Assembly (NCBI GenBank): GCA_963702425.1
Contig: CAVPCQ010000016.1
Span: 1 to 64,000, forward strand
Direction of reading: 5' to 3'
DNA from: an uncultured Acidobacteriota bacterium
Lineage (GTDB): Bacteria > Acidobacteriota > Polarisedimenticolia > J045
DNA: 64,000 nt
This document shows, in pieces, positions 1 to 64,000 of the stretch (its first letter is position 1; each line of letters begins with the position of its first letter). The notes below the pieces were generated by a model. That model did no database searches and was not told the DNA's origin. It saw only the letters and a program-made list of their open reading frames with translations. The position numbers were made by a program, and so were the translations under genes.

Positions 1-89
1 GCGGTGAGCGCCAGGCTGCCGGCGGCGCAGCGAAGCACGCTCCCGGCCGGCCGGACCGGTGCCGCGTACCGTGGGGCTGCGATTGTCAC
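1..89 (-). CDS. Possible N-terminus of a gene running off the window (MTIAAPRYAAPVRPAGSVLRCAAGSLALT...)
   Basis: GTG at 89 on the minus strand lies 7 nt downstream of a TAGAAT -10 box (97-102). The frame is open to the window edge. Confidence 0.35.
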   Translation of the reverse strand, partial: MTIAAPRYAAPVRPAGSVLRCAAGSLALT

Positions 90-247
90 AGCCCCGATTC
101 TAGCGTTGCCGCACGGGGGGCGGGCGGGTCCTTCATCCGCCTGCGAACGATCCTGGACGGGCACAGAGCGCTGCGAACCCGTGGCGCCGATGGGCGGCCG
201 GCCCCGCGGTTCGCGGCGGACCTTGACGCACAGCGCCGGGGAGACGA

Positions 248-1570
248 ATGTCCCGGCAGGGGATCACGTGCCCGCCGCAGCGGGATGCAGGCTCCGTGAC
301 GACAACGCTGGCCCCGCCCGAGCCACCCGTCGCTCCGACGCCCTCCACCGCCACCTCCGGCGCGGGACAGGACCTGTTCGCGGAGATCGCCACCCGCTTC
401 GTGCAGTGCGGCGCGGCGGGGCTGGTGATGGTCGACACCTCGCCGCTCGAGGCCGTGGACCGGCTCTACGGGGCCAAGATCTACGGCCAGGTCGCGCAGG
501 AGATCGAGCGCAAGCTGTACGAGGTCGCCGGCCAGCACGCCCCGCCCGAGGAGATCGGCCGGCTGCCGGGGAACGCGCACGAGCAGATCGCGCTGCTCCT
601 GTTCCGCCGCCGCTCCGACTACGATTTCTACCGCGAGACGCTGCCGGCGATCGCCGACGAGCTGGCCGAGCAGATGCCGCGCCTGTGCCGGCGCGTGCTG
701 GCGCCCTACATGCCGGACCAGCAGACCTTCCATGTCGGTCACGCGCTGGCGATGCACAACCCGTCGCTGCAGGCCGAGCGGCTGATCGGCAAGGCGCTGC
801 TCGAGGCCCGCGAGGCGGCCGAGCTCAACCGCCGCAACGCCGCGCTCGCCGCGCGGCGCGAGTTCGTCGAGGTCCTGCTCGCCGACCGGATCGGCAGCAT
901 CTACGAGAAGATCGTGCACGTCCCATCGTGTCAGGTCTACGGTTACGAGGCGCTGGTCCGCGGACCGTGGGGCACGCCGCTGCACAGCCCGGCCGAGCTC
1001 TTCCGCATGGCGGAGCAGACCGACCTCGTCTTCGAACTGGACTGCATGTGCCGCCAGAGCGCCTTGCGGGGCGCGGTCGGCAAGTTGCCGCCCGGGAAGA
1101 AGCTGTTCCTCAACTGCCTTCCGTCCGCGATCCACGACCCGAACTTCAAGGACAGCGCCCTCGAGAGGACTCTCTCGGCGGTCGGACTCCGCCCGCGCGA
1201 CGTGATCTTCGAGATCTCCGAGGCCGAGGCGATCAAGAACTACGCGATCTTCCGCGAGTTCCGGGACCACTACCGCACGATGGGGTTCCGCTTCGCGCTC
1301 GACGACACCGGGACCGGCTACTCCAGCCTCTCGGCGCTGATGGAACTCTCGCCCGACTTCATCAAGATCGACCGCTCGCTGGTCAAGTCGGTGCACAGCG
1401 ACCCCTCGCGGCAGGTCCTGCTGCGGGCGCTGAAGTCGCTGGCCGACCAGCTCAGCGCGCGGGTCATCGCCGAAGGGGTCGAGGTGAAGGAGGAGTTCGA
1501 CACGGTGGTCGAACTCGGGATCCAGTTCGCGCAGGGGTTCTACTTCGGGCGCGGCGGCCCGCTGCTCTGA
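248..1570 (+). CDS. EAL-domain c-di-GMP phosphodiesterase with a degenerate GGDEF-like N-terminal domain (start may be GTG 296)
   Basis: Motifs YEALVRG, LFLN, FEISE, ALDDTGTGYSSL, IKIDRS, IAEGVE and QGFYF. Confidence 0.9.
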   Translation: MSRQGITCPPQRDAGSVTTTLAPPEPPVAPTPSTATSGAGQDLFAEIATRFVQCGAAGLVMVDTSPLEAVDRLYGAKIYGQVAQEIERKLYEVAGQHAPPEEIGRLPGNAHEQIALLLFRRRSDYDFYRETLPAIADELAEQMPRLCRRVLAPYMPDQQTFHVGHALAMHNPSLQAERLIGKALLEAREAAELNRRNAALAARREFVEVLLADRIGSIYEKIVHVPSCQVYGYEALVRGPWGTPLHSPAELFRMAEQTDLVFELDCMCRQSALRGAVGKLPPGKKLFLNCLPSAIHDPNFKDSALERTLSAVGLRPRDVIFEISEAEAIKNYAIFREFRDHYRTMGFRFALDDTGTGYSSLSALMELSPDFIKIDRSLVKSVHSDPSRQVLLRALKSLADQLSARVIAEGVEVKEEFDTVVELGIQFAQGFYFGRGGPLL

Positions 1571-1574
1571 GCCC

Positions 1575-2612
1575 TCAGAAGGGCTTCCTCCAGCCTTCGA
1601 TCGCCCCCGCCCCGCGGGTCACGAAGTTGTCGATCACATAGCTGTTGTCCCACATGCTGGCGGGGAAGCCCTTCGCGATCGCGCTGACGGCCGAGAGCCG
1701 TGCGACGTGCTCGGGCGCCAGCGCCCCGTCGACCGCACCCAACGCGTCCTTGAGCTGCTCCGGGCGGCGGGCGCCGACGATCGGGATGATCCGCGGGTCC
1801 TGGGCGACCAGCCAGTTGAGCGCGACCTGGGCCGGCGAGCGGCCGGACTCGGCGGCGATCGCGAGCACCTCGTCCACGACCCGGCTGCTCTGTTCCCCGA
1901 GACGTTCCGAGTTCCACTCGGCGCGCCCGCTGTCCGGTGCGCCCTTCCTGTACTTGCCGGTCAGCACGCCTCCGGCGAGTGGCGCCCAGGCCAGCACCGC
2001 GAGGTCACGCGCGCGGGCCAGCGGGACGAGTTCGGCCTCCACCGCGCGCTCGAGCAGGCTGTACTCGACCTGCATCGCCGCGAAGGGCGACCAGCCGCGC
2101 AGCCCCGCGATCGCATTGAACTCGGCCATCACCCAGGCCGGTGTGTCGGAGGCGCCGACGTGCAGCACCTTGCCCGACTGCACCACCGTCTCGAGCGCCC
2201 GGGCCACCTCCTCGACCGGGGTCGTAAAGTCCCAGATGTGGACCCACAGCAGGTCGACGTACTCGCTGCCGAGCCGTTTCAGGCTGGCCTCGACCGAGCG
2301 GACGAGGTTCTTGCGGTGGTTGCCCCACGCGTTGGGATCGCCGGCGCGGGTCGAGAGCGTGTACTTGGTCGCCACGACGAACCGGTCGCGCTCCGCCCTG
2401 ACGAACTCCCCGACGAGCCGCTCCGACTCCCCTTCCTGGTAGTTGTTCGCGGTGTCGATGAAGTTGCCGCCGCGATCGGCGAAGAGCCCGAACATCTCGC
2501 GCGCGTCCGCCTTGGAGGCCCCCATCGTCCCCCAGGCCTCGCCGAAGGTCATCGCGCCGAGGCAGATCTCCGAAACGCGCAGGCCGGTGGGACCGAGCAG
2601 GCGGTAGCGCAT
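1575..2612 (-). CDS. Aldo/keto reductase
   Basis: Motifs MRYRLLGPTGLRVSEICLGAMTFG, FIDTANNY, ATKY, SLKRL..EYVDLLWVH, QVEYSL and WAPLAGGVLTGKY. An AGGAG RBS precedes the ATG at 2612. Confidence 0.93.
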   Translation of the reverse strand: MRYRLLGPTGLRVSEICLGAMTFGEAWGTMGASKADAREMFGLFADRGGNFIDTANNYQEGESERLVGEFVRAERDRFVVATKYTLSTRAGDPNAWGNHRKNLVRSVEASLKRLGSEYVDLLWVHIWDFTTPVEEVARALETVVQSGKVLHVGASDTPAWVMAEFNAIAGLRGWSPFAAMQVEYSLLERAVEAELVPLARARDLAVLAWAPLAGGVLTGKYRKGAPDSGRAEWNSERLGEQSSRVVDEVLAIAAESGRSPAQVALNWLVAQDPRIIPIVGARRPEQLKDALGAVDGALAPEHVARLSAVSAIAKGFPASMWDNSYVIDNFVTRGAGAIEGWRKPF

Positions 2613-2713
2613 CGTCGCTCCTCGTGGGCCGGCGCGGCCGGCCGGGACGACCAAGATACCGGCGCATGAGCTGCAGCGTCGAGCCCCTCGGCGGGTGCCC
2701 AGCGGTTCCGCGG

Positions 2714-3421
2714 TCAGCAGCGCGGCAGCAGGAAGTCGAGGACCGCGTGCACGTGCGCGGCCGAGCCCGCGAGCACGAACAGGTGCCAGATCGCGTGGGC
2801 GTAGGGGCGCCGCACCGCGAAGAAGACGAGGCCGAAGGTGTAGGCGATCCCCCCCACCGCCAGCCAGGAGGCACAGGGGTCGCCGAGCGCGACGGCGACC
2901 GGGCGAATGAAGGGGAGCGCGGCCCACCCCATGGCGAGGTACAGCACGATCGAGAGGCGGTCCACGCGGCCGGGGCCGCGCACCTGCAGCGCGATCCCGA
3001 TCGCGGCCAGCGCCCATTCGAATGCGAGGAGGGTCCACCCCCCCCCGCCGCCGACGCCGAGCAGGCAGAACGGGGTGTAGGTCCCGGCGATCAGCAGGTA
3101 GATCGCCGCCCGGTCGAGGCGCCGCAGCCGGACCCGGAGGCGCGGCGACGACGCGGCGTGGTAAAGCGTGGAGGCCGCGTAGACGGCGAGCAGCGCGGCC
3201 CCGAAGACGGCGACGCTCGCGCCGGCGCCGGGCGTGCGTGCCCGGAGGGCGCCTTCCTGCATCGCCGCCCAGGCAGACGCGGCCAGGAGCATCCCCACGC
3301 CGTGGGTCGCGATGTTGGCCAGGCGCTCGCCCGGGGTCTCGGCCGTCCAGGGCCAAGGGCCCGCCGGGGCGGGCGCCGTCCGGGACGCCGATTCAACGCG
3401 CAGACCGCTGGCCGCAGCCAT
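2714..3421 (-). CDS. Hemolysin III / PAQR family membrane protein
   Basis: Motifs ERLANIATHGVG, ASTLYH, RRLDRAAIYLLIAGTYTPF, YLAMGW and HAIWHLFVLAGS. Confidence 0.92.
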   Translation of the reverse strand: MAAASGLRVESASRTAPAPAGPWPWTAETPGERLANIATHGVGMLLAASAWAAMQEGALRARTPGAGASVAVFGAALLAVYAASTLYHAASSPRLRVRLRRLDRAAIYLLIAGTYTPFCLLGVGGGGGWTLLAFEWALAAIGIALQVRGPGRVDRLSIVLYLAMGWAALPFIRPVAVALGDPCASWLAVGGIAYTFGLVFFAVRRPYAHAIWHLFVLAGSAAHVHAVLDFLLPRC

Positions 3422-3705
3422 TCCGCCTCCGGCGACTCCGCCCGGCGAAACGGCCGAAATCGCCCGCCGCGCGAAGGCTGAGGTGATACGCCGCCAGGTT
3501 TGCCAGCGCCCGTGTGAATCTTCGGCGACGTCGGGCGTCGGCGCGGCACCGTCCCGGACCGTTCGCATTGGTCCGCGAGAAATCGCGGCGGTTGGCCCTG
3601 TAGCGCGAGGTCCGGGCGGCCGATGAGTCCTCCGGGCGGTTCCCGACCGGCGCGGATCGGCGGGCCGGAGGCACCGCACCCAGGCGACGGAGGCGCGCAC
3701 CGTTC

Positions 3706-6700
3706 GTGCTGCTCGCGGGGCAGACCGACTTCCTGCTCTTCCTGTACGGCCTCGGGCTGGCCGTGCTCGCCGTGGTCTGCCTGCTCGCGCGTTCCACCCG
3801 TCCGTCGTTGCCGGTCGCGTGGTCGTGGCTCGGCGCCTTCGGCGCATTCTCCGCGCTGCACCAGTGGGCCGACCTGCTTGTTCCGGCGCTCGACGCGGTG
3901 ACGCAGTTCGAGAGACGGTCCGAGACACTCGACCTGTTGCTGCTGTTCCTCGCCGGCGCCTCGCTCGCCCAGTTCGCGCGCCTGGGCTGGCGCGAGGCGG
4001 GCGGCGGGCTGCTGCCGCTCGCCGGGCTGGTCCCGTGGCTGTTCGCTCCGGTGGCGTGCTGGCCGCTCGGTCCGGACGCGGTGCACGCCGCGCTGGAAGG
4101 GCTGCTCTTCCTGCCCGCGGCGCTGGCCGGTGCGGCGGCCTTCGCCGTCGCCTGGCATCGTCGCGCCAGGCTCCGCAGTCGCGGGTGCGCGCTCGCCGCC
4201 CTGGCCCTCGCCGGGCTGGCGCTGTTCGACGGCGTCTTCGGCGACTTCGGTTCCTCGCTCGCCGGTTCCCTGCTGGCCGGCGAGCGGTTCCAGCGCCTCG
4301 CGGTGCTCCCGGTCCTGGCACTGCGCGTGCTGTCGGCGTTCGCGCTGGCGATCGCGGCGCGCAGCGCCCTGTCGCCGCGTCGCGCGTCGATCCGGCCGTC
4401 GGCACTGGGCGCCTGGGCTCCCGGACTGCGCCTGACGACGATCGCCTTCCCGCTGCTGCTCGTCCTCAGCTTCATCGGGACGCAGCACCTGGGCCGCACC
4501 GAGAACCGGAGGGCGCTCGACGAGCTGCTCACCGGCGCGCGCAACGCCGCGGCCGCGTGGCCCGCCGGCGAGCTCGCGGCCCTGGCGGGCAGCCCGGCGG
4601 ACCGCGCTGCCGGCGCCTACCACGAGACGAAGGGCCGACTTTCCGCCGTTCGCCTCGCCACGCCCGGTTGCCGGTTCGCCTACCTGCTGCGGGCCGCGCC
4701 GAGCGGCGTCGTATTCCTCGCCGACTCCGAGCCGGAGGACTCCCCTGACACCTCGCTGCCGGGCGACAGCTACGACGACGCCTCCCCCGAGATGGTCGCA
4801 CTGGTCGCCGGCCGCGGTGCGGCGTTCGTCGAGGGACCGCTGGCCGACGCCTGGGGCAATTGGGTCTCGGCGCTCGTTCCGATCCGGGAGGCAGGAACCG
4901 GCCGCACCCTGGCGGTGCTCGGCGTCGACATCGACGCGCGGCGCTGGGAGCGGCGCGTGGCCGATGCGCGCCTCACCGGAATCAGCCTCGCCGCCGTGCT
5001 CCTGCTGCTGGTCATCGGCGTGCACCTCATGCTCGCCGAGGGGCGCGCCGCGACCGCGCGGCTGTCGGCTTCCGAGGCCCGCTTCCGCGCGATGTTCGAG
5101 AGCGCTCCGGAAGCGGTCTTCATCTTCGATGCCGGCTCGCACCGGATCCTGGCCGCCAACCCGATCATGGCGCGCTGGCTCGGCTATGCGCCGGAGGAGC
5201 TGGTCGGTCTGGCGCTCGAGGACGTACTCGAGCCCGGAGCGAGCGGCGTCCACCAGGAACGTCGAGCGTGTGCTCGTCGAGGGCCAGATCCAGCTCGCTC
5301 GCCGGTACCGGAACCGCGGCGGCGCGCTGATCGACGTCGAAGTCGTGGCCTCGCGCTCGACTGGAACGGGCGCCCCGCGATCCTCTCCTTCGTGCGCGAC
5401 GTGACCGAGTACCGACGCGCCGAGGCCGAGCGCGAGCGCCAGCGCGAGCTGCTGCGCGAGGCGCGCGACGCGCGCAACGCGGCGCTGGAGGCGGCGCGCT
5501 TCAGGTCGCAGTTCATCGCCAACACCAGTCACGAGCTCCGCACGCCGCTCAACGGGATCATCGGCCTCTCCGGCCTGCTGCTCGAGACACGGCTCGACGC
5601 CGATCAGCGCGAGCTGCTGACGACGCTGCGTACCTGCGGCGAGACGCTGCTCTCGCTGGTCAACGACGTGCTCGACTTCTCCAAGATCGAGGCCGGCCGG
5701 CTGGAACTGGAGGAGGTCGATTTCGACCTGCGCCAGTTGCTCGAGGAGACGGCCGGCGTGATCGTGCAGCGCGCCGAGGAGAAGGGGCTCGAGCTGGTGC
5801 TCGAGCTCGCCCCGGAGACGCCGACCAGGCTGCGCGGCGACCCGACCCGGTTGCGGCAGGTGCTGCTCAATCTGGCCTCCAACGGGATCAAGTTCACGGA
5901 GAAGGGTCAGGTCGTGCTCACTGCGACGGTGACGCCGGCCGGCGAGCGACGCGCGCACGTGCGCATGGCGGTTCGGGACACCGGGATCGGGATCCCGGAC
6001 GACCGGCGCGACCTGCTCTTCCGTTCCTTCAGCCAGGTCGACGCCTCGACCACGCGCCGCTACGGCGGCACCGGGCTGGGGTTGGCGATCAGCCGGCAGC
6101 TGGTCGAGCTGATGCACGGTTCGATCGGCTTCGAGAGCGAGCCGGGCGCGGGGTCGACCTTCCACATCGAGCTCGAACTGCCGCTGGCGGCCGACGCGCC
6201 GCCGCCCGCTCCCGTCCGGCCTTTCGGCGAGACGGGCGAGCCCATCGCGATCCTGCTCGCCGACGACAACGCCACGGCGCGCTCCTCACTCGCCGCGATC
6301 GTCGCGCACTGGGGCGGTCATCCGGTGGAGTCGAGCGATGCCGGCGGGGCGCTCGCCCGCGTGCGCGAGCTGGCTGCGGCCGGGCGGAGACCCGCACTGG
6401 CGCTCGTCGACCGCTGCCTCGGCCGCGACGACGGGGTCGCGCTGGCGCGCGCGTTGCGCGCCGAGCCCGGACTCGACGGACTCCCGATCGTGGTCCTGAC
6501 GACGGTCCACCAACGCGGCCAGGCGCTGCCCTCCGACCTCGTGTCGGTCGTGCAGGTCGTCAAGCCGGTGCGGGTGCTCGCGCTGGCCCAGGCGGTCGAG
6601 CGCGCGCTCGGCTGCGGCCCGGCCACGGAGGTGCCGCAGCAGCAGCGCGTCCCCGCGGGTGTCGTTCCCGGCGGATCGCCGCTGCGGATCCTGCTGGTCG

Positions 6701-7059
6701 AGGACAACCCGGTCAACCAGCGGGTCGCCATCCGGATGCTCGAGCGGATGGGACACCGCGTCGACCTGGCCGCGAACGGCCGTCAGGCCCTCGACGCGCT
6801 CGCCGCGAAGACCTACGACCTCGTGTTCACCGACATCCAGATGCCGGAGATGGACGGCTACGAGCTGGCCGCCGCCGTGCGGGGGCACGAGCCGCCCGGC
6901 CGCCGGCTGCCGATCGTGGCGATGACCGCCCACGCGTTGAGCGAGGACCGCGAGCGCTGCCTCGCGGCGGGGATGGACGACTACATCAGCAAGCCGGTCC
7001 GCAGCGAGGACCTGGCCGCCGCGATCGGGCGCTGCGCGCGGGCGGGGGTCCTCGCGTGA
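3706..7059 (+). CDS. Membrane-bound hybrid sensor histidine kinase (multi-TM, periplasmic Cache-like, PAS, HisKA, HATPase, two REC domains); two compensating frameshifts at about 5250-5355
   Basis: Motifs SHELRTPLNGIIG, GDPTRLRQVLLNL, DTGIGI, GGTGLGLAIS, LLVEDNPVN, DIQMPEMDG and MDDYISKP. Confidence 0.9.
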   Translation: MLLAGQTDFLLFLYGLGLAVLAVVCLLARSTRPSLPVAWSWLGAFGAFSALHQWADLLVPALDAVTQFERRSETLDLLLLFLAGASLAQFARLGWREAGGGLLPLAGLVPWLFAPVACWPLGPDAVHAALEGLLFLPAALAGAAAFAVAWHRRARLRSRGCALAALALAGLALFDGVFGDFGSSLAGSLLAGERFQRLAVLPVLALRVLSAFALAIAARSALSPRRASIRPSALGAWAPGLRLTTIAFPLLLVLSFIGTQHLGRTENRRALDELLTGARNAAAAWPAGELAALAGSPADRAAGAYHETKGRLSAVRLATPGCRFAYLLRAAPSGVVFLADSEPEDSPDTSLPGDSYDDASPEMVALVAGRGAAFVEGPLADAWGNWVSALVPIREAGTGRTLAVLGVDIDARRWERRVADARLTGISLAAVLLLLVIGVHLMLAEGRAATARLSASEARFRAMFESAPEAVFIFDAGSHRILAANPIMARWLGYAPEELVGLALEDVLEPGASGVHQERRACARRGPDPARSPVPEPRRRADRRRSRGLALDWNGRPAILSFVRDVTEYRRAEAERERQRELLREARDARNAALEAARFRSQFIANTSHELRTPLNGIIGLSGLLLETRLDADQRELLTTLRTCGETLLSLVNDVLDFSKIEAGRLELEEVDFDLRQLLEETAGVIVQRAEEKGLELVLELAPETPTRLRGDPTRLRQVLLNLASNGIKFTEKGQVVLTATVTPAGERRAHVRMAVRDTGIGIPDDRRDLLFRSFSQVDASTTRRYGGTGLGLAISRQLVELMHGSIGFESEPGAGSTFHIELELPLAADAPPPAPVRPFGETGEPIAILLADDNATARSSLAAIVAHWGGHPVESSDAGGALARVRELAAAGRRPALALVDRCLGRDDGVALARALRAEPGLDGLPIVVLTTVHQRGQALPSDLVSVVQVVKPVRVLALAQAVERALGCGPATEVPQQQRVPAGVVPGGSPLRILLVEDNPVNQRVAIRMLERMGHRVDLAANGRQALDALAAKTYDLVFTDIQMPEMDGYELAAAVRGHEPPGRRLPIVAMTAHALSEDRERCLAAGMDDYISKPVRSEDLAAAIGRCARAGVLA

Positions 7060-9863
7060 GAGCGGCGGCGGGGCGTGCTGCTGCTGGCCCTCGCCGGCTT
7101 CGGACTTGCCGCCGGCCTCGGCCTGGCCGCCGGCCCGGCCGGGCCCGGTGACGCCCCCTCCTCCGGGGCCGCCCGCGCACCGCGCGTGCTGCAATCGCCG
7201 TCGCGCCGTACGCGCCGTTCGCGGTCCCGTCGCCCGACGGCGAGTTCAGCGGATTCGACGTCGAGCTGCTGCGGCTGATCTGCGCCGCCAACGGGTGGAC
7301 TCCCGAGTTCGTGCCGATGCCCTTCGCCGAGGTGCTCGACGCGGTCGCGGCCGGGCGCGTCGACACCGCCGCGGGGGCCTTCTACGTCACCCCCGAGCGC
7401 GGCGGCCGGTTCTCCTTCTCGCGCTCCTACCTGGAGACCGGGCTGGTCTACGTCGTGCGCGCCGACGGGCCGTCCCCGGGAGCGGCGCGACGGATCGGCG
7501 TGAAGCGGGGCGCGACCGGCGAGCGGGTGGCGCAGAACCTGGCGCGCGGCCGCGCCGGGATCGAGGTCGTGCCGTTCGCCGAGACGATCGCGTCGTTCGA
7601 GGCGCTGCAGCGCGGCGAGGTCGACGCCGTCCTCAACGACTACTTCAACAGCGTCGCACTGATCTCCGAGCGCTTCGAGGGCGAGCTGGCGATTCCGCGG
7701 CGCTGGGGCGGCCCCTGGCTCGTGACGCGCGCCCGGCTCGCCTATCCGCTCAATCCCGCGCGGCCCGAGTTGCTCCCGCAGTTCGACGCGACGCTGAGAG
7801 AACTCGCCCGAGGCGGGACGCTCGAGCGGATCGAGGTCAAGTGGCTTCACGCCTCGGTGCCGCCCGACTGGGCGCAGCTCGCGCTCTACGCCGCCGCCGC
7901 GCTCGCTGCGCTGGCGATCGCCGGCGGTTCGGCGTCGCGTGTCTTTCTGGCCCGGGGCCGGACCCGGCTGCTCGAGGCCTACTGGCACCAGCTCGAGGCA
8001 CTCCCGGAGGCCGTGCTGGTCGCCGCGGGCGACTCGATCGCCTACTCGAACCGCGCCGCGCGGCGCTTGCTCTCCGGGGCCCCCGACCGGCCGCTCGAGG
8101 GACTGGGCGTCGATGAACTCGGTCTCCCGCCGTCCGCCCCGGCCGGCCCGTGCGAACTGACCGTGCGCGGCCTCGACGGCCGCCAGCGCGAGGTCGAGGC
8201 GGAGGCGACGCGCGTCGAGTTCCGCGACGCGCCGGCGATGCAGTGGGTGCTGCGCGACATCAGCGAGCTGCGCCGCGCCCAGCGCCAGCTGGCGGCCGCG
8301 TTCGAGCGGCAGACCGCCCTGCTCCGGTTCCAGGAGCAGATGATCGAGACCACCGCGGCCTTCATCGCCGTCGTCGACGGGGAGGGGCGGGTGATCCTCT
8401 GGAACCGCGCCGCCGAGCGACTGACCGGGTTCGCTCGCGGCGAGGTGACAGGGGACGGCAAGCTCTGGGATCGCCTGCTCGGCGACGCGGTCCTCAGTTT
8501 CCGCGAGGCGCTGGGAGCCGCCGCCGTCTGCGCTCCGCCGGCCGAGGGGCTGCCCTTCGCGATCCACGGGCGCGACGGCCGCGAGCTGACGATCGGCTTC
8601 TTCTTCAGCCCGCTCGGCGAGCTCGAGCGCGATGGCCGGATCGTCGTCGTCGGGGTCGACATGACCGTCGAGCGCGAGCTGGCCGAGCAGCTGCAACAGA
8701 GCCAGAAGCTGGAGGCGATGGGCCGGCTCGCGTCCGGCGTCGCGCACGAGTTCAACAACATCCTGCAGGTCATCCTGGGCTATGCCGAGATGCTGGCCGG
8801 CGGGGCCGCCGTCCGGCCGGCCGAGGCTTTCGAGCACCTCCGCAAGGCCTCGATGCACGGCGCGGCGCTGGCGCGCCAACTGCTCCTGTTCGGGCGCCAG
8901 CAGCCGCTGCAGCGCGCCCCGCTCGACGTCGACGAGCTGATCGCCGACACCCGCCGCCTGCTGCAGCCGCTGCTCGGCGAGCGGATCCGGCTGGAGCTGA
9001 GGCTCGGATCGGCCGGAACGATCCTGGCCGACCGCGTCCAGCTGCAGCAGGTCCTGATCAACCTCGCGACCAATGCGCGCGACGCGATGCCGGAGGGGGG
9101 GCGCTTCACGATCGCCACCGACACGCAGTCGCTGGACGAGGAGCAGGCCCGCCGGCTGGTCGGCCTCGCGCCGGGAAGCTGGGTCGTGGTGCGCGCCGAG
9201 GACACCGGCAACGGGATCCCGGTCGAGATCCTCGACCGGATCTTCGAGCCCTTCTTCACGACCAAGGGGACCGGCCGCGGCACCGGGCTGGGACTGGCCA
9301 CAGCGCATGGCATCGTCGCCCAGCACGGCGGCGCGATCGAGGTCGAGAGCGCGCCCGGCCGCGGGACGCGCTTCTCGCTCTACCTGCCGCCGTGCCAACA
9401 GGTCGCGGCGCCGCAGTTCGAGTCGCCGCAGTGGCGCGTGGCGAGCGACGACACGACCGTCCTGCTGGTGGAGGACGACGAAGGGGTGCGCGAGGCGCTG
9501 GCCGCGGGGCTGGCCCTGCTCGGCTACCGCGTCGTGGTCGCGAGCGGCGTCGCGGAGGCGCGCGCGCTGTCGATCCCGGCCGGGTCCACGGTCCTCGTCA
9601 CCGACGTGCGCCTGGGCGACGGCTCGGGGCTCGAGGTCGCGGCCGCGATGCGCGCGCGCTGCGCCGGGCTGCCGGTCTGCTTCCTGACCGGTCACGGCGC
9701 CGCGACGGAACTGGAGGAGGCGGCGAAGGACCGGCTCACGGTCGTGCTCAGCAAGCCCTGCTCGCTGGCGGAACTCGGCGCGACGCTGCGGCGACTGGCG
9801 TCGCTGGGCACCTCCGCGGACCGCGTCGCCGGTGCGGCGAGCGAGCCGACGACGGTTGGCTGA
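7056..9863 (+). CDS. Hybrid histidine kinase with an N-terminal amino-acid-binding (SBP_bac_3) sensor, PAS domains and a REC domain; 5' end frameshifted (about 7070 and 7193)
   Basis: A signal peptide lies in frame 7075, while YAPF..GFDVELL is in the frame of ORF 7311. Other motifs: QSQKLEAMGRLASGVAHEFNN, INLATNARDAM, FEPFFTTK, GTGLGLA and LLVEDD. The start overlaps the upstream stop as GTGA. Confidence 0.85.
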
Positions 9864-9875
9864 CCGGCCCCGCTG

Positions 9876-10367
9876 CTACAGCCCGAGCTCCCGCGCCCCG
9901 CCCTGCAGCTCCTCCGCCGAGAGCCGCGCCGCACGCGCGAATCCGCCGACGTACCGGATGTCGTCGACGGTGAAGCGGAAGAGCACGAAGTCGGCCAGCG
10001 CGAGCCGCGGCTCAGCGTCCGGAAAGCGGGCCACGTAGCGCCGCCACGCCTCGCCGAACGCCGGGTCCTCGCGCTCGATCGGCACCGCCCGTCCCGAGAG
10101 GCTGACCCGCGGCAGGGTCTGCGGATCGCCCTCGCCGCGATCGGGCTCGCCGACGGCGAGCGAGGCCCGCGAATCGGCGAGCAGGTTGCGCGTGTGGGCG
10201 GCCAGCCCGCTGACGAAGAACAGCAGGTGGGACAGCGCGGGGCCGGTCGCGTAGGCGATCATCGAGGCGAGCGGCGCTCCCGCGCCGTCCTGCTCCAGGC
10301 TGGCGAGTGCTCCCCACCGCTGCCCGGCCACCAGCCGCACGATGTCCCGTTCCATCTCGCTGGCCAT
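9876..10367 (-). CDS. Pyridoxamine 5'-phosphate oxidase-like split-barrel protein (HugZ/CREG family)
   Basis: Motifs FFVSGLAAHTRNL, RASL, PRVSLSG, DFVLFR and YVGGFARA. AAGGAG RBS. Confidence 0.85.
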   Translation of the reverse strand: MASEMERDIVRLVAGQRWGALASLEQDGAGAPLASMIAYATGPALSHLLFFVSGLAAHTRNLLADSRASLAVGEPDRGEGDPQTLPRVSLSGRAVPIEREDPAFGEAWRRYVARFPDAEPRLALADFVLFRFTVDDIRYVGGFARAARLSAEELQGGARELGL

Positions 10368-10389
10368 GCTGACGCTCCTTCTCTCCGTG

Positions 10390-11802
10390 TCAGTCGAGCA
10401 CGACCGGCTGGCCCGGCGCCAGCGCCTCGACCCGCGGGATGCCGGCCTGCCGGAGGTGGTCGGCCAGGTGGGCCTGGGCGCCGGGCTCGCCATGGACCAG
10501 GAAGACCCCCTTCAGGCGACTGCGGTCGAGTTGCCCGACCCACTCGCCGATCTCGCGGTAGTCGGCGTGCGCGGAGAAACAGCCGAGCGACCGGACCTCC
10601 GCGTGCACGCGGTGCGGTTCGCCGAAGATCCTGACCTCTTCGGCCCCGTCCACCAGCCGTCGCCCGAGCGTCGCCGCTCCCTGGAAGCCGACGAAGAGCA
10701 CCGTGTTGCGCGGGTCGCCCACGGCCTGGGAGAGGTGGTGCAGCACGCGGCCGGCCTCGGCCATCCCCGAGGAGGAAATGATGATGCAGGGTCCGTGGAG
10801 GTCGTTGATCCGCTTGGAGTCCTCGACCCGCGTGACGTAGCGCAGGCGGTCGAACGCGAACGGGCTCTCCCCGTGGTCGAGGAATTCCTCGACCGTCTCG
10901 CTGTCGAAGCACTCGGGGTGGGCGCGGAATATCGCGGTGGCCGAGACCGCCATCGGGCTGTCGACGAACACCGGCAGCGGCGGGATCTTCCCGTCACGGT
11001 GGAGACAATGCAGCAGGTAGACCACTTCCTGCGTCCGGCCGACCGCGAACGACGGGATGATCAACCGGCCACCGCGCGCCGCGGTGTCGCGCACGATCGC
11101 GCCGAGCTGCTCTTCCCCGTCGCAGGCCGCCTCGTGCAGCCGGTCGCCGTAGGTGCTCTCGCAGACCAGCCAGTCGACGGGAGGGAGCGGCTCCGGGTCG
11201 CGCAGGATCGGCGTGTTCTTCCGGCCGAGGTCGCCGGTGAACCCGACCGCCAGCTCCCGCTCACCGGCCCGGATTTCGAACCGCGCGGTGGCCGAGCCGA
11301 GGATGTGGCCGGCGTCGAAGAGCGTGACCGTCACGCCGGGCGCGATCGCGAACGGTCGCTGATACGAGACGGTGACGAACCGCTCGAGGGCGCGCCGCGC
11401 GTCCTTCGCGTCGTACAGCGGCTCGTAGACCGTGCGCCACGGCTGCGGGTCCTTGCGCTGGCGCTTGCGCAGGTAGGCGGCGTCCTGGACCTGGATCTTG
11501 GCCGCGTCGAGCATGACCAGGCCGGCCACGTCCCGGGTCGCCGGGGTGGCGACGATGTTCCCCTCGAACCCGTCGCGGACCAGCCGGGGATAGAGCCCGC
11601 AGTGGTCGAGATGGCCGTGGGTCGAGAGGCTCGCGGTGATGCTCCGCGGGTCGAACCCGAACGCCTCGTTCTTCCGGCGGGACTCCTCGCGGCGGCCCTG
11701 GAACATGCCGCAGTCGACGAGGATCCGGTTTCTACCGGTGTCCAGGATGTGCTTGCTGCCGGTCACCTCGCCGGCGGCGCCCCACGATTCGATGCGGATC
11801 AT
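10390..11802 (-). CDS. Metallo-beta-lactamase/beta-CASP ribonuclease-like hydrolase (YSH1 family)
   Basis: Motifs GAAGEVTGS, VDCGMFQG, THGHLDHCG, AGHILGSA, ESTYGDRLH, AVGRTQE and FSAHAD. Confidence 0.93.
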   Translation of the reverse strand: MIRIESWGAAGEVTGSKHILDTGRNRILVDCGMFQGRREESRRKNEAFGFDPRSITASLSTHGHLDHCGLYPRLVRDGFEGNIVATPATRDVAGLVMLDAAKIQVQDAAYLRKRQRKDPQPWRTVYEPLYDAKDARRALERFVTVSYQRPFAIAPGVTVTLFDAGHILGSATARFEIRAGERELAVGFTGDLGRKNTPILRDPEPLPPVDWLVCESTYGDRLHEAACDGEEQLGAIVRDTAARGGRLIIPSFAVGRTQEVVYLLHCLHRDGKIPPLPVFVDSPMAVSATAIFRAHPECFDSETVEEFLDHGESPFAFDRLRYVTRVEDSKRINDLHGPCIIISSSGMAEAGRVLHHLSQAVGDPRNTVLFVGFQGAATLGRRLVDGAEEVRIFGEPHRVHAEVRSLGCFSAHADYREIGEWVGQLDRSRLKGVFLVHGEPGAQAHLADHLRQAGIPRVEALAPGQPVVLD

Positions 11803-11812
11803 GCCGCGCAGA

Positions 11813-14446
11813 TTAGCGCGGACGGAGGGCTTTCGTCTCGACCCAGTGCGCCAGGGCACAGCGCGTGCGGTAGGAGTCGCAGGCAAAGGCGCCGTCGCAG
11901 CCCGCGGCGCTCTCGCCGGCGACGGCCAGCGCCCAGAGCTGCTTGAGGAACGCCACGTCCCCCTCCGCCTCGGGTACCGTCGGCTCGGTCCCGGTCGGCT
12001 CGAGCCGGGCGTCGTCGGGGACGACGGTGCGCGCCAGCCGGAACTCGTCGTGCCGCCGGACCCCCTCCATCAGGAGCGCGATCGCGTCGAGCGGCTCCGG
12101 CTCGGGGGCGCCCACCGCCAGGTCGTCGCCCGGAGCGCCGAACGTGAAGCGACCCGGCACGGGCAGCTCGAGCAGTTGGTAGACCGCCGCCTCCCCGCGC
12201 AGGCGCCCCGCCGCGGCCGCGGCCACGCGCCCGGCTTCCAGCCGCAGGGCGCCGAGGGTACCCCCCTCCCGGTCGCGCAGCGTGAGGGTCCCGGTGACCT
12301 GCGTCGAGGACAGCGATTGCAGGAGGTTCGGCAGGCCGAAGAGGTCGATGTCGCCGCTCATCGCCGAGGCCGCCGCGGCCGGCGTCGGCGGCATCGGCGG
12401 CGTCGCGAAGCCCCCCGTCGTCGTGGCCGGGACCGCGGCTCCGGACGGCGGGGATCCGGCGCGCGGGTTCGCGGCCCCGGGCGCGGCCGGACCCGAGCGG
12501 GGGGCGGGCGCCGCCAGCACCTTGGCCGCGGTGCGGCCGAACTCCTCCTGGGGAAAACGCCGCGCAATGCTCTGCAGCGCTTCCCGAGCCTGCGGAGCCG
12601 CGCTTCCGGCCAGGGCCTGGATCAGTGCGCCGATCCGATCGACGCGCGGTTTGACGACGAACTTGAGCAGCTTGCGCGGCAGCTCGTTCTCGAGCGCGCC
12701 GACCAGCGCCTCGACCAACTCTCGGTCGGCGGAAAGGTCGATCCGGGCCAGGACGGCGAGCCGGCCGATCGCGTGCCCGAGCTTCGGCTCCTCGCGGAAG
12801 GCGTGGTTGACGACGATCCGCGCGGCGCTCCTGGTTTCCTGCGCCGCGAGCGCGGCCACCACCCGGTCGAGCAACCCGCGCATCTCGCTCTCGGGATACG
12901 ACGCGCGGTAAACCGGATTGAGCAGCGCACCCTCGACGTGGTCCAGCAGCGTGCCGAGGGCCTGCTCGGCGCGCGCGTCGCGCACGCTGCCGAGCGCGCC
13001 GATCGTCTCCTTCACCACCATCAGCGGGTGGTGGAGGGTCGACAGCGCGATGAAGTGGTCGAGCTCGCGCTCCGGGCTCTCGTCGGGCGCGCGCGGGAGG
13101 CGTCGCAGCAGGAAGACGAGATTCCGGCGGAAGAACCCCTGCTCGTCCGGCAGGCCGCGCGAGGCGACGAGGTCGAGGCAGGACAGCACCGCCGCGCGTG
13201 CCGCGCTGCCGTGCGCCCGGAGGATGCCGAGCAGGAATTGCCGGCGCTCACGCTTCGGTTCCTCCTGCAGCTCGGCGAGCTGCCGCTCCGGACCCATCGC
13301 CGGGAAGAACTCGAGGACCTCGCGCAGCAGCGGGTGGTTCTCGGGCTTGGCGGCGGCGTGCGCCAGCTTCTCCTCGGAAAAGGCACGGGCCGATCGGTCG
13401 AGAATCGTCGCCAGCGTCCCCGGTGCGATCCGTTTGTTCTCGATGATCTCGCGTCCGACCGCCAGGATCGACGCGCACTGGGCGAGCGCTCCCTCGTTGA
13501 ACCGCTCGGCAGCAGCGATCAGCAGCTCGTGGAAGCGCTTGGCCGTCTCGTGCTCGTCGTCCGCGACCTCGACCAGCCGGCGCATCGCTTCCATGGTCCT
13601 GTTCTTCGGCAGCTCGACCGCGTCGCGTCCGTCGGCGGACTTGAGCACCCAGCCCGGCATCTGCTGGCCGAGTGATCTGAGCAGCTCGCCGACCGGCGTA
13701 TGGACGCCCCTCTGCCCGATCTTCTCCAGTTGGGCCGCCAGTTCGTCGGGCGAGTGAGCCCACACCGCAGCGGCCGCGACCAGATCGGAAAGCGCGTCGG
13801 TGCAACGGCCGGCCGCGGACGCCGTCCCTTCGGCACGCTGCAGCTGCTGTTCCAGGCGCTCCGTGATCAGCGCCATCCTGGGCATGTCCTGCGCGCGCTC
13901 CCGCTCGGCGGACGACGCGGAGACGGCCGGGACGGCGGAGGGCGCGACGCCGTGCGCGGTCAGGACCCGCGACTGGTCGGGCGCGGCGGCGGGCGCGATC
14001 GGCCCCGTCGGTTGCGGGCCCGTGGAGCCGGGTGGCCGGTGCAGGAAGTGCACCGTGGCGGCGAGCGATGGGCCGCTGTCGCCGAGGTGCCGGAGCGACC
14101 CGGCGAGACGCCCGCGCTCGCCGGTCGGGCAGTGCTCGAGCAGCAGCTGCGCCAGCTGCCCGATGAATCCGTCGATCTCCTGGCGCGGCACCAGATCGAG
14201 CTCGCCGAGGTGGCGGAGTTTCCTGAGCGAGTGGAAGGCGCCGTCGGAGAAGCTGAGCTGCTGATGCACGCCGCGATTCTGCGAATAGGCCCAGTCGTAG
14301 ATCGCCTTCGCGGCCAGCGGCGGCGGGCAGAGCATGAGCGTGCGGATCGAGTCGGCCGCCATCAGCGGGGCCAGCTCGTCGGAGAGGTAGCGCCCGAGCT
14401 CCCACAACGCGTCGCGGACGTCCTCTTCGCGGATCGAATCCGTCAT
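11813..14446 (-). CDS. Large helical (HEAT-like) protein with a C-terminal DUF4388/PATAN-like domain
   Basis: C-terminal MSGDIDLFGLPNLLQSL...TGTLTL...GEAAVYQLL...GRFTF...LLMEGVRRHDE, preceded by a Pro/Ala linker. Confidence 0.75.
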   Translation of the reverse strand: MTDSIREEDVRDALWELGRYLSDELAPLMAADSIRTLMLCPPPLAAKAIYDWAYSQNRGVHQQLSFSDGAFHSLRKLRHLGELDLVPRQEIDGFIGQLAQLLLEHCPTGERGRLAGSLRHLGDSGPSLAATVHFLHRPPGSTGPQPTGPIAPAAAPDQSRVLTAHGVAPSAVPAVSASSAERERAQDMPRMALITERLEQQLQRAEGTASAAGRCTDALSDLVAAAAVWAHSPDELAAQLEKIGQRGVHTPVGELLRSLGQQMPGWVLKSADGRDAVELPKNRTMEAMRRLVEVADDEHETAKRFHELLIAAAERFNEGALAQCASILAVGREIIENKRIAPGTLATILDRSARAFSEEKLAHAAAKPENHPLLREVLEFFPAMGPERQLAELQEEPKRERRQFLLGILRAHGSAARAAVLSCLDLVASRGLPDEQGFFRRNLVFLLRRLPRAPDESPERELDHFIALSTLHHPLMVVKETIGALGSVRDARAEQALGTLLDHVEGALLNPVYRASYPESEMRGLLDRVVAALAAQETRSAARIVVNHAFREEPKLGHAIGRLAVLARIDLSADRELVEALVGALENELPRKLLKFVVKPRVDRIGALIQALAGSAAPQAREALQSIARRFPQEEFGRTAAKVLAAPAPRSGPAAPGAANPRAGSPPSGAAVPATTTGGFATPPMPPTPAAAASAMSGDIDLFGLPNLLQSLSSTQVTGTLTLRDREGGTLGALRLEAGRVAAAAAGRLRGEAAVYQLLELPVPGRFTFGAPGDDLAVGAPEPEPLDAIALLMEGVRRHDEFRLARTVVPDDARLEPTGTEPTVPEAEGDVAFLKQLWALAVAGESAAGCDGAFACDSYRTRCALAHWVETKALRPR

Positions 14447-14620
14447 CCACCGCCCTCGCGGCGCTTCGGCCGCTCGGCTCAAGGGGCACACGCCGCCGCC
14501 GGGCCTGGCGGCCGGAGGCGGCGTCCCACAGGTTCAATCTGGTTCGGCGATATTCGCCCGTCAAGGCGGGCCGCGTTGCCGCAACCCGGCGCCCGGCGGA
14601 CATTTGAACCGGTTCGGGGG

Positions 14621-14636
14621 CGACCCCGAAGGGTCG
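14621..14636 (-). terminator. C(UUCG)G-tetraloop hairpin just downstream of the protease stop codon
   Basis: The minus strand reads CGACCC-TTCG-GGGTCG, 7 nt after the stop. There is no clear U-tract. Confidence 0.35.
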
Positions 14637-14643
14637 GGACGAG

Positions 14644-17274
14644 TTACGGGCAGGCCGCCCCGGGGGCGGCGGGCAGCCGCTCGATTCCCGCGCTGCTCCG
14701 ACCGTAGGACCCGTCGCCGGCGGCGTTGCGGGCAACGACCAGGAAGCCCTGCTGGGACGTGAGGGCCGCCAGCTGGGCGCCCGTGCCGGTGCCGAGGTCG
14801 GCCTCGCAGGTGGCCGAGACGGACACTCCGAGCGGCGTGCGGTAGAGCCGATAGGAGGCCGGCGCGGCACCCGACGGCGGGACCGACCAGTCGAGGCGGT
14901 AGCCGCTGACCAGGCGCCGGATCGTGAACGGCGCGCCGACGCCTCGGGGGTCGGAGGCTTCCCCCGGGGCCATGGCGATCGGATGGCAGGTCCAGCTCGT
15001 CGAGTCGATGATGACGTCGTCGATCCACCAGCCGAGGCCAGAAATCGCGACGTCGGCGGCGAACCGCCAGCGGAACCGGACGCTCCGGCCCGCGAGGCCG
15101 CTCAGGTCGGCGACCACCTCGCCCCATCCGGCCGACAGGCCGCTCCAGGCGTCACGCCCCGCCAGCACGGAATCGATACCGGAGTTGATGCTCGCCGGAT
15201 AGCCGCCGGAGGTGATCAGCGGCCCGGCGTCGGTCCAGGCTCCGCCGTCCGCGCTGTACTCGAGCACCCCGCCGTCGTAGTCGGCTTCGGTGTCGTAGCG
15301 GTGCCAGAAGCGGAGCCTGGCCGCGGCGGGAAGCGCGCCCAGCGGCTGCATCAGGAGCAGCGCCTCGGACCGCCCCCCGGGGTCGTTGACGAACCAGGCG
15401 TGCGTCGGACTGTGCGCGGAGCTGGTCGCGATCGAGAACGCGGCGGTTCCTGCGACCGTCTGCGTCGTCCAGCCCCCCGCGCCGGCCTCCACGTCGTCGG
15501 AGAAGAGACCGATCACGACCGGCGCGCCGACCGTCAGCGAGAACCTGGAGCTCCAGGCGCTCGGGGCCTCACGGGCGGCGGTGTCGAGCTGGAACGCGAG
15601 CTTCGTTCCGCAGGCGACCGCGGGGTCGAGCTGCACCGTGAAGTGCGGTGAGGACGACTCGCGCTGCTGTCCGGCCGGGATGTCGGGCCAAAGCGCAGCG
15701 CGGTCCGGCAACCCGACGAGGGGGGTCGTCGTGGAGAGCGTCCCCGAGACGGCCGTCGCACCGAGCGTGCCGGAGTTCAGTTCGGTCACCTTCAGCTTGA
15801 AGGTCTCGCCCGGGTCGGCCACCGCGTCGGCGTTGCCCGCGGCGTCGTCGACGAGGCTCGACACGTACTCGAGCTGTGGCCACGGCATCCGGCAGAAGTC
15901 GTCGTCCAGGCCGTCCTGGACCACGGCGCCGGTACCGGACGGATCGAGCCAGCCCGAAAGGCGCGACGCGGCCGTTCCGCCGCCGGTCCACGACCGGTCG
16001 AGCTTCCCGTACTCGTCCCACATCTGCGACGGCGAAGCCCCACAGCTGGAGCCGCCGCCGTGGAGCTGTCCGACGATCCGGCTGGCCGGGTCGAAGAGCG
16101 GTGAGCCGGACGATCCGCCTTCCGTCACCCCTTCGCTGTGGTCCGTGGGCCAGCGGACGCGCCAGTGATCGGGGCCGTAGAAGGTGCCGTCGATCAGGGG
16201 GCTGGGCGAGTGCGAGATCTTCTTCACGTCGCCATTGGGGTGGTGGATCCCCCACGCCTGCGCGGCCGGCGTGGAGGAGCGGGTCCAGCCGTTGTAGTAC
16301 GCGTTGAATGCCTCGGGGACCGGCTGGTTGAGCTCGACGAGCGTGAAGTCGGAGGTGTTCCAGGTCGCGCGCAGCGTCGAGCCGGTGACGGTCTGGTTCT
16401 TCGGGCCGGTGCCCGAGCCGCAGAGAGCGCGCTCGTAGTTGAACTGGTACGTCGTCGAGCTCGCCTTGCCCGCGCTGCCGAGGCAGTGCGCCGCGGTGAG
16501 GACGAAGTTCCGGCAGTCGCGCGCGGTCGTCGCGATCAGCGAACCGGAGCAGTAGGTGCTGCCGCCCGAGAGCAGGTTGACCACCCCGCGCTTCTCGTCC
16601 TGCCAGACCGCGCCGGCCGGGCAGTTGACGTCGATGTTGCAGGCCCCGGACGAGGCGTCCGGCTCGGCGGCCTTGGGGGCCCGCCCGATCGCGCCCCACG
16701 GCTCGTAGCCGTGCGAGAGCGTGCCGAGCGCGACCTGCGGCACCGTGTCGCGCGCCGCTGCCGGCCAGTCGAGTTCGATCACCAGCTCGTCCCCCTCGAC
16801 CGGCGGGAGCCAGAGCCGGCCGTGATCGCGCTCGTCGGCGCTGGTGAAGGGGCCGAGGATCCGGCCGCGATCCGGCGTGTAGATCCAGAGCTCCGCTCCG
16901 TCCGCGGGGCGGAAGACGCCGAACCCCAGCACGGTCCAGAGCGCGCCGGGGCTGGCGACGCGCAGGCGCCAGACGCGGCTGCCATCGGGGAGGTCCTCCC
17001 ACGCGCCGGCACGCCCCGGGCGCAGCGCGGCTTTCATCGGGAAGCCGGCGCGGGGGGGCCGGTCCTTGAAGCCGGAGGCCGCCGCGGCGGCGTCCTCGGT
17101 CCGAAGGCGGGCGACGTCGACCGCGGGCGCCGTCCAGCGCGGCACCGACGAGGCGGGAGCGAGCGCCGCCTCGCGGTACGAGCGTGGCGCGGTCCCGCCC
17201 ATGGCGAGACCGGCAGCCGCCGGGAGCAGCAGGAAGGCGGCGGCCAGGCGAGCGAGCGAGCGGAATCGGATCAC
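14644..17274 (-). CDS. Secreted trypsin-like serine protease (lysyl endopeptidase/Achromobacter protease I-like) with C-terminal beta-sandwich domains
   Basis: Signal peptide and propeptide, then SGACNIDVNC, CSGSLI, LTAAHC (His), SDFTL (Asp), IHHP.GDVKKIS and TEGGSSGSPLF (Ser). C-terminal RFWHRYDTE..YDGGVLEYS...GWWIDDV. Confidence 0.88.
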   Translation of the reverse strand: MIRFRSLARLAAAFLLLPAAAGLAMGGTAPRSYREAALAPASSVPRWTAPAVDVARLRTEDAAAAASGFKDRPPRAGFPMKAALRPGRAGAWEDLPDGSRVWRLRVASPGALWTVLGFGVFRPADGAELWIYTPDRGRILGPFTSADERDHGRLWLPPVEGDELVIELDWPAAARDTVPQVALGTLSHGYEPWGAIGRAPKAAEPDASSGACNIDVNCPAGAVWQDEKRGVVNLLSGGSTYCSGSLIATTARDCRNFVLTAAHCLGSAGKASSTTYQFNYERALCGSGTGPKNQTVTGSTLRATWNTSDFTLVELNQPVPEAFNAYYNGWTRSSTPAAQAWGIHHPNGDVKKISHSPSPLIDGTFYGPDHWRVRWPTDHSEGVTEGGSSGSPLFDPASRIVGQLHGGGSSCGASPSQMWDEYGKLDRSWTGGGTAASRLSGWLDPSGTGAVVQDGLDDDFCRMPWPQLEYVSSLVDDAAGNADAVADPGETFKLKVTELNSGTLGATAVSGTLSTTTPLVGLPDRAALWPDIPAGQQRESSSPHFTVQLDPAVACGTKLAFQLDTAAREAPSAWSSRFSLTVGAPVVIGLFSDDVEAGAGGWTTQTVAGTAAFSIATSSAHSPTHAWFVNDPGGRSEALLLMQPLGALPAAARLRFWHRYDTEADYDGGVLEYSADGGAWTDAGPLITSGGYPASINSGIDSVLAGRDAWSGLSAGWGEVVADLSGLAGRSVRFRWRFAADVAISGLGWWIDDVIIDSTSWTCHPIAMAPGEASDPRGVGAPFTIRRLVSGYRLDWSVPPSGAAPASYRLYRTPLGVSVSATCEADLGTGTGAQLAALTSQQGFLVVARNAAGDGSYGRSSAGIERLPAAPGAACP

Positions 17275-17355
17275 GGTTCTCCTGGCTTCGGGTCCGGCCG
17301 GCAAGGGTACCGCGATCCCTGCCGGGGAGCAGACCCCGGGGCGTCTCGGTCGGCT

Positions 17356-19335
17356 TCAGGAGGGCGGAACGACCCACTCGGCCAGCGGCCGCAGGTGGCG
17401 GCCAGCGAGCACGTGGAAGGTCCGAAGCCGGCGCAGCCGGTCCGGCGAGAACACCCCGGGCCGCAGGTGCACGATCCGACGGGAGAGCCGGCGCGCCAGC
17501 GCACTCACCTCCGGACGTGGCGCGCGCGGCGCGACGTAGACCACCAGCGCCTTCTCCGAGTAGTCGAGCGCCGCCACCAGCAGTCGCTCGGCCTTGCCGC
17601 GGCAGAAGCGATAGGCCGGGTCGTTCCAGATGTCGCCGAGCCGCAGCGGAGGCCAGGTCAGCATGAAGCCTCCGTACTCCGCGCGATGGATGCCCGGAGC
17701 GATCGCGCCCGGCTCCGGATCGGTCGCGTAGAAGGCCATGTCGGATTCGTTCTGGTGCTCACCATGCCAGGCGACCGCCCACGGGAACCGGGGGCGTGCG
17801 CCGCCGCGGGGGGCGAGCTCCTCGTCGTCCCAGATCACGACGACCGCGCCGACCTCGCCCTTGGCCGTGATCTCCTCCCGCACGAACGGGCGCGTGTCGA
17901 TGAGACGGCGGCGCAGCGTCTCGCGCGCGTCGAGGCCGTCGAGCAGGCTGGCGACGAAGGGCACGACCTGGACGCCGGCCCGCGCGTCGCGGGCCGCACC
18001 GCGCTCGCAGAGATCGGTGCCGAGCGCTTCGACGATCACGTCCTCCGGCGGGAAGGAGCAGATCCCCGTCCCCTCACCGCCGAGAACGGCTTCGCGCAGC
18101 GCGTCGCGCAGGCTCGGTCGCCGCGCCAGTCGATCGATCCGCGGCCGCAGCGTCACGAGCCGCGCGCTGCGCCCGAGGTCCTGCGCCGACAGCCGCACGC
18201 CCCCTGCCGCTTCGTCGGCCCAGGGCCAGGCGGCGGCGAGCGCCAGCAGGTCGCGCGCGAAGCGATCGTCCACCGCGCCGCGCGCCGCGACGACCAGCTC
18301 GTAGAGGTCCGGGCAGAGCCGCCCCTCGAGCAGCGCGAGGTTGCGCGCGAAGGTGTGGAGCACCCGCCGCTCGGCGGGCGACGGCTCGTCGCTTCCCAGC
18401 TCGCGGGCGTGGCGGGCGGCCTGCTGGACGAGGCGGTAGAACAGGCGCGGGCGCGCCAGCAGGTCGTCGCCGCGGGCGCGCGCGGCGCGCTCTTCGACGA
18501 GCTCCGGGTCGGGGTGCGCAGCGTCGGGATCGGCGTCGGGGTCGGCGCCGGGGTCGGCTCCCGCGCCCGGGAAGCGGAGCAGCGTGCCGGCCTCGTGCGG
18601 ACGACCCGGGAGCGGGAAGACCGCCGGCTCCGCGCCGGCGCGGGCGCGCTCCCAGGCGAGCTGCACGAACGGCGGCTCGCCGAGCACCTCGACCAGGCTG
18701 TCGGGATCGAGCGGCATGAGGCCCGCGACCAGCGGGACCGGGCGCGCCAGCGGCGCCGCGGCGCCGCGCTCCAGCGCCGCCGTCACCCCCGCGAGGTGCG
18801 CGAGCCCCAGCACGACCGCGACCCGACGCCCGCCGCGGGCGGCCTGCGCGGCGGCGGCGGCGAGCGTGCGCTCGCGCGCGTCGTCGGCTGCGTCGCGCCG
18901 GAAGGGCGCGCGCGCGAGCAGGCGCACGACATAGGCCCGGTACCCGATGACCGGCAGGACGGCGGCGTCGGGGAGCAGGTCCGCGTGGGCCCCGTAGCGC
19001 GGCACGGCGAGGTCGCCGCAGACCCACTCGCGACCGTGCTCGACGGCCCAGCGCGTGGCCTCGACCGCCGGGTCGCAGGGCTCGGGGATCAACCAGGAGA
19101 TGCGGCCGGCAGCCTCGATCCGGATCGCCTGCAGCGTCGGCAGCGCCGCGACCGCGCGCCGCCAGGGATCGGCGAGCGCGCGCGGAAGCTCGAGCACGAC
19201 GCAGTCGGGGTCGAAGGCATCGAGGTGGGCCCGCACCGCGCGCGCGCACTCCAGCCGGCCGTGCAGCACCGGGAGCAGGCGGATCGCTTCCGGCTGCCAC
19301 GGCCAGGAGGACTCGTCCCAGTGCGGTGCCGTCAC
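17356..19335 (-). CDS. Conserved hypothetical MoxR-associated protein with a TraB/ChaN/YehM-like N-terminal fold
   Basis: Motifs LPVLHG, DPDCVVLELP, RERTLA and VAVVLGLAHL. Its GTG overlaps the MoxR stop (GTGA). Confidence 0.7.
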   Translation of the reverse strand: MTAPHWDESSWPWQPEAIRLLPVLHGRLECARAVRAHLDAFDPDCVVLELPRALADPWRRAVAALPTLQAIRIEAAGRISWLIPEPCDPAVEATRWAVEHGREWVCGDLAVPRYGAHADLLPDAAVLPVIGYRAYVVRLLARAPFRRDAADDARERTLAAAAAQAARGGRRVAVVLGLAHLAGVTAALERGAAAPLARPVPLVAGLMPLDPDSLVEVLGEPPFVQLAWERARAGAEPAVFPLPGRPHEAGTLLRFPGAGADPGADPDADPDAAHPDPELVEERAARARGDDLLARPRLFYRLVQQAARHARELGSDEPSPAERRVLHTFARNLALLEGRLCPDLYELVVAARGAVDDRFARDLLALAAAWPWADEAAGGVRLSAQDLGRSARLVTLRPRIDRLARRPSLRDALREAVLGGEGTGICSFPPEDVIVEALGTDLCERGAARDARAGVQVVPFVASLLDGLDARETLRRRLIDTRPFVREEITAKGEVGAVVVIWDDEELAPRGGARPRFPWAVAWHGEHQNESDMAFYATDPEPGAIAPGIHRAEYGGFMLTWPPLRLGDIWNDPAYRFCRGKAERLLVAALDYSEKALVVYVAPRAPRPEVSALARRLSRRIVHLRPGVFSPDRLRRLRTFHVLAGRHLRPLAEWVVPPS

Positions 19336-20201
19336 TCGGTGCCGCCCGGTCGGGGGCCGGGCCCTCCGTTCGCCGGGGGCATGAACTCGTGCGCGTCGTC
19401 GCCCAGCACCAGGGCCGCCGCCTCGGGCAGGCGTCCGATCGCGCCGGCCGCCCCCGCCCCGGACTGCTCGGCGCGCTTGAGCGCGTAGCGCGCGAGGTTG
19501 ATCCCGTCGCGCACCGAGTACGAGGCGTCGCGCTCGTGGGCCGTCTGGAGGAAGGCGACGACGTAGCGCAGCAGCTCGGGCGGCGCGAAGGGGAGGTTCG
19601 AGGCCAGGATCCGCAGTTCTTCCTCGGCATCCGGGTAGTCGACGACGATCCGCGGCAGGATCCGCGAGGCGATGTACTCCGGCAGGTCGTAGGTCGACGC
19701 GTCGTCGTTCATCGTCGTCGCGAAGCGGAAGTCGGGGTGGGCGTGGATCTTGATCCCGGCGACGATCGACTCGACGTAGCGCCGCTGGTCGAGCAGCGGG
19801 GCCAGCGAGGCCCACGCCTTCTCGCTCATCCGGTTCCCCTCGTCGAGCACGGCGACGCCGCCCTGGATCATCGCGCTGACGATGGTCGAGGCGACGTAGC
19901 GGATCGTGCCGCCGTCGCCGAGCACCGGGGTGACGATCAGGTCCTCCGGTCGGGTGTCGGCGGTGGCCTGGAAGAGGTAGACCTCGCGCCCCAGCCGCGC
20001 GGCCGCGGCGCAGGCGAGCGTCGTCTTGCCGACCCCGGGCCGACCGACGAGACGCGGGTTGAGCGGCAGATCCTCCGGCGCCAGCACCATCCACGCGGCG
20101 AGCAGTTGCCGGACGAGGTCGTCCTGCCCGACCCACTCCCCGGCGATCTCATCCGCTGGCGCGAGCGCGAGCTCCACCCCCTCGATGACGACCTTCTGCA
20201 T
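19332..20201 (-). CDS. MoxR-type AAA+ ATPase
   Basis: Walker A GRPGVGKTT, Walker B VAVLDEGNR, and HPDFRFATTMN. Confidence 0.9.
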   Translation of the reverse strand: MQKVVIEGVELALAPADEIAGEWVGQDDLVRQLLAAWMVLAPEDLPLNPRLVGRPGVGKTTLACAAAARLGREVYLFQATADTRPEDLIVTPVLGDGGTIRYVASTIVSAMIQGGVAVLDEGNRMSEKAWASLAPLLDQRRYVESIVAGIKIHAHPDFRFATTMNDDASTYDLPEYIASRILPRIVVDYPDAEEELRILASNLPFAPPELLRYVVAFLQTAHERDASYSVRDGINLARYALKRAEQSGAGAAGAIGRLPEAAALVLGDDAHEFMPPANGGPGPRPGGTE

Positions 20202-20291
20202 GCGCACCCTCCGAGCGCATTGTCGTCGGGGATCGCGGTCGGGGCCAGCCGGGAGAGCGGGGGGCGACCCGCGCGCGGGACGGGGCGCCGG

Positions 20292-21101
20292 CTACATCCG
20301 GTCTTCGGCCGCGTCGCCCTCCTCGGCGGCGTTGCCGAAGATCGAGAGGCCGGAGATCCCGCGGACTTCCTTGGCGCCCTTGGGGACCGTCAGCAGGAAC
20401 GCGTCGGCAGCCAGCCTGGGATTGACCTGCACCGACGAGAGCGCGAACTCGACGCTGTCCCCTTCGCCCGTGACCAGGCGGATCTGTTTCGGCAGGTCGT
20501 TGCCCCGGTCGATCCACATCCGGATTTCGGAGACCCGCTTTCTCATCCGCCGCGACTCGGGGACGAGGATCAGTTCGTCCGACTCCGGCACCGTGGATGC
20601 GGCGGCGAGCGTTACGGTGAAGTCCTTCAGCAGCGCGTCGGTCCCCTGCCCGATCGCGAACATCCGTCGCAGCCGGGCCTCGCGGCGCTCTACGTCCATC
20701 TTCTCGACCCGATTCCGGGACGGGATCCAACCGATGACGTGTCCGTCGGCCAGGACGTAGGTCCGCTGCTCGGGCTCGCGGTAGTCCCAACGGATCTTTC
20801 CCGGCGATTCGAAGGCGAGTTCGCCGCGCAGGATCTCCGGCTTCTCGAGCACCGCCAGCAGGCGAGTCTCGGTGATCTTGGCCTTGAACGAGGTCACCTG
20901 GCCCTGCGCGCGCTCCATTCGGTCGAGCACGGCACGCACGGCAGGATCGGCCGGCTGCTTCTTCGAGCGCGAGCCGGCTGGCTCCTTCCCGTCGGCGGCG
21001 CCGGCAACGGAGGCGAGGCTCGCAAGCAGGCCGAGCGCGAGCAAACCGGCGGCGGCGCGCCGCACGCGGTTCCGGGGCAGGCGGGGGCGGATCGGGGGCA
21101 T
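20292..21101 (-). CDS. lolA: Outer-membrane lipoprotein carrier protein, LolA family
   Basis: Signal peptide, then FESPGKIRWDY..P, VLADG and VQVNPRLAADAF..TVPKG. Confidence 0.75.
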   Translation of the reverse strand: MPPIRPRLPRNRVRRAAAGLLALGLLASLASVAGAADGKEPAGSRSKKQPADPAVRAVLDRMERAQGQVTSFKAKITETRLLAVLEKPEILRGELAFESPGKIRWDYREPEQRTYVLADGHVIGWIPSRNRVEKMDVERREARLRRMFAIGQGTDALLKDFTVTLAAASTVPESDELILVPESRRMRKRVSEIRMWIDRGNDLPKQIRLVTGEGDSVEFALSSVQVNPRLAADAFLLTVPKGAKEVRGISGLSIFGNAAEEGDAAEDRM

Positions 21102-21215
21102 GGGTTCTCCTGAGGGCCGGAGTCTACCCGCCGCGGTGCCTGCCCGCCGCCCGGCCCCTTGTTCTGCGGGGCCGGATTGGTAGGCTAGGAGGCTTGCTCC
21201 CGGCCGAGGCCCCCC

Positions 21216-21770
21216 GTGACGACGGCTCCGCGCGCCCGCTCCGCCCTGCTCGCCCTGGCGATCGCCTCGCTGGTCGCCTTCCCGGCCGTCGCCGGCGAAC
21301 CCAAGCCGTGGGAGCCCAAGCAGATGGTCGTCGGTACCCTCGCGCTGTCCGACTTCGCGCTGGCCCTGCCGGCGTGGCAGGAGCGCGGGGAGAAGTACGT
21401 TCCCTATCCCGACGTGATCGAGCTGCTCCGCTCCGCGCCGGCGGCCGAGATCGACGTCTTCTTCGGCAGCTGGTGCGGCGACAGCTTCGAGCAGCTGCCG
21501 CTGCTCCTGACCGCGCTGAAAGCGGCCGGCAACCCGGAACTGACCGTGACGCTCATCGGTGTCGACCGCGCCAAGGACGAGCCCCAGGGGCGCGGCAAGG
21601 CAGCCGGCGTCAAGCGCGTGCCGACGATCGTCGTCCGCCGCGGGGGCGAGGAGCTCGGACGGATGATCGAGACGCCGTCCTCGGCCACGATCGACCGCGA
21701 CATCGCGATGATCCTGAACGGCATTCCCCTGCCCCCGAAACCCGGCGCCGACGACGGCGCCAAGAAGTGA
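21216..21770 (+). CDS. Exported thioredoxin-family protein (CxxS)
   Basis: Signal peptide, FFGSWCGDS, VPTIVV and ELGRMIE. Confidence 0.85.
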   Translation: MTTAPRARSALLALAIASLVAFPAVAGEPKPWEPKQMVVGTLALSDFALALPAWQERGEKYVPYPDVIELLRSAPAAEIDVFFGSWCGDSFEQLPLLLTALKAAGNPELTVTLIGVDRAKDEPQGRGKAAGVKRVPTIVVRRGGEELGRMIETPSSATIDRDIAMILNGIPLPPKPGADDGAKK

Positions 21771-21789
21771 GATCGAGGAGATCCCGACG

Positions 21790-22944
<1,155 letters not shown>

Positions 22945-22954
22945 CGGCGCGAGG

Positions 22955-23692
22955 CTATCCGAGCAGGCCGACCGCCCAGCGGGCGAAGCCGAGCCAGGCC
23001 TCGGTCCCCGACAGCCAGAGCCGCAGCGGCTGCGAAACGATCAGCAGGAGACCGCCCCAGAGGGTGACCGGGTGCAGCCGGCGGCGCGTGACGAGGTCCC
23101 AGGTCACGATCGGTACCAGGAAGAGGTCCGTGAAGCCAAAGAACGCGGGCGGCCCGACCGACATGATCGCGAACGGCCAGCGTGCGATGGCGGCGGTGAT
23201 GATCTCGATCGAACCGACGAGCATCAGCCGCTTGTGCGACTGCACATCGCGGCGCCACGCGAGCGCCAGGCCGACGAACAGCGCGAACAGCAGCATGTCG
23301 AGCAGCGGGATCGCCAGGAACTCCAGCGGCGGGATGGCGATCCCCACGAAGCCGGTGGGGCGACGCGCAGCGATCAGCGCTCCCACGGTCCCCAGCGCGA
23401 CCATCACGAGCGCGAGCACACCGCCGCAGGCCCCGAGCCGGCGGTGCAGGGCGGTTCGTCCGGTCGAGACGAGCGCAGCCTGGACGACCAGCAGCACGAA
23501 CCAGGCCGTGAATACGGCGCCGTGGAGCAGGAAGAACCGTTCGGGGGGAACCGGTCGATCGGGGAACCAAGGGCGCAGGAAGAAGCTCGGCGCGAACCCG
23601 AGGAGGACGGCCGCGAGGATCGCCAGTGACATGCCCAGGTAGAAGCGACGCTCGGCGGTCCCGCGGACCGGCCTGACCGGGCGCGTCTCCAT
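22955..23692 (-). CDS. Hypothetical multi-pass membrane protein
   Basis: About 7 TM segments with HGAVFTAW, LHRRLG, HKRLML and RRLHPVT. GGAGG RBS. Confidence 0.75.
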   Translation of the reverse strand: METRPVRPVRGTAERRFYLGMSLAILAAVLLGFAPSFFLRPWFPDRPVPPERFFLLHGAVFTAWFVLLVVQAALVSTGRTALHRRLGACGGVLALVMVALGTVGALIAARRPTGFVGIAIPPLEFLAIPLLDMLLFALFVGLALAWRRDVQSHKRLMLVGSIEIITAAIARWPFAIMSVGPPAFFGFTDLFLVPIVTWDLVTRRRLHPVTLWGGLLLIVSQPLRLWLSGTEAWLGFARWAVGLLG

Positions 23693-23807
23693 GACGATCG
23701 ACCTCCCGCCGCCGAGTGTACTCCGCGCTGTCGCGTGCGCCCGACGAGCACGCGGAGCGGCCTGACCCGCGTGCGCGAGCGTCTCTGGACGGGTCTTCCG
23801 GCTTCGA

Positions 23808-23813
23808 TATAAT
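23808..23813 (+). promoter_or_regulatory. -10 box TATAAT, leaderless type
   Basis: Perfect TATAAT 6 nt upstream of ATG 23820, with no SD sequence in between. Confidence 0.6.
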
Positions 23814-23819
23814 CGCCCG

Positions 23820-25199
23820 ATGTCCGGCCCGGCAGCGGCGCCCCGTGTGACAGGCGGTTTTCGGCGCGCTCCGGCGTGGGCGCTGGTCCTGTTCGTCTCG
23901 CTGCTGTTCGGGTTCGCCGGCTGCGCCCGCGCACCGGAGAAGCCGGGACCGGGGATCGTGCTCGTGATCCTCGACACCGTGCGGGCCGATCACCTCGCGT
24001 CGTACGGCTACCCGCGGGAGACATCCCCGAACCTCGACCGGCTCGCCGCCGAGGGTGAGCGCTACGAGCACGCGTACTCGCAGTCCCCGTGGACCCTGCC
24101 GGCCGTGGCCACGATCCTGACCGGACAGCCGCCGCACGTCCACCAGGCGAGCCGGGCCTCGAAGGGGCTCCACATGGTGGCGCCGAGCGTGCCGACCCTC
24201 GCGGAGCTCTTCTCGAAGGCCGGCTTCCGGACGGCGGCGGTCATGAACGTCGTCTTCTGCAGCCCCGAGTCGGGGCTCTCGCGCGGCTTCGAAAGCTACG
24301 ATTATTCCCGCAGCGACCGGTCCAACGTCGGCAGCCGCGACGCCCGGGCGACGACGGATGCCGCGCTCGCCTGGCTCGAGCAGGTCCGCGGCGAGCCCTT
24401 CTTCCTGGTCGTGCACTACTTCGACGCCCACCTGACGTACGACCCTCCGGCCCCTTACGACACGATGTTCGAGCCCGACGCGGCGGGCCGAATCGAGAAC
24501 GGGTTCGGAAGCGCGGACCAGGTCCGGCAGATCGCGGACGGCACGCTGCCGCTGACCGACCGGCAGAGGCAGAGCCTCGAGGCGCGCTACGACGGGGAGA
24601 TCCGGTTTCTCGACGACCAGTTCGGTCGGCTGCGCCAGGGACTCGAGAAGCAGGGACTGTGGGCGCGCACGACAGTGCTGGTCGTGGCCGACCACGGCGA
24701 GGAGTTCTGGGACCACGGCAGCTTCGAGCACGGGCACACGCACCACCACGAGTTGATCGAGATTCCGCTGATCCTCCGGCGGCCCGGCACACCGGGCGGC
24801 GTGGTGCGAAGGGAACGCGTGCGGCAGCTCGACATCGCTCCGACGCTCCTCGCGCAGGCCGGTGTCGCCGTGCCGGCCGGGCTGCCGGGGCAGGTCCTCG
24901 GAAGCGCGGGCGCGAAGCTCTCCGTGGCCGAGGGGAGCCTCTGGTCGGGCGATCTGCGCTCCTCCCGCAGCGACCGCGGCACAGCGATCTGGAATCGCGA
25001 CACCGACGCGTGGCAGTACTTCGCACCGGACGATCCGCGCGAGACGAAGAACCTCTGGCCCTCGGGGCCCCCCTCGGAGGACGACGAGGTCGTCCAGCTC
25101 CTGCGCGCCCTGCCGGCGTCGCGTCGCGAGGAGCCGGGCGAATGGCAACCCACGGAGGAGCAGATGGAAGCGCTCCGCTCCCTCGGCTACGCCCGGTGA
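23820..25199 (+). CDS. Sulfatase-like (alkaline phosphatase superfamily) lipoprotein
   Basis: Lipobox FAGC, then LDTVRADH, SPNLD, PWTLPAVATILTG, HYFDAH, YDGEI, ADHGEEF..HG and a C-terminal LRSLGY. Confidence 0.88.
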   Translation: MSGPAAAPRVTGGFRRAPAWALVLFVSLLFGFAGCARAPEKPGPGIVLVILDTVRADHLASYGYPRETSPNLDRLAAEGERYEHAYSQSPWTLPAVATILTGQPPHVHQASRASKGLHMVAPSVPTLAELFSKAGFRTAAVMNVVFCSPESGLSRGFESYDYSRSDRSNVGSRDARATTDAALAWLEQVRGEPFFLVVHYFDAHLTYDPPAPYDTMFEPDAAGRIENGFGSADQVRQIADGTLPLTDRQRQSLEARYDGEIRFLDDQFGRLRQGLEKQGLWARTTVLVVADHGEEFWDHGSFEHGHTHHHELIEIPLILRRPGTPGGVVRRERVRQLDIAPTLLAQAGVAVPAGLPGQVLGSAGAKLSVAEGSLWSGDLRSSRSDRGTAIWNRDTDAWQYFAPDDPRETKNLWPSGPPSEDDEVVQLLRALPASRREEPGEWQPTEEQMEALRSLGYAR

Positions 25200-25203
25200 T
25201 CGA

Positions 25204-27363
25204 GTGACGACCGCAGCGGGTGCGGCCGGGACCCGCCGCTGGGGAGTCGAGTTGTCGGTGATTCTCGCGGCCTGCGCGGTCCTGGCCGTGATGTTCACCG
25301 CCCCCTGGTACCCGAACCGCACCAGCATTCCCACCACCTACCAGGGCAGCGGCGAACTCTACGCGCGGATCGACTCGTCGATGTGGACCTACATGCTGGC
25401 CTGGGGTGCCGGCCACCCGTCGAGTTTCTACGACGCGCGGGTCCTGCTGCCGATGCGGGACCCGCTGGTCGCCAACGATCCGCGGCTGACGGAAGGGCTC
25501 TGGTCGATCCCGCTCTTCCGACTGCTGCCGCCCGTGCTGGCGTGGGGCGTCACCCTCTGGCTCGCGCTGGCCCTGACCGCCGCCGGCTGCTACTACGCCG
25601 GGACGCTCCTGACGGGATCGCGCTGGGGCGGCGCGGCCCTGGCCCTGCTCTTCTCTTTCGGGATGTTCCGCGCCAATCACGTCTGCCACGTCGAGGGGAT
25701 CTTCGCGCCCTTCCTCGCGCTGGCGCTGGCCACGATGGCCCGCTTCCTCGAGGCGCCGGACCGCCGGCGCGCGGTCTGGTTCGCGCTGGCGCTCGCCGCC
25801 GCCGCCGTCGAGTACTCGTACATCGCGGTGCCCCTCGCCCTGACGGTCCCGGTCGCCCTGCTGTGGGGCACGTGGCGGCGGCGGATCGGCTGGTGGCGCG
25901 GCGTGATGCCGCTCCTGCTGTCGGGTCTCGTGATCGCGGTCCTGCTCGCCCCGATCGCACTGAAGTACGCCGCGTTCTCCCGGACCTACGGCGTGAAGCG
26001 GCAGATTGCGCAGGTGGACTGGCGCTGCGCCGACCTCTACGCCTGGGTCACGGGGGCGGCGGGAACGGTCCTGCCCCCGTTCGGCGGGGAGGGAAACGAC
26101 TACTTCGATTCCCACCTCTTCCCGGGCTTCGTCGCGCTGGCCCTCGGCCTCGCGGGGCTGGGCCTGCTCCGGAAGAAGTCGCCCGAGATCGCGCTGGTCG
26201 GGATCCTCGCCTTCGTCCTGTCCTTCGGAACGATGCGCCTCCTGTTCTGGCAGCTGGGTCTGCCGTTCATGGACTTCCCGACGCCTTACGAAGCCCTCTA
26301 CGAGCTGCTCCTGCCGCTCCAGGCGATCCGCGCCCCGGCGCGCTTCGGCGTGCTGACGCACCTCGCGCTGGCCTTCGCCGGGGCCTTCGTCGTGGTCCGG
26401 ATGGCGCGCAGCCCCCGCGGCCGCGTGCTCGCCGTGGCGCTGCTCGCCGCCTCGTTCCTCGAGGCCCGCGCCGGCGTGCACCCGGTGCGGATCCTCCCGG
26501 AGCGCGCCGCCGACCCCGCGTTCCGCTGGCTCGCCGAGCAGCCGGGCGACTTCGCGGTGATGGAAGCGCCGATGGGGCTGCTCACGGTGCGCGAGCAGCA
26601 CCTGGAAGAGGCCGGGACGATGCTGGTGTCGCTCGTTCACGGCCGGCGCACGCCCAACGGCACGGTGGCCGCCAACCTGCGGTGGCACGAGTCGATTGCG
26701 GTCAACACGGCGAATCCGGCGCACGCCGAAGCGAAGCGGGTCCTGCGGGCGCTGGGGGTCCGCTACGTCGTGACCCGGGATGCCGCGACGGCGGAGAGCT
26801 ACCGCCGCGCGGGCTACCGGGCCGTGCAGCAGTCGCCTTCCGGGATCGGCGTGTTCGAGGTCGAGTCGCCGGACGCGGTGCCGCGGGGCCCGCGTGAGGT
26901 CACGCAGCGCCTGGCGAACGACCCCTTCTACGCGGAAAGCCGAGCCGGCGGGAACGGCGACGCCTTCGAGCTGACCGCCCCGGCGGACCTGACCGTGGGG
27001 CCGGGCGCGCGCTTCGACCTGCCGCTGACGATCCGCAACGAGGGACAGAACGCGTGGGCCGGGGACAGCTTCGTCTACGGCCGCGACGACGGGGGGGACG
27101 TCTCGGTCGGGATCCGCCGGTGGCGGAGGGTGGATTCCGGGGCCGCCGAGATCGCCGCCGGGCCCCGCGGTACCCCCCTGAACGCGACCACGTCCCTGTC
27201 GAGCAACCTGCTGCCGGGGGAAAGCGCTCCGGTCACGCTCGCATGCACCGCGCCGATCCGGCCGGGGCGCTACGTGGCGGAGCTGGAAGTGGTGGTCAAG
27301 GGGTCGGGCTCGATGGGCGCTGCGAGGCGGCCGGCGGCTACCGTCAGCGTGCTGGTGAAGTGA
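25204..27363 (+). CDS. Polytopic membrane protein, GT-C/YfhO-like glycosyltransferase, with a C-terminal Ig-like domain
   Basis: Many TM helices, motifs LFPGF, IRAPARF, RRTPNG and LRALGVRYVV, and a C-terminal PGESA.VTL...PGRY..E. Confidence 0.65.
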   Translation: MTTAAGAAGTRRWGVELSVILAACAVLAVMFTAPWYPNRTSIPTTYQGSGELYARIDSSMWTYMLAWGAGHPSSFYDARVLLPMRDPLVANDPRLTEGLWSIPLFRLLPPVLAWGVTLWLALALTAAGCYYAGTLLTGSRWGGAALALLFSFGMFRANHVCHVEGIFAPFLALALATMARFLEAPDRRRAVWFALALAAAAVEYSYIAVPLALTVPVALLWGTWRRRIGWWRGVMPLLLSGLVIAVLLAPIALKYAAFSRTYGVKRQIAQVDWRCADLYAWVTGAAGTVLPPFGGEGNDYFDSHLFPGFVALALGLAGLGLLRKKSPEIALVGILAFVLSFGTMRLLFWQLGLPFMDFPTPYEALYELLLPLQAIRAPARFGVLTHLALAFAGAFVVVRMARSPRGRVLAVALLAASFLEARAGVHPVRILPERAADPAFRWLAEQPGDFAVMEAPMGLLTVREQHLEEAGTMLVSLVHGRRTPNGTVAANLRWHESIAVNTANPAHAEAKRVLRALGVRYVVTRDAATAESYRRAGYRAVQQSPSGIGVFEVESPDAVPRGPREVTQRLANDPFYAESRAGGNGDAFELTAPADLTVGPGARFDLPLTIRNEGQNAWAGDSFVYGRDDGGDVSVGIRRWRRVDSGAAEIAAGPRGTPLNATTSLSSNLLPGESAPVTLACTAPIRPGRYVAELEVVVKGSGSMGAARRPAATVSVLVK

Positions 27364-28627
27364 CGTTCGGACCCAGCAGCGGCTCGATCGCCGCGGCCGG
27401 GTGCCAGACCATCCGCCCGATCGCCGCGCGCTGGGCGCCATCGTCCAGCCGATGCGGGCAGACGTACTCCCAGACGATCTCGCCCGCCGGATCGATCTCG
27501 AACGCCCGCCCCTTGTCGGATTCGGCGATCAGCGTGTTGCCGTTGGGCAGCCGCTGCGCCGACCCCTTGCTGGCCGTGAAGAAGGACTCCGGCGGCGTCG
27601 CCCGGTATTCCCAGACGATCCGACCGGCGAGCGGATCGACCTCGAGCACGCGCGACCAGCCGCGCCCGAGGCCGTTGTCGAAGATGAGGATGTTCCCGCC
27701 CTCGAGCACCTGCGCGTCGTGCGGCCCGGCCAGCTCGTCGCGGCCCCAGGACCAGAGGACTTCGTTCGCGGGCCAGTTGAAGACCGCGATCCGGTTCTGG
27801 TGGCGGAAGGAGACGAGGATGTTGTCGGGCCCGTAGAGGCGGTCGCGCCCGAAGAGCTCCGGCCGGCGCATCCACTCGACCGAGTTGGCATGGAAGAGGT
27901 CGACCCAGAGCGGCCCGTCGACGCGAGACGGCTTCGCCGGCCGGAGGGGAAATGCGTCCGGGTTGCTCCGGACGGCGTCGAGAAAGGAGTGCGACTCGAT
28001 CGGCGTGCCGTCGGGCTCGAGCAGGGTGAGCTGGTCGTCGCGCACATCGAGCTCCGGATTGATCGACGGCTCCCGGCGGGCCTGCATGGTCAGGACCAGC
28101 AGCTTGCCCTGCGGTGTGACCTCGATGTCGTGATGCGCGGGCAGGGCGCGGCTCCAGAGCAGCCGTCCGGACCAGTCGAACCGCAGAACGAAGGCCGGGA
28201 CCGGCCCGGCGACGGCCCCGGTCGCCTGCTGGTCCGCCTGCCCGACGACGAGGAGATCGCCGTTCTCGAGCAGCTCGGCGTGCTGCCATTTCTCGCCCGG
28301 CTGCCGGCGCCAGTCGTGGACGATCTCGCCCTGGACGTCGATCAGGTCGGCCCGGCCCAGCTCGGGCACCTCGTAGAGCCGGTAACCGGGACCGGCGCGC
28401 GCGGGATCGGCGTGCACGACCCCCGTCGGCTCGTCGCGCGCAGCGGGCGAGCCGCCCGCGTAGGGCAGCGAACGCAGGCGCTCGATCTCGGCGTCGTCCG
28501 GGGCCGGGGCCCCTTCGCGCGGGGCCGCTGGCGCGCGCTGCGGGGACTCGCCGCGGCAGCCGCCGAGCGCCGCGGCGAGCAGCGTCAAGCAGACACCGAA
28601 GTGGAGCAGCCGGGAGGTGCGGGCCAT
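27344..28627 (-). CDS. Arylsulfotransferase (ASST) family beta-propeller lipoprotein
   Basis: Lipobox LGGC, then HHDIE, DLFHANSVE, LVSFRH, HDAQVL, IFDNG and GSAQRLPNGNTLI. Confidence 0.87.
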   Translation of the reverse strand: MARTSRLLHFGVCLTLLAAALGGCRGESPQRAPAAPREGAPAPDDAEIERLRSLPYAGGSPAARDEPTGVVHADPARAGPGYRLYEVPELGRADLIDVQGEIVHDWRRQPGEKWQHAELLENGDLLVVGQADQQATGAVAGPVPAFVLRFDWSGRLLWSRALPAHHDIEVTPQGKLLVLTMQARREPSINPELDVRDDQLTLLEPDGTPIESHSFLDAVRSNPDAFPLRPAKPSRVDGPLWVDLFHANSVEWMRRPELFGRDRLYGPDNILVSFRHQNRIAVFNWPANEVLWSWGRDELAGPHDAQVLEGGNILIFDNGLGRGWSRVLEVDPLAGRIVWEYRATPPESFFTASKGSAQRLPNGNTLIAESDKGRAFEIDPAGEIVWEYVCPHRLDDGAQRAAIGRMVWHPAAAIEPLLGPNVTSPAR

Positions 28628-30114
28628 CAGCGGTCGCCGTCGCCCACGCCGCCGCCCAGATACCCCAGCGACCGCAGCCGCCGGAGCGTCTCCTCCTCCT
28701 GGTTCGGCTCGAACTCGGTCGGCAGCGGCTTCCCGGCCGCCGACCAGCTCTCGAGGGCGGTGCGCAGGTCGTTCTCCGGTGCGCCGGGCCGGAGCACCGG
28801 GTCGGCGAGGAGATTCCTCCGCTCGCGGGGGTCCGCGCGCAGGTCGTAGAGCTCCTCGAGCTGGCGATACGGGGTCCGGATGTACTTGGACGACTCGCGG
28901 CGTGCGCAGTTGGCCTTGCGCAGGTTGGCCCACGGCACGCCCTTCTCCACCGCCCCCCAGGGCTTGGTCGCCTCCGCGAACCGGATCCGTGCGTCCGGTC
29001 CGGTGGGGAGATGGGACAGGTCGAGCGCCTCGCCGTCGACTCCCGCGGGCGGCGGCAGTTCGAGATAGCGCAGCAACGTCGGCAGGATGTCGACGCTGGC
29101 GACGAGGGCCGCCGACTGCGTGCCACCCTGCTCGGCGTTCGGGAGGCGGATCAGGCCCACGGCGCGGCTCTCGACCTCGTACACGGTCCACCCGTGCTCG
29201 AAGGCCGGGCCCGGTGCGTCGCCGAGATTCTCGCCGTGATCGCTCGTCACGACGACGATCGCGCGGTCCAGGATTCCGCGCCGCTTCAGGTCGTCGAGCA
29301 GCCGGCCGATCTGCTCGTCCATGTACGAGATCTCGCCCGCGTAGAGGGCGAGGCTCGCCTGGTCCTTCGGCGACCGGTCCCCGGACTGCAGCGCCGGGTG
29401 GCCGGTCATCTCGATCCGCCCGGAACCCGGACCCGCCCCGTACATCGCGTCGTACGGCGGGGGCGGCGAATACGGCAGGTGCGGGTCGAAGTAGTGCACG
29501 AACAGGAACAGGTTGCGGGGGACGCCCCCCTGGTCCAAATAGCGGATGACCGCGTCGGTCACCTCGGCCGCGCTGCGCTGGTTCTGGTCGGCTCCTCCGA
29601 CGCCCATCAGGGTGCTGAAGGTCTCGTCGTAGGCGTCGAAACCGCGGTTGACGCCGAAGCGGCTGTCGAGGGCGAACGAGCCGAGGAAACCCGCGGTCCG
29701 GAAGCCGGCCGTTTGGAGGATCTCCGCCAGCAGGACGTTCTCGGGGTTCACCGTGAAGCCATTGCGCGGCACGCCGTGCGAGTGCGGGTACTTCCCGGTG
29801 AAGAGCGAGACGTGCGAGGCAAGGGTCGTCGTCGCCACCGTCATGTAGTCGAGAAGCTGGATCGACTCGCCCGCCAGGGCGTCGATCCGCGGGGTGCGGA
29901 TCCAGGGGTTCCCGTAGCAGCCGAAGTGGTCCGCGCGCGTCGTATCGAGGGAGATGACGATCACGTGCCGGACCGGGCCCGCGTAGGGGACTGCGGGCGC
30001 GTCGCCCGGCCGGCACGCTGCGGACGCGAGGCTGCCGAGCAGGAGCGCGACAGAGGCCGCGCGCTGAAGCGATCGTCCCGCCCCGAGCCCACCCGAGCGC
30101 ACGGACCTCGTCAT
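28627..30114 (-). CDS. Sulfatase-like lipoprotein (start uncertain, 30114 or 30198)
   Basis: SAAC lipobox-like motif, then ISLDTTRADH, TPRID, TTTLASHVSLFTG, HYFDPH, YAGEI, SDHGE and a C-terminal LRSLGY. Confidence 0.87.
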   Translation of the reverse strand: MTRSVRSGGLGAGRSLQRAASVALLLGSLASAACRPGDAPAVPYAGPVRHVIVISLDTTRADHFGCYGNPWIRTPRIDALAGESIQLLDYMTVATTTLASHVSLFTGKYPHSHGVPRNGFTVNPENVLLAEILQTAGFRTAGFLGSFALDSRFGVNRGFDAYDETFSTLMGVGGADQNQRSAAEVTDAVIRYLDQGGVPRNLFLFVHYFDPHLPYSPPPPYDAMYGAGPGSGRIEMTGHPALQSGDRSPKDQASLALYAGEISYMDEQIGRLLDDLKRRGILDRAIVVVTSDHGENLGDAPGPAFEHGWTVYEVESRAVGLIRLPNAEQGGTQSAALVASVDILPTLLRYLELPPPAGVDGEALDLSHLPTGPDARIRFAEATKPWGAVEKGVPWANLRKANCARRESSKYIRTPYRQLEELYDLRADPRERRNLLADPVLRPGAPENDLRTALESWSAAGKPLPTEFEPNQEEETLRRLRSLGYLGGGVGDGDR

Positions 30115-30232
30115 CCCGATCTCCGAGGGCGACGACCCGGGCCCGTCAGCGGGGACATCGGACGCGCTGCCTGGGCCCTCGACCAGAAGCCAGAACATAC
30201 GCTGAAAGCGGAAGACCTCGCAAGGCGCGACG

Positions 30233-31375
30233 CTAGAGGATCCCGCTCCCGAAGTCGGCCCCGGCCAGGTCGAGCCGCTCGGCGGCGTCGCGGATTCGCC
30301 GCCAGTCTTCGGGCGGCACGCGCAGGAAGGCCTCGACCACCAGCGGGTCGAACTGCGTCCCGGTGAAGTCGATCAGCTCCTGGCGCACCCGCTCGTAGGG
30401 GAGCGCCTTGCGGTACGGGCGGTCGGAGGTCATCGCATCGAGCGAGTCGGCGCAGGCGAAGAGCCGGGCCCCGAGCGGGATCTCCTCCCCCTTCAGGCCG
30501 CGCGGGTAGCCACCGCCGTCGAACCGCTCCTGGTGCGTCAGCACGATCAACGCCGCCTCACGCAGGAACTTGATGTCGCGCAGCATCTCGTAGCCCAGCT
30601 CGGCGTGCTTCTTCATGACGAGCCACTCTTCGCGGTCGAGCTTGCCGGGCTTGCGCAGGATCGCGTCGGGAACCCCGATCTTGCCGACGTCGTGCAGCAG
30701 GGCGCCGCGGCGGATCGCGATCAGCTCGGGCTCGGCGATCCCGAGCTCCTTCGCGAGCCGCTCGGTATAGGCCACCACGCGCAGCGAGTGGCCCTGCGTT
30801 TCGTTGTCGCGCTTGTCGAGCGCGGAGAGCATCGCGACCAGTGTGGCGTCGTAGGCCGCGCGCAGGTCGTCGGACAGCGAGCGGATCTCGGCCATCGCCG
30901 ACAGGACCTCGTGCGTCCGCTCCTCGACCAGCCGCTCGAGGTTGTTCTGATAGGCGTGGTTCTCGAGCACCAGCCGGCGCTTGTCGAGCGCCTGGTCGGT
31001 CCGGGCGCGGACCTCGGCCAGCGAGAACGGTTTGCAGACGTAGTCCGAGGCGCCGTTGAGCATCGCCCCGACCGCGGTCGGGGCGTCGCTGATGCCGGTC
31101 ACCATCACGACCGCGACGTCCGGGTCGGTCGCCTTGATCCAGGCCAGCAGCTCGGTGCCGCGCTCGCCGGGCATGTCGATGTCGCAGAGCACCAGGTCGA
31201 AGCGGCCGCCCGCGCCGAACAGCCCGCGCGCCTCGCCGGCCGAGGCCGCGCCCTCGACGGACAGGCCGCGCCGGCCGAACTCCTGGCGCAGCACGTCACG
31301 CACGTCATCGTCGTCGTCGACCACGAGCACGCGGGCCGGACGGCCCGATGGGAAGAGGCTTTCCACGCGACTCAC
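30233..31375 (-). CDS. Response regulator with an HD-GYP phosphodiesterase output (RpfG-like)
   Basis: REC motifs VLVVDDD, DIDMP and KPF. HD-GYP motifs ETQGHSLRV, LLHDVGKIG, HQERFDGGGYP and SDRPYR. Confidence 0.93.
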   Translation of the reverse strand: MSRVESLFPSGRPARVLVVDDDDDVRDVLRQEFGRRGLSVEGAASAGEARGLFGAGGRFDLVLCDIDMPGERGTELLAWIKATDPDVAVVMVTGISDAPTAVGAMLNGASDYVCKPFSLAEVRARTDQALDKRRLVLENHAYQNNLERLVEERTHEVLSAMAEIRSLSDDLRAAYDATLVAMLSALDKRDNETQGHSLRVVAYTERLAKELGIAEPELIAIRRGALLHDVGKIGVPDAILRKPGKLDREEWLVMKKHAELGYEMLRDIKFLREAALIVLTHQERFDGGGYPRGLKGEEIPLGARLFACADSLDAMTSDRPYRKALPYERVRQELIDFTGTQFDPLVVEAFLRVPPEDWRRIRDAAERLDLAGADFGSGIL

Positions 31376-31469
31376 CTTACCGTCCCGGCCCTGGCAGGAA
31401 TATAGGGCCTCGCCGGTCCGGCGGCCCCTGTGAAGCGCCGCCGGGCGCGGCGAATCGTGGCCTTCCCGC

Positions 31470-34400
31470 TCAGTGGGCCGCCGCCCAGGTCGCGCCGGTC
31501 CGGGCCTCGACCCTCAGCGGGACCGACAGCCGCACGGCCCCCTCCATGCTCTCGCGTACCGCGACGAGCGTCGCCGCGGCCTCGCGCTCCGGGCACTCCA
31601 GCAGCAGCTCGTCGTGGACCTGCAGCAGCAGCCGCGCCGAGAGCCCCTCGGCGGCGAGGCGCGCCGTCACGTCAGACATCGCCTTCTTGACGATGTCGGC
31701 CGCCGTCCCCTGGATCGGCGCGTTGACCGCCTGGCGCAGCAGCCCGTCGCGCTGTGCGCGCGGCAGCCGCATCCCCTGTCCCGTCGCGTCGCGCAGCTCG
31801 GGGAAGCGCCGGATCCGACCGAAGAGGGTCCGCACCTGGCCGGTCCGCTGGACCTCGGCCATCACCGAGTCGAGGTAGCCCTTGACCTTCGGGTAGCGCT
31901 TGAAATAGGCCTCGATGAAGGCCCGCGCGTCCTCGCGGGTCAGCCCCTGCTCGCGCGCCAGCCGGAACTCCGACATCCCGTAGATGATCCCGAAGTTGAC
32001 CGCCTTGGCGCGCGAACGCATCTCGGCGGTGACTTCCTCGAGCGGCACGCCGGTGACCAGCGCCGCGGTGTAGCGGTGGATGTCGAGATCCCGCCGGAAG
32101 GCCTCGCTCAGCTCGGGGTCACCGGAGAGGTGCGCCAGGATGCGCAGCTCCATCTGCGAGTAGTCGGCAGAGACGAAGATCGAGCCCTGGTCCGGGACGA
32201 AGGCCTCGCGGATCCGCTTGCCGATCGGTGTGCGGATCGGGATGTTCTGGAGGTTGGGGTCGGACGACGAGAGCCGGCCGGTCGCGGCGCCGAGCTGGTG
32301 GAACTGGGTGTGGACCCGGCCGTCCCGCGGATCGACCAGCTTCGGCAGCGCGTCGACGTAGGTCCCCTTGAGCTTGGCCAGTTCGCGGTAGTCGAGCACC
32401 TTCGCCGGCAGCGGGTGGTCCTCGGCCAGCGCCTCGAGGTCCTCCTGGCTGGTCGAGTGGGCCTTGGTCTTGGTGGTCTTGCGCCCCGTCGGCTGGAGCT
32501 TCAGCTCGTCGAACAGCACGGTCCGGAGCTGCGGCGGCGAGCCGACGTTGAACGGGTGGCCGGCCAGCTCGAAGATCTCGCCCTCGAGCCGCGCCATCTC
32601 GGCGTCGATCTCGCGCCCCATCGCGGCCAGCCGCTCGACGTCGATCCGCACCCCCTCGTGCTCCATCTCCTCGAGGATCGCGACCAGCGGCATCTCGATC
32701 TCTTCGAAGAGCCGCCACAGCCCCTCCTCGCGCAGCTTCGCCTCGAGCGGCGCGACCAGGCGCAGCGCCACGACGGCGTCCTCGACGGCGTATCGGGCGA
32801 CCGCGGCGATGCCGACCTGGTCGAGCGTCTGCTCGACGCCGCCGCTCCGCGAGACCTCGCTGTACGGGATCATGCCGACGCCGAGGTAGCGCGTCGCCAG
32901 GTCGTCCAGGCGGTGGCTCGTGGTGCGGCCGGGATCGAGCAGCTGGGCCGCGATCAGGGTGTCGAAGACGATCCCCTGCACGACGACGCCGGCGGCGCGC
33001 AGTGCGGCGCGGTCGTACTTGAGGTTCTGGCCGGCCTTGGGGACCCCGGGGTCCTCGAGCACGCGAGCCAGCACGGGGCGCGCGTCGTCCCAGGCGGCCT
33101 GCGGCTCGCCGGTCTTGTGCCCGACCGGCAGGTAGGCGCCGCCGCCGCCGTTCCAGGCCAGGGAAACGCCGACCAGGCGCGAGGCGCGCGCGACGAGCGA
33201 ATCGGTCTCGGTGTCGACGGCGAGCGGCCGCGCCGCGGCGAGCGTCTTCGCCAGCTGCTTCAGCGCCGCAAGATCGTCCAGGACCGCGACCTCGAGCGAC
33301 GCGCCGAGCGGGGCGGGGCCGGGGGCGGCCGCGGGCGCGGGGGTCGCCGGCGCAGGCGCATCGAAGAGGCCGGGCTTGAGCGAGAGCGCCGGAGGCGGTG
33401 CCGGACGCGACGGGGCCGCGGGCGCAGTTGGTTCCGGCGCCGCGGGCGCACTGGCTTCCCCCCCGGCGTCCCCCGCCGCCGCAGCTTCGCTCGCCGATTC
33501 GAACTCCCGCTGCAGGGTCCGGAAACCGAGTCTCCGGAACAGCGCGACCGCTCCGGCGCGGTCCTCGTGACCGGCGCGCATCCGGTCGAGGTCGAGCGCC
33601 ACCGGCGCATCGGCGCGCACTGTCACCAGCTGCTTGGAGAAGTGCGCGGCGGCTTCGTTGTCGGCGAGCGAGAGCCAGACCTTCGGCTGCGTCCTGCTTT
33701 CCAGCTCCTTGAGCGCCTTCCGGAGCGCGCGCTCGGGGGTCGACGCGGTCAGGCCGGCGGCAGCGCCGAAGCGGGCGACGAACTCGGCTGCCTCGTCGCC
33801 GCCCAGCCGCTCCTCGAGCGCGGCCAGCTCGCGAGCCGCCGGCACGAGCGCGGCAAGCGCGCCGTCCAACGCCGCTGCATCGCCTGCAACGCCCGCCTCG
33901 AGCGCCACCAGCGCGCGCTCCTTCGCCTGCCACACCGCGCGGAACAGCCGCGCGCGCGCCAGCGCCGCGTCGAGCGTGTCGTAGCGGCGAATCATCGCCT
34001 TGGCGGTCTTCTCGCCGACGCCCGGGACGCCCGGGACGTTGTCGGTGGCGTCGCCCATCAGCGACAGCACGTCGACGACCTGGTCGGGCCGCGCGCCGAA
34101 GACCTCGAGGACCCCCGCCGGATCGAGGACGCGGTCGTCCTTGGCCGGGTTGAGCACGACGACGTCGGCGTCGACGAGCTGGTAGAGGTCCTTGTCGGCG
34201 GTCACCAGCACGACGTCGAGCCCGCGCGCCTTGGCCTCGCCCGCGAGGGTCGCGAGCACGTCGTCGGCCTCGAAGCCGGGCGCGGTCAGGACCGGCCAGC
34301 CCAGGACCGTCGCCGCCTCCATCGCCAGCCCGAACTGCGGGACCAGGTCGTCGGGCGGCTCGGGCCGGTTGGCCTTGTAGTCCTCGAAGATCTCGTCGCG

Positions 34401-34610
34401 GTGAGTCGGCCCCTCGACGTCGAAAGCGACGCCGAAGTGCGCCGGCTGGTTCTCGCGCAGGAGTTTGCGCACGGTGTTGACGAAGCCGAAAACGCCGCCG
34501 GTCGGCGTGCCGTCGGCCGCGCGCAGCCCCTGGATCGCAAAGAAGGCGCGGAAGACGGCGTAGGTCCCGTCGAAGAGGAACAGCTTGTCCTTCGCGCCGG
34601 CCTCGGCCAT
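31470..34610 (-). CDS. polA: DNA polymerase I
   Basis: 5'-3' exonuclease (YKANR, EADD, DKD, GDATDNVPGV), 3'-5' exonuclease (VDTET, YAVEDA) and polymerase motifs (ADYSQMELRILAH, RAKAVNFGIIYG, NAPIQGTAAD, LQVHDEL). Confidence 0.97.
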   Translation of the reverse strand: MAEAGAKDKLFLFDGTYAVFRAFFAIQGLRAADGTPTGGVFGFVNTVRKLLRENQPAHFGVAFDVEGPTHRDEIFEDYKANRPEPPDDLVPQFGLAMEAATVLGWPVLTAPGFEADDVLATLAGEAKARGLDVVLVTADKDLYQLVDADVVVLNPAKDDRVLDPAGVLEVFGARPDQVVDVLSLMGDATDNVPGVPGVGEKTAKAMIRRYDTLDAALARARLFRAVWQAKERALVALEAGVAGDAAALDGALAALVPAARELAALEERLGGDEAAEFVARFGAAAGLTASTPERALRKALKELESRTQPKVWLSLADNEAAAHFSKQLVTVRADAPVALDLDRMRAGHEDRAGAVALFRRLGFRTLQREFESASEAAAAGDAGGEASAPAAPEPTAPAAPSRPAPPPALSLKPGLFDAPAPATPAPAAAPGPAPLGASLEVAVLDDLAALKQLAKTLAAARPLAVDTETDSLVARASRLVGVSLAWNGGGGAYLPVGHKTGEPQAAWDDARPVLARVLEDPGVPKAGQNLKYDRAALRAAGVVVQGIVFDTLIAAQLLDPGRTTSHRLDDLATRYLGVGMIPYSEVSRSGGVEQTLDQVGIAAVARYAVEDAVVALRLVAPLEAKLREEGLWRLFEEIEMPLVAILEEMEHEGVRIDVERLAAMGREIDAEMARLEGEIFELAGHPFNVGSPPQLRTVLFDELKLQPTGRKTTKTKAHSTSQEDLEALAEDHPLPAKVLDYRELAKLKGTYVDALPKLVDPRDGRVHTQFHQLGAATGRLSSSDPNLQNIPIRTPIGKRIREAFVPDQGSIFVSADYSQMELRILAHLSGDPELSEAFRRDLDIHRYTAALVTGVPLEEVTAEMRSRAKAVNFGIIYGMSEFRLAREQGLTREDARAFIEAYFKRYPKVKGYLDSVMAEVQRTGQVRTLFGRIRRFPELRDATGQGMRLPRAQRDGLLRQAVNAPIQGTAADIVKKAMSDVTARLAAEGLSARLLLQVHDELLLECPEREAAATLVAVRESMEGAVRLSVPLRVEARTGATWAAAH

Positions 34611-34624
34611 CGCGGCAGCCCGGT

Positions 34625-35137
34625 CTAGAACGGGCTGAACCCCTGCTCCGCGAACCACGAGTCGCGCATCTGGCGCTCGAGGTCGACCAGCGTCTCGAGG
34701 TGCCCGGCCTCCCACTCCGCGAGGAAGCGGAAGACCTTGGCCGACTCCTCGTCGGGGCAGCGGGTCGCGGCGTCCTGGTAGAAGTGGATCGCCGAGCGCT
34801 CCAGCTCCGCGCCAGCCGCGACGACCGCCATCTCGAAGTCGCCGCCCTTTACGCGCTGCAGGAACGACGGGGTCAGGATCTCGGAGTGGTCCAGCGGCGA
34901 GAGGTTCTCCGGGGTCGCCGGCATCGCCCACTCGCCTTTCTCCCACAGCGAGCGGAAGTTGGTCTCGAGGAAGTCCTTGTGGTGCTTCTCGTCCTCGGCC
35001 AGCGACTTGAACATCTCCTTCGCGGCCGGGTCGGTGGCGCGCTCGGCGGCGGCCTTGTAGACCTCGTAGCCGCGCAGCTCGGTGATGATCGCGGTCTTGA
35101 CGGCCTCGAGGACGATCTTGCGCGACGCGGTGTCCAT
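34625..35137 (-). CDS. Rubrerythrin/ferritin-like diiron protein
   Basis: Paired motifs E..GYEVY/LAEDEKHH and ELERSAIHFY/LAEWEAGH. AAGGAG RBS and an upstream TAGAAT. Confidence 0.88.
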   Translation of the reverse strand: MDTASRKIVLEAVKTAIITELRGYEVYKAAAERATDPAAKEMFKSLAEDEKHHKDFLETNFRSLWEKGEWAMPATPENLSPLDHSEILTPSFLQRVKGGDFEMAVVAAGAELERSAIHFYQDAATRCPDEESAKVFRFLAEWEAGHLETLVDLERQMRDSWFAEQGFSPF

Positions 35138-35207
35138 GGGGGCTCCTTGGGGGGTCCTGGCGGGTTCCGGGATGGAGCCGCGATTCTAGCAGCCCCCCGG
35201 ACCCCCG

Positions 35208-36724
<1,517 letters not shown>

Positions 36725-36728
<4 letters not shown>

Positions 36729-38194
36729 GGCGTGGTGACCTCCGGGCGGGCGGCCGGCAGCACGACGTCGAAGCGCGCGCCCGTCGTCCGCCCCGGCTGA
36801 AGCACGAGGCGGCCGCCGTGGGAGCGCACGAGGCCGTAGGCAACGGAGAGGCCGAGCCCGGTCCCCTGACCGGGCGGCTTGGTGGTGAAGAACGGCTCGA
36901 AGATCCGCTCGCGGATCTCCGGCGGGACGCCGGGCCCGTCGTCCTCGACCGAAGCGACGAGCTCATCCGGATCGGCGCCGTCGGCTTCGCGGCCGCGACC
37001 GACGCGGAGCGTGATCGTCCCGCCCGCGGAGGCCGCGTCGGCGGCGTTGAGCACCAGCGCGAGCAGGACCTGCACCAGCTGGTCCTCGTCGGCCTGGATC
37101 GGCGGCAGACCGGGCTCGGCCTCGACCGCGATCGACAGCTTGGCGACCCGCGGGTTGTGCCGGAGCACGAAGAGCGCGCGGCACGCGATCGACTCGAGGT
37201 CGCAGGCGCGGCGCGCGCCGGCCCCCTTGACGCGCGAGAAGTCGAGCAGCCCCCCGAGGATCCCGGCGCAGCGGTAGGCCTCCTGCTCGATTACCTCGGC
37301 GTCGGCCCGCACTTCTTCGCGATCGGTCCCGTCGAGCGGCTGCGCCAGGCGGCGGCGCAGCGCCTCGGCGCAGCCGGCGATCGTCGCCAGGGGGTTCCGG
37401 ATCTCGTGCGCGACGCCGGCGGCCAGGCGCCCGGCCGCGGCGAGCGTCTCGGTCTGGGCGATCGAACGTTCCATCGCGCGCTGCTCGGTGACGTCCTGGG
37501 CGAAGGTGACGACATGGGTCACGGCGCCGCCGCTGCCGAGGCGCATCGGCAGCCGCTCGACGCGGTAGATCCTCGGCGATTCCTGCCCCTCGACCTCGTA
37601 CGACCGGGCGCGCCCTTCGCGGAAGATCGCTTCGTACTCGCGGCGCAGCGCGTCGTCGTCGCCGGTCACCGAGAACAGGCTCTGGCCCAGCACCTCGCCG
37701 CGCGGCCGGCCGAGCGGGCCGTCCTCGCGCCCGCGGTTCCAGACCACCACCCGGGCCTCGCGGTCGATCGCGTGCAGCGAGACCGGCAGCGCGTCGAGCA
37801 CCGCCTGGAACAGCACCCGCTCACCGACCTCGTCGGCGCGGCGCGACGCGGCGCGCCCGCCGGCCAGCGCCCGGCCGGCGCGGATCGTGATCTCCTCGTC
37901 GCTTTCGGAGGGGGAGACGACGTCGGCCGCGCCGGCGTGAAAGAGCGCGACCCGCGCGTCGGCCAGCGTCGTCGGAGCCAGCCCGATCGCCGCCGCCGCG
38001 CCGGCCTCCAGCGCGGCGCGCAGCGAGGACGGCCCCTGGCCCGGCCCGCCCGCGTCGCTGTCGACCAGCACCAGCGCCCCGGGCTGAATCGCGTCGAGGT
38101 AGGGCACCCCCAGGCGCCCGGCCACCGCGCGCGCGGCACGCTCCAGCGCGGCGGGGCCGATCCCCGCGACGCCGGCCAGCTTCTGCGATGCCAT
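36725..38194 (-). CDS. Cytoplasmic PAS sensor histidine kinase with a degenerate REC-like N-terminus
   Basis: Motifs GVAHEIRNPL, EDDGPG, FEPFFTTK and GTGLGL. Its stop overlaps the regulator start (ATGA). Confidence 0.9.
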
Positions 38195-38397
38195 CCCCGG
38201 CCCGTCCTCCGGCCCGGGCCGCGCATCCCCGCGCGGCCGGTCCGCCCTCTCGAGTCCCCGGCCGAATATGGGTTCCCGGCGGGGCACCGGCCAGATCGTC
38301 CAACTTCCGGTCACCCCCTTCGGGTCGATTCGTTCCACAAATCGGCCCCGGGGGGCCCCTTCGCCGTCCGAACGCATGCGCAGCGGTTCATCCGGTT

Positions 38398-38413
38398 TGG
38401 CGCGCAACTTGTA
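38398..38413 (+). promoter_or_regulatory. Candidate sigma54 -24/-12 promoter
   Basis: TGGCGCG-CAAC-TTGTA compared with consensus TGGCACG-N4-TTGCW. Spacing is correct but the -12 is GT instead of GC. Confidence 0.4.
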
Positions 38414-38435
38414 TCGGGAAGGGGCGGAGGTGCGC

Positions 38436-40283
38436 GTGAAAGCTGCGCCCGCCAGGCGCCGGACCCTGCCCTACCTCGTGCCGCTGGTCGCCGCGGCCGC
38501 GGGGGCGCTGGCGCTCTGCCTGACGGCGGGCTCGACCTGGCCGGAGCTGGTGCCGGCGGCGCTCCCGGCGCTCGTCGCGGCGCTCGTCGCGTGGGCCGCC
38601 TTCGAGCGCCTGCGAACGCGGAATGGCCAGCTCGAGCAGCTGGTCCGCCTCCACCAGCAGATGACCGAGACCTTCGCCCGCGCGATCGACGCCCGCGACG
38701 TCCGGCGGCGCGGCCACGCGCGCCGCGTGGCGATGACCAGTCTCGAACTGGGCAGGCGGCTGCTGGGAAGGCCGGGCGGCGAGGCGCTCGATCCCGCCGG
38801 GCTGGAGACGCTGCACGCCGCGGCCCTGCTCCACGACATCGGGCAGCTGGGGCTTCCCGACCACCTGCTGCGCGAGGACATCCCCGAGCAGGGGCTGGAG
38901 CAGGAGAAGTTCCGGCACCACGCCGAGCTGGGGGCCGCGATCCTGCGCGAGGTCACGCTGCCGCAGCCGCTGGCGCCGTTGGTGCGGCACCATCACGAGC
39001 GCTGGGACGGCCGTGGCTACCCCGACGGCCTGGCCGGCGAGGCGATCCCGCTCGGAGCGCGGATCATCGCCGTCGGCGACCAGCTCGAGCAGCTGCGCCG
39101 CACGCTCGGGCGGGCACCGTCGCAGAACGAGCAGGTCGATCACGTGGCGCGCCTGGCGGGGAGCGTGCTCGACCCGCACCTGGCGGACGTCTTCTGTCGC
39201 GCCGCGACCGAGATCCTCGGCGTCGTCGAGGCGGATGAATCCCAGCGGGCCTCGCAGGTCGAGGTGCACGACGCGCTCGACGACATCGGCGCGGCGCGCA
39301 GCGAGGTCTCCGTACTTTACGACCTGGCGCGGCAGCTGGGCCAGACGCTCGATCTCTCCGAGATGCTGCCCCAGGCAGTCGAGCACCTGCGGCGGATGAT
39401 GCCGGTCTCCTCGGCCGCGCTCTTCCTCGAGACCGACGGCGAACTGGCGGCGCGCGCCGCTCACGGCCCGCTGGCGCCGCTGCTGGTGCGCCGCAGCTTC
39501 ACGCCGGGCGAGGGGCACATCGGCTGGGCGTTCCTCCACGGCGTGACCGTCGTCAACGAGGACCCGCGCACCGACCTCGGCGGAACGGCCGCGGAGGACG
39601 ACGCCTGCGCGCTGCCGCGCGCCGCGGCACTCGTGCCGCTGGGCGACGACGTCGGGCGGCTGGGACTGCTCGCGCTCTACGCCGACGAGCCGGCCGCCTT
39701 CACCGACGACCACCGGCGCGTGCTGGACTCGGCGGCGGCGCAGCTGGCGCGGGCGCTGCGCAACGCGCTGCGCTACGAGGCGATCCAGCGCTCGTCGCTG
39801 ACCGACCCGCTGACCGGCATCCCCAACAGCCGCTTCCTCTACCTGCGGCTCGAACAGGAGCTGGCGCGCGCGATCCGCAGCGCGACGCCGCTGACCGTCG
39901 CCGTGATGGACCTCGACGGCTTCAAGGGGGTCAACGACCAGCACGGCCACCAGGCCGGCGACGTCGTACTGCGCCGCCTGGCGGCGATCCTGTGTGACGC
40001 GCTGCGCACCGGCGACACGGTCTGCCGCTACGCCGGCGACGAGTTCGTGGCGCTGCTGCCGGAGACGACGGTCGAGGAGGCCGAGGTGGTGCTCTCGCGG
40101 CTGAAGGAGAGCGTGCGCACGACCGGCTACGAGCTGCCGGACGGAACGGTGGTGACCGTCGGGATCAGCGTCGGCGCGGCAGCCTTCCCGGACGACGGGA
40201 GCAGTCTCGAGGAGCTGATCCACCGCGCCGACAAGGCGATGTATCGCGACAAGTCGGCGGGACGGGAGCTGGCGCGGCAGTAG
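38436..40283 (+). CDS. Membrane-anchored HD-GYP-like + GAF + GGDEF diguanylate cyclase
   Basis: Two N-terminal TMs, LLHDIGQ, HHERWDGRGYP, a GAF region, TDPLTG, DLDGFK.VND..GH, an RTGD I-site and RYAGDEF. GGAGG RBS at 38426. Confidence 0.9.
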   Translation: MKAAPARRRTLPYLVPLVAAAAGALALCLTAGSTWPELVPAALPALVAALVAWAAFERLRTRNGQLEQLVRLHQQMTETFARAIDARDVRRRGHARRVAMTSLELGRRLLGRPGGEALDPAGLETLHAAALLHDIGQLGLPDHLLREDIPEQGLEQEKFRHHAELGAAILREVTLPQPLAPLVRHHHERWDGRGYPDGLAGEAIPLGARIIAVGDQLEQLRRTLGRAPSQNEQVDHVARLAGSVLDPHLADVFCRAATEILGVVEADESQRASQVEVHDALDDIGAARSEVSVLYDLARQLGQTLDLSEMLPQAVEHLRRMMPVSSAALFLETDGELAARAAHGPLAPLLVRRSFTPGEGHIGWAFLHGVTVVNEDPRTDLGGTAAEDDACALPRAAALVPLGDDVGRLGLLALYADEPAAFTDDHRRVLDSAAAQLARALRNALRYEAIQRSSLTDPLTGIPNSRFLYLRLEQELARAIRSATPLTVAVMDLDGFKGVNDQHGHQAGDVVLRRLAAILCDALRTGDTVCRYAGDEFVALLPETTVEEAEVVLSRLKESVRTTGYELPDGTVVTVGISVGAAAFPDDGSSLEELIHRADKAMYRDKSAGRELARQ

Positions 40284-40286
40284 CCG

Positions 40287-40958
40287 CTACGACAGGGCCA
40301 CCTTCCGCCGCGAGCGCTCCATCCGCTCCCGCACCCGCTCCGCCACGTCCTCGGGCACCGGCCCGTGGTGCATCACGGCGCGGTCGAGGTCGATCACGTA
40401 GAGCGCGTCCTCGGAGCGCAGGATGTTGCCGAGGTTGAGGTCGCGGTGCTCGAGGCCACGCTCGAGCAGCAGCTCGCAGAAGCGCCGCGCCTCGTCCCAC
40501 AGCGCGGCGCGGCGCGCGGGGTCCCGCTCTTCCGCCAGCAGACGCGCCATGTCGATCGCGTCCTTCAGGAACGCGCTCATTCCCCAGGCCCGCCAGCCGG
40601 GCCGTGCCGGGAGCAGCACCACCCCCAGCGGTCGCGCGGTCGGGACGCCGGCCGCCGCGGCGAGCCGGCCGGTCTCCAGCTCCGCCACGAAGCGCTCGCA
40701 GTCGAAATAGCGCTCGCGGTTGAAGCTGGCGACGACGCCGCCGCGCAGGTACTGCTTGACCAGCAGCGCCGGTCCGCCGGGGATCGGCACCACGGCCCGC
40801 GGTCCGCGCCCGGTGCCCGGGCCGTCGGGTCGTGGCGCCAGCCGCTCCCAGGGCCGCCCGAGCCCGGCCGCCAGCACGGCGTCGGCGAGCGCCGCGTCGA
40901 GGACGCAGGTCGCTTCGCCCTCCTCGCGGACGACGAATCCCGGGGGGGCCACGATCAC
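40287..40958 (-). CDS. Kdo kinase / LPS kinase family protein (KdkA/InaA-like)
   Basis: Motifs GTGRG, VKQYLRGG, HRDLNLGNIL and VIDLDR. Confidence 0.82.
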   Translation of the reverse strand: MIVAPPGFVVREEGEATCVLDAALADAVLAAGLGRPWERLAPRPDGPGTGRGPRAVVPIPGGPALLVKQYLRGGVVASFNRERYFDCERFVAELETGRLAAAAGVPTARPLGVVLLPARPGWRAWGMSAFLKDAIDMARLLAEERDPARRAALWDEARRFCELLLERGLEHRDLNLGNILRSEDALYVIDLDRAVMHHGPVPEDVAERVRERMERSRRKVALS

Positions 40959-41779
40959 GCGTCCGGCCCCGCGGCGCTGCCGGCCCCGGCGCGTGGGTCG
41001 ATCGCCTCGCCCCCGGCGCGCGTCAGCTCCCAGAGCCGCGCGTATTTCATATAGACCGTCATCGCCGTGAAAGCGGCCAGCACCAGCCCCGGGCCGCCGT
41101 CGAGGAAGCCGCGCTTGAGCACGTACGCCCGCACGAAGCGCGCGATCGGCCGACTGAAGACGGTGAAGGCCGAGGCCCGCCGGCCGCGCCGGTGCGCCTC
41201 GCGCGCACCGGCCTCGGCCCAGCGCCAGGCTTTCGGCACGTACTGCGGGAAGGAGCGGAAGGTGTCGTGCAGCAGCGGCGCGGCCAGCGCCGGGAGCGGC
41301 CCGGGCAGATCGATCTCCTCGTGCACCAGCCGGTCGTCGTAGCGCGCCGTGTCGCGCGCGATCAGGCGGATCACCTTGTCCGTGCCCCAGCCGCCGTGCT
41401 TCATCACGCGCCCGAGGAAGCGGTTCTCGCGCGGGATCCAGCTCCCGGGCGCGGCCGGCCCGCCGGCGGCGAACAGCGCGCGCAGCTCGGAGGCCAGCGC
41501 GGGCGAGACCTGCTCGTCGGCGTCGAGGATCAGGACCCACGGGTGCTTGCACTGCGGGATCGCCCAGTTCTTCTGGCGGGCCGGCGACTCGTAGGGGTGC
41601 TCGAGGATCCGCGCGCCGTGCCCCAGCGCGAGCGCCAGCGTCCGGTCGGTCGAGCCGGAGTCGACGACCAGCAGCTCGCCTGCAAGGCCGGCCACGGACG
41701 CCAGGCAGGCTCCGATCGTCTGCTCCTCGTCGCGGGTGGTGACGAGCACCGAGATCGGCAGCGGCGGCGCGCCGCTCAC
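40955..41779 (-). CDS. Family 2 glycosyltransferase (WaaE/KdtX-like LPS core glucosyltransferase)
   Basis: Motifs VVDSGSTDRT, QKNWA, WVLILDADE, VHE and GFLDG. Confidence 0.9.
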   Translation of the reverse strand: MSGAPPLPISVLVTTRDEEQTIGACLASVAGLAGELLVVDSGSTDRTLALALGHGARILEHPYESPARQKNWAIPQCKHPWVLILDADEQVSPALASELRALFAAGGPAAPGSWIPRENRFLGRVMKHGGWGTDKVIRLIARDTARYDDRLVHEEIDLPGPLPALAAPLLHDTFRSFPQYVPKAWRWAEAGAREAHRRGRRASAFTVFSRPIARFVRAYVLKRGFLDGGPGLVLAAFTAMTVYMKYARLWELTRAGGEAIDPRAGAGSAAGPDA

Positions 41780-42549
41780 TTCGCCTCGCTCCCCTTCGGC
41801 GCCCGCGGCTGCACGACCCACGCCACGCCGATGCTCAGCAGGTAGAGCCCGATCATCGGCAGGGCGAAGATCGTCATCGTCATCATGTCCGGCGTCGGGG
41901 TCAGGATCGCCGCCAGCACGAAGATCACGAAGATCGCCTTGTCGAGCTGCTTCCACAGGCCGCGCGCGCTGACGATCCCGAACCGCGCCAGCGCCAGGGC
42001 GAGCAGCGGCATCTCGAACATCAGCCCCAGGCCCAGCAGCAGCTTGCTGGCGAACGAGAAGGCGCTGTCGACGGTGATGTGGCTCTGGAACCCGGTCCCC
42101 TGGTCGGCCAGGAACTTCGCCGCCGTGGGGACCGCGACGTAGTAGGAGAAGGCCGCGCCGGCGGCGAAGAGCAAGCTGCCAGCGGTGATCACCGGCACGA
42201 TCCAGCGCCGCTCGCGCGGGTAGAGGCCGGGCGCGACGAAGGACCAGGCCTGGTAGAGGATCATCGGCAGGCCGATGAAGATCCCGCCCAGCAGCGCGGC
42301 CTTCATCTTGTTCATGAAGGCTTCGGCCGGACGGATCACGCTGAGCTGGCCCATCGCCTGCTGGATCGGGTCGAGCAGGAAGGCGAGCAGCCGGTCGGAG
42401 AAGATCCAGGCGACGACGAACCCGATGAACACGGCGGCGGCGGCCCAGGTGACCCGGCGGCGCAACTCGTCGAGGTGGTCGAGGAACCCCATCCTGGCGC
42501 CGGCCTCGCCGGCGTCGGGGGTCGGCTCCTCGACGGGGGGAACGGTCAC
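41776..42549 (-). CDS. tatC: Twin-arginine translocase subunit TatC
   Basis: Motifs MGFLDHLDELRRR, YQAWSFVAPGLY..E, FEMP and AAILTPTPD. Confidence 0.96.
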   Translation of the reverse strand: MTVPPVEEPTPDAGEAGARMGFLDHLDELRRRVTWAAAAVFIGFVVAWIFSDRLLAFLLDPIQQAMGQLSVIRPAEAFMNKMKAALLGGIFIGLPMILYQAWSFVAPGLYPRERRWIVPVITAGSLLFAAGAAFSYYVAVPTAAKFLADQGTGFQSHITVDSAFSFASKLLLGLGLMFEMPLLALALARFGIVSARGLWKQLDKAIFVIFVLAAILTPTPDMMTMTIFALPMIGLYLLSIGVAWVVQPRAPKGSEAK

Positions 42550-42962
42550 GGGGTGCCGGGCTGGCCGGGGTCGGACGGCGGGTCGGCGGACGGGTTCGCG
42601 GCCGGCCCGGCGTCCCCCGGCTCCGGGGCGGCCGGTCCCGGCGCAGCCGGCCCGTCGACCGCCTCCGGCGGAAGCTCGCGGCGGCGGTTGGGATCGACGT
42701 AGGGGGGCGGCCCGAACCCGGCCAGCTCGCGCGCGATCGCGCTCGCGTCGCGCTGGATCCCCTTCACCTCGCTCATCGCTCCCTTGACGTCCTCGAGCGC
42801 GACCTCCCGCTCGAGGGTCCCCTGCATGTCGCGCATCGCGTGCCGGGCCTGGGCCACGAAACCGCCGAGCTGCTTGCCGAGCTGCGGCAGGCGGCGCGGC
42901 CCGAAGATGAGCAGGGCGAGGATCATCAGGAGGAAGAACTCGGGGCCGCCGATGTCGAACAT
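42546..42962 (-). CDS. tatB: Twin-arginine translocase TatA/TatB subunit
   Basis: MFDIGGPEFFLLMILALLIFGPRRLP followed by an amphipathic helix and a Pro-rich tail. Confidence 0.85.
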   Translation of the reverse strand: MFDIGGPEFFLLMILALLIFGPRRLPQLGKQLGGFVAQARHAMRDMQGTLEREVALEDVKGAMSEVKGIQRDASAIARELAGFGPPPYVDPNRRRELPPEAVDGPAAPGPAAPEPGDAGPAANPSADPPSDPGQPGTP

Positions 42963-43138
42963 CGCGGGCGCATCGTAGCGGCGCCCCCCCGGCGGGTCAA
43001 CAGAACGGCTCCGCCCCCGGAGCCGCAAGCCCTTGCCCCTCCGGCCCTTGCGTGGCGAGCGGTGCCGCTGCAGCGGTCCGGCCGACCGTCCGGCGAGGGC
43101 GATTGGGGCGAACTTCCGGCCCACCCTATACTTCCGGC

Positions 43139-44767
43139 ATGAAGCCCTCCCGCCCGCTGCTGGTCACGCTCCTCCTGGCGGCCCTCTTCGGGGCCTCCGC
43201 GATCGTCGTCGTCTCCCGCGCGGCCGCCCCGGCCGGGCCGACCCTGGGGAAGATGGGGACCTACGCCGAGATCCTCGCCCTGATCGAGGAGCGCGCGGTC
43301 CCCGAGCCCGACATGAAGCGGGTCATCTACTCCAGCATCGGCGGGATGCTCGACGTGCTCGACCCGCACACCAACTTCCTCGACGACGACAACTACCGCG
43401 AGATGCGCGAGGAGCAGAAGGGCTTCTTCTACGGGCTGGGGATCCAGATCAACAAGCGCGGCCGCTACCAGCCGCTGCGCGTCGTGGCCCCGATGGCCGG
43501 CACGCCGGCCGACCGGATGGGGATCCGCGGCGGCGACGTCATCGTGCACATCCGCGACGAGCGCGCGGGGGCCGACGTCGACACGCTGGGCCTGACGATC
43601 CAGGAGGCCGTGAAGTTCCTGCGCGGGCCGCGCGGCTCGGAGGTGGAGATCACCGTCGAGCGGCCGGGCGTCGAGGAGCCGCTGGTCTTCAAGATCCAGC
43701 GCGACGCGGTGCGCACCACGGCGGTCTCGCAGGCCTACCTGATCCGGCCCGAGACCGGCTACATCAAGATCACGAGCTTCGTCGAGAGCACCACCCCCGA
43801 GCTCGACGCCGCGATCGAGAGCCTGAAGAAGCAGGGCGCGAAGCGGCTGGTGCTCGACCTCTCCGGCAACCCGGGCGGCCTGCTCGACCAGGCGATCAAC
43901 GTCGCCAGCCGCTTCCTCCCCGCCGGCTCGCTCGTGGTCTACACCGAGGGCCGGATGGCCGGCTCGCGGCAGGACTACTTCTCGGCCAAGGACGTCCCGC
44001 ACGTCGAATGGCCGATCGTCGTGATGGTCGACCGCGAGGCGGCCTCCGCGTCGGAGATCGTCTCGGGCGCGCTGCAGGATCACGACCGCGGGATCGTCGT
44101 CGGCGAGACGACCTTCGGGAAGGGACTCGTGCAGTCGGTCTACCCGCTGTCCGAGAACACCGGCCTCGCGCTGACGACGCAGAAGTACTTCACCCCCGTG
44201 GGCCGCAGCATCCAGCGCCCCTACGCCGGCGAGGAGTCGTACTACCTCGAGTGGCGGGAGCGCGACGCGGTCCCGAAGCCGCGGGAGAATGCGCCGGTCT
44301 TCAAGACCGACACCGGGCGCACGGTCTACGGCGGCGGCGGCATCACGCCCGACGTGCCGGTGCAGATCCCGGAGTACCCCGAGGTCGTCGTCCAGCTGCT
44401 GCGGACCTCGGCCTTCCCGCGCTTCGTGACCACGCTCTCGGCGGCCGACCGGAAGAAGTACGCCGCCGACCCCGCGTCGATCCTCCCGCCGTTCACGACC
44501 TTCGTGCTGGCCGATCTGCCCGACGCCAAGGCCGAGGAGATCGCCGCCGCCAAGGACGACATCCTGGTCCAGCTGAAGGGCGAGATGGCGCTGCTCGAGG
44601 GCGGGCTCGCCGCGCGCGAGCGGGTCCTGCTCGAGAAGAACCCGGTGCTCGAGAAGGCGCTGGCCTCGTTCCCCGAGGCCGAGAAGCTGCAGAGCCTGCG
44701 CCGGGCGCTGCCGGAGACGCGGACCCAGACTGCGGAAGCGAGCGGGACCCCCGCTCAGACCAGGTAG
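43139..44767 (+). CDS. ctpA: Carboxyl-terminal processing protease (S41A, PDZ)
   Basis: Motifs LDPHT, GLGI, LDL.GNPGGLL, SASASEIV.GALQDHDR and TFGKGLVQ. TATACT lies 6 nt before the ATG. Confidence 0.92.
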   Translation: MKPSRPLLVTLLLAALFGASAIVVVSRAAAPAGPTLGKMGTYAEILALIEERAVPEPDMKRVIYSSIGGMLDVLDPHTNFLDDDNYREMREEQKGFFYGLGIQINKRGRYQPLRVVAPMAGTPADRMGIRGGDVIVHIRDERAGADVDTLGLTIQEAVKFLRGPRGSEVEITVERPGVEEPLVFKIQRDAVRTTAVSQAYLIRPETGYIKITSFVESTTPELDAAIESLKKQGAKRLVLDLSGNPGGLLDQAINVASRFLPAGSLVVYTEGRMAGSRQDYFSAKDVPHVEWPIVVMVDREAASASEIVSGALQDHDRGIVVGETTFGKGLVQSVYPLSENTGLALTTQKYFTPVGRSIQRPYAGEESYYLEWRERDAVPKPRENAPVFKTDTGRTVYGGGGITPDVPVQIPEYPEVVVQLLRTSAFPRFVTTLSAADRKKYAADPASILPPFTTFVLADLPDAKAEEIAAAKDDILVQLKGEMALLEGGLAARERVLLEKNPVLEKALASFPEAEKLQSLRRALPETRTQTAEASGTPAQTR

Positions 44768-45804
44768 GCCAGCGCGAACCCGACCTGCGCGGTCATCATC
44801 ATCAGGTACATGTGGGTCCACGACGGGTGGTTCTCCGTCGTCGCCAGCGCCTCGGGGTCGCGCAGGATCAGCCAGACGGTATAGGCGCCCCAGCTCGTCA
44901 GGAGCAGACCCAGCGCGTCGAGCGCCCAGCGGTTGCCGGTCAGGATCGCGTGGTGGCCCGCGGGATCGAAGGGGTCGGCCAGCAGCGTGCCGAGCGGGAT
45001 CAGCAGCCACGGCAGGACGAACGACGGCGCCATCATGACGGCGGCTCGCTTCACGCCGTAGCGGATCGGCAGCGTGTAGCAGCCCCCTTCCGCGTCCCCC
45101 TTCATGTCCGAGAAGTCCTTGGTGGAGGCGGCGCCGACCAGGAACAGCGCGAAGACCGCGCCGATGTACCAGGCCTCGAGCGCCCAGACCGGGCCGATCA
45201 TGCTCCAGCCGGCGACCTTGAGCAGCATCCCGCGCGGGATCGCGATCGTCACGTTGGCCCCGATCGCGTGGCGCTTGGTGCGGCCGAGCGCCGGGGCCGA
45301 ATAGACGAAGGTGAAGATCATTCCCAGGACGTAGATCACGAAGACCGCGTGCCAGAGCGTCAGCGCACCCGCCCACCCGCCCGCCCCGGCGAGCGAGGCG
45401 CGGACGCCGCCCGGCACCGTCAGGCGCTCGGCGAGGGTCTGCGCCGGGTAGATCACGACCAGCCAGGTCGGCAGCACCGCGGCGAGGTAGAGCACGATCG
45501 AGTAGTTCCACGCCGAGCGCATCGAGATCTTCCCCGACGGCAGCATCCGCTCCGGCTTGTTGATCCGGTCGATCGGCAGGTCGTAGTACTGGTTGATCAC
45601 GTTGCTCGCGGCGTTCAGCAGCGCGGCGCAGGCCGAGCCGAGCACGACGTTGAACAGCAGCGCGGCGGTGACGGCGCGCGTGGGATCGGGGTTCCAGTAG
45701 GAGCCCCAGGCGCAGATCGCGCCCGAGATCACGCCCAGCAGCGGCGGCAGGAGCGTGAAGGGGCGCGTGAAGTCGACGTAGCGTCGGAGCGTGTCCATCA
45801 TCAC
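44755..45804 (-). CDS. UbiA-family prenyltransferase with homogentisate/aromatic-PT-like motifs
   Basis: RPFTL, motif I INQYYDLPIDRINKP, YSAP, motif II KDFSDMKGD..GCYTLP and about 8 TMs. Confidence 0.9.
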   Translation of the reverse strand: MMMDTLRRYVDFTRPFTLLPPLLGVISGAICAWGSYWNPDPTRAVTAALLFNVVLGSACAALLNAASNVINQYYDLPIDRINKPERMLPSGKISMRSAWNYSIVLYLAAVLPTWLVVIYPAQTLAERLTVPGGVRASLAGAGGWAGALTLWHAVFVIYVLGMIFTFVYSAPALGRTKRHAIGANVTIAIPRGMLLKVAGWSMIGPVWALEAWYIGAVFALFLVGAASTKDFSDMKGDAEGGCYTLPIRYGVKRAAVMMAPSFVLPWLLIPLGTLLADPFDPAGHHAILTGNRWALDALGLLLTSWGAYTVWLILRDPEALATTENHPSWTHMYLMMMTAQVGFALAYLV

Positions 45805-45823
45805 GGTCGGTGTCCTGGGCGCG

Positions 45824-47170
45824 TCAGGCGGCGACGAGGGAAGCGATCAGGATCGCGACCAGGCCGCCGGCGAGCGTGTTGAGGAAGTTCTGGGCTTCGT
45901 TGTCGATCAGCTTGGCCTGCTCGAGCAGCGCGCCGAGGTAGCTCTCCAGCGTCGTGCCGACGAACGCCGCCGCGGCGACGATCGCGACCCCGCTCCCGTC
46001 GATCAGCCCGACCGCCCAGCCGAGCAGGCCGAGCACGATCGAACCGGCGATCCCGGCCAGCGTCCCCTCGAGGCTGACCGCGCCGTCGGTGCCGCGTGGC
46101 ACCGGGCGGAAGGTCGTGATCAGGAAGGTGCGGCGGCCGAAGGCCTGCCCGATCTCCGAGCCCAGCGTGTCCGACGCCGCGGTGGCGAGCGCCGCCACGA
46201 AAGCCAGCCGGAACAGGCCGTTCCCCTGCGCCGCGCCGAAGGCCAGCGCGGCGAAGAGGGCCGGCGCCCCGGCGTTGGCCCAGGCGTGCGCCGCGCCGCG
46301 GCGGCCCCCCTTGGCCTGCGCGGTCCCCTCCTTCGCCTTGGTGCGGTAGCCGACCTTGGTCGCGCCCGAGCCGAGCACGAAGAAGGCCAGCAGGATCGCG
46401 AAGCCGCCCGGGCCGAGACAGAGCCAGATCGCCGTCCCGAGCAGCACGCCGTGGATCACGCCCGAGAGGTCGACGGTCTTCAGCGCGTAGGCCAGGCCGG
46501 CGGCGGCGAGGTTCGCGCCGAGCGCCCAGGGCAGCCGCGCGAGCAGGAGGTCCTGCGCGCCCGCGATCCGCGAGAGGTCGATCAGCTGCGCCGCGTAGAG
46601 CAGGCCGCCGGCGGCCAGCGGCACGAGCAGGTTGTCGTTGATCCCGGTGTCGAGGCTCTCCAGGACCGCCAGCACCAGGCCGACGGCAAGGAACTTCAGC
46701 GCGATCGCCGGCGTGATCGCCCAGCCGCCGGTCCAGGCGAAGAGCGCCAGCGCCATCGGCACGCCGGCGACGACGAAGCCGGTGAAGCCCGCCCAGGTCT
46801 TCTCGCGGTTCCACGGGAGCGGTCCGCTGGCGGGCCCGAAGGCCCGGCCGGCGATCGTCGCCAGCCCGTCGCCGAAGGCCAGGAAGGCCCACGCCGCGGC
46901 AACGATGTCGAGCCGGTGCGGGAAGACCAGGATCAGGATCAGCACCGAGACCGCGTAGAGCACGATCCCGACGTCGAGGCCGCGTTCCTTCGCTTCGCCG
47001 CGGAAGAACTGCCGGCGCCCGAGGCGCGGCAGCACGAACAGGTTGTTGGCCAGGGCGACGAGCGCGCAGAGTGCCGCCTGCCACCAGGTGAGGTAGCGCA
47101 GCAGGAAGGCGAAGCCGCCCATCGAGATGTGCAGGAGCTTGCGGGCCAGGTCGCTGCGGAGCGCGCTCAC
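45824..47170 (-). CDS. Fusion of a CTP-dependent polyprenol (phytol/farnesol/dolichol) kinase and a DUF92 (VTE6/TMEM19-like) domain
   Basis: N-half has RKLLH, GDGLA.IAG..FG, KTWAG and DNLLVP. C-half has GGRR...AWANAG, SDTLGSEIG, GTDGAVSLEGT, ESYLGA and NFLNT. Confidence 0.88.
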   Translation of the reverse strand: MSALRSDLARKLLHISMGGFAFLLRYLTWWQAALCALVALANNLFVLPRLGRRQFFRGEAKERGLDVGIVLYAVSVLILILVFPHRLDIVAAAWAFLAFGDGLATIAGRAFGPASGPLPWNREKTWAGFTGFVVAGVPMALALFAWTGGWAITPAIALKFLAVGLVLAVLESLDTGINDNLLVPLAAGGLLYAAQLIDLSRIAGAQDLLLARLPWALGANLAAAGLAYALKTVDLSGVIHGVLLGTAIWLCLGPGGFAILLAFFVLGSGATKVGYRTKAKEGTAQAKGGRRGAAHAWANAGAPALFAALAFGAAQGNGLFRLAFVAALATAASDTLGSEIGQAFGRRTFLITTFRPVPRGTDGAVSLEGTLAGIAGSIVLGLLGWAVGLIDGSGVAIVAAAAFVGTTLESYLGALLEQAKLIDNEAQNFLNTLAGGLVAILIASLVAA

Positions 47171-48159
47171 GACTTCACCCGCGCGGGACCGGCGTCGATC
47201 AGCCAGCGCACCATCGCCGTCAGCCCGTCCCGGGCCGGCGTCACCGTGTAGCCCAGCTCGCGCTCGGCGCGCGCCGAGCTGAGCGCCCACTCGTGGCGGT
47301 AGATCGCGACCTCCCCGTCGGTCATCATCGGCTCGATCCCGGTCAGCGGCGCCTGCCAGCGCAGCACGCGGCCGAGGGCAGCCGCCACGCCGTACGGGAT
47401 CGCCCGCGACGGCGCGCGCACGCCGCCGGCTTCGGCCATGATCGCGAGCGCCTCGCGGACCGTGATGTTCTCGCCGCCGAGGACGTAGCGCGATCCGGCC
47501 TGCGCCTTTTCCAGCGCGAGCAGGAACCCGCGCGCGACGTCGTCCACCTGCGCCAGGCACTGCCGGCGGTCGCCGGGGCCGACGGTGCCGGGCAGCTTCC
47601 CCGCGAGCAGGTCGCGCGCCACGCCGGCGAGGATGTTCCCGTCCGTCAGGCGCCCCGGCCCGTAGACCACCCCCGGGTAGACCACGACCAGGTTCTCGCC
47701 TCCGGCCTGCCGCTCGCGCGCCCGCCGGTCGGCGGCCAGCTTCGTGCGCTCGTAGTCGTTGCGCGGCGCGCCGTCGTGGACGTTGTCCTCGTCGCCGATC
47801 CGGCCGTCGGTCGGACCCAGGGCGATGAACGACGAGCAGTAGATCGCCTTCCCCACCCCGGCCGCCCGGGCCGCGTCGAGCAGCCGGTCGAGCCCCTCGA
47901 CGTTGACGCGGTCGAAGCGCGCGGGGTCTCTGACCCAGCGTTTGACCAGGGCCGCGCAGTGCACGACGGCGTCGCGCCCGGCGACTGCCGCAGCGAGCGA
48001 CGGGCCGTCTTCGACGTCTCCGCGCAGGACCTCGAAGGGGCCCTGCGGCGCCGCCTCGGGCCGGCGCGCCAGCAGCGCCACCCGGTGCCCCGCGGCGGAG
48101 AGGACCTCCGCCACGCGCCCGCCGAGGAAGCCGGTGCCGCCGGTGAGCAGGACCTTCAC
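47167..48159 (-). CDS. Extended SDR oxidoreductase, farnesol dehydrogenase (FLDH)/HpnA-like
   Basis: Motifs TGGTGFLG, HCAALV..W..DP.RF..VNV.GL, SSFIALGPTDG, YERTK, YPGVVYGPGRLT and RHEW. Confidence 0.85.
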   Translation of the reverse strand: MKVLLTGGTGFLGGRVAEVLSAAGHRVALLARRPEAAPQGPFEVLRGDVEDGPSLAAAVAGRDAVVHCAALVKRWVRDPARFDRVNVEGLDRLLDAARAAGVGKAIYCSSFIALGPTDGRIGDEDNVHDGAPRNDYERTKLAADRRARERQAGGENLVVVYPGVVYGPGRLTDGNILAGVARDLLAGKLPGTVGPGDRRQCLAQVDDVARGFLLALEKAQAGSRYVLGGENITVREALAIMAEAGGVRAPSRAIPYGVAAALGRVLRWQAPLTGIEPMMTDGEVAIYRHEWALSSARAERELGYTVTPARDGLTAMVRWLIDAGPARVKS

Positions 48160-49049
48160 GACACGCCCTGCGGCGGAAACTCGGCCAGGTACTCGCGCGC
48201 CGCGTCGGTCCACGGCCGCGGGACCCAGCCGAAGCGGCCCGCGAACAGCCCGGTCGCGAGCGGGGTCGCCGCCGGACGCGCCGCCGGCAGGTCGAGCGAC
48301 TCCGGCGCGACGGGCTCGACCCGCGCCGGATCGCCCCCCGCCAGCCGGACCACCTCGCGCGCGAAGGCGAAGCGCGAGACGGCTCCGCCGTTGGCGAAGT
48401 GGAACAGGCCGGTCGCGTCGGGATCGGTGATCAGCGCCTCGATCGCGCGCGCGATGTCGCGGTTGTAGGTCGGCTTGGTGACCCAGCCGTCGATCGACCG
48501 GATCGCGCCCCCGCCCGCGACCGCTTCGCGTGCGATCCGGTCGAAGAAGGTCTCGCGCCCGGGGCCGAAGACGAACGAGATCCGCAGCACGACCGCGTCC
48601 GCCAGCTTGCTGAGGATCGCCTCCTCCCCGTGGAGCTTGCTGCGCCCGTAGGCGTTGACCGGCGCGGTGAGGTCCTCCTCGACGTACTCGCGCCCGGCCG
48701 TCCCGTCAAAGACGTAGTCGGTCGAGATGTGAATCAGCCGCCGGCGGCCGCGCGTGCAGATCGCGGCCAGGTTCGCGGCCCCCTCGGCGTTGACCTCCTC
48801 CGCCGTCTCGGGATCCTGCTCGGCCTCGTCGACGTTCGACATCGCGGCGCAGTTGATGACCACCGTCGGGTCGAGGCGCTCGATGTCCAGCTCCGTCGCC
48901 CACCGGTCGGCGATGTCCATTTCCGTCCGCGAGGCGGAGACGGTGTGCGGGAAGCGCGCCTCGAGCCGCCCGGCCAGGGCGCTGCCGACGAGGCCGTCGG
49001 CGCCGATGATCATCGGCCGGATCGCAAGGTTGGGGTCGGTGGCGGTCAC
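48156..49049 (-). CDS. rfbD: dTDP-4-dehydrorhamnose reductase
   Basis: Motifs GADGLVG, INCAA, VDEAE, HISTDYVFDG and NAYGRSKL.GE. Confidence 0.88.
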   Translation of the reverse strand: MTATDPNLAIRPMIIGADGLVGSALAGRLEARFPHTVSASRTEMDIADRWATELDIERLDPTVVINCAAMSNVDEAEQDPETAEEVNAEGAANLAAICTRGRRRLIHISTDYVFDGTAGREYVEEDLTAPVNAYGRSKLHGEEAILSKLADAVVLRISFVFGPGRETFFDRIAREAVAGGGAIRSIDGWVTKPTYNRDIARAIEALITDPDATGLFHFANGGAVSRFAFAREVVRLAGGDPARVEPVAPESLDLPAARPAATPLATGLFAGRFGWVPRPWTDAAREYLAEFPPQGVS

Positions 49050-49089
49050 GCGCGGATTCTAGCAAGGAAGCGGACGGGCGCCGGGCCCG

Positions 49090-51576
49090 TCAGTTCCCGA
49101 CCTCCTGATTGAGGTCGAACAGCTTGCCGATCCCGGAGAGGTTGACCGTCAGGAGCAGGTTCCGGCGGTTGTTGTCGACGAAGTTCCGCGTGTCGAGCCC
49201 GAGCTGGATCGAGCAGCACTGCGTCGTCCAGCGCAGCTGGTAGAGGTAGTGGTCGAGCTGCGAGGTCTCGAGGTTGTAGTCCCAGGCCGCCTCGAGCGAC
49301 AGGCCGCGCACGATCCGCGCGATCCCCAGCTGCGTGCGCAGGAAGTCCGTCGGGAGGTCGAGCGGCCGGACGGAATTGCGCTTGTACCACGAGCCGCGGA
49401 AGTAGCCGCCGCGGAACCCCATCATCGCCGAGATGCTGGTCTCGGCCAGCTTGTCGTTGGCGACGTCGAAGACGTAGGAGAGGTCGACCGACTGCTGGTA
49501 GGTCGGGTTGAAGCGGCCGGTGATCGCGATCGGGGAGTACTGCCGCGTGTCGACGATCTGCTGCCGGTTCAGCGACTCGCCGGTTGTCGGGTCGACGAGC
49601 AGCGCCCAGAGGTTGCTCAGCGGCTGGTCGAGCGAGTACTGCTGCGAGATCTGCAGGCTGCCGATCTCGGTCGGTGTCAGGTTCTCCGCGACCTCGATCG
49701 CCTCGGCCACACCGGGCTTGCCGGCCTCCTCGAGGGCGCGGCGGGCCTCTCTCGCCGACTGCTCCTCGAGGTCGGAGAGCGAGAGCTTCTCGGTCGAGGG
49801 GACGCCGAAGGTGCGGCCGGTGTCGGGCCCACGCAGCGCATAGAAGCGGGTCCGCACGCCGTAGGTGAAGAGCGAGAGCTGGCCCGGGACGGTGTCGACG
49901 TCGTCGAACGGGATGATCTTCAGCGGGTCGATCCCCGAGTCGGGACGCCAGTCGTAGCGGAAGAACGGCTCGACGACGTTCTTGAGCTTCGGGGAGAAAC
50001 CCCACCGCGGGGTCTCCCAGACGCGCTGGAAGCGCGGCCCGATGAAGCCGATCCCGACGTTCCACAGGGTGCGCGTCAGGTTCTCGTTCACGAACACCGG
50101 GGCCCGGCGCGGCGGCTCGCCCGGTCCCGGCGGCGGGAGCTGCTGCGCCGTGTAGTGGGTCCAGCGCCCGCCGGCATTGATCGTCAGGTCGGCCCACGGG
50201 ACGTTCAGGAGCGGCATCTGGAGTTGCGGAAAGACGTCGATCCGCTGCCAGGTGACGTCCGCCAGGGTCAGCAGATCGTCCTCGTTCTTCTCGCCGGCCG
50301 TGCCCTCGGGGGGGCCGAGGATGGCCCGCCGGAAGCTGCCGGCCGACCCCTCGAAGAGCACGAAGACCGGCGAGCGGCCGATCCGGTGGCTGGCGCTGCG
50401 GATCTCGAGCTCGGGTCGCCTTTCGTTGATCGTCTCGCGCGCGATCAGGGTCTCGTCCGTCAGGAGGTTGGTGATCGGAAAGTACTGCTTGAGCCGGCTG
50501 GCCCGCGCCGCGAGCGAGTACCAGGACCACTGCCGCGTCAGGTCGAGCCAGGAGGAAACCTGCGGGTTCGAGGCCTCGTCGAGGTCGACGACGTAGTCGG
50601 TCAGGTAGTCGAAGTCGGACAGCGCCTCGAGCTGCAGGCGCATCTTCCAGGTGTCGCCGAGCGGCTGGACCTGGCGCCACTCCCCGATGTAGCGGTTCTC
50701 GGCACGGTCCGTGTCGCGGATGTAGTTCGCGATCCCCCGGGCCCGGCCGCGCCAGGTCGGGAACCAGTTCAGCTCCGCTCCCAGTCCGGGGCCGACCTGG
50801 CTGTGCCAGTCGAAGAGCAGCAACAGGTCGGCGTTGTCGGCGAAGGCCCAGAAGAACGGCACCGAGATCGTCTGCCCGAGCGTGGTCGAGGTGCTGAACG
50901 AGGGGAACAGCAGGCCCGTGGCGCGGTCGGTCTTGATCGGCCAGATGAGGTAGGGGGTGTAGAAGATCGGGACCTTGCCGACCCTGAACGCGGCGTCGCG
51001 GAGGTGCGCGTACTGGCCGATCGTCAGCGTCGCGCTGCGGACCCGGAACGACCAGTAGGGGGTCGGCTGGCTGCAGGTGGTGAACGTTGCGTGGGTGACG
51101 CGCAGGTCCTGCGGCCCGATCCGCTCGATCGTCGCCGCGCGCACGACCGCGTTGTCCTGGTCGAGGTAGCCGACCGCTTCCTCGACGACGCCGAGCTGGG
51201 TCTCGATGTTGTAGACCAGCCGGGTGCCGGAGAGCGTCGCGCCCGGAAAGGCGAGCACGACGTTGCCGGTCGCCACGACCTGCCGGGTGGCTACCGTGTA
51301 GACGATCTCGTCGGCCTGGATCGAGCTGTCGCCGGCCTTCAGGTCGACGTAGCCGCTGAGGCGCCACTCCGTCTCGGTGCGCACGGCCTGGCCGGCCCGC
51401 AAGGACGCCGACTCGGGCAGCTCCAGCTGAAGCTCGGGCTTCGCCATGCGCGGCTCCTCGGCGAGCGCCGGGAGCAACGCGGAAAGGATCGCCAGGAGCG
51501 CGCAAGCGAGGAGCAGACCGCTGCGGCCCGCCGGGCGCAACACGCCGGCGGCCGCCGGGTGACGCTCCGACGGCAT
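49090..51576 (-). CDS. lptD: LPS-assembly outer-membrane protein LptD
   Basis: Signal peptide, an OstA-like region (IQADEI), ATFTTC..P.PYW, PIFYTPY, RATGLLFP and a beta-barrel ending in QCCS. Confidence 0.9.
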   Translation of the reverse strand: MPSERHPAAAGVLRPAGRSGLLLACALLAILSALLPALAEEPRMAKPELQLELPESASLRAGQAVRTETEWRLSGYVDLKAGDSSIQADEIVYTVATRQVVATGNVVLAFPGATLSGTRLVYNIETQLGVVEEAVGYLDQDNAVVRAATIERIGPQDLRVTHATFTTCSQPTPYWSFRVRSATLTIGQYAHLRDAAFRVGKVPIFYTPYLIWPIKTDRATGLLFPSFSTSTTLGQTISVPFFWAFADNADLLLLFDWHSQVGPGLGAELNWFPTWRGRARGIANYIRDTDRAENRYIGEWRQVQPLGDTWKMRLQLEALSDFDYLTDYVVDLDEASNPQVSSWLDLTRQWSWYSLAARASRLKQYFPITNLLTDETLIARETINERRPELEIRSASHRIGRSPVFVLFEGSAGSFRRAILGPPEGTAGEKNEDDLLTLADVTWQRIDVFPQLQMPLLNVPWADLTINAGGRWTHYTAQQLPPPGPGEPPRRAPVFVNENLTRTLWNVGIGFIGPRFQRVWETPRWGFSPKLKNVVEPFFRYDWRPDSGIDPLKIIPFDDVDTVPGQLSLFTYGVRTRFYALRGPDTGRTFGVPSTEKLSLSDLEEQSAREARRALEEAGKPGVAEAIEVAENLTPTEIGSLQISQQYSLDQPLSNLWALLVDPTTGESLNRQQIVDTRQYSPIAITGRFNPTYQQSVDLSYVFDVANDKLAETSISAMMGFRGGYFRGSWYKRNSVRPLDLPTDFLRTQLGIARIVRGLSLEAAWDYNLETSQLDHYLYQLRWTTQCCSIQLGLDTRNFVDNNRRNLLLTVNLSGIGKLFDLNQEVGN

Positions 51577-51693
51577 CGCTCTCCTCCGTGAGTCGCGGAA
51601 GAATAGCGAGTTCGTCGCCGCGGCATCAACCTTCCGCGCCCCGGGGCGGTCCCGCGGGGCCGGTGCTACCATCCCGCCCCCGGAGGATCGCGC

Positions 51694-52569
51694 GTGCGGA
51701 TCGCCCTGGCCCAGACCGACCCGCGCCTCGCGGACGTCGAGGCCAACCTCGCCGGGATCGAGGAAACGGTGGCCGCGGCCCTCGCCGGCGGCGCCGACCT
51801 CGCGGTCTTCCCCGAGCTGGCGCTGACCGGTTATCGGCTGCGCGATCTGGTGCCGCAGGTCGCGGTGCGGCTCGACCGCGCGGGGCCGGTGCGCGACCGG
51901 CTCGCGGCCCTCTCCGAGCGCCTGCCGTTCGTCGTCGGGCTGGTCGAGGAGTCGGCCGACCACCGCTTCTACAACGCGGCGGCCTGGTTCGAGGACGGCC
52001 GGCTGGTCCACGTCCACCGCAAGGTCTACCTCCCGACCTACGGGATGTTCGACGAAGCGATGGACTTCGCCCGCGGCCGCCGGCTGGCGGCGTTCGACAC
52101 CCGCTTCGGGCGGGCCGGCATCCTGGTCTGCGAAGACCTCTGGCACCCGACCGCGACGACCGTCCTGGCGCTCGACGGGGCGGTCATGGTCTACGGGATC
52201 GCGGCCAGCCCGCTGCGCGGCCAGGGGGTCGGCTCGGCCGACCCGTCGCACCTTTCGGGCCGGCAGTTGGCCGAGGTCCTGGCGCGCTTCCACACCGTGC
52301 CGGTGGTCTACGTCAACCGCAGCGGGTACGAGGAGGGGCTGGCCTTCGGCGGCGGCAGCTTCGCGATCGGCGCGATGGGCGAGACGCTGGCCGAGGCGCC
52401 GCTGCTCGAGCCGGCGCTGGTGATCGCGACGATCGACCCCGACCGGACCCGCGCTGCGCGCGCGGCCTACCCGCTGGTGCGCGACGAGCGGCCGGGCCTG
52501 CTGGCGCGCGAGCTGCGGCGGATCGCGCGGGGCGAGGGGCTCGAGGCGGACGAGGAGGACGGGCGATGA
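51694..52569 (+). CDS. Carbon-nitrogen hydrolase (nitrilase fold), probable glutaminase subunit of a two-subunit NAD synthetase
   Basis: E-K-C triad in FPELALTGY, RKVYLPTYGMFDE and VCEDLW. ATGA overlap with nadE. Confidence 0.88.
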   Translation: MRIALAQTDPRLADVEANLAGIEETVAAALAGGADLAVFPELALTGYRLRDLVPQVAVRLDRAGPVRDRLAALSERLPFVVGLVEESADHRFYNAAAWFEDGRLVHVHRKVYLPTYGMFDEAMDFARGRRLAAFDTRFGRAGILVCEDLWHPTATTVLALDGAVMVYGIAASPLRGQGVGSADPSHLSGRQLAEVLARFHTVPVVYVNRSGYEEGLAFGGGSFAIGAMGETLAEAPLLEPALVIATIDPDRTRAARAAYPLVRDERPGLLARELRRIARGEGLEADEEDGR

Positions 52570-53405
52570 GCGAGCGGATCGAAGTCACCTCCCCGCTCGA
52601 GCTGCCCGACCTCGAGAAGCTGCTGGTCGGCTTCCTGCGCGAGGAGATCGGCAAGGCGGGGTTCGCACGCGGGGTGGTCGGCGTCTCGGGCGGGCTCGAC
52701 TCGGCGGTGGTCCTGCTGCTCGCGGCGCGCGCGCTGGGGCCGGAGCACGTGCTGGGGCTGCTCCTCCCCTACCGGGCTTCCTCCGAGGACAGCGTGCGCG
52801 ACGCCCGCGCGGTGCTCGCGGTGGCCGGGAGCCCGTCGGAGGAGATCGACATCTCGCCGATGGTCGACGCCTTCGCGGCGGCGGCCGCATGCGACGACGC
52901 GCTGCGGCTGGGCAACCGGATGGCGCGCGAGCGGATGGCGCTGCTGTACGACCGCGCGGCGCGCGACCGGGCGCTGGTCGTCGGGACCTCGAACAAGACC
53001 GAGTTGCTGCTGGGCTACTCGACCCGCTGGGGCGACGGCGCCTACGACCTCAATCCGATCGGCGACCTCTACAAGAAGCAGGTCCGCGCGCTCGGTGCGC
53101 ACCTCGGCGTGCCGAAGGCGATTCTCGCGAAGGCTCCTTCGGCCGACCTCTGGCCCGGCCAGACCGACGAGGCCGAGCTGGGCCTGACCTACGCCGACGC
53201 CGACCGGATCCTCTGGTACCTCGTCGACCAGCGCGGCCGCCCGGAGCGCGCGGCCGAGGAGCTGGGGGTCGCGCAGGCGGCGGTCGACCGCGTGATGCGC
53301 CTGCTGACCGCGACGCAGTTCAAGCGCAACCTGCCGCTGATCTGCAAGGTCCAGCTGCGGACGATCGGGATCGACTTCCGGCTGCCGCGGGACTGGGGAC
53401 GGTAG
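52566..53405 (+). CDS. nadE: NAD+ synthetase, synthetase subunit
   Basis: Motifs SGGLDS, GNRMARERM, GTSNKTE..LGY.T.WGD, PIGDLYK and APSADLWPGQTDE. Confidence 0.95.
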   Translation: MSERIEVTSPLELPDLEKLLVGFLREEIGKAGFARGVVGVSGGLDSAVVLLLAARALGPEHVLGLLLPYRASSEDSVRDARAVLAVAGSPSEEIDISPMVDAFAAAAACDDALRLGNRMARERMALLYDRAARDRALVVGTSNKTELLLGYSTRWGDGAYDLNPIGDLYKKQVRALGAHLGVPKAILAKAPSADLWPGQTDEAELGLTYADADRILWYLVDQRGRPERAAEELGVAQAAVDRVMRLLTATQFKRNLPLICKVQLRTIGIDFRLPRDWGR

Positions 53406-53430
53406 GGTCGTCCACCGGCACCGCTGGGTC

Positions 53431-54375
53431 CTACGGAGCGGCCTTGCGCCACGCCTCGATGAAGCGGACCACCCCCTCGACGCGGTAGTCGACGGCCAGC
53501 CGTCCCAGCTCGACATTCGCGGTCTTCACGTCGTCGGCGGTCACGACCCCGTTGTCGGTGAACTCGCGCGTCGAGGTGTGCTTGCCGGAGCGCTGCGGCT
53601 GGAACAGCAGGGCGTCCAGCAGCGCGGCCTGGTCGCCGCCGGTCGTCTTCTCGAGGATCGCCTGCACCTCCGGCGGATAGGTGAGCCGGGGGTTCTCGGC
53701 CCTCGCCATCTGGACCAGACCCGGGGCCAGGAACAGCATCATCGAGGTCTCCTCGACGCCGGCGTGGGAGTCGGACTTCAGGCCGGTGATCTTCGGGTCC
53801 GGGTCGGGGAACTCGACGTTCAGGAGATCGATCGCGAGCGCCGGCGTCTCGCGGTTGACGCGGAAGGCGACGTTGTGGACCGAGGTGTAGTTCCCGCCGT
53901 GACCCGAGTAGAAGATGATCCGGCGGAAGCCGTGGGCGATCAGGCTCTGGGCGGTCTCGTACAGCACGGCCTCGAACGTCGCTGGAGAGAGCGCGATCGT
54001 TCCCGGGAACGCCATGTGATGCTCGGAGACGCCGGCGAGCACGACGGGGGCAACGAGGACGCTGGCGCGCTGTCCGATGCGCAGGCAGATCTCGGTCGCC
54101 TGCACGATGTCCGAGTCGAGCGGCAGGTGCCTGCCGTGCTGCTCGATCGAGCCGACGGGAACGATCACCAGGTCCGAGGTGAGCAGGTACTGCTCGACCT
54201 CGCCCCACGTCATGTGCGGCAGATAGAACGGCGTGCGGGAGTCGAGCGCCGCCGTCCCGCGGGCCGCGTCGCCGGCCGCTGCGGGCAGGGCGGTGGCCGC
54301 GACCGCCGCCGCGGCCAGGACGAGTCCAGGGAACAGCGTTGCGGCGATCCGCCGCCGGAGCGTCGTGCCGTGCAT
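53431..54375 (-). CDS. Creatininase/creatinine amidohydrolase family protein with an N-terminal signal peptide
   Basis: Motifs PVGSIEQHGRHLP..SD, SEHH..FPGT, GHGGN and HAGVEETS. Confidence 0.9.
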   Translation of the reverse strand: MHGTTLRRRIAATLFPGLVLAAAAVAATALPAAAGDAARGTAALDSRTPFYLPHMTWGEVEQYLLTSDLVIVPVGSIEQHGRHLPLDSDIVQATEICLRIGQRASVLVAPVVLAGVSEHHMAFPGTIALSPATFEAVLYETAQSLIAHGFRRIIFYSGHGGNYTSVHNVAFRVNRETPALAIDLLNVEFPDPDPKITGLKSDSHAGVEETSMMLFLAPGLVQMARAENPRLTYPPEVQAILEKTTGGDQAALLDALLFQPQRSGKHTSTREFTDNGVVTADDVKTANVELGRLAVDYRVEGVVRFIEAWRKAAP

Positions 54376-54468
54376 GGGGCGCCTCCTCGCGTGGGCTCCA
54401 TTCTGCACCGGCGCCACCCCTTTCGAGGGCAGGAGACCGGGCGAAACTCGCGCTAGAATCGTTTCCTC

Positions 54469-55524
54469 ATGAACGAAGGCCGCAGGATCCGGCTGACGTC
54501 GTACTCGAACTGCGCGGGTTGAGCGAGCAAGCTCGGTCCCGAGCTGCTCGCGCAGGTGCTGCGCGGCGTCACCGAACGCGTCCCCGACCTCGCCGGCGGG
54601 GACCAGCTGATCGTCGGGCTGGCCGAGCCCGACGACGCGGCCGTCTATCGCCTCGGTGGCGGGCGGGTGCTGATCGCGACGGTCGACTTCTTCACGCCGA
54701 TCGTCGACGACCCGTTTGCCTACGGGCAGGTCGCGGCAGCGAACTCGATCTCCGACGTCTACGCGATGGGCGGCGACCCGTTCCTGGCGCTCTCGGTCGC
54801 CGCCTTCCCGGCCGACCTGCCGGCCGAGATCCTGTCCGAGATCATCGCCGGAGCGGCGATCAAGGTGCGCGAGGCGGGAGCGGTGCTGGCCGGCGGCCAC
54901 TCGGTGCGCGACGCCGAGCCCAAGTTCGGGCTGACGGTGCTCGGCTTCGGGCGCGAGGAGTCGCTGATCCTCAAGCGCGGCGCGAGGCCGGGGGATCTCC
55001 TTTACCTGACCAAACTGCTTGGCACCGGCGTGCTCGCGACCGCGCTGAAGGAACAGGCCCTCTCAGCGGCGCATGAGCGCGAGCTGGTCGCGTCGATGGC
55101 GCGGCTCTCGGGCGGCGCGTCGCGCGCGGCGGTCGCGGCGGGGGTGCGCGGCGGGACCGACGTCACCGGCTACGCGCTCGCCGGCCACGCGCTCGAGATG
55201 GCCGAGGCCTCGGGCGCGCGGCTGGTGCTCGAGTGGGGCCGGGTCCCGCTGCTCGCCTTCGCGCGCGAGGCGGTGGAGCGGGAGTTCGTCCCGGGCGGGA
55301 CCGCCACCAACGAAGCGGCCTTCGCGCCGCGCGTGGCCGGGCTCGAGCGGTTGTCCGAAACCGACCGCGCGCTGCTGTTCGACCCGCAGACCTCGGGCGG
55401 CCTGCTGCTCGCGGTGCCGCCCGACCGCGAGCCGGTCTTCCGCGCCGCACTGGCCGCCGAGGCGGCGGACGGCTGGCGGATCGGGCGGGTCGAGGCGGGC
55501 GCGGGTCTCGCGCTGGAGCCCTGA
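54469..55524 (+). CDS. selD: Selenide, water dikinase; selenoprotein with in-frame UGA (Sec) at codon 18
   Basis: ATG 54469 reads MNEGRRIRLTSYSNCAG-UGA-ASKLGP, then DDAAVY, TVDFFTPIVDDP, ANSISDVYAMG, GGHS, TDVTG and DPQTSGGLL. Confidence 0.95.
54523..54551 (+). promoter_or_regulatory. Putative bacterial SECIS hairpin
   Basis: GCGAGC-A-AGCTCG-[GTCC]-CGAGCT-GCTCGC starts immediately after the TGA at 54520-54522. Confidence 0.75.
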
Positions 55525-55525
55525 G

Positions 55526-56569
55526 GTGACGGCTCCCGCGCGCGGGCGGCTGCTGGTCGTCGCCACCCCGCTCGGCAACCTCGGCGACCTCTCGCCGCGC
55601 GCGGCCAAGGCGCTGGCGGAGGCCGACCTCGTCGCGGCCGAGGACACGCGCCGCACGCTCCCCCTGCTGTCGCACCTCGGGCTGTCGAAGCCGCTGGTCT
55701 CCAGTCACAAGTTCAACGAGGTCGCGGGGCTGGCCGGACTGCTGGCCACGCTGGCCGAGGGGAAGACGGTCGCGCTGGTCACCGACGGCGGCACGCCGGC
55801 GATCTCCGACCCCGGCCACCGGCTGGTCGCGGCGGCACACGCCGCGGGGCACGCGGTCGTCGCGATCGCGGGGCCCAGCGCCGTCGCGGCGGCGCTCTCG
55901 GTCGCCGGCTTCCCGGCCGACCGCTTCCGCTTCGCGGGTTTCCTGCCGGCAGCGGCGGCCGCGCGGCGGCGGGCGCTCGCGGCGCTCGCGGCGGAGCCGG
56001 AGACGCTGGTCTTCTACGAGGCGCCGCACCGCGCGCTGAAGGCGCTCGACGCGATGATCGACGCGCTCGGCGACCGCGAGGCGACGCTCTGCCGCGAGCT
56101 GACGAAGCTCTACGAGGAGGTGCTGCGCGCGCCGCTGTCGGCGATCCGGGCCGCGCTCGCGGCGCGCGACGCGATCCGCGGGGAGATCGTGCTGGTCGTG
56201 GCCGGCGCGGGCGAGGGGCGCGAGCGGGCGGGTGCAGTGCGGACGGGTGCAGGGCGGGCCGGTGCCGGGCGGGCCGGCGCGGGGCGGGCCGGTGCCGGGC
56301 GGGCCGGCACGGAGGCCGGCCCCGACGGGGTGCGAGACGGTTGGTCTGCTGCGCCAGCCGTGGGGGCCGGCCTCCGTGCCGGCCCGCTCCGTCGCGGTCC
56401 GATCGACGCGGCCGCCTGCGGCGTCCTGTTCGCGCTGGCCCGCGAGTTGGAGGATGGCGACGCGCGGCGCGCGCTCCGTCGCCTGGCGCGCGAGCTGGGC
56501 CGGACGCGCGCGGAGGTCAAGGCACTGCTCGCGGCGGCCGGCGTCCCGCTCGAGGACGGACCGGGCTGA
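55526..56569 (+). CDS. rsmI: 16S rRNA C1402 2'-O-methyltransferase with an in-frame repeat/REP insertion near the C-terminus
   Basis: Motifs VATPLGNLGDLSPRA, AEDTR, DGGTPAISDPG, GPSA, FYEAPHR, RELTKLYEE and GEIVLVV. Confidence 0.93.
   Translation: MTAPARGRLLVVATPLGNLGDLSPRAAKALAEADLVAAEDTRRTLPLLSHLGLSKPLVSSHKFNEVAGLAGLLATLAEGKTVALVTDGGTPAISDPGHRLVAAAHAAGHAVVAIAGPSAVAAALSVAGFPADRFRFAGFLPAAAAARRRALAALAAEPETLVFYEAPHRALKALDAMIDALGDREATLCRELTKLYEEVLRAPLSAIRAALAARDAIRGEIVLVVAGAGEGRERAGAVRTGAGRAGAGRAGAGRAGAGRAGTEAGPDGVRDGWSAAPAVGAGLRAGPLRRGPIDAAACGVLFALARELEDGDARRALRRLARELGRTRAEVKALLAAAGVPLEDGPG
56225..56314 (+). repeat. Six degenerate 15-bp tandem units (approximate consensus CGGGCCGGTGCCGGG) encoding RAGAG repeats
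   Basis: Units are cgggcgggtgcagtg, cggacgggtgcaggg, cgggccggtgccggg, cgggccggcgcgggg, cgggccggtgccggg and cgggccggcacggag. Confidence 0.85.
56299..56387. repeat. Inverted pair of REP-like palindromes (REPIN/BIME-like) inside rsmI
   Basis: 56299-56328 and 56358-56387 are reverse complements at 29 of 30 nt, with a 29-nt spacer. Each contains GGGCCGGC-CTCCGT-GCCGGCCC preceded by GTCG or GTGG. Confidence 0.85.
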
Positions 56570-56640
56570 TAAACGGCCGGCCGGGGGGGTAGGATGGCGC
56601 CCGCCGCGGGACGCTCCGCCCATCCCGCGCGGGAGGCGCT

Positions 56641-58345
56641 GTGAGCTGGGCTCTGTGGGTCGTCCTCGCGTACCTGCTCGTCCTCGCTCGGCTTCAACTT
56701 CGTCCGCTCGCGGCAGATCCAGTCGCAGGAGGACTTCATGGTCGCGGGGCGCAAGCTCTCGATGACCGTGATGGTGTTCACGCTGGTCTGCACCTGGATC
56801 GGCTCCGGCTCGTTCATCGCCGGCGCCGAGTACGCGGCCAAGGCCGGCTGGTCGTCGCTGTGGCTGCCGGCGGGCGCCTGGGTCGGGATCGCGGTGATCT
56901 ACTTCCTGGCCGCCAAGATCCGGGGCTTCGGCCAGTACACGGTCGGCGACATCCTCGAGGTCCGGTACGGCAAGTTCGCCCGGCTGTTCGGCGCGATCGC
57001 GCTGATCATCGCCTTCACGACGATCGTCTCCTACCAGTTCCGGGCCGGCGGCTACATCCTCAACGTCGCCTCCGGCGGCGCGATCTCGGTCCCCGTCGGG
57101 CAGGCGATCGCGGCCGGCTTCGTGATCCTCTTCACCGCGCTCGGCGGGATGCTGGCGGTCGCCCACACCGACCTCCCCAACGGGATCATCATCGTCCTGG
57201 CCTGCGCCGCGGCGCTGCCGTTCACGATCGCGGCGGCGGGCGGCGCCGGCGCGGCCGCGGCGGCGCTCCCCGCGCAGCACTTCACGGTCTTCGCCTCGGA
57301 CTTCGGCGCGCACCCGGCGCTCAAGGCCGGCGGCTACTTCCTGGCCACGCTGCTGCTGCTGATGGGCATTCAGTCGATGTACCAGAAGTTCTACTCGGCC
57401 CGCTCGCCGGCCGAGGCGCGCAAGGCGGTGGCGCTCTGGATCGTCGGCACGATCGTCGTCGAGACGCTGGTCGTGGCGATCGCGATCTACAGCTCGGCCC
57501 GGCACTGGCCGGAGGTCACGGCCTTCCGGATCGCCGGCACCGTCAAGGAGCAGGTCGCGTCGGGCGCGCTCCCGCCGGGGGACGCCGTGGCGCGCGCGAT
57601 TCAGCTCGCGCAGGAGGCGGCGACGCGCGGCAACCTGATGCCGTCGCAGGTCGCCCCGCTGCACACGCTGCTCAACGAGGGGTTCAGCGGCGCGACCAAC
57701 GCCGCGGCGATCGCCCACGCGAAGATCGGGATCGACCCGGCGTCGCTCGTGCTGCAGGCCGCCGGCGACCTGATCGGCAGCTCCGGGATCGCCGTCTTCG
57801 TCGGGCTGCTGCTGCTCGGGGCGGCCTGCGCGGTCGTGATCTCGACCGGCATGAACTACCTGCTGTCGCCGACGACCAACATCATGCGCGACATCTACCA
57901 GCGCTTCGTCAGCCCCGGGGCCGACCAGAAGTCGATGGTCGCGCTGCAGAAGGTCTTCGTCGTGCTGGTCGGCCTGGCGGCCTTCATGATGATCTGGATC
58001 CCGACCTATTTCGGCCTCAACATCTCCGTGCTGAAGTACTCCTACTTCGCCTACACCGTGTACGGCGTGTCGATCACCCCGGCCCTGCTCGCCGCGCTGG
58101 CCTGGAAGCGCGCGACCTGGCAGGGCGGCCTGGCCTCGATCGTCGGGGGCGCGGCCGCGGTGCTGGCGCTCGACGTCGCGCTGCCGATGCTGGCGCCGGC
58201 GGTGATGGTCGACGGCGACCCGTGGGGGATCCCCAGCATCTACTTCTCGGCCGCGATCTCGATCGGCCTGCTGTTCCTGGTCAGCCTAGCGACGCCGCCC
58301 CCGACGAAGGCCGAGCTGGCGCCGCTGTTTCCGGAGGAAAGGTAA
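56641..58345 (+). CDS. Sodium:solute symporter (SSS family); +1 frameshift near 56686
   Basis: A GGGAGG RBS and GTG 56641 give TM1 (WALWVVLAYLL), which continues as LGFNFVRSRQIQSQEDFMVAGRKL in the 56738 frame. Other motifs: TWIGSG, DILEVRYG, MYQKFYSA and RDIYQRF. Confidence 0.88.
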
Positions 58346-58352
58346 GCCCGCG

Positions 58353-60602
58353 ATGCGCAAGTCGCTCGCTCGCCTGGGCCACTTCGTCTGCGCCGCGGTC
58401 GTGCTCGCGGCCCTTTCCGCGCCGGCCGGGCGGGCCGGCACGGAGGCCGGACGGGCCGGCACGGAGGCCGGCCCCTACAGGTTGGTGGATGCCGAGGGGC
58501 GGCCGGTCGCGGAGGCGCGGGTCTCGGTCACGGGCCGCGCCGGCTCGGTCTTCACCGACGAGGACGGCCGCTTCGCGCTCGACCCCCGGCCGCCGATCCC
58601 CTTCGAGCTGGTCGTGCTCGATGCGCGCGGGGCGTTCCTCGGCACGGTGCTGGTCGAGCGCGACGATGCCGTCGAGCTGCGGCTCCCGGAGTCGGCGAAA
58701 GCGGAGCTGACCGTCCGCAGCGACGTCGCGCCGACCACGCTGGGCCCCCCCGCATCGGCACCGAACCTGGTCACGCGCGAGGAGATGAACCGGCGCCAGC
58801 CGGCACGGCTGACCGACGCGCTGATGGACATCCCGGGCGTCGGGCGACTGGAGGAGGGCCAGTCGGTCGTCCCGTCCGTCCGGGGCCTCGCGCGTGGAAG
58901 GACGCTGATCCTGATCGACGACGGCCGCGTCACGGCCGAGCGCCGCGCCGGCCCCTCGGCGAGCTACCTGCAGCCCTTCATGCTCCAGGGGCTCGAGATC
59001 GTGCGCGGGCCGGGTTCGGTGGCCTACGGTTCGGACGCGATCGGCGGAGTGATCCACGCCCGCACGCCGCTCCCCCAGCCGGGGGCGTCGTTCGGGCGCT
59101 ACGAGGTCTCGGGCGGCGCCGGGCAGCCGATGGCGACCGGTGGTGTCTCGCTCAACCTGCCGGTCGGCAACGGGGCGATGACCTTCGCCGGGCAGCAGCG
59201 CTGGTTCGGCGACTACAGCTCCCCCGACGGGACCGTCGACAATTCGAGCGCACGTGACCGGAACCTGGGGCTGGGCGGCCTCTGGCCCGTCGGAACCGCG
59301 CGCGTCTGGTTCAACGCCTACGACGGCCAGGCCTGGGACATGGGCAAGCCGGCGCAGGACTCGAACCTCACCCGGGCCTGGTACCCGGAAGAGGACGCGA
59401 CCCGCCTGGCGCTCGGCGCCGACCTGCCGGGGGGGCTCGGCTTCGACACGCTGGAGCTGCGCGGCTTCGTCGGCCGCTACGAGCTGGTCACCGAGCGCGA
59501 ACGCTTTCCGCAGGCGGGGCCGCCCGCCGTCACGCGACGGATCCAGGAAGCCGACGTCACTTCGTACGACGCCTCGCTGCGCGCGGTCGGCGCCCGCAGC
59601 TTCGGCGCGCTGCGCTTCTCCTCCGGCATCGAGGCGATCTCGCGCTTCGGACTCAACGCGATCGACACCACGACCCGCTACGACACCGCGGGCCAGGTGA
59701 CCAGCGTCGTCCGCAACGAGTCGATCGAGGACGCCAGCCGGCTCGACCTGGGGGCGTTCGTCGAGGCCTCGCTCCCCTTCGCCCGGGACCGGTTCGTCGC
59801 CTCGGCCGGCGTGCGCGGCGACTGGTTGAAGACCGAGAGCACCGGCGCCAGCTTCGGCGACCAGTCGAGCCGGGAGGACGCGATCACCGGGTTCGCTGCG
59901 CTGACCTGGCACTTCGCGCCGGCCTGGGAGACTGCGCTGCAGTGGGCGCGGGCCTTCCGCGCCCCCGGGCTCTCCGACCTCTACTTCGTCGGGCCGACCG
60001 GGCGCGGCGTCGTCACCGGGAACCCCGACCTGCTGCCGGAGACGACGAGCCAGTGGGACCTCGCGGTGCGCCGCACCGCCGGGAGCTGGCGCTTCGCCGG
60101 CTACGCCTACAGCTACCGGATCTTCGACCTGATCGAGCGCTACGAGGAGCCGCCCGGGAGCGCCAACTTCTTCTTTCGCAACGGCGGCACGGAGCAGCTC
60201 ACCGGGATCGAGCTGGAGACCGAGATCGACATCGGTGCGCGATTCGTGCTTGGCCTCGGCGCCAGTTGGACGCAGGGCGAGATCGTCGAGACCGGCAGCT
60301 TCCCGGCCGACGTCCCGCCCCTCTACGGCATGGCGACGCTGCTCTACCGCCCGGCCGACCGCTGGTGGCTGCGGCTGCGGGGAGAGGCGGTCCTGGCAGA
60401 CGACCGGCCCGGCCCGACCGAAATCGACACACCCGGCTACGGGCTCGTCGGGATCGGCGCCGGCTACCAGCTCTCGCCGCTCTTCGGGCTCGAGCTGATC
60501 GTCGGCAACCTCTTCGACCACGCCTACCCCGCGACGCCCGACGCGGTCGCCGCCGACGGGCCGGGGATCAACGCGCAGCTCGTGGTGCGCGGGGGGTGGT
60601 GA
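58353..60602 (+). CDS. TonB-dependent receptor with an N-terminal carboxypeptidase-regulatory-like domain
   Basis: Signal peptide, VDAEGRPVAEARV, plug IPGV..SVRGL..ILIDD..EIVRGPGSVAYGSDAIGGVI, FRAP.LSDLY, GNPDL.PE, NLFD..Y and a terminal W. Confidence 0.93.
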   Translation: MRKSLARLGHFVCAAVVLAALSAPAGRAGTEAGRAGTEAGPYRLVDAEGRPVAEARVSVTGRAGSVFTDEDGRFALDPRPPIPFELVVLDARGAFLGTVLVERDDAVELRLPESAKAELTVRSDVAPTTLGPPASAPNLVTREEMNRRQPARLTDALMDIPGVGRLEEGQSVVPSVRGLARGRTLILIDDGRVTAERRAGPSASYLQPFMLQGLEIVRGPGSVAYGSDAIGGVIHARTPLPQPGASFGRYEVSGGAGQPMATGGVSLNLPVGNGAMTFAGQQRWFGDYSSPDGTVDNSSARDRNLGLGGLWPVGTARVWFNAYDGQAWDMGKPAQDSNLTRAWYPEEDATRLALGADLPGGLGFDTLELRGFVGRYELVTERERFPQAGPPAVTRRIQEADVTSYDASLRAVGARSFGALRFSSGIEAISRFGLNAIDTTTRYDTAGQVTSVVRNESIEDASRLDLGAFVEASLPFARDRFVASAGVRGDWLKTESTGASFGDQSSREDAITGFAALTWHFAPAWETALQWARAFRAPGLSDLYFVGPTGRGVVTGNPDLLPETTSQWDLAVRRTAGSWRFAGYAYSYRIFDLIERYEEPPGSANFFFRNGGTEQLTGIELETEIDIGARFVLGLGASWTQGEIVETGSFPADVPPLYGMATLLYRPADRWWLRLRGEAVLADDRPGPTEIDTPGYGLVGIGAGYQLSPLFGLELIVGNLFDHAYPATPDAVAADGPGINAQLVVRGGW
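58432..58478 (-). repeat. GTAG-type REP palindrome plus a 21-bp partial tandem copy, in frame in the TonB-dependent receptor
   Basis: The minus strand of 58453-58478 reads GTAG-GGGCCGGC-CTCCGT-GCCGGCCC. 58432-58452 is a truncated duplicate. The core is identical to the rsmI copies. Confidence 0.85.
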
Positions 60603-60632
60603 TCGAGGCCGGCGGGACGGGAAGCCGAAGGA

Positions 60633-61358
60633 CTAGTCCTGCCCGGCGGCGCCGTCGGCCCGCCGGTCGCGGCTCTCCCGCTCCGCGTCTCCCACCTCGT
60701 AGCGCAGGCAGCACATCAGGCGCCCGCACTGCCCCGAGATCTTGGCCGGGTTGACCGGCAGCCCCTGGACCTTCGCCATCCGCATCGAGACCGGGGCGAA
60801 GCCGTCGAGCCACGTCGAGCAGCAGAGCGGGCGCCCGCAGTGCCCGACGCCGCCCTGGCGGATCGCCGCGTCGCGCACCCCGATCTGGCGCAGCTCGACC
60901 CGCGCCCGCAGCTCGCGCGCCAGGTCGCGCACCAGCTGCCGGAAATCGACCCGCCCCTCGGCCACGAAGAACAGCGTGATGCGCCGCCCCGCGGCCACCG
61001 GGTCGGCCCGCACGAAGCGCATCGCCAGGTTCAGCTCGGCGGCACGGCGGGAGGCGATCCCCAGCGCCTCGCGACGCCGCTGCTCGAGCCAGCCTTCGGT
61101 CTCGTCGTCGGCCGGGGTCGCCACGCGCAGGACGGGAGCGGGCGGCGCCCCGGAAGGCTCCGCCTCGGAGGGGACGCGGACCACGGTCCCCAGCTGGGTC
61201 CGCCCGGCGTCGACCGCGATCACGCAGCGGTCACCGACCTCGAGCGGGTCGTCGCCGGCGCGGCAGCAGACCGGGCGAAGGCTGCCCGAGAACGCGATGC
61301 GGACGAGAGAGGCGCGAGCCAAGGGGTCCTCCGGGATCCTGACAAAAGGATAATGCAC
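60633..61358 (-). CDS. ricT: RicT/YaaT (PSP1 C-terminal) Fe-S protein (start uncertain)
   Basis: Motifs GRVDFRQLVRDLA, RVELRQIGVRD, CGRPLCCSTWL and KISGQCGRLMCCLRYE. Confidence 0.9.
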   Translation of the reverse strand: MHYPFVRIPEDPLARASLVRIAFSGSLRPVCCRAGDDPLEVGDRCVIAVDAGRTQLGTVVRVPSEAEPSGAPPAPVLRVATPADDETEGWLEQRRREALGIASRRAAELNLAMRFVRADPVAAGRRITLFFVAEGRVDFRQLVRDLARELRARVELRQIGVRDAAIRQGGVGHCGRPLCCSTWLDGFAPVSMRMAKVQGLPVNPAKISGQCGRLMCCLRYEVGDAERESRDRRADGAAGQD

Positions 61359-61426
61359 TCTCGATTCGTTTCGGAGGCCGGAAACCGGTCGCGCCGCGGG
61401 ACGGTTCGCGCGACCATGGGGTCACG

Positions 61427-61909
61427 ATGGGGCCGGGCGCGAAGGGATCCGACAGCGAAAGTGAGAAGAACCTCGCCGTCAACCGGCAGGCGCGATTCGA
61501 CTATTCGATCGAGGAAACCTACGAGGGAGGCCTCGTCCTGGTCGGCACCGAGGTCAAGTCGGCCCGCGGAGGAAAGGTCCAGATCAAGGACGCCTACGCG
61601 CGCTTCAAGAACGGCGAGCTGTGGCTGATCGGGCTGCACATCGCGCCCTACACCCACGCCTCGTTCGAGAACCACGAGCCGGAGCGGCCGCGCAAGGTCC
61701 TGCTCTCGCGGCACGAGCTGAAGCGCCTGACCGGGAAGATCGAGCGCGCCGGTTACACGCTGGTTCCGCTGCGGGTCTACCTCAAGGGGGCTTGGATCAA
61801 GGTCGAGCTGGCGCTGGGCAAGGGCCGGCTGCGCCACGAGAAGAAGGAGGTCCTCAAGAAGAAGATCCACGAGCGGGAGATGCGCGACGCGGTCCGGAGG
61901 CGCGGCTGA
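61427..61909 (+). CDS. smpB: SsrA-binding protein
   Basis: Motifs NRQARFDY, GLVLVGTEVKS, HIAPY, RPRKVLL, TLVPL and KVELALGKG. Confidence 0.96.
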   Translation: MGPGAKGSDSESEKNLAVNRQARFDYSIEETYEGGLVLVGTEVKSARGGKVQIKDAYARFKNGELWLIGLHIAPYTHASFENHEPERPRKVLLSRHELKRLTGKIERAGYTLVPLRVYLKGAWIKVELALGKGRLRHEKKEVLKKKIHEREMRDAVRRRG

Positions 61910-62576
61910 GCGCCGGTTCCGGGGCCCCGTCTTCGGCTGCGGCACCCAATGGCACCCGCAGACGCCCGCCGCCCGGCCCGCGCTCGGCGGCGAAGATCAG
62001 CGCAGCCGCCGCGGGGGGTACGACCACCGCGACCGGCGCCTCCCCCGCGTCGTCGGCCTCTCCGGTGTAGACGGTCACCGGCGTCACGCCGCGCCCGACC
62101 ACTCGGGCCCAGATTCGGGCTCCGGCGGCCGGTGCTCCGTCGGCAGCGCGGCGGACCGCGAGCCGGCCGGCCAGTCCGCGGCTCCCGGCTGCGCTGGCGA
62201 AGGTCAACTCGAGCGTCTCAATCTCGTCGTCGGTCGCGAGCAGGGCCGCGAGGTGGTCGGCGAGAGGCCCCTGCTCGGCGGCCGGCGCCGCCCCGGCCGT
62301 CGGGAGACCGCTGGCGCCGCGGGCCGCGTCCCCGAACTCGCCGTGGCGGGCCCGCCGCACGAGGTTGCGGTGCTGGTGGTCCAGCAGTCCCGCCACCTCC
62401 GCCTCACCGGCTCCCCGGAGCACGAGGTCGTCGTAGGGGGTCCGTTCCTGGTGGAGGATCTGGCCGCCACAGTAGACGAGGCTCTCCAGGACCGGGTTGG
62501 CGCGGCCGCGGTCCTCGCTCTGCACGTGGTAGGTCTGCCCCTCGAACCGGACGTCGGTGTTGTAACCCGTCAGCAA
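61854..62576 (-). CDS. Conserved hypothetical protein (MLTGYNTDV...YHVQSED family)
   Basis: TTG at 62576 follows a GGAGGAGG RBS and gives YHVQSEDRGRANPVLESLVYCGGQIL...QHR. The 3' end overlaps smpB by 56 bp. Confidence 0.65.
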   Translation of the reverse strand: MLTGYNTDVRFEGQTYHVQSEDRGRANPVLESLVYCGGQILHQERTPYDDLVLRGAGEAEVAGLLDHQHRNLVRRARHGEFGDAARGASGLPTAGAAPAAEQGPLADHLAALLATDDEIETLELTFASAAGSRGLAGRLAVRRAADGAPAAGARIWARVVGRGVTPVTVYTGEADDAGEAPVAVVVPPAAAALIFAAERGPGGGRLRVPLGAAAEDGAPEPALSRASGPRRASPARGSSS

Positions 62577-62748
62577 GCGGGAGCCTCCTCCGTCGAATAT
62601 GTCCGTCCGCGATTTCCTGTCCATTCTCCGTGGACAGGGGGGGCCTCGGCCCCGATAATCGCGGCCGTCTGCGCGGACCACAAGGGTTTTCCCCCCGGAA
62701 CCGACAGCGAGACCGGGCCGGTACGCCGGCTCTGGGAGGGTTGGCCAG

Positions 62749-64000
62749 ATGGCGATCCGACTGCCCGTCGAGGAAGCCCTCGACATCTACGACATCCACC
62801 TCTGGGGCGCGGGCTTCTTCGGGATCTCGCCGGAAGGCGACCTGACCGTCCGGCCGACCCGCAACCCGCGCCTCGAGCTCTCCCTCCCGCGCGTGGTCGC
62901 CGACCTGCGGCGGCAGGGGCACAGCACGCCGCTGCTGTTCCGGTTCCCGCAGATCCTGCACACCTCGGTCGATGAGATGGTCAAGGCCTTCCGCGCCGCG
63001 ATGGACGAGTTCGGCTTCCACGGCGGCGATTACAGCCCGACCTTCCCGATGAAGGTGAACCAGAACCGCTGGGTGGTCGAGGCACTCCTGGCGGCCGGCC
63101 GCCCGAGCCGGCTGGGGATCGAGGCCGGCTCGAAGCCCGAGCTGATGGCGGCGCTGGCGATGGACGTCGCGCCCGGCGCGCTGACGACGCTCAACGGCTA
63201 CAAGGACCCGGAGACGCTCGATCTCGCGATCATGGGCGCGCGGATGGGGCGGCGCGTCGTGATCGTGATCGAGAAGCCGTTCGAGGTCGAACTGCTGCTG
63301 CGCGCCTTCGAGAAGGCGGGCGACGGGCCGCTCCCGGAGGTCGGGCTGCGGGTCCGGATGTTCGCCCGCGGGGCCGGCAAGTGGCGCGAGTCGTCGGGCC
63401 TGACCGCCAAGTTCGGGCTGACGACAGGGGCGCTGCTCGAGGCAGTGGCGGCGTTCCGGGCGGCCGGCCGGCTCGATCGGCTGGCGATGGTCCACTTTCA
63501 CATCGGCTCGCAGATCCCCGACATCCGCCGGCTCAAGTCGGCCTTCCGCGAAGGGGCCCGGATCTACGCCAAGCTGCGGAAGATGGGCGTGCCGCTGTCG
63601 ATCCTCAACATGGGCGGCGGGCTGGCGATCGACTACGACGGCTCCAACACGGCCTCCGACGCGTCGCGCAACTACTCGATCGCCGAGTACGCCAACGACG
63701 CGGTCTACATCGTCAAGGAGGTCTGCCTCGAGGAGCGCGTCCCCTACCCGCTGATCACGACCGAGAGCGGACGGGCCCTGACGGCGTTCCACTCGATGCT
63801 CGTGACCGACGTCCTGGCCCGCATCACGCCCGACCTACGGACCGGCAACGGCGGCAAGGGAGCGACGCGTGAGCACGCCCGCGTGGTCCAGGAGCTGCGC
63901 TCGATGCTCGAGGACATGTCGGGGAAGAACTACCGCGAGTACTTCCACGACGCGACCGAGCAGCGCGACGAGATGGCCACCCTGTTCAACCACGGCCTCG
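62749..64000 (+). CDS. speA: Biosynthetic arginine decarboxylase, truncated by the window end
   Basis: Not in the ORF track because no stop is reached. Reads MAIRLPVEEALDIYDIHLWGAGFF, PLLFRFPQIL, FPMKVNQ (PLP Lys), EAGSKPEL, NGYKD, KFGL, HFHIGSQI, GGGLAIDYDGS and TESGRA. Confidence 0.95.
   Translation, partial: MAIRLPVEEALDIYDIHLWGAGFFGISPEGDLTVRPTRNPRLELSLPRVVADLRRQGHSTPLLFRFPQILHTSVDEMVKAFRAAMDEFGFHGGDYSPTFPMKVNQNRWVVEALLAAGRPSRLGIEAGSKPELMAALAMDVAPGALTTLNGYKDPETLDLAIMGARMGRRVVIVIEKPFEVELLLRAFEKAGDGPLPEVGLRVRMFARGAGKWRESSGLTAKFGLTTGALLEAVAAFRAAGRLDRLAMVHFHIGSQIPDIRRLKSAFREGARIYAKLRKMGVPLSILNMGGGLAIDYDGSNTASDASRNYSIAEYANDAVYIVKEVCLEERVPYPLITTESGRALTAFHSMLVTDVLARITPDLRTGNGGKGATREHARVVQELRSMLEDMSGKNYREYFHDATEQRDEMATLFNHGL

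What the first reader, a model, noticed from the sequence alone, without database searches (positions are those of the whole stretch)
44755..49049. Candidate bacterial prenyl-alcohol salvage and prenylation operon: FLDH-like SDR, fused prenol kinase/prenyl-phosphate kinase and UbiA prenyltransferase
Seen: four co-oriented genes. rfbD/SDR and SDR/kinase fusion are joined by GTGA overlaps, 19 bp separate the fusion from ubiA, and a TAGAAT box sits 6 nt upstream of rfbD. Established knowledge, recalled from memory: the SDR carries segments (AALV..W..DP.RF..VNV.GL, SSF.ALG.TDG, YER[ST]K, YPGV..GPG.LT, G.LPG, RH.W) that resemble Arabidopsis farnesol dehydrogenase FLDH. CTP_transf_1-type kinases include phytol kinase VTE5 and farnesol kinase FOLK. 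DUF92 includes phytyl-phosphate kinase VTE6. UbiA enzymes consume prenyl diphosphates. Inference: the genes follow pathway order (prenal to prenol to prenyl-P to prenyl-PP to prenylated product), resembling the plant phytol/farnesol recycling route but encoded as one operon in a probably non-phototrophic bacterium. The kinase-DUF92 fusion has precedent, but I do not know this whole operon as characterised. Its position behind lptD and rfbD hints at an envelope lipid product.
Basis: partly seen in the sequence, partly recalled or inferred. Interest (0 to 1): 0.85.

Follow-up and report, generated by a model that had tools for sequence, protein, structure and literature searches.

The report
Acidobacterial prenol-activation and prenyl-transfer gene module
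A conserved set of acidobacterial genes (a reductase, a two-domain membrane kinase and a prenyltransferase) probably turns a free isoprenoid alcohol into its diphosphate and attaches it to an unknown molecule, a route so far known by gene only from plants, cyanobacteria and malaria parasites.

Summary
Four co-oriented minus-strand genes follow lptD: rmlD, an extended SDR, a 448-aa two-domain membrane protein and a UbiA prenyltransferase. The two GTGA overlaps, the 19-bp spacer and the TAGAAT box are all present. The fusion's C half is DUF92/TIGR00297, the VTE6 family. Its N half has no Pfam hit, but its family profile matches the CdsA (CTP_transf_1) catalytic core by hhalign (94.8%, E 4.9e-8). 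The UbiA keeps both Asp motifs and is closest to archaeal DGGGP synthase and chlorophyll synthase, yet reaches no curated family. The genome's other three UbiA paralogues are assigned (CtaB, MenA, DPPR-synthase-like). In a 301-genome phylum sample, 96 of 98 genomes with the UbiA also match the fusion; 67 have the two within 3 kb and 46 have the SDR directly upstream. The SDR is HpnA-like but below the HpnA cut-off, forms its own clade, and no hopene cyclase was found. Its FLDH likeness could not be tested, and the cited motifs are shared with HpnA. My reading is prenol to prenyl-P to prenyl-PP, then transfer to an unknown, probably oxygen, acceptor. The SDR's role and the envelope link are inferred. 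New variant of a known kind.

The parts
49090..51597 (-). lptD-like outer-membrane LPS assembly gene. It lies upstream and is probably not part of the module. Its true start was not determined.
   Evidence: PF04453 LptD scores 44.5 bits against a cut-off of 22.4. LptD lies upstream of the fusion in 25 of 55 related loci.
49056..49061 (-). TAGAAT, a -10-like box 6 nt before the rmlD GTG. It is a candidate promoter for a leaderless transcript.
   Evidence: Read. A TAnnnT box 6-9 nt before the start recurs in 6 of the 7 relatives printed. The consensus sigma-70 scan found no site.
48156..49049 (-). rmlD (rfbD), dTDP-4-dehydrorhamnose reductase. It is the first gene of the co-oriented run.
   Evidence: TIGR01214 scores 227.5 bits against a cut-off of 224.05. 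It is the only match over the cut-off in the genome. rmlC and an rmlB-like gene lie on another contig.
47167..48159 (-). Extended SDR (330 aa) of an HpnA-like but distinct subfamily. It has GxxGxxG, S109, Y136-x3-K140, and an invariant R32 after the second strand.
   Evidence: PF01370 scores 127 bits. TIGR03466 HpnA scores 215.6 bits, below the cut-off of 367.65. The best PDB match is 3wj7 at 2.3e-45. The gene falls in a clade of 15 module-linked SDRs set against 12 non-module SDRs (support 99/97). It lies directly upstream of the fusion in 25 of 55 loci and in 46 genomes of the 301-genome sample.
46526..47170 (-). Fusion protein, N-terminal domain (residues 1-215). It is a polytopic membrane domain of the CTP_transf_1 superfamily, of dolichol/phytol-kinase type, and the inferred prenol kinase.
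   Evidence: Pfam gives no hit on its own. 13 of 37 family members match PF01148 weakly, the best at 2.8e-5. PF01148 matches this domain in the G117 orthologue at E 1.3e-4. hhalign against a CdsA alignment gives 94.8%, E 4.9e-8. D101, G108, G128, E171, D179 and N180 are invariant. The AF2 model has pLDDT 94.4, and its best structural rows are CarS 5guf (Z 5.6, tied with unrelated chains) and CdsA 4q2e (Foldseek probability 0.60), both weak.
45824..46525 (-). Fusion protein, C-terminal domain (residues 216-448 plus stop). It is DUF92/TIGR00297, the family of plant phytyl-phosphate kinase VTE6, and the inferred prenyl-phosphate kinase.
   Evidence: PF01940 scores 191.8 bits. TIGR00297 scores 208.7 bits against a cut-off of 205.85. 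It is the only DUF92 in the genome. hhalign against a CdsA alignment gives 90.1%, E 1.6e-6.
44755..45804 (-). Orphan UbiA-superfamily prenyltransferase (349 aa) of the DGGGPS/ChlG-like branch. Its first motif reads N71-Q72-x2-D75-x3-D79 and its second K229-D230-x2-D233-x2-G236-D237. It also has a subfamily-specific ENH(P/V)xW.HMY motif near the C terminus.
   Evidence: PF01040 scores 99.1 bits. The best NCBIfam rows are ChlG at 96.6 bits (cut-off 313) and PRK12884 at 96.2 bits (cut-off 269), so no cut-off is reached. The best PDB matches are M. jannaschii DGGGPS 6m31 at 3.6e-15 and chlorophyll a synthase 9sau at 1.6e-11. The motifs are invariant in 22 orthologues. The gene lies next to the fusion in 49 of 55 loci.
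43052..44767 (+). Convergent S41 C-terminal processing peptidase. It marks the 3' end of the run and is not part of the module.
   Evidence: PF03572 scores 171.3 bits and a PDZ domain is present. Its 3' end overlaps the ubiA stop.

Best explanation
A conserved acidobacterial module activates a free isoprenoid alcohol and transfers it.

Proposed steps:
1. The N-terminal, dolichol/phytol-kinase-like domain of the 448-aa membrane protein phosphorylates a prenol to prenyl monophosphate. By analogy with the family, the phosphate donor is probably CTP.
2. The fused DUF92 (VTE6-type) domain adds the second phosphate.
3. The adjacent UbiA enzyme uses the resulting prenyl diphosphate as donor. Its nearest relatives, DGGGP synthase and chlorophyll synthase, both make C-O bonds, so the unknown acceptor is probably a hydroxyl or carboxyl group.
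4. The upstream extended SDR has Arg32 after the second strand, which I read as NADP(H) preference (recalled SDR rule). It supplies or removes the alcohol by prenal/prenol interconversion, or else acts on the acceptor or product.

rmlD is most likely an ordinary rhamnose-pathway gene that shares a promoter with the module.

Shown: gene layout, family memberships, conservation of catalytic motifs, co-occurrence and adjacency.
Inferred: both kinase activities, their substrates, the nucleotide used, the SDR's step and the product.
For: Layout and overlaps that imply co-translation are.

Kinase domains:
- DUF92/TIGR00297 membership is above both cut-offs.
- DUF92 is the family of VTE6 phytyl-phosphate kinase (passages of PMC9782597, and PMC10849223).
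- The N-domain is homologous to the CdsA/CTP_transf_1 catalytic core. hhalign gives 94.8%, E 4.9e-8, and aligns GDGxAxxxG and KTWxG with CdsA's invariant D152 and K175-T176-x2-G179.
- 13 of 37 N-domain relatives match PF01148 weakly.
- PF01148 matches this domain in a 51%-identical orthologue.
- One standalone relative is named 'dolichol kinase' by JGI.
- The same two-domain architecture in Methanosarcina was assigned by HHpred to COG0170 dolichol kinase (99.85%) plus PF01940 (passage of PMC5898192).

UbiA:
- Both Asp-rich motifs are invariant in 22 orthologues.
- The closest solved relatives are DGGGPS and chlorophyll synthase.
- The other three UbiA paralogues of the genome are accounted for as CtaB, MenA and DPPR-synthase-like, each above its cut-off.

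Linkage:
- UbiA lies next to the fusion in 49 of 55 loci, in three different gene orders.
- In the 301-genome sample, 96 of 98 UbiA-positive genomes have a fusion/DUF92 match, whereas only 2 of the 170 genomes without such a match have the UbiA.
- 67 of the 96 have the two genes within 3 kb (my reading of coordinates).
- The SDR is directly upstream of the fusion in 46 genomes, 15 of which have the UbiA elsewhere.
- In the Terriglobia-type layout only UbiA-SDR-fusion is conserved, in 13 of 13 loci.
Against: - No activity has been measured for any bacterial non-phototroph member.
- The N-domain fails Pfam's own threshold. Its structural matches to CarS and CdsA are weak and tied with unrelated helical proteins.
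- A bacterium with its own isoprenoid pathway already makes prenyl diphosphates, so the source of a free prenol is unexplained.
- 29 of 96 genomes have the UbiA away from the fusion. 4 adjacent pairs are convergent.
- At least 7 genomes have a full-length fusion without this UbiA at E<=1e-30 (G010, G011, G119, G160, G168, G238, G281).
- The SDR orthologue is missing next to the fusion in the Thermoanaerobaculia-type layout, where rmlA-rmlB-rmlD stand instead.
- The first motif reads NQ where most UbiA enzymes have ND. The consequence is unknown.
- Geranylgeranyl-reductase-family genes do not track the module clearly: 48 of 98 UbiA-positive genomes against 64 of 203 UbiA-negative.
Confidence: 0.55

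Rival explanations
1. Carrier-lipid or envelope-glycan reading. The N-domain is a polyprenol (undecaprenol or dolichol-type) kinase that makes polyprenyl phosphate. The UbiA uses polyprenyl phosphate as acceptor for an activated sugar phosphate, as mycobacterial DPPR synthase does. The SDR, together with RmlD, modifies the sugar. The product is a lipid-linked sugar for LPS or another envelope glycan.
For: - lptD lies upstream in 25 of 55 loci and an RmlD-like gene within 2.5 kb in 21 of 55.
- In the Thermoanaerobaculia-type layout, rmlA-like, rmlB-like and rmlD genes directly precede the fusion.
- The SDR belongs to the extended SDRs, which include sugar-nucleotide epimerases.
- In archaea, DUF92 genes are linked to uppS (passage of PMC5898192).
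Against: - The UbiA gave no row for the DPPR-synthase models at E<=0.01.
- The genome has a separate UbiA that scores 280.6 bits against a cut-off of 234 on NF008977.
- The UbiA's best relatives are DGGGPS and ChlG.
- The trio occurs without lptD or rml genes in the Terriglobia-type layout.
- A second, VTE6-type kinase domain has no role in this scheme.
- rmlD is the genome's only candidate for the ordinary rhamnose pathway.
Confidence: 0.2
2. Isoprenoid ether-lipid reading. The UbiA is a bacterial counterpart of archaeal DGGGP synthase and puts a prenyl chain on a glycerol-type hydroxyl. The SDR reduces a keto intermediate, of the alkyl-DHAP-reductase type. The kinases supply the prenyl diphosphate.
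For: - The best solved relative is M. jannaschii DGGGPS at 3.6e-15, with near-identical motif context: NVINxxxDxxIDRINKPxRxLPSGKI and KDFxDMxGD.
- NCBIfam DGGGPS-type rows score 87-96 bits.
- JGI names several close homologues 'geranylgeranylglycerol-phosphate geranylgeranyltransferase'. These are automatic names.
Against: - All DGGGPS models are far below their cut-offs: 87 bits against 296, and 66.8 against 353.
- No PcrB/GGGP synthase was found in the 91%-complete genome.
- The G1P-dehydrogenase Pfam model is uninformative, because it rings in 13 of 14 control genomes.
- As far as I recall, no isoprenoid glycerol ethers have been reported from cultured Acidobacteria. I did not search for this specifically.
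Confidence: 0.12
3. No joint function. The genes are neighbours by inherited gene order only, and the SDR is simply an HpnA orthologue.
For: - The nearest curated family of the SDR is HpnA.
- Related genomes share ancestry, so the adjacency counts are not independent.
Against: - Three different gene orders keep the trio, or pairs of it, together.
- UbiA presence is almost confined to genomes with the fusion (96 of 98).
- The SDR scores below the HpnA cut-off, while 6 of 7 non-module SDRs of the phylum that were tested score 452-485 bits.
- The module SDRs form a separate clade.
- No hopene cyclase was found in this genome.
Confidence: 0.05

Closest known systems
Plant and cyanobacterial phytol/farnesol salvage: VTE5 (phytol kinase), FOLK (farnesol kinase) and VTE6 (phytyl-phosphate kinase, DUF92/COG1836)
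   Same: Two successive phosphorylations are carried out by polytopic membrane enzymes of the CTP_transf_1 superfamily. The C-domain here is a member of the VTE6 family (PF01940 and TIGR00297, both above cut-off). The product would feed a UbiA-family prenyltransferase, as phytyl-PP feeds HPT, MenA and ChlG.
   Different: - Here the two kinases are one polypeptide.
- They are encoded beside a dedicated UbiA and an SDR.
- No chlorophyll genes were found in this organism.
- The N-domain is too divergent for Pfam PF01148.
- Substrate and acceptor are unknown.
Archaeal arCOG02245 fusion proteins (for example Mbar_A3310 of Methanosarcina barkeri), predicted by Makarova et al. 2015 (PMC5898192; passages read)
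   Same: The architecture is the same: an N-terminal dolichol-kinase-like domain plus a C-terminal pfam01940 domain. That paper also reports conserved aspartates in both domains of the archaeal proteins. Here the acidic residues D101, E171, D179 and D119, E124 are invariant in the two domains.
   Different: The archaeal genes are linked to uppS, not to a UbiA and an SDR. Function there is also only predicted. Direct homology between the window's protein and Mbar_A3310 was not computed here.
Digeranylgeranylglyceryl phosphate synthase (DGGGPS, PDB 6m31) and chlorophyll synthase ChlG (PDB 9sau)
   Same: The UbiA fold family is shared, with intact NxxxDxxxD and DxxDxxxD motifs. These are the closest solved sequences, at E 3.6e-15 and 1.6e-11.
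   Different: - Scores are far below every curated cut-off.
- Gln is invariant where ND is usual.
- There is a subfamily-specific ENHPSW.HMY motif and a lineage-specific insert at about residues 117-150.
- No GGGP synthase or chlorophyll genes were found.
HpnA (TIGR03466, 'hopanoid-associated sugar epimerase') and Arabidopsis farnesol dehydrogenase FLDH
   Same: It is an extended SDR with the same motif set. HpnA is the best-scoring curated model. The Atlas's nearest clusters include one named for farnesol dehydrogenase and a Streptophyta cluster (a lead only).
   Different: - The score is 215.6 bits against a cut-off of 367.65.
- The gene falls in a separate clade from true HpnA of the same phylum.
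- No hopene cyclase was found.
- The relation to FLDH was not tested, because no plant sequence was available.

Membership tests
DUF92 / TIGR00297 (VTE6 phytyl-phosphate kinase family) | Match to PF01940 and TIGR00297 above the curated cut-offs | tested here: met
   PF01940 scores 191.8 bits against 27.5 over residues 221-435. TIGR00297 scores 208.7 bits against 205.85.
DUF92 / TIGR00297 (VTE6 phytyl-phosphate kinase family) | Conserved acidic and polar core residues of the CTP_transf_1-like fold | tested here: met
   K63, G67, R76, D119, E124, G126, G145, G148 and G154 are invariant in 25 sequences. hhalign against CdsA gives 90.1%, E 1.6e-6.
DUF92 / TIGR00297 (VTE6 phytyl-phosphate kinase family) | Prenyl-monophosphate kinase activity | not testable with these tools
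   Needs an enzyme assay.
CTP_transf_1-type prenol kinases (dolichol kinase, VTE5, FOLK) | Match of the N-domain to Pfam PF01148 at or above the gathering score | tested here: not met
   The window's residues 1-220 give no PF01148 row even at E<=10. 13 of 37 relatives give weak rows, the best at 2.8e-5. An orthologue's N-domain scores 22.5 bits against a cut-off of 24.
CTP_transf_1-type prenol kinases (dolichol kinase, VTE5, FOLK) | Profile-level homology to the CTP_transf_1 catalytic core, with conserved Asp, Lys and Glu positions | tested here: met
   hhalign of A1 against 14 CdsA sequences gives 94.8%, E 4.9e-8 over 86 columns. D101, E171, D179 and N180 are invariant and K124 nearly so.
CTP_transf_1-type prenol kinases (dolichol kinase, VTE5, FOLK) | Closer to kinases (COG0170) than to cytidylyltransferases | tested here: inconclusive
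   The domain is 215 aa long. Its hhalign match ends at CdsA column 229 of 266, before CdsA's invariant C-terminal block K233-D234...P240-G241-H242-G243-G244...D247-R248. One relative is named dolichol kinase. There is an archaeal precedent by HHpred (PMC5898192). No VTE5 or Sec59 sequence was available for direct comparison.
CTP_transf_1-type prenol kinases (dolichol kinase, VTE5, FOLK) | Fold like CdsA or CarS | tested here: inconclusive
   VIA wide puts CarS 5guf at the top (Z 5.6, rmsd 3.0, 103 residues), but tied with unrelated chains. Foldseek puts CdsA 4q2e at rank 8, with E 0.73 and probability 0.60.
UbiA prenyltransferase superfamily | PF01040 above cut-off, with both Asp-rich motifs | tested here: met
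   PF01040 scores 99.1 bits against 34.2. N71, D75, D79 and D230, D233, D237 are invariant in 22 orthologues.
DGGGP synthase (NF009521, NF009522, NF009512) | Score above the equivalog cut-off | tested here: not met
   Scores are 87 bits against 296, 66.8 against 353 and 47 against 278.
Chlorophyll/bacteriochlorophyll synthase (NF005742, TIGR01476, TIGR02056) | Score above cut-off, with chlorophyll pathway genes in the genome | tested here: not met
   Scores are 96.6 bits against 313, 77.8 against 212.3 and 53.6 against 436. No BchH and no PsaA/PsaB were found in the 91%-complete genome.
Decaprenyl-phosphate phosphoribosyltransferase (NF008977, NF008978) | Score above cut-off | tested here: not met
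   No row at E<=0.01 for the window's UbiA. A different gene of the genome, on C37, scores 280.6 bits against 234.
HpnA (TIGR03466) | Score above the cut-off of 367.65 | tested here: not met
   The score is 215.6 bits. Three other module-linked SDRs score 179-210 bits. 6 of 7 non-module SDRs of the phylum score 452-485 bits.
HpnA (TIGR03466) | Hopanoid pathway (squalene-hopene cyclase) in the genome | tested here: not met
   TIGR01507 gives no match in the 91%-complete genome. Absence is not proven.
Farnesol dehydrogenase FLDH (Arabidopsis At4g33360 type) | Reciprocal best match or clade with FLDH | not testable with these tools
   No plant sequence could be fetched. The only evidence is an Atlas lead: the rank 1 cluster name includes 'farnesol dehydrogenase' and the rank 2 cluster is mostly Streptophyta, both at 0.99.
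RmlD (TIGR01214) | Score above cut-off | tested here: met
   The score is 227.5 bits against 224.05. It is the only such match in the genome.

The most novel reading that the evidence does not exclude
The module is a chlorophyll-independent prenol salvage pathway in sediment and soil Acidobacteria. It would take up or regenerate free isoprenoid alcohols, for example phytol or geranylgeraniol from decaying phototroph biomass. It would activate them with a single bifunctional kinase and use a DGGGPS/ChlG-related UbiA to build an isoprenoid ether- or ester-linked envelope lipid. That would be a bacterial route to archaeal-style O-prenylated lipids, co-regulated with LPS and rhamnose genes.
Probability: 0.12. 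Interest if true: 0.85.

Novelty: new variant of a known kind. Interest (0 to 1): 0.62.

Why it matters
According to a 2022 review and a 2024 paper (passages of PMC9782597 and PMC10849223), genes for prenol and prenyl-phosphate kinases have been identified experimentally only in plants, cyanobacteria and, recently, Plasmodium. The pathway is called 'missing' elsewhere.

A compact, widely conserved bacterial module holds both kinase domains in one protein, next to its likely consumer (an orphan UbiA) and a likely partner reductase. That gives a directly testable system:
- It has few genes, is expressible in E. coli, and can be assayed with farnesol, geranylgeraniol or phytol.
- It could reveal an unknown prenylated lipid of Acidobacteria, a dominant but poorly cultured soil and sediment phylum.
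- It offers a ready-made bifunctional enzyme for feeding cheap prenols into engineered isoprenoid pathways.

Tried and rejected
- Pfam on the N-domain alone gave no relevant hit at E<=10.
- phmmer and a profile search of the PDB with the fusion or with A1 found nothing useful.
- NCBIfam on the 37 N-domain relatives gave nothing consistent.
- Foldseek of the N-domain model against the PDB gave no row at E<=0.001. VIA wide put CarS on top, but tied with unrelated chains.
- hhalign of the N half against the C half gave only 43% (E 2.5e-4). I therefore compared each half with CdsA instead.
- The whole-library profile search for the N-domain found 13085 proteins at E<=0.001, but the 150 listed are all close relatives without names. 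It gave family size only.
- The search for shorter standalone N-domains returned 27 hits, none with a precomputed Pfam family and one named dolichol kinase.
- The UbiA homologue search returned only automatic names.
- Geranylgeranyl reductase family across the phylum: 112 of 301 genomes, 48 of 98 UbiA-positive against 64 of 203 UbiA-negative by my reading, and no adjacency. This is no clear link.
- PF13685, tried as a G1P-dehydrogenase proxy, rings in 13 of 14 controls and is uninformative.
- Sequencing runs: no RNA holder is listed. Two runs guessed to be RNA hold small shares. Laying X19, X20 and X1 gave only short contigs of related strains, so nothing can be said on transcription.
- The sigma-70 and terminator scan found no promoter in 44500-52000 and one terminator-like site on the opposite strand inside lptD.
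- Literature searches for DUF92 with prenyltransferase (0 papers), for COG1836 (4 papers), for TIGR00297, PF01940, sll0875, Mbar_A3310 and MJ0933 (3 papers), and for prenol-kinase terms with Acidobacteria or UbiA (7 papers) found no description of this bacterial module. These cover the held library only.
- A search for 'Gox2253' did not help to name PDB 3wj7. I quote only the depositors' title, 'putative oxidoreductase'.
- I did not use complex prediction, because I make no binding claim. The second structure job was also unused.

Full report
**The observation.** The window has 70-76% G+C. On the minus strand, behind an LptD-family gene (PF04453, 44.5 bits against a cut-off of 22.4), lie four co-oriented ORFs. 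They are rmlD 48156..49049, an SDR 47167..48159, a 448-aa membrane protein 45824..47170 and a UbiA gene 44755..45804. I read the junctions base by base. The SDR's GTG overlaps the rmlD TGA as GTGA (48159-48156). The fusion's GTG overlaps the SDR's TGA in the same way (47170-47167). 19 bp separate the fusion's stop from the ubiA GTG. TAGAAT lies at 49061-49056, 6 nt before the rmlD GTG. A convergent S41 peptidase (43052..44767) closes the run.

**Promoter.** The consensus scan finds no sigma-70 site in 44500-52000. A TAnnnT box 6-9 nt before the rmlD start codon recurs in 6 of the 7 related loci printed: TAGAAT in L001 and L003, TATCTT in L004 and L007, and TATCCT in L005 and L008. L049 shows none. 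This fits a promoter for a leaderless rmlD-SDR-fusion-ubiA transcript. That is an inference. No RNA data could be had.

**The fusion protein.** Residues 221-435 match DUF92 (PF01940, 191.8 bits), and the whole C half matches TIGR00297 (208.7 bits against 205.85). It is the genome's only DUF92. DUF92/COG1836 is the family of VTE6, the plant phytyl-phosphate kinase (passages of PMC9782597, and PMC10849223).

The N half (residues 1-215) has no Pfam match, even at E<=10. I aligned it with 36 relatives: 26 N-halves or standalone genes taken from genome loci and 10 short proteins (A1). D101, G108, G128, E171, D179 and N180 are invariant. Evidence for its family:
- 13 of the 37 members match PF01148 (CTP_transf_1) weakly, the best at E 2.8e-5.
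- PF01148 matches the N-domain of the G117 orthologue at E 1.3e-4.
- A profile-profile comparison with 14 CdsA sequences from this and related genomes (A4) gives 94.8% probability, E 4.9e-8. It aligns GDGxAxxxG and KTWxG with CdsA's invariant Asp and K-T-x-x-G.
- The DUF92 halves (A2) give 90.1%, E 1.6e-6 against the same CdsA profile.

The AlphaFold model of the N-domain is confident (pLDDT 94.4), but its structural matches are weak. CarS 5guf is the top VIA row at Z 5.6, tied with unrelated helical chains. CdsA 4q2e is at Foldseek rank 8 with probability 0.60.

Makarova et al. 2015 (PMC5898192; passages read) describe the same architecture in Methanosarcina. There HHpred assigned the N-domain to COG0170 dolichol kinase (99.85%) and pfam01940 to pfam01148 (97.57%). 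I conclude that the protein is a tandem of two CTP_transf_1-superfamily domains. The C-domain is a VTE6-family member. The N-domain is of the dolichol/phytol-kinase kind, and that last step rests on the archaeal precedent, on one JGI name ('dolichol kinase') and on my recollection of VTE5 motifs. No direct comparison was possible.

**The UbiA.** PF01040 scores 99.1 bits. No NCBIfam equivalog is reached: ChlG 96.6 bits against 313, PRK12884 96.2 against 269, and DGGGPS 87 against 296. The closest solved sequences are M. jannaschii DGGGPS (6m31, 3.6e-15) and chlorophyll a synthase (9sau, 1.6e-11). In 22 orthologues from three lineages the following are invariant:
- the first motif N71-Q72-x2-D75-x3-D79-R80-x-N82-K83;
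- the second motif K229-D230-F231-x-D233-x2-G236-D237;
- a C-terminal E324-N325-H326-x2-W329 block.

Gln in place of the usual Asp after N71 is a subfamily mark. The genome's other three UbiA genes are heme O synthase (277.5 bits against 210.3), MenA (302.3 against 264) and a DPPR-synthase-like gene (280.6 against 234). The window's UbiA is thus the one without an assigned product.

**The SDR.** It is an extended SDR (PF01370, 127 bits). Its best curated model is HpnA, at 215.6 bits against a cut-off of 367.65. Its best solved relative is 3wj7, a 'putative oxidoreductase', at 2.3e-45. I aligned 15 SDRs that sit next to the fusion with 12 SDRs of the same phylum that do not (A5).
- Of 7 non-module SDRs tested, 6 score 452-485 bits on HpnA and one scores 238.5.
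- The window's SDR and 3 other module SDRs score 179-216 bits.
- In a maximum-likelihood tree the 15 module rows are one side of a branch against the 12 others (support 99/97).

No hopene cyclase was found in this 91%-complete genome. The SDR is therefore a paralogous subfamily beside HpnA and is not HpnA itself. FLDH itself could not be fetched. The Atlas lists as nearest a cluster named 'Dihydroflavonol-4-reductase/farnesol dehydrogenase family' and a mostly Streptophyta cluster, both at 0.99. This is a lead only. Arg32 after the second strand is invariant. By the usual SDR rule (recalled), this suggests NADP(H).

**Synteny in fetched loci.** 62 loci were fetched with the fusion as query. 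56 of their titles name Acidobacteriota taxa, 5 are Planctomycetota loci that match the N-domain only, and 1 is a Bacteroidota locus that matches DUF92 only. 55 of them hold both halves. Among these 55:
- The UbiA orthologue (>=150 bits) lies next to the fusion in 49: 31 directly downstream on the same strand, 1 downstream on the opposite strand, 15 upstream within 2.5 kb, and 2 close by. It is missing in 5 and cut off by a contig end in 1.
- The orthologous SDR lies directly upstream in 25.
- An RmlD-like gene lies within 2.5 kb upstream in 21.
- LptD lies upstream in 25.

There are three main layouts: lptD-rmlD-SDR-fusion-UbiA (this genome's), UbiA-SDR-fusion (titles name Terriglobia), and lptD-rmlA-like-rmlB-like-rmlD-fusion-UbiA (titles name Thermoanaerobaculia). 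In the Terriglobia-type set only the trio is conserved in all 13 comparisons.

**Synteny in the phylum sample.** The sample holds 301 genomes, including this one.
- The fusion query matches in 131 at E<=1e-10. About 21 of these match DUF92 only.
- The UbiA matches in 98 at E<=1e-30.
- 96 of the 98 also match the fusion query. The exceptions are G045 and the 78%-complete G293.
- By my reading of the coordinates, 67 of the 96 have the two genes on one contig within 3 kb (4 of these convergent), 28 have them on different contigs, and 1 has them 21 kb apart.
- The SDR (E<=1e-40, 93 of 301 genomes) lies directly upstream of the fusion in 46 genomes. 15 of these have the UbiA elsewhere.

Related genomes are not independent, so these counts overstate the number of separate events. 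The three different gene orders are the better argument.

**Genome context.**
- No BchH and no PsaA/PsaB-type reaction centre were found, which is consistent with a non-phototroph.
- No PcrB/GGGP synthase was found.
- One geranylgeranyl-reductase-family gene just reaches its cut-off (161.7 bits against 158.8). That family does not track the module across the phylum.
- The window's rmlD is the only TIGR01214 match over the cut-off in the genome, and rmlC lies on another contig. It is most simply the real rhamnose-pathway reductase.

**Interpretation.** The best-supported reading is a prenol-activation and prenyl-transfer module. The two fused kinase domains would make prenyl-P and then prenyl-PP. 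The UbiA would transfer the prenyl group to an unknown acceptor, probably an oxygen nucleophile given its relatives. The SDR is tied to the kinase more tightly than the UbiA is in some lineages, and would act on the alcohol/aldehyde or on the acceptor. I put this at about 0.55.

The rivals are:
- a carrier-lipid or envelope-glycan role (0.2), which the lptD and rml neighbourhood favours and the UbiA's affinities and the Terriglobia layout disfavour;
- an archaeal-style ether-lipid role (0.12);
- mere neighbourhood (0.05).

**Novelty.** The fusion architecture is in print as a prediction for archaea (PMC5898192). VTE5, VTE6 and FOLK are characterised in plants and cyanobacteria. My searches of the held library found no description of the SDR-fusion-UbiA module in bacteria. 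The 2022 review and the 2024 paper state that genes for this salvage are unidentified outside phototrophs and, now, Plasmodium. I rate it a new variant of a known kind.

Noticed in passing
window 51694..52569 (+) and about 52500..53405 (+): A CN_hydrolase domain (127 bits) and a NAD_synthase domain (245 bits) lie in different reading frames and overlap by about 70-100 bases. In glutamine-dependent NadE they are usually one polypeptide. This may be two overlapping genes, a frameshift or an assembly error.
   Followed up: no
window 49050..49061 and loci L001, L003, L004, L005, L007, L008 upstream of rmlD: A TAnnnT box 6-9 nt before the rmlD start codon recurs in 6 of the 7 relatives printed. This suggests leaderless transcription in this lineage.
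   Followed up: partly
L035:2596-5999 and the other Thermoanaerobaculia-type loci: In this layout an NTP_transferase (rmlA-like), a 4,6-dehydratase-like gene (rmlB-like) and rmlD directly precede the fusion and UbiA, downstream of lptD. A conserved 179-aa ORF without a Pfam family follows the UbiA in 10 of 11 comparisons.
   Followed up: partly
G000:C37:375889-376479 (locus L065:758-1708): The genome also encodes a UbiA paralogue that scores above the cut-off for decaprenyl-phosphate phosphoribosyltransferase (280.6 bits against 234). That enzyme is best known from mycobacterial arabinan synthesis.
   Followed up: no
window 40287..41552 (-) and 41776..42549 (-): A Kdo/WaaP-family LPS kinase-like gene (40.7 bits) and tatC (222 bits) lie downstream of the S41 peptidase. 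They add to the envelope flavour of the region.
   Followed up: no
window 44755..45804, residues about 117-150 of the UbiA: A lineage-specific insert lies between the first motif and the next conserved helix. It is long in this clade, shorter in the Thermoanaerobaculia-type sequences, and absent from the Terriglobia and Vicinamibacterales types.
   Followed up: no
L057, L058, L060, L061 (Planctomycetota records): Standalone homologues of the N-domain alone, about 180-200 aa and 36-41% identical, occur in Planctomycetota without a DUF92 half in the fetched DNA.
   Followed up: no
L012:8360-9427: In Vicinamibacterales-type loci a radical-SAM gene follows the UbiA in 5 of 8 comparisons.
   Followed up: no
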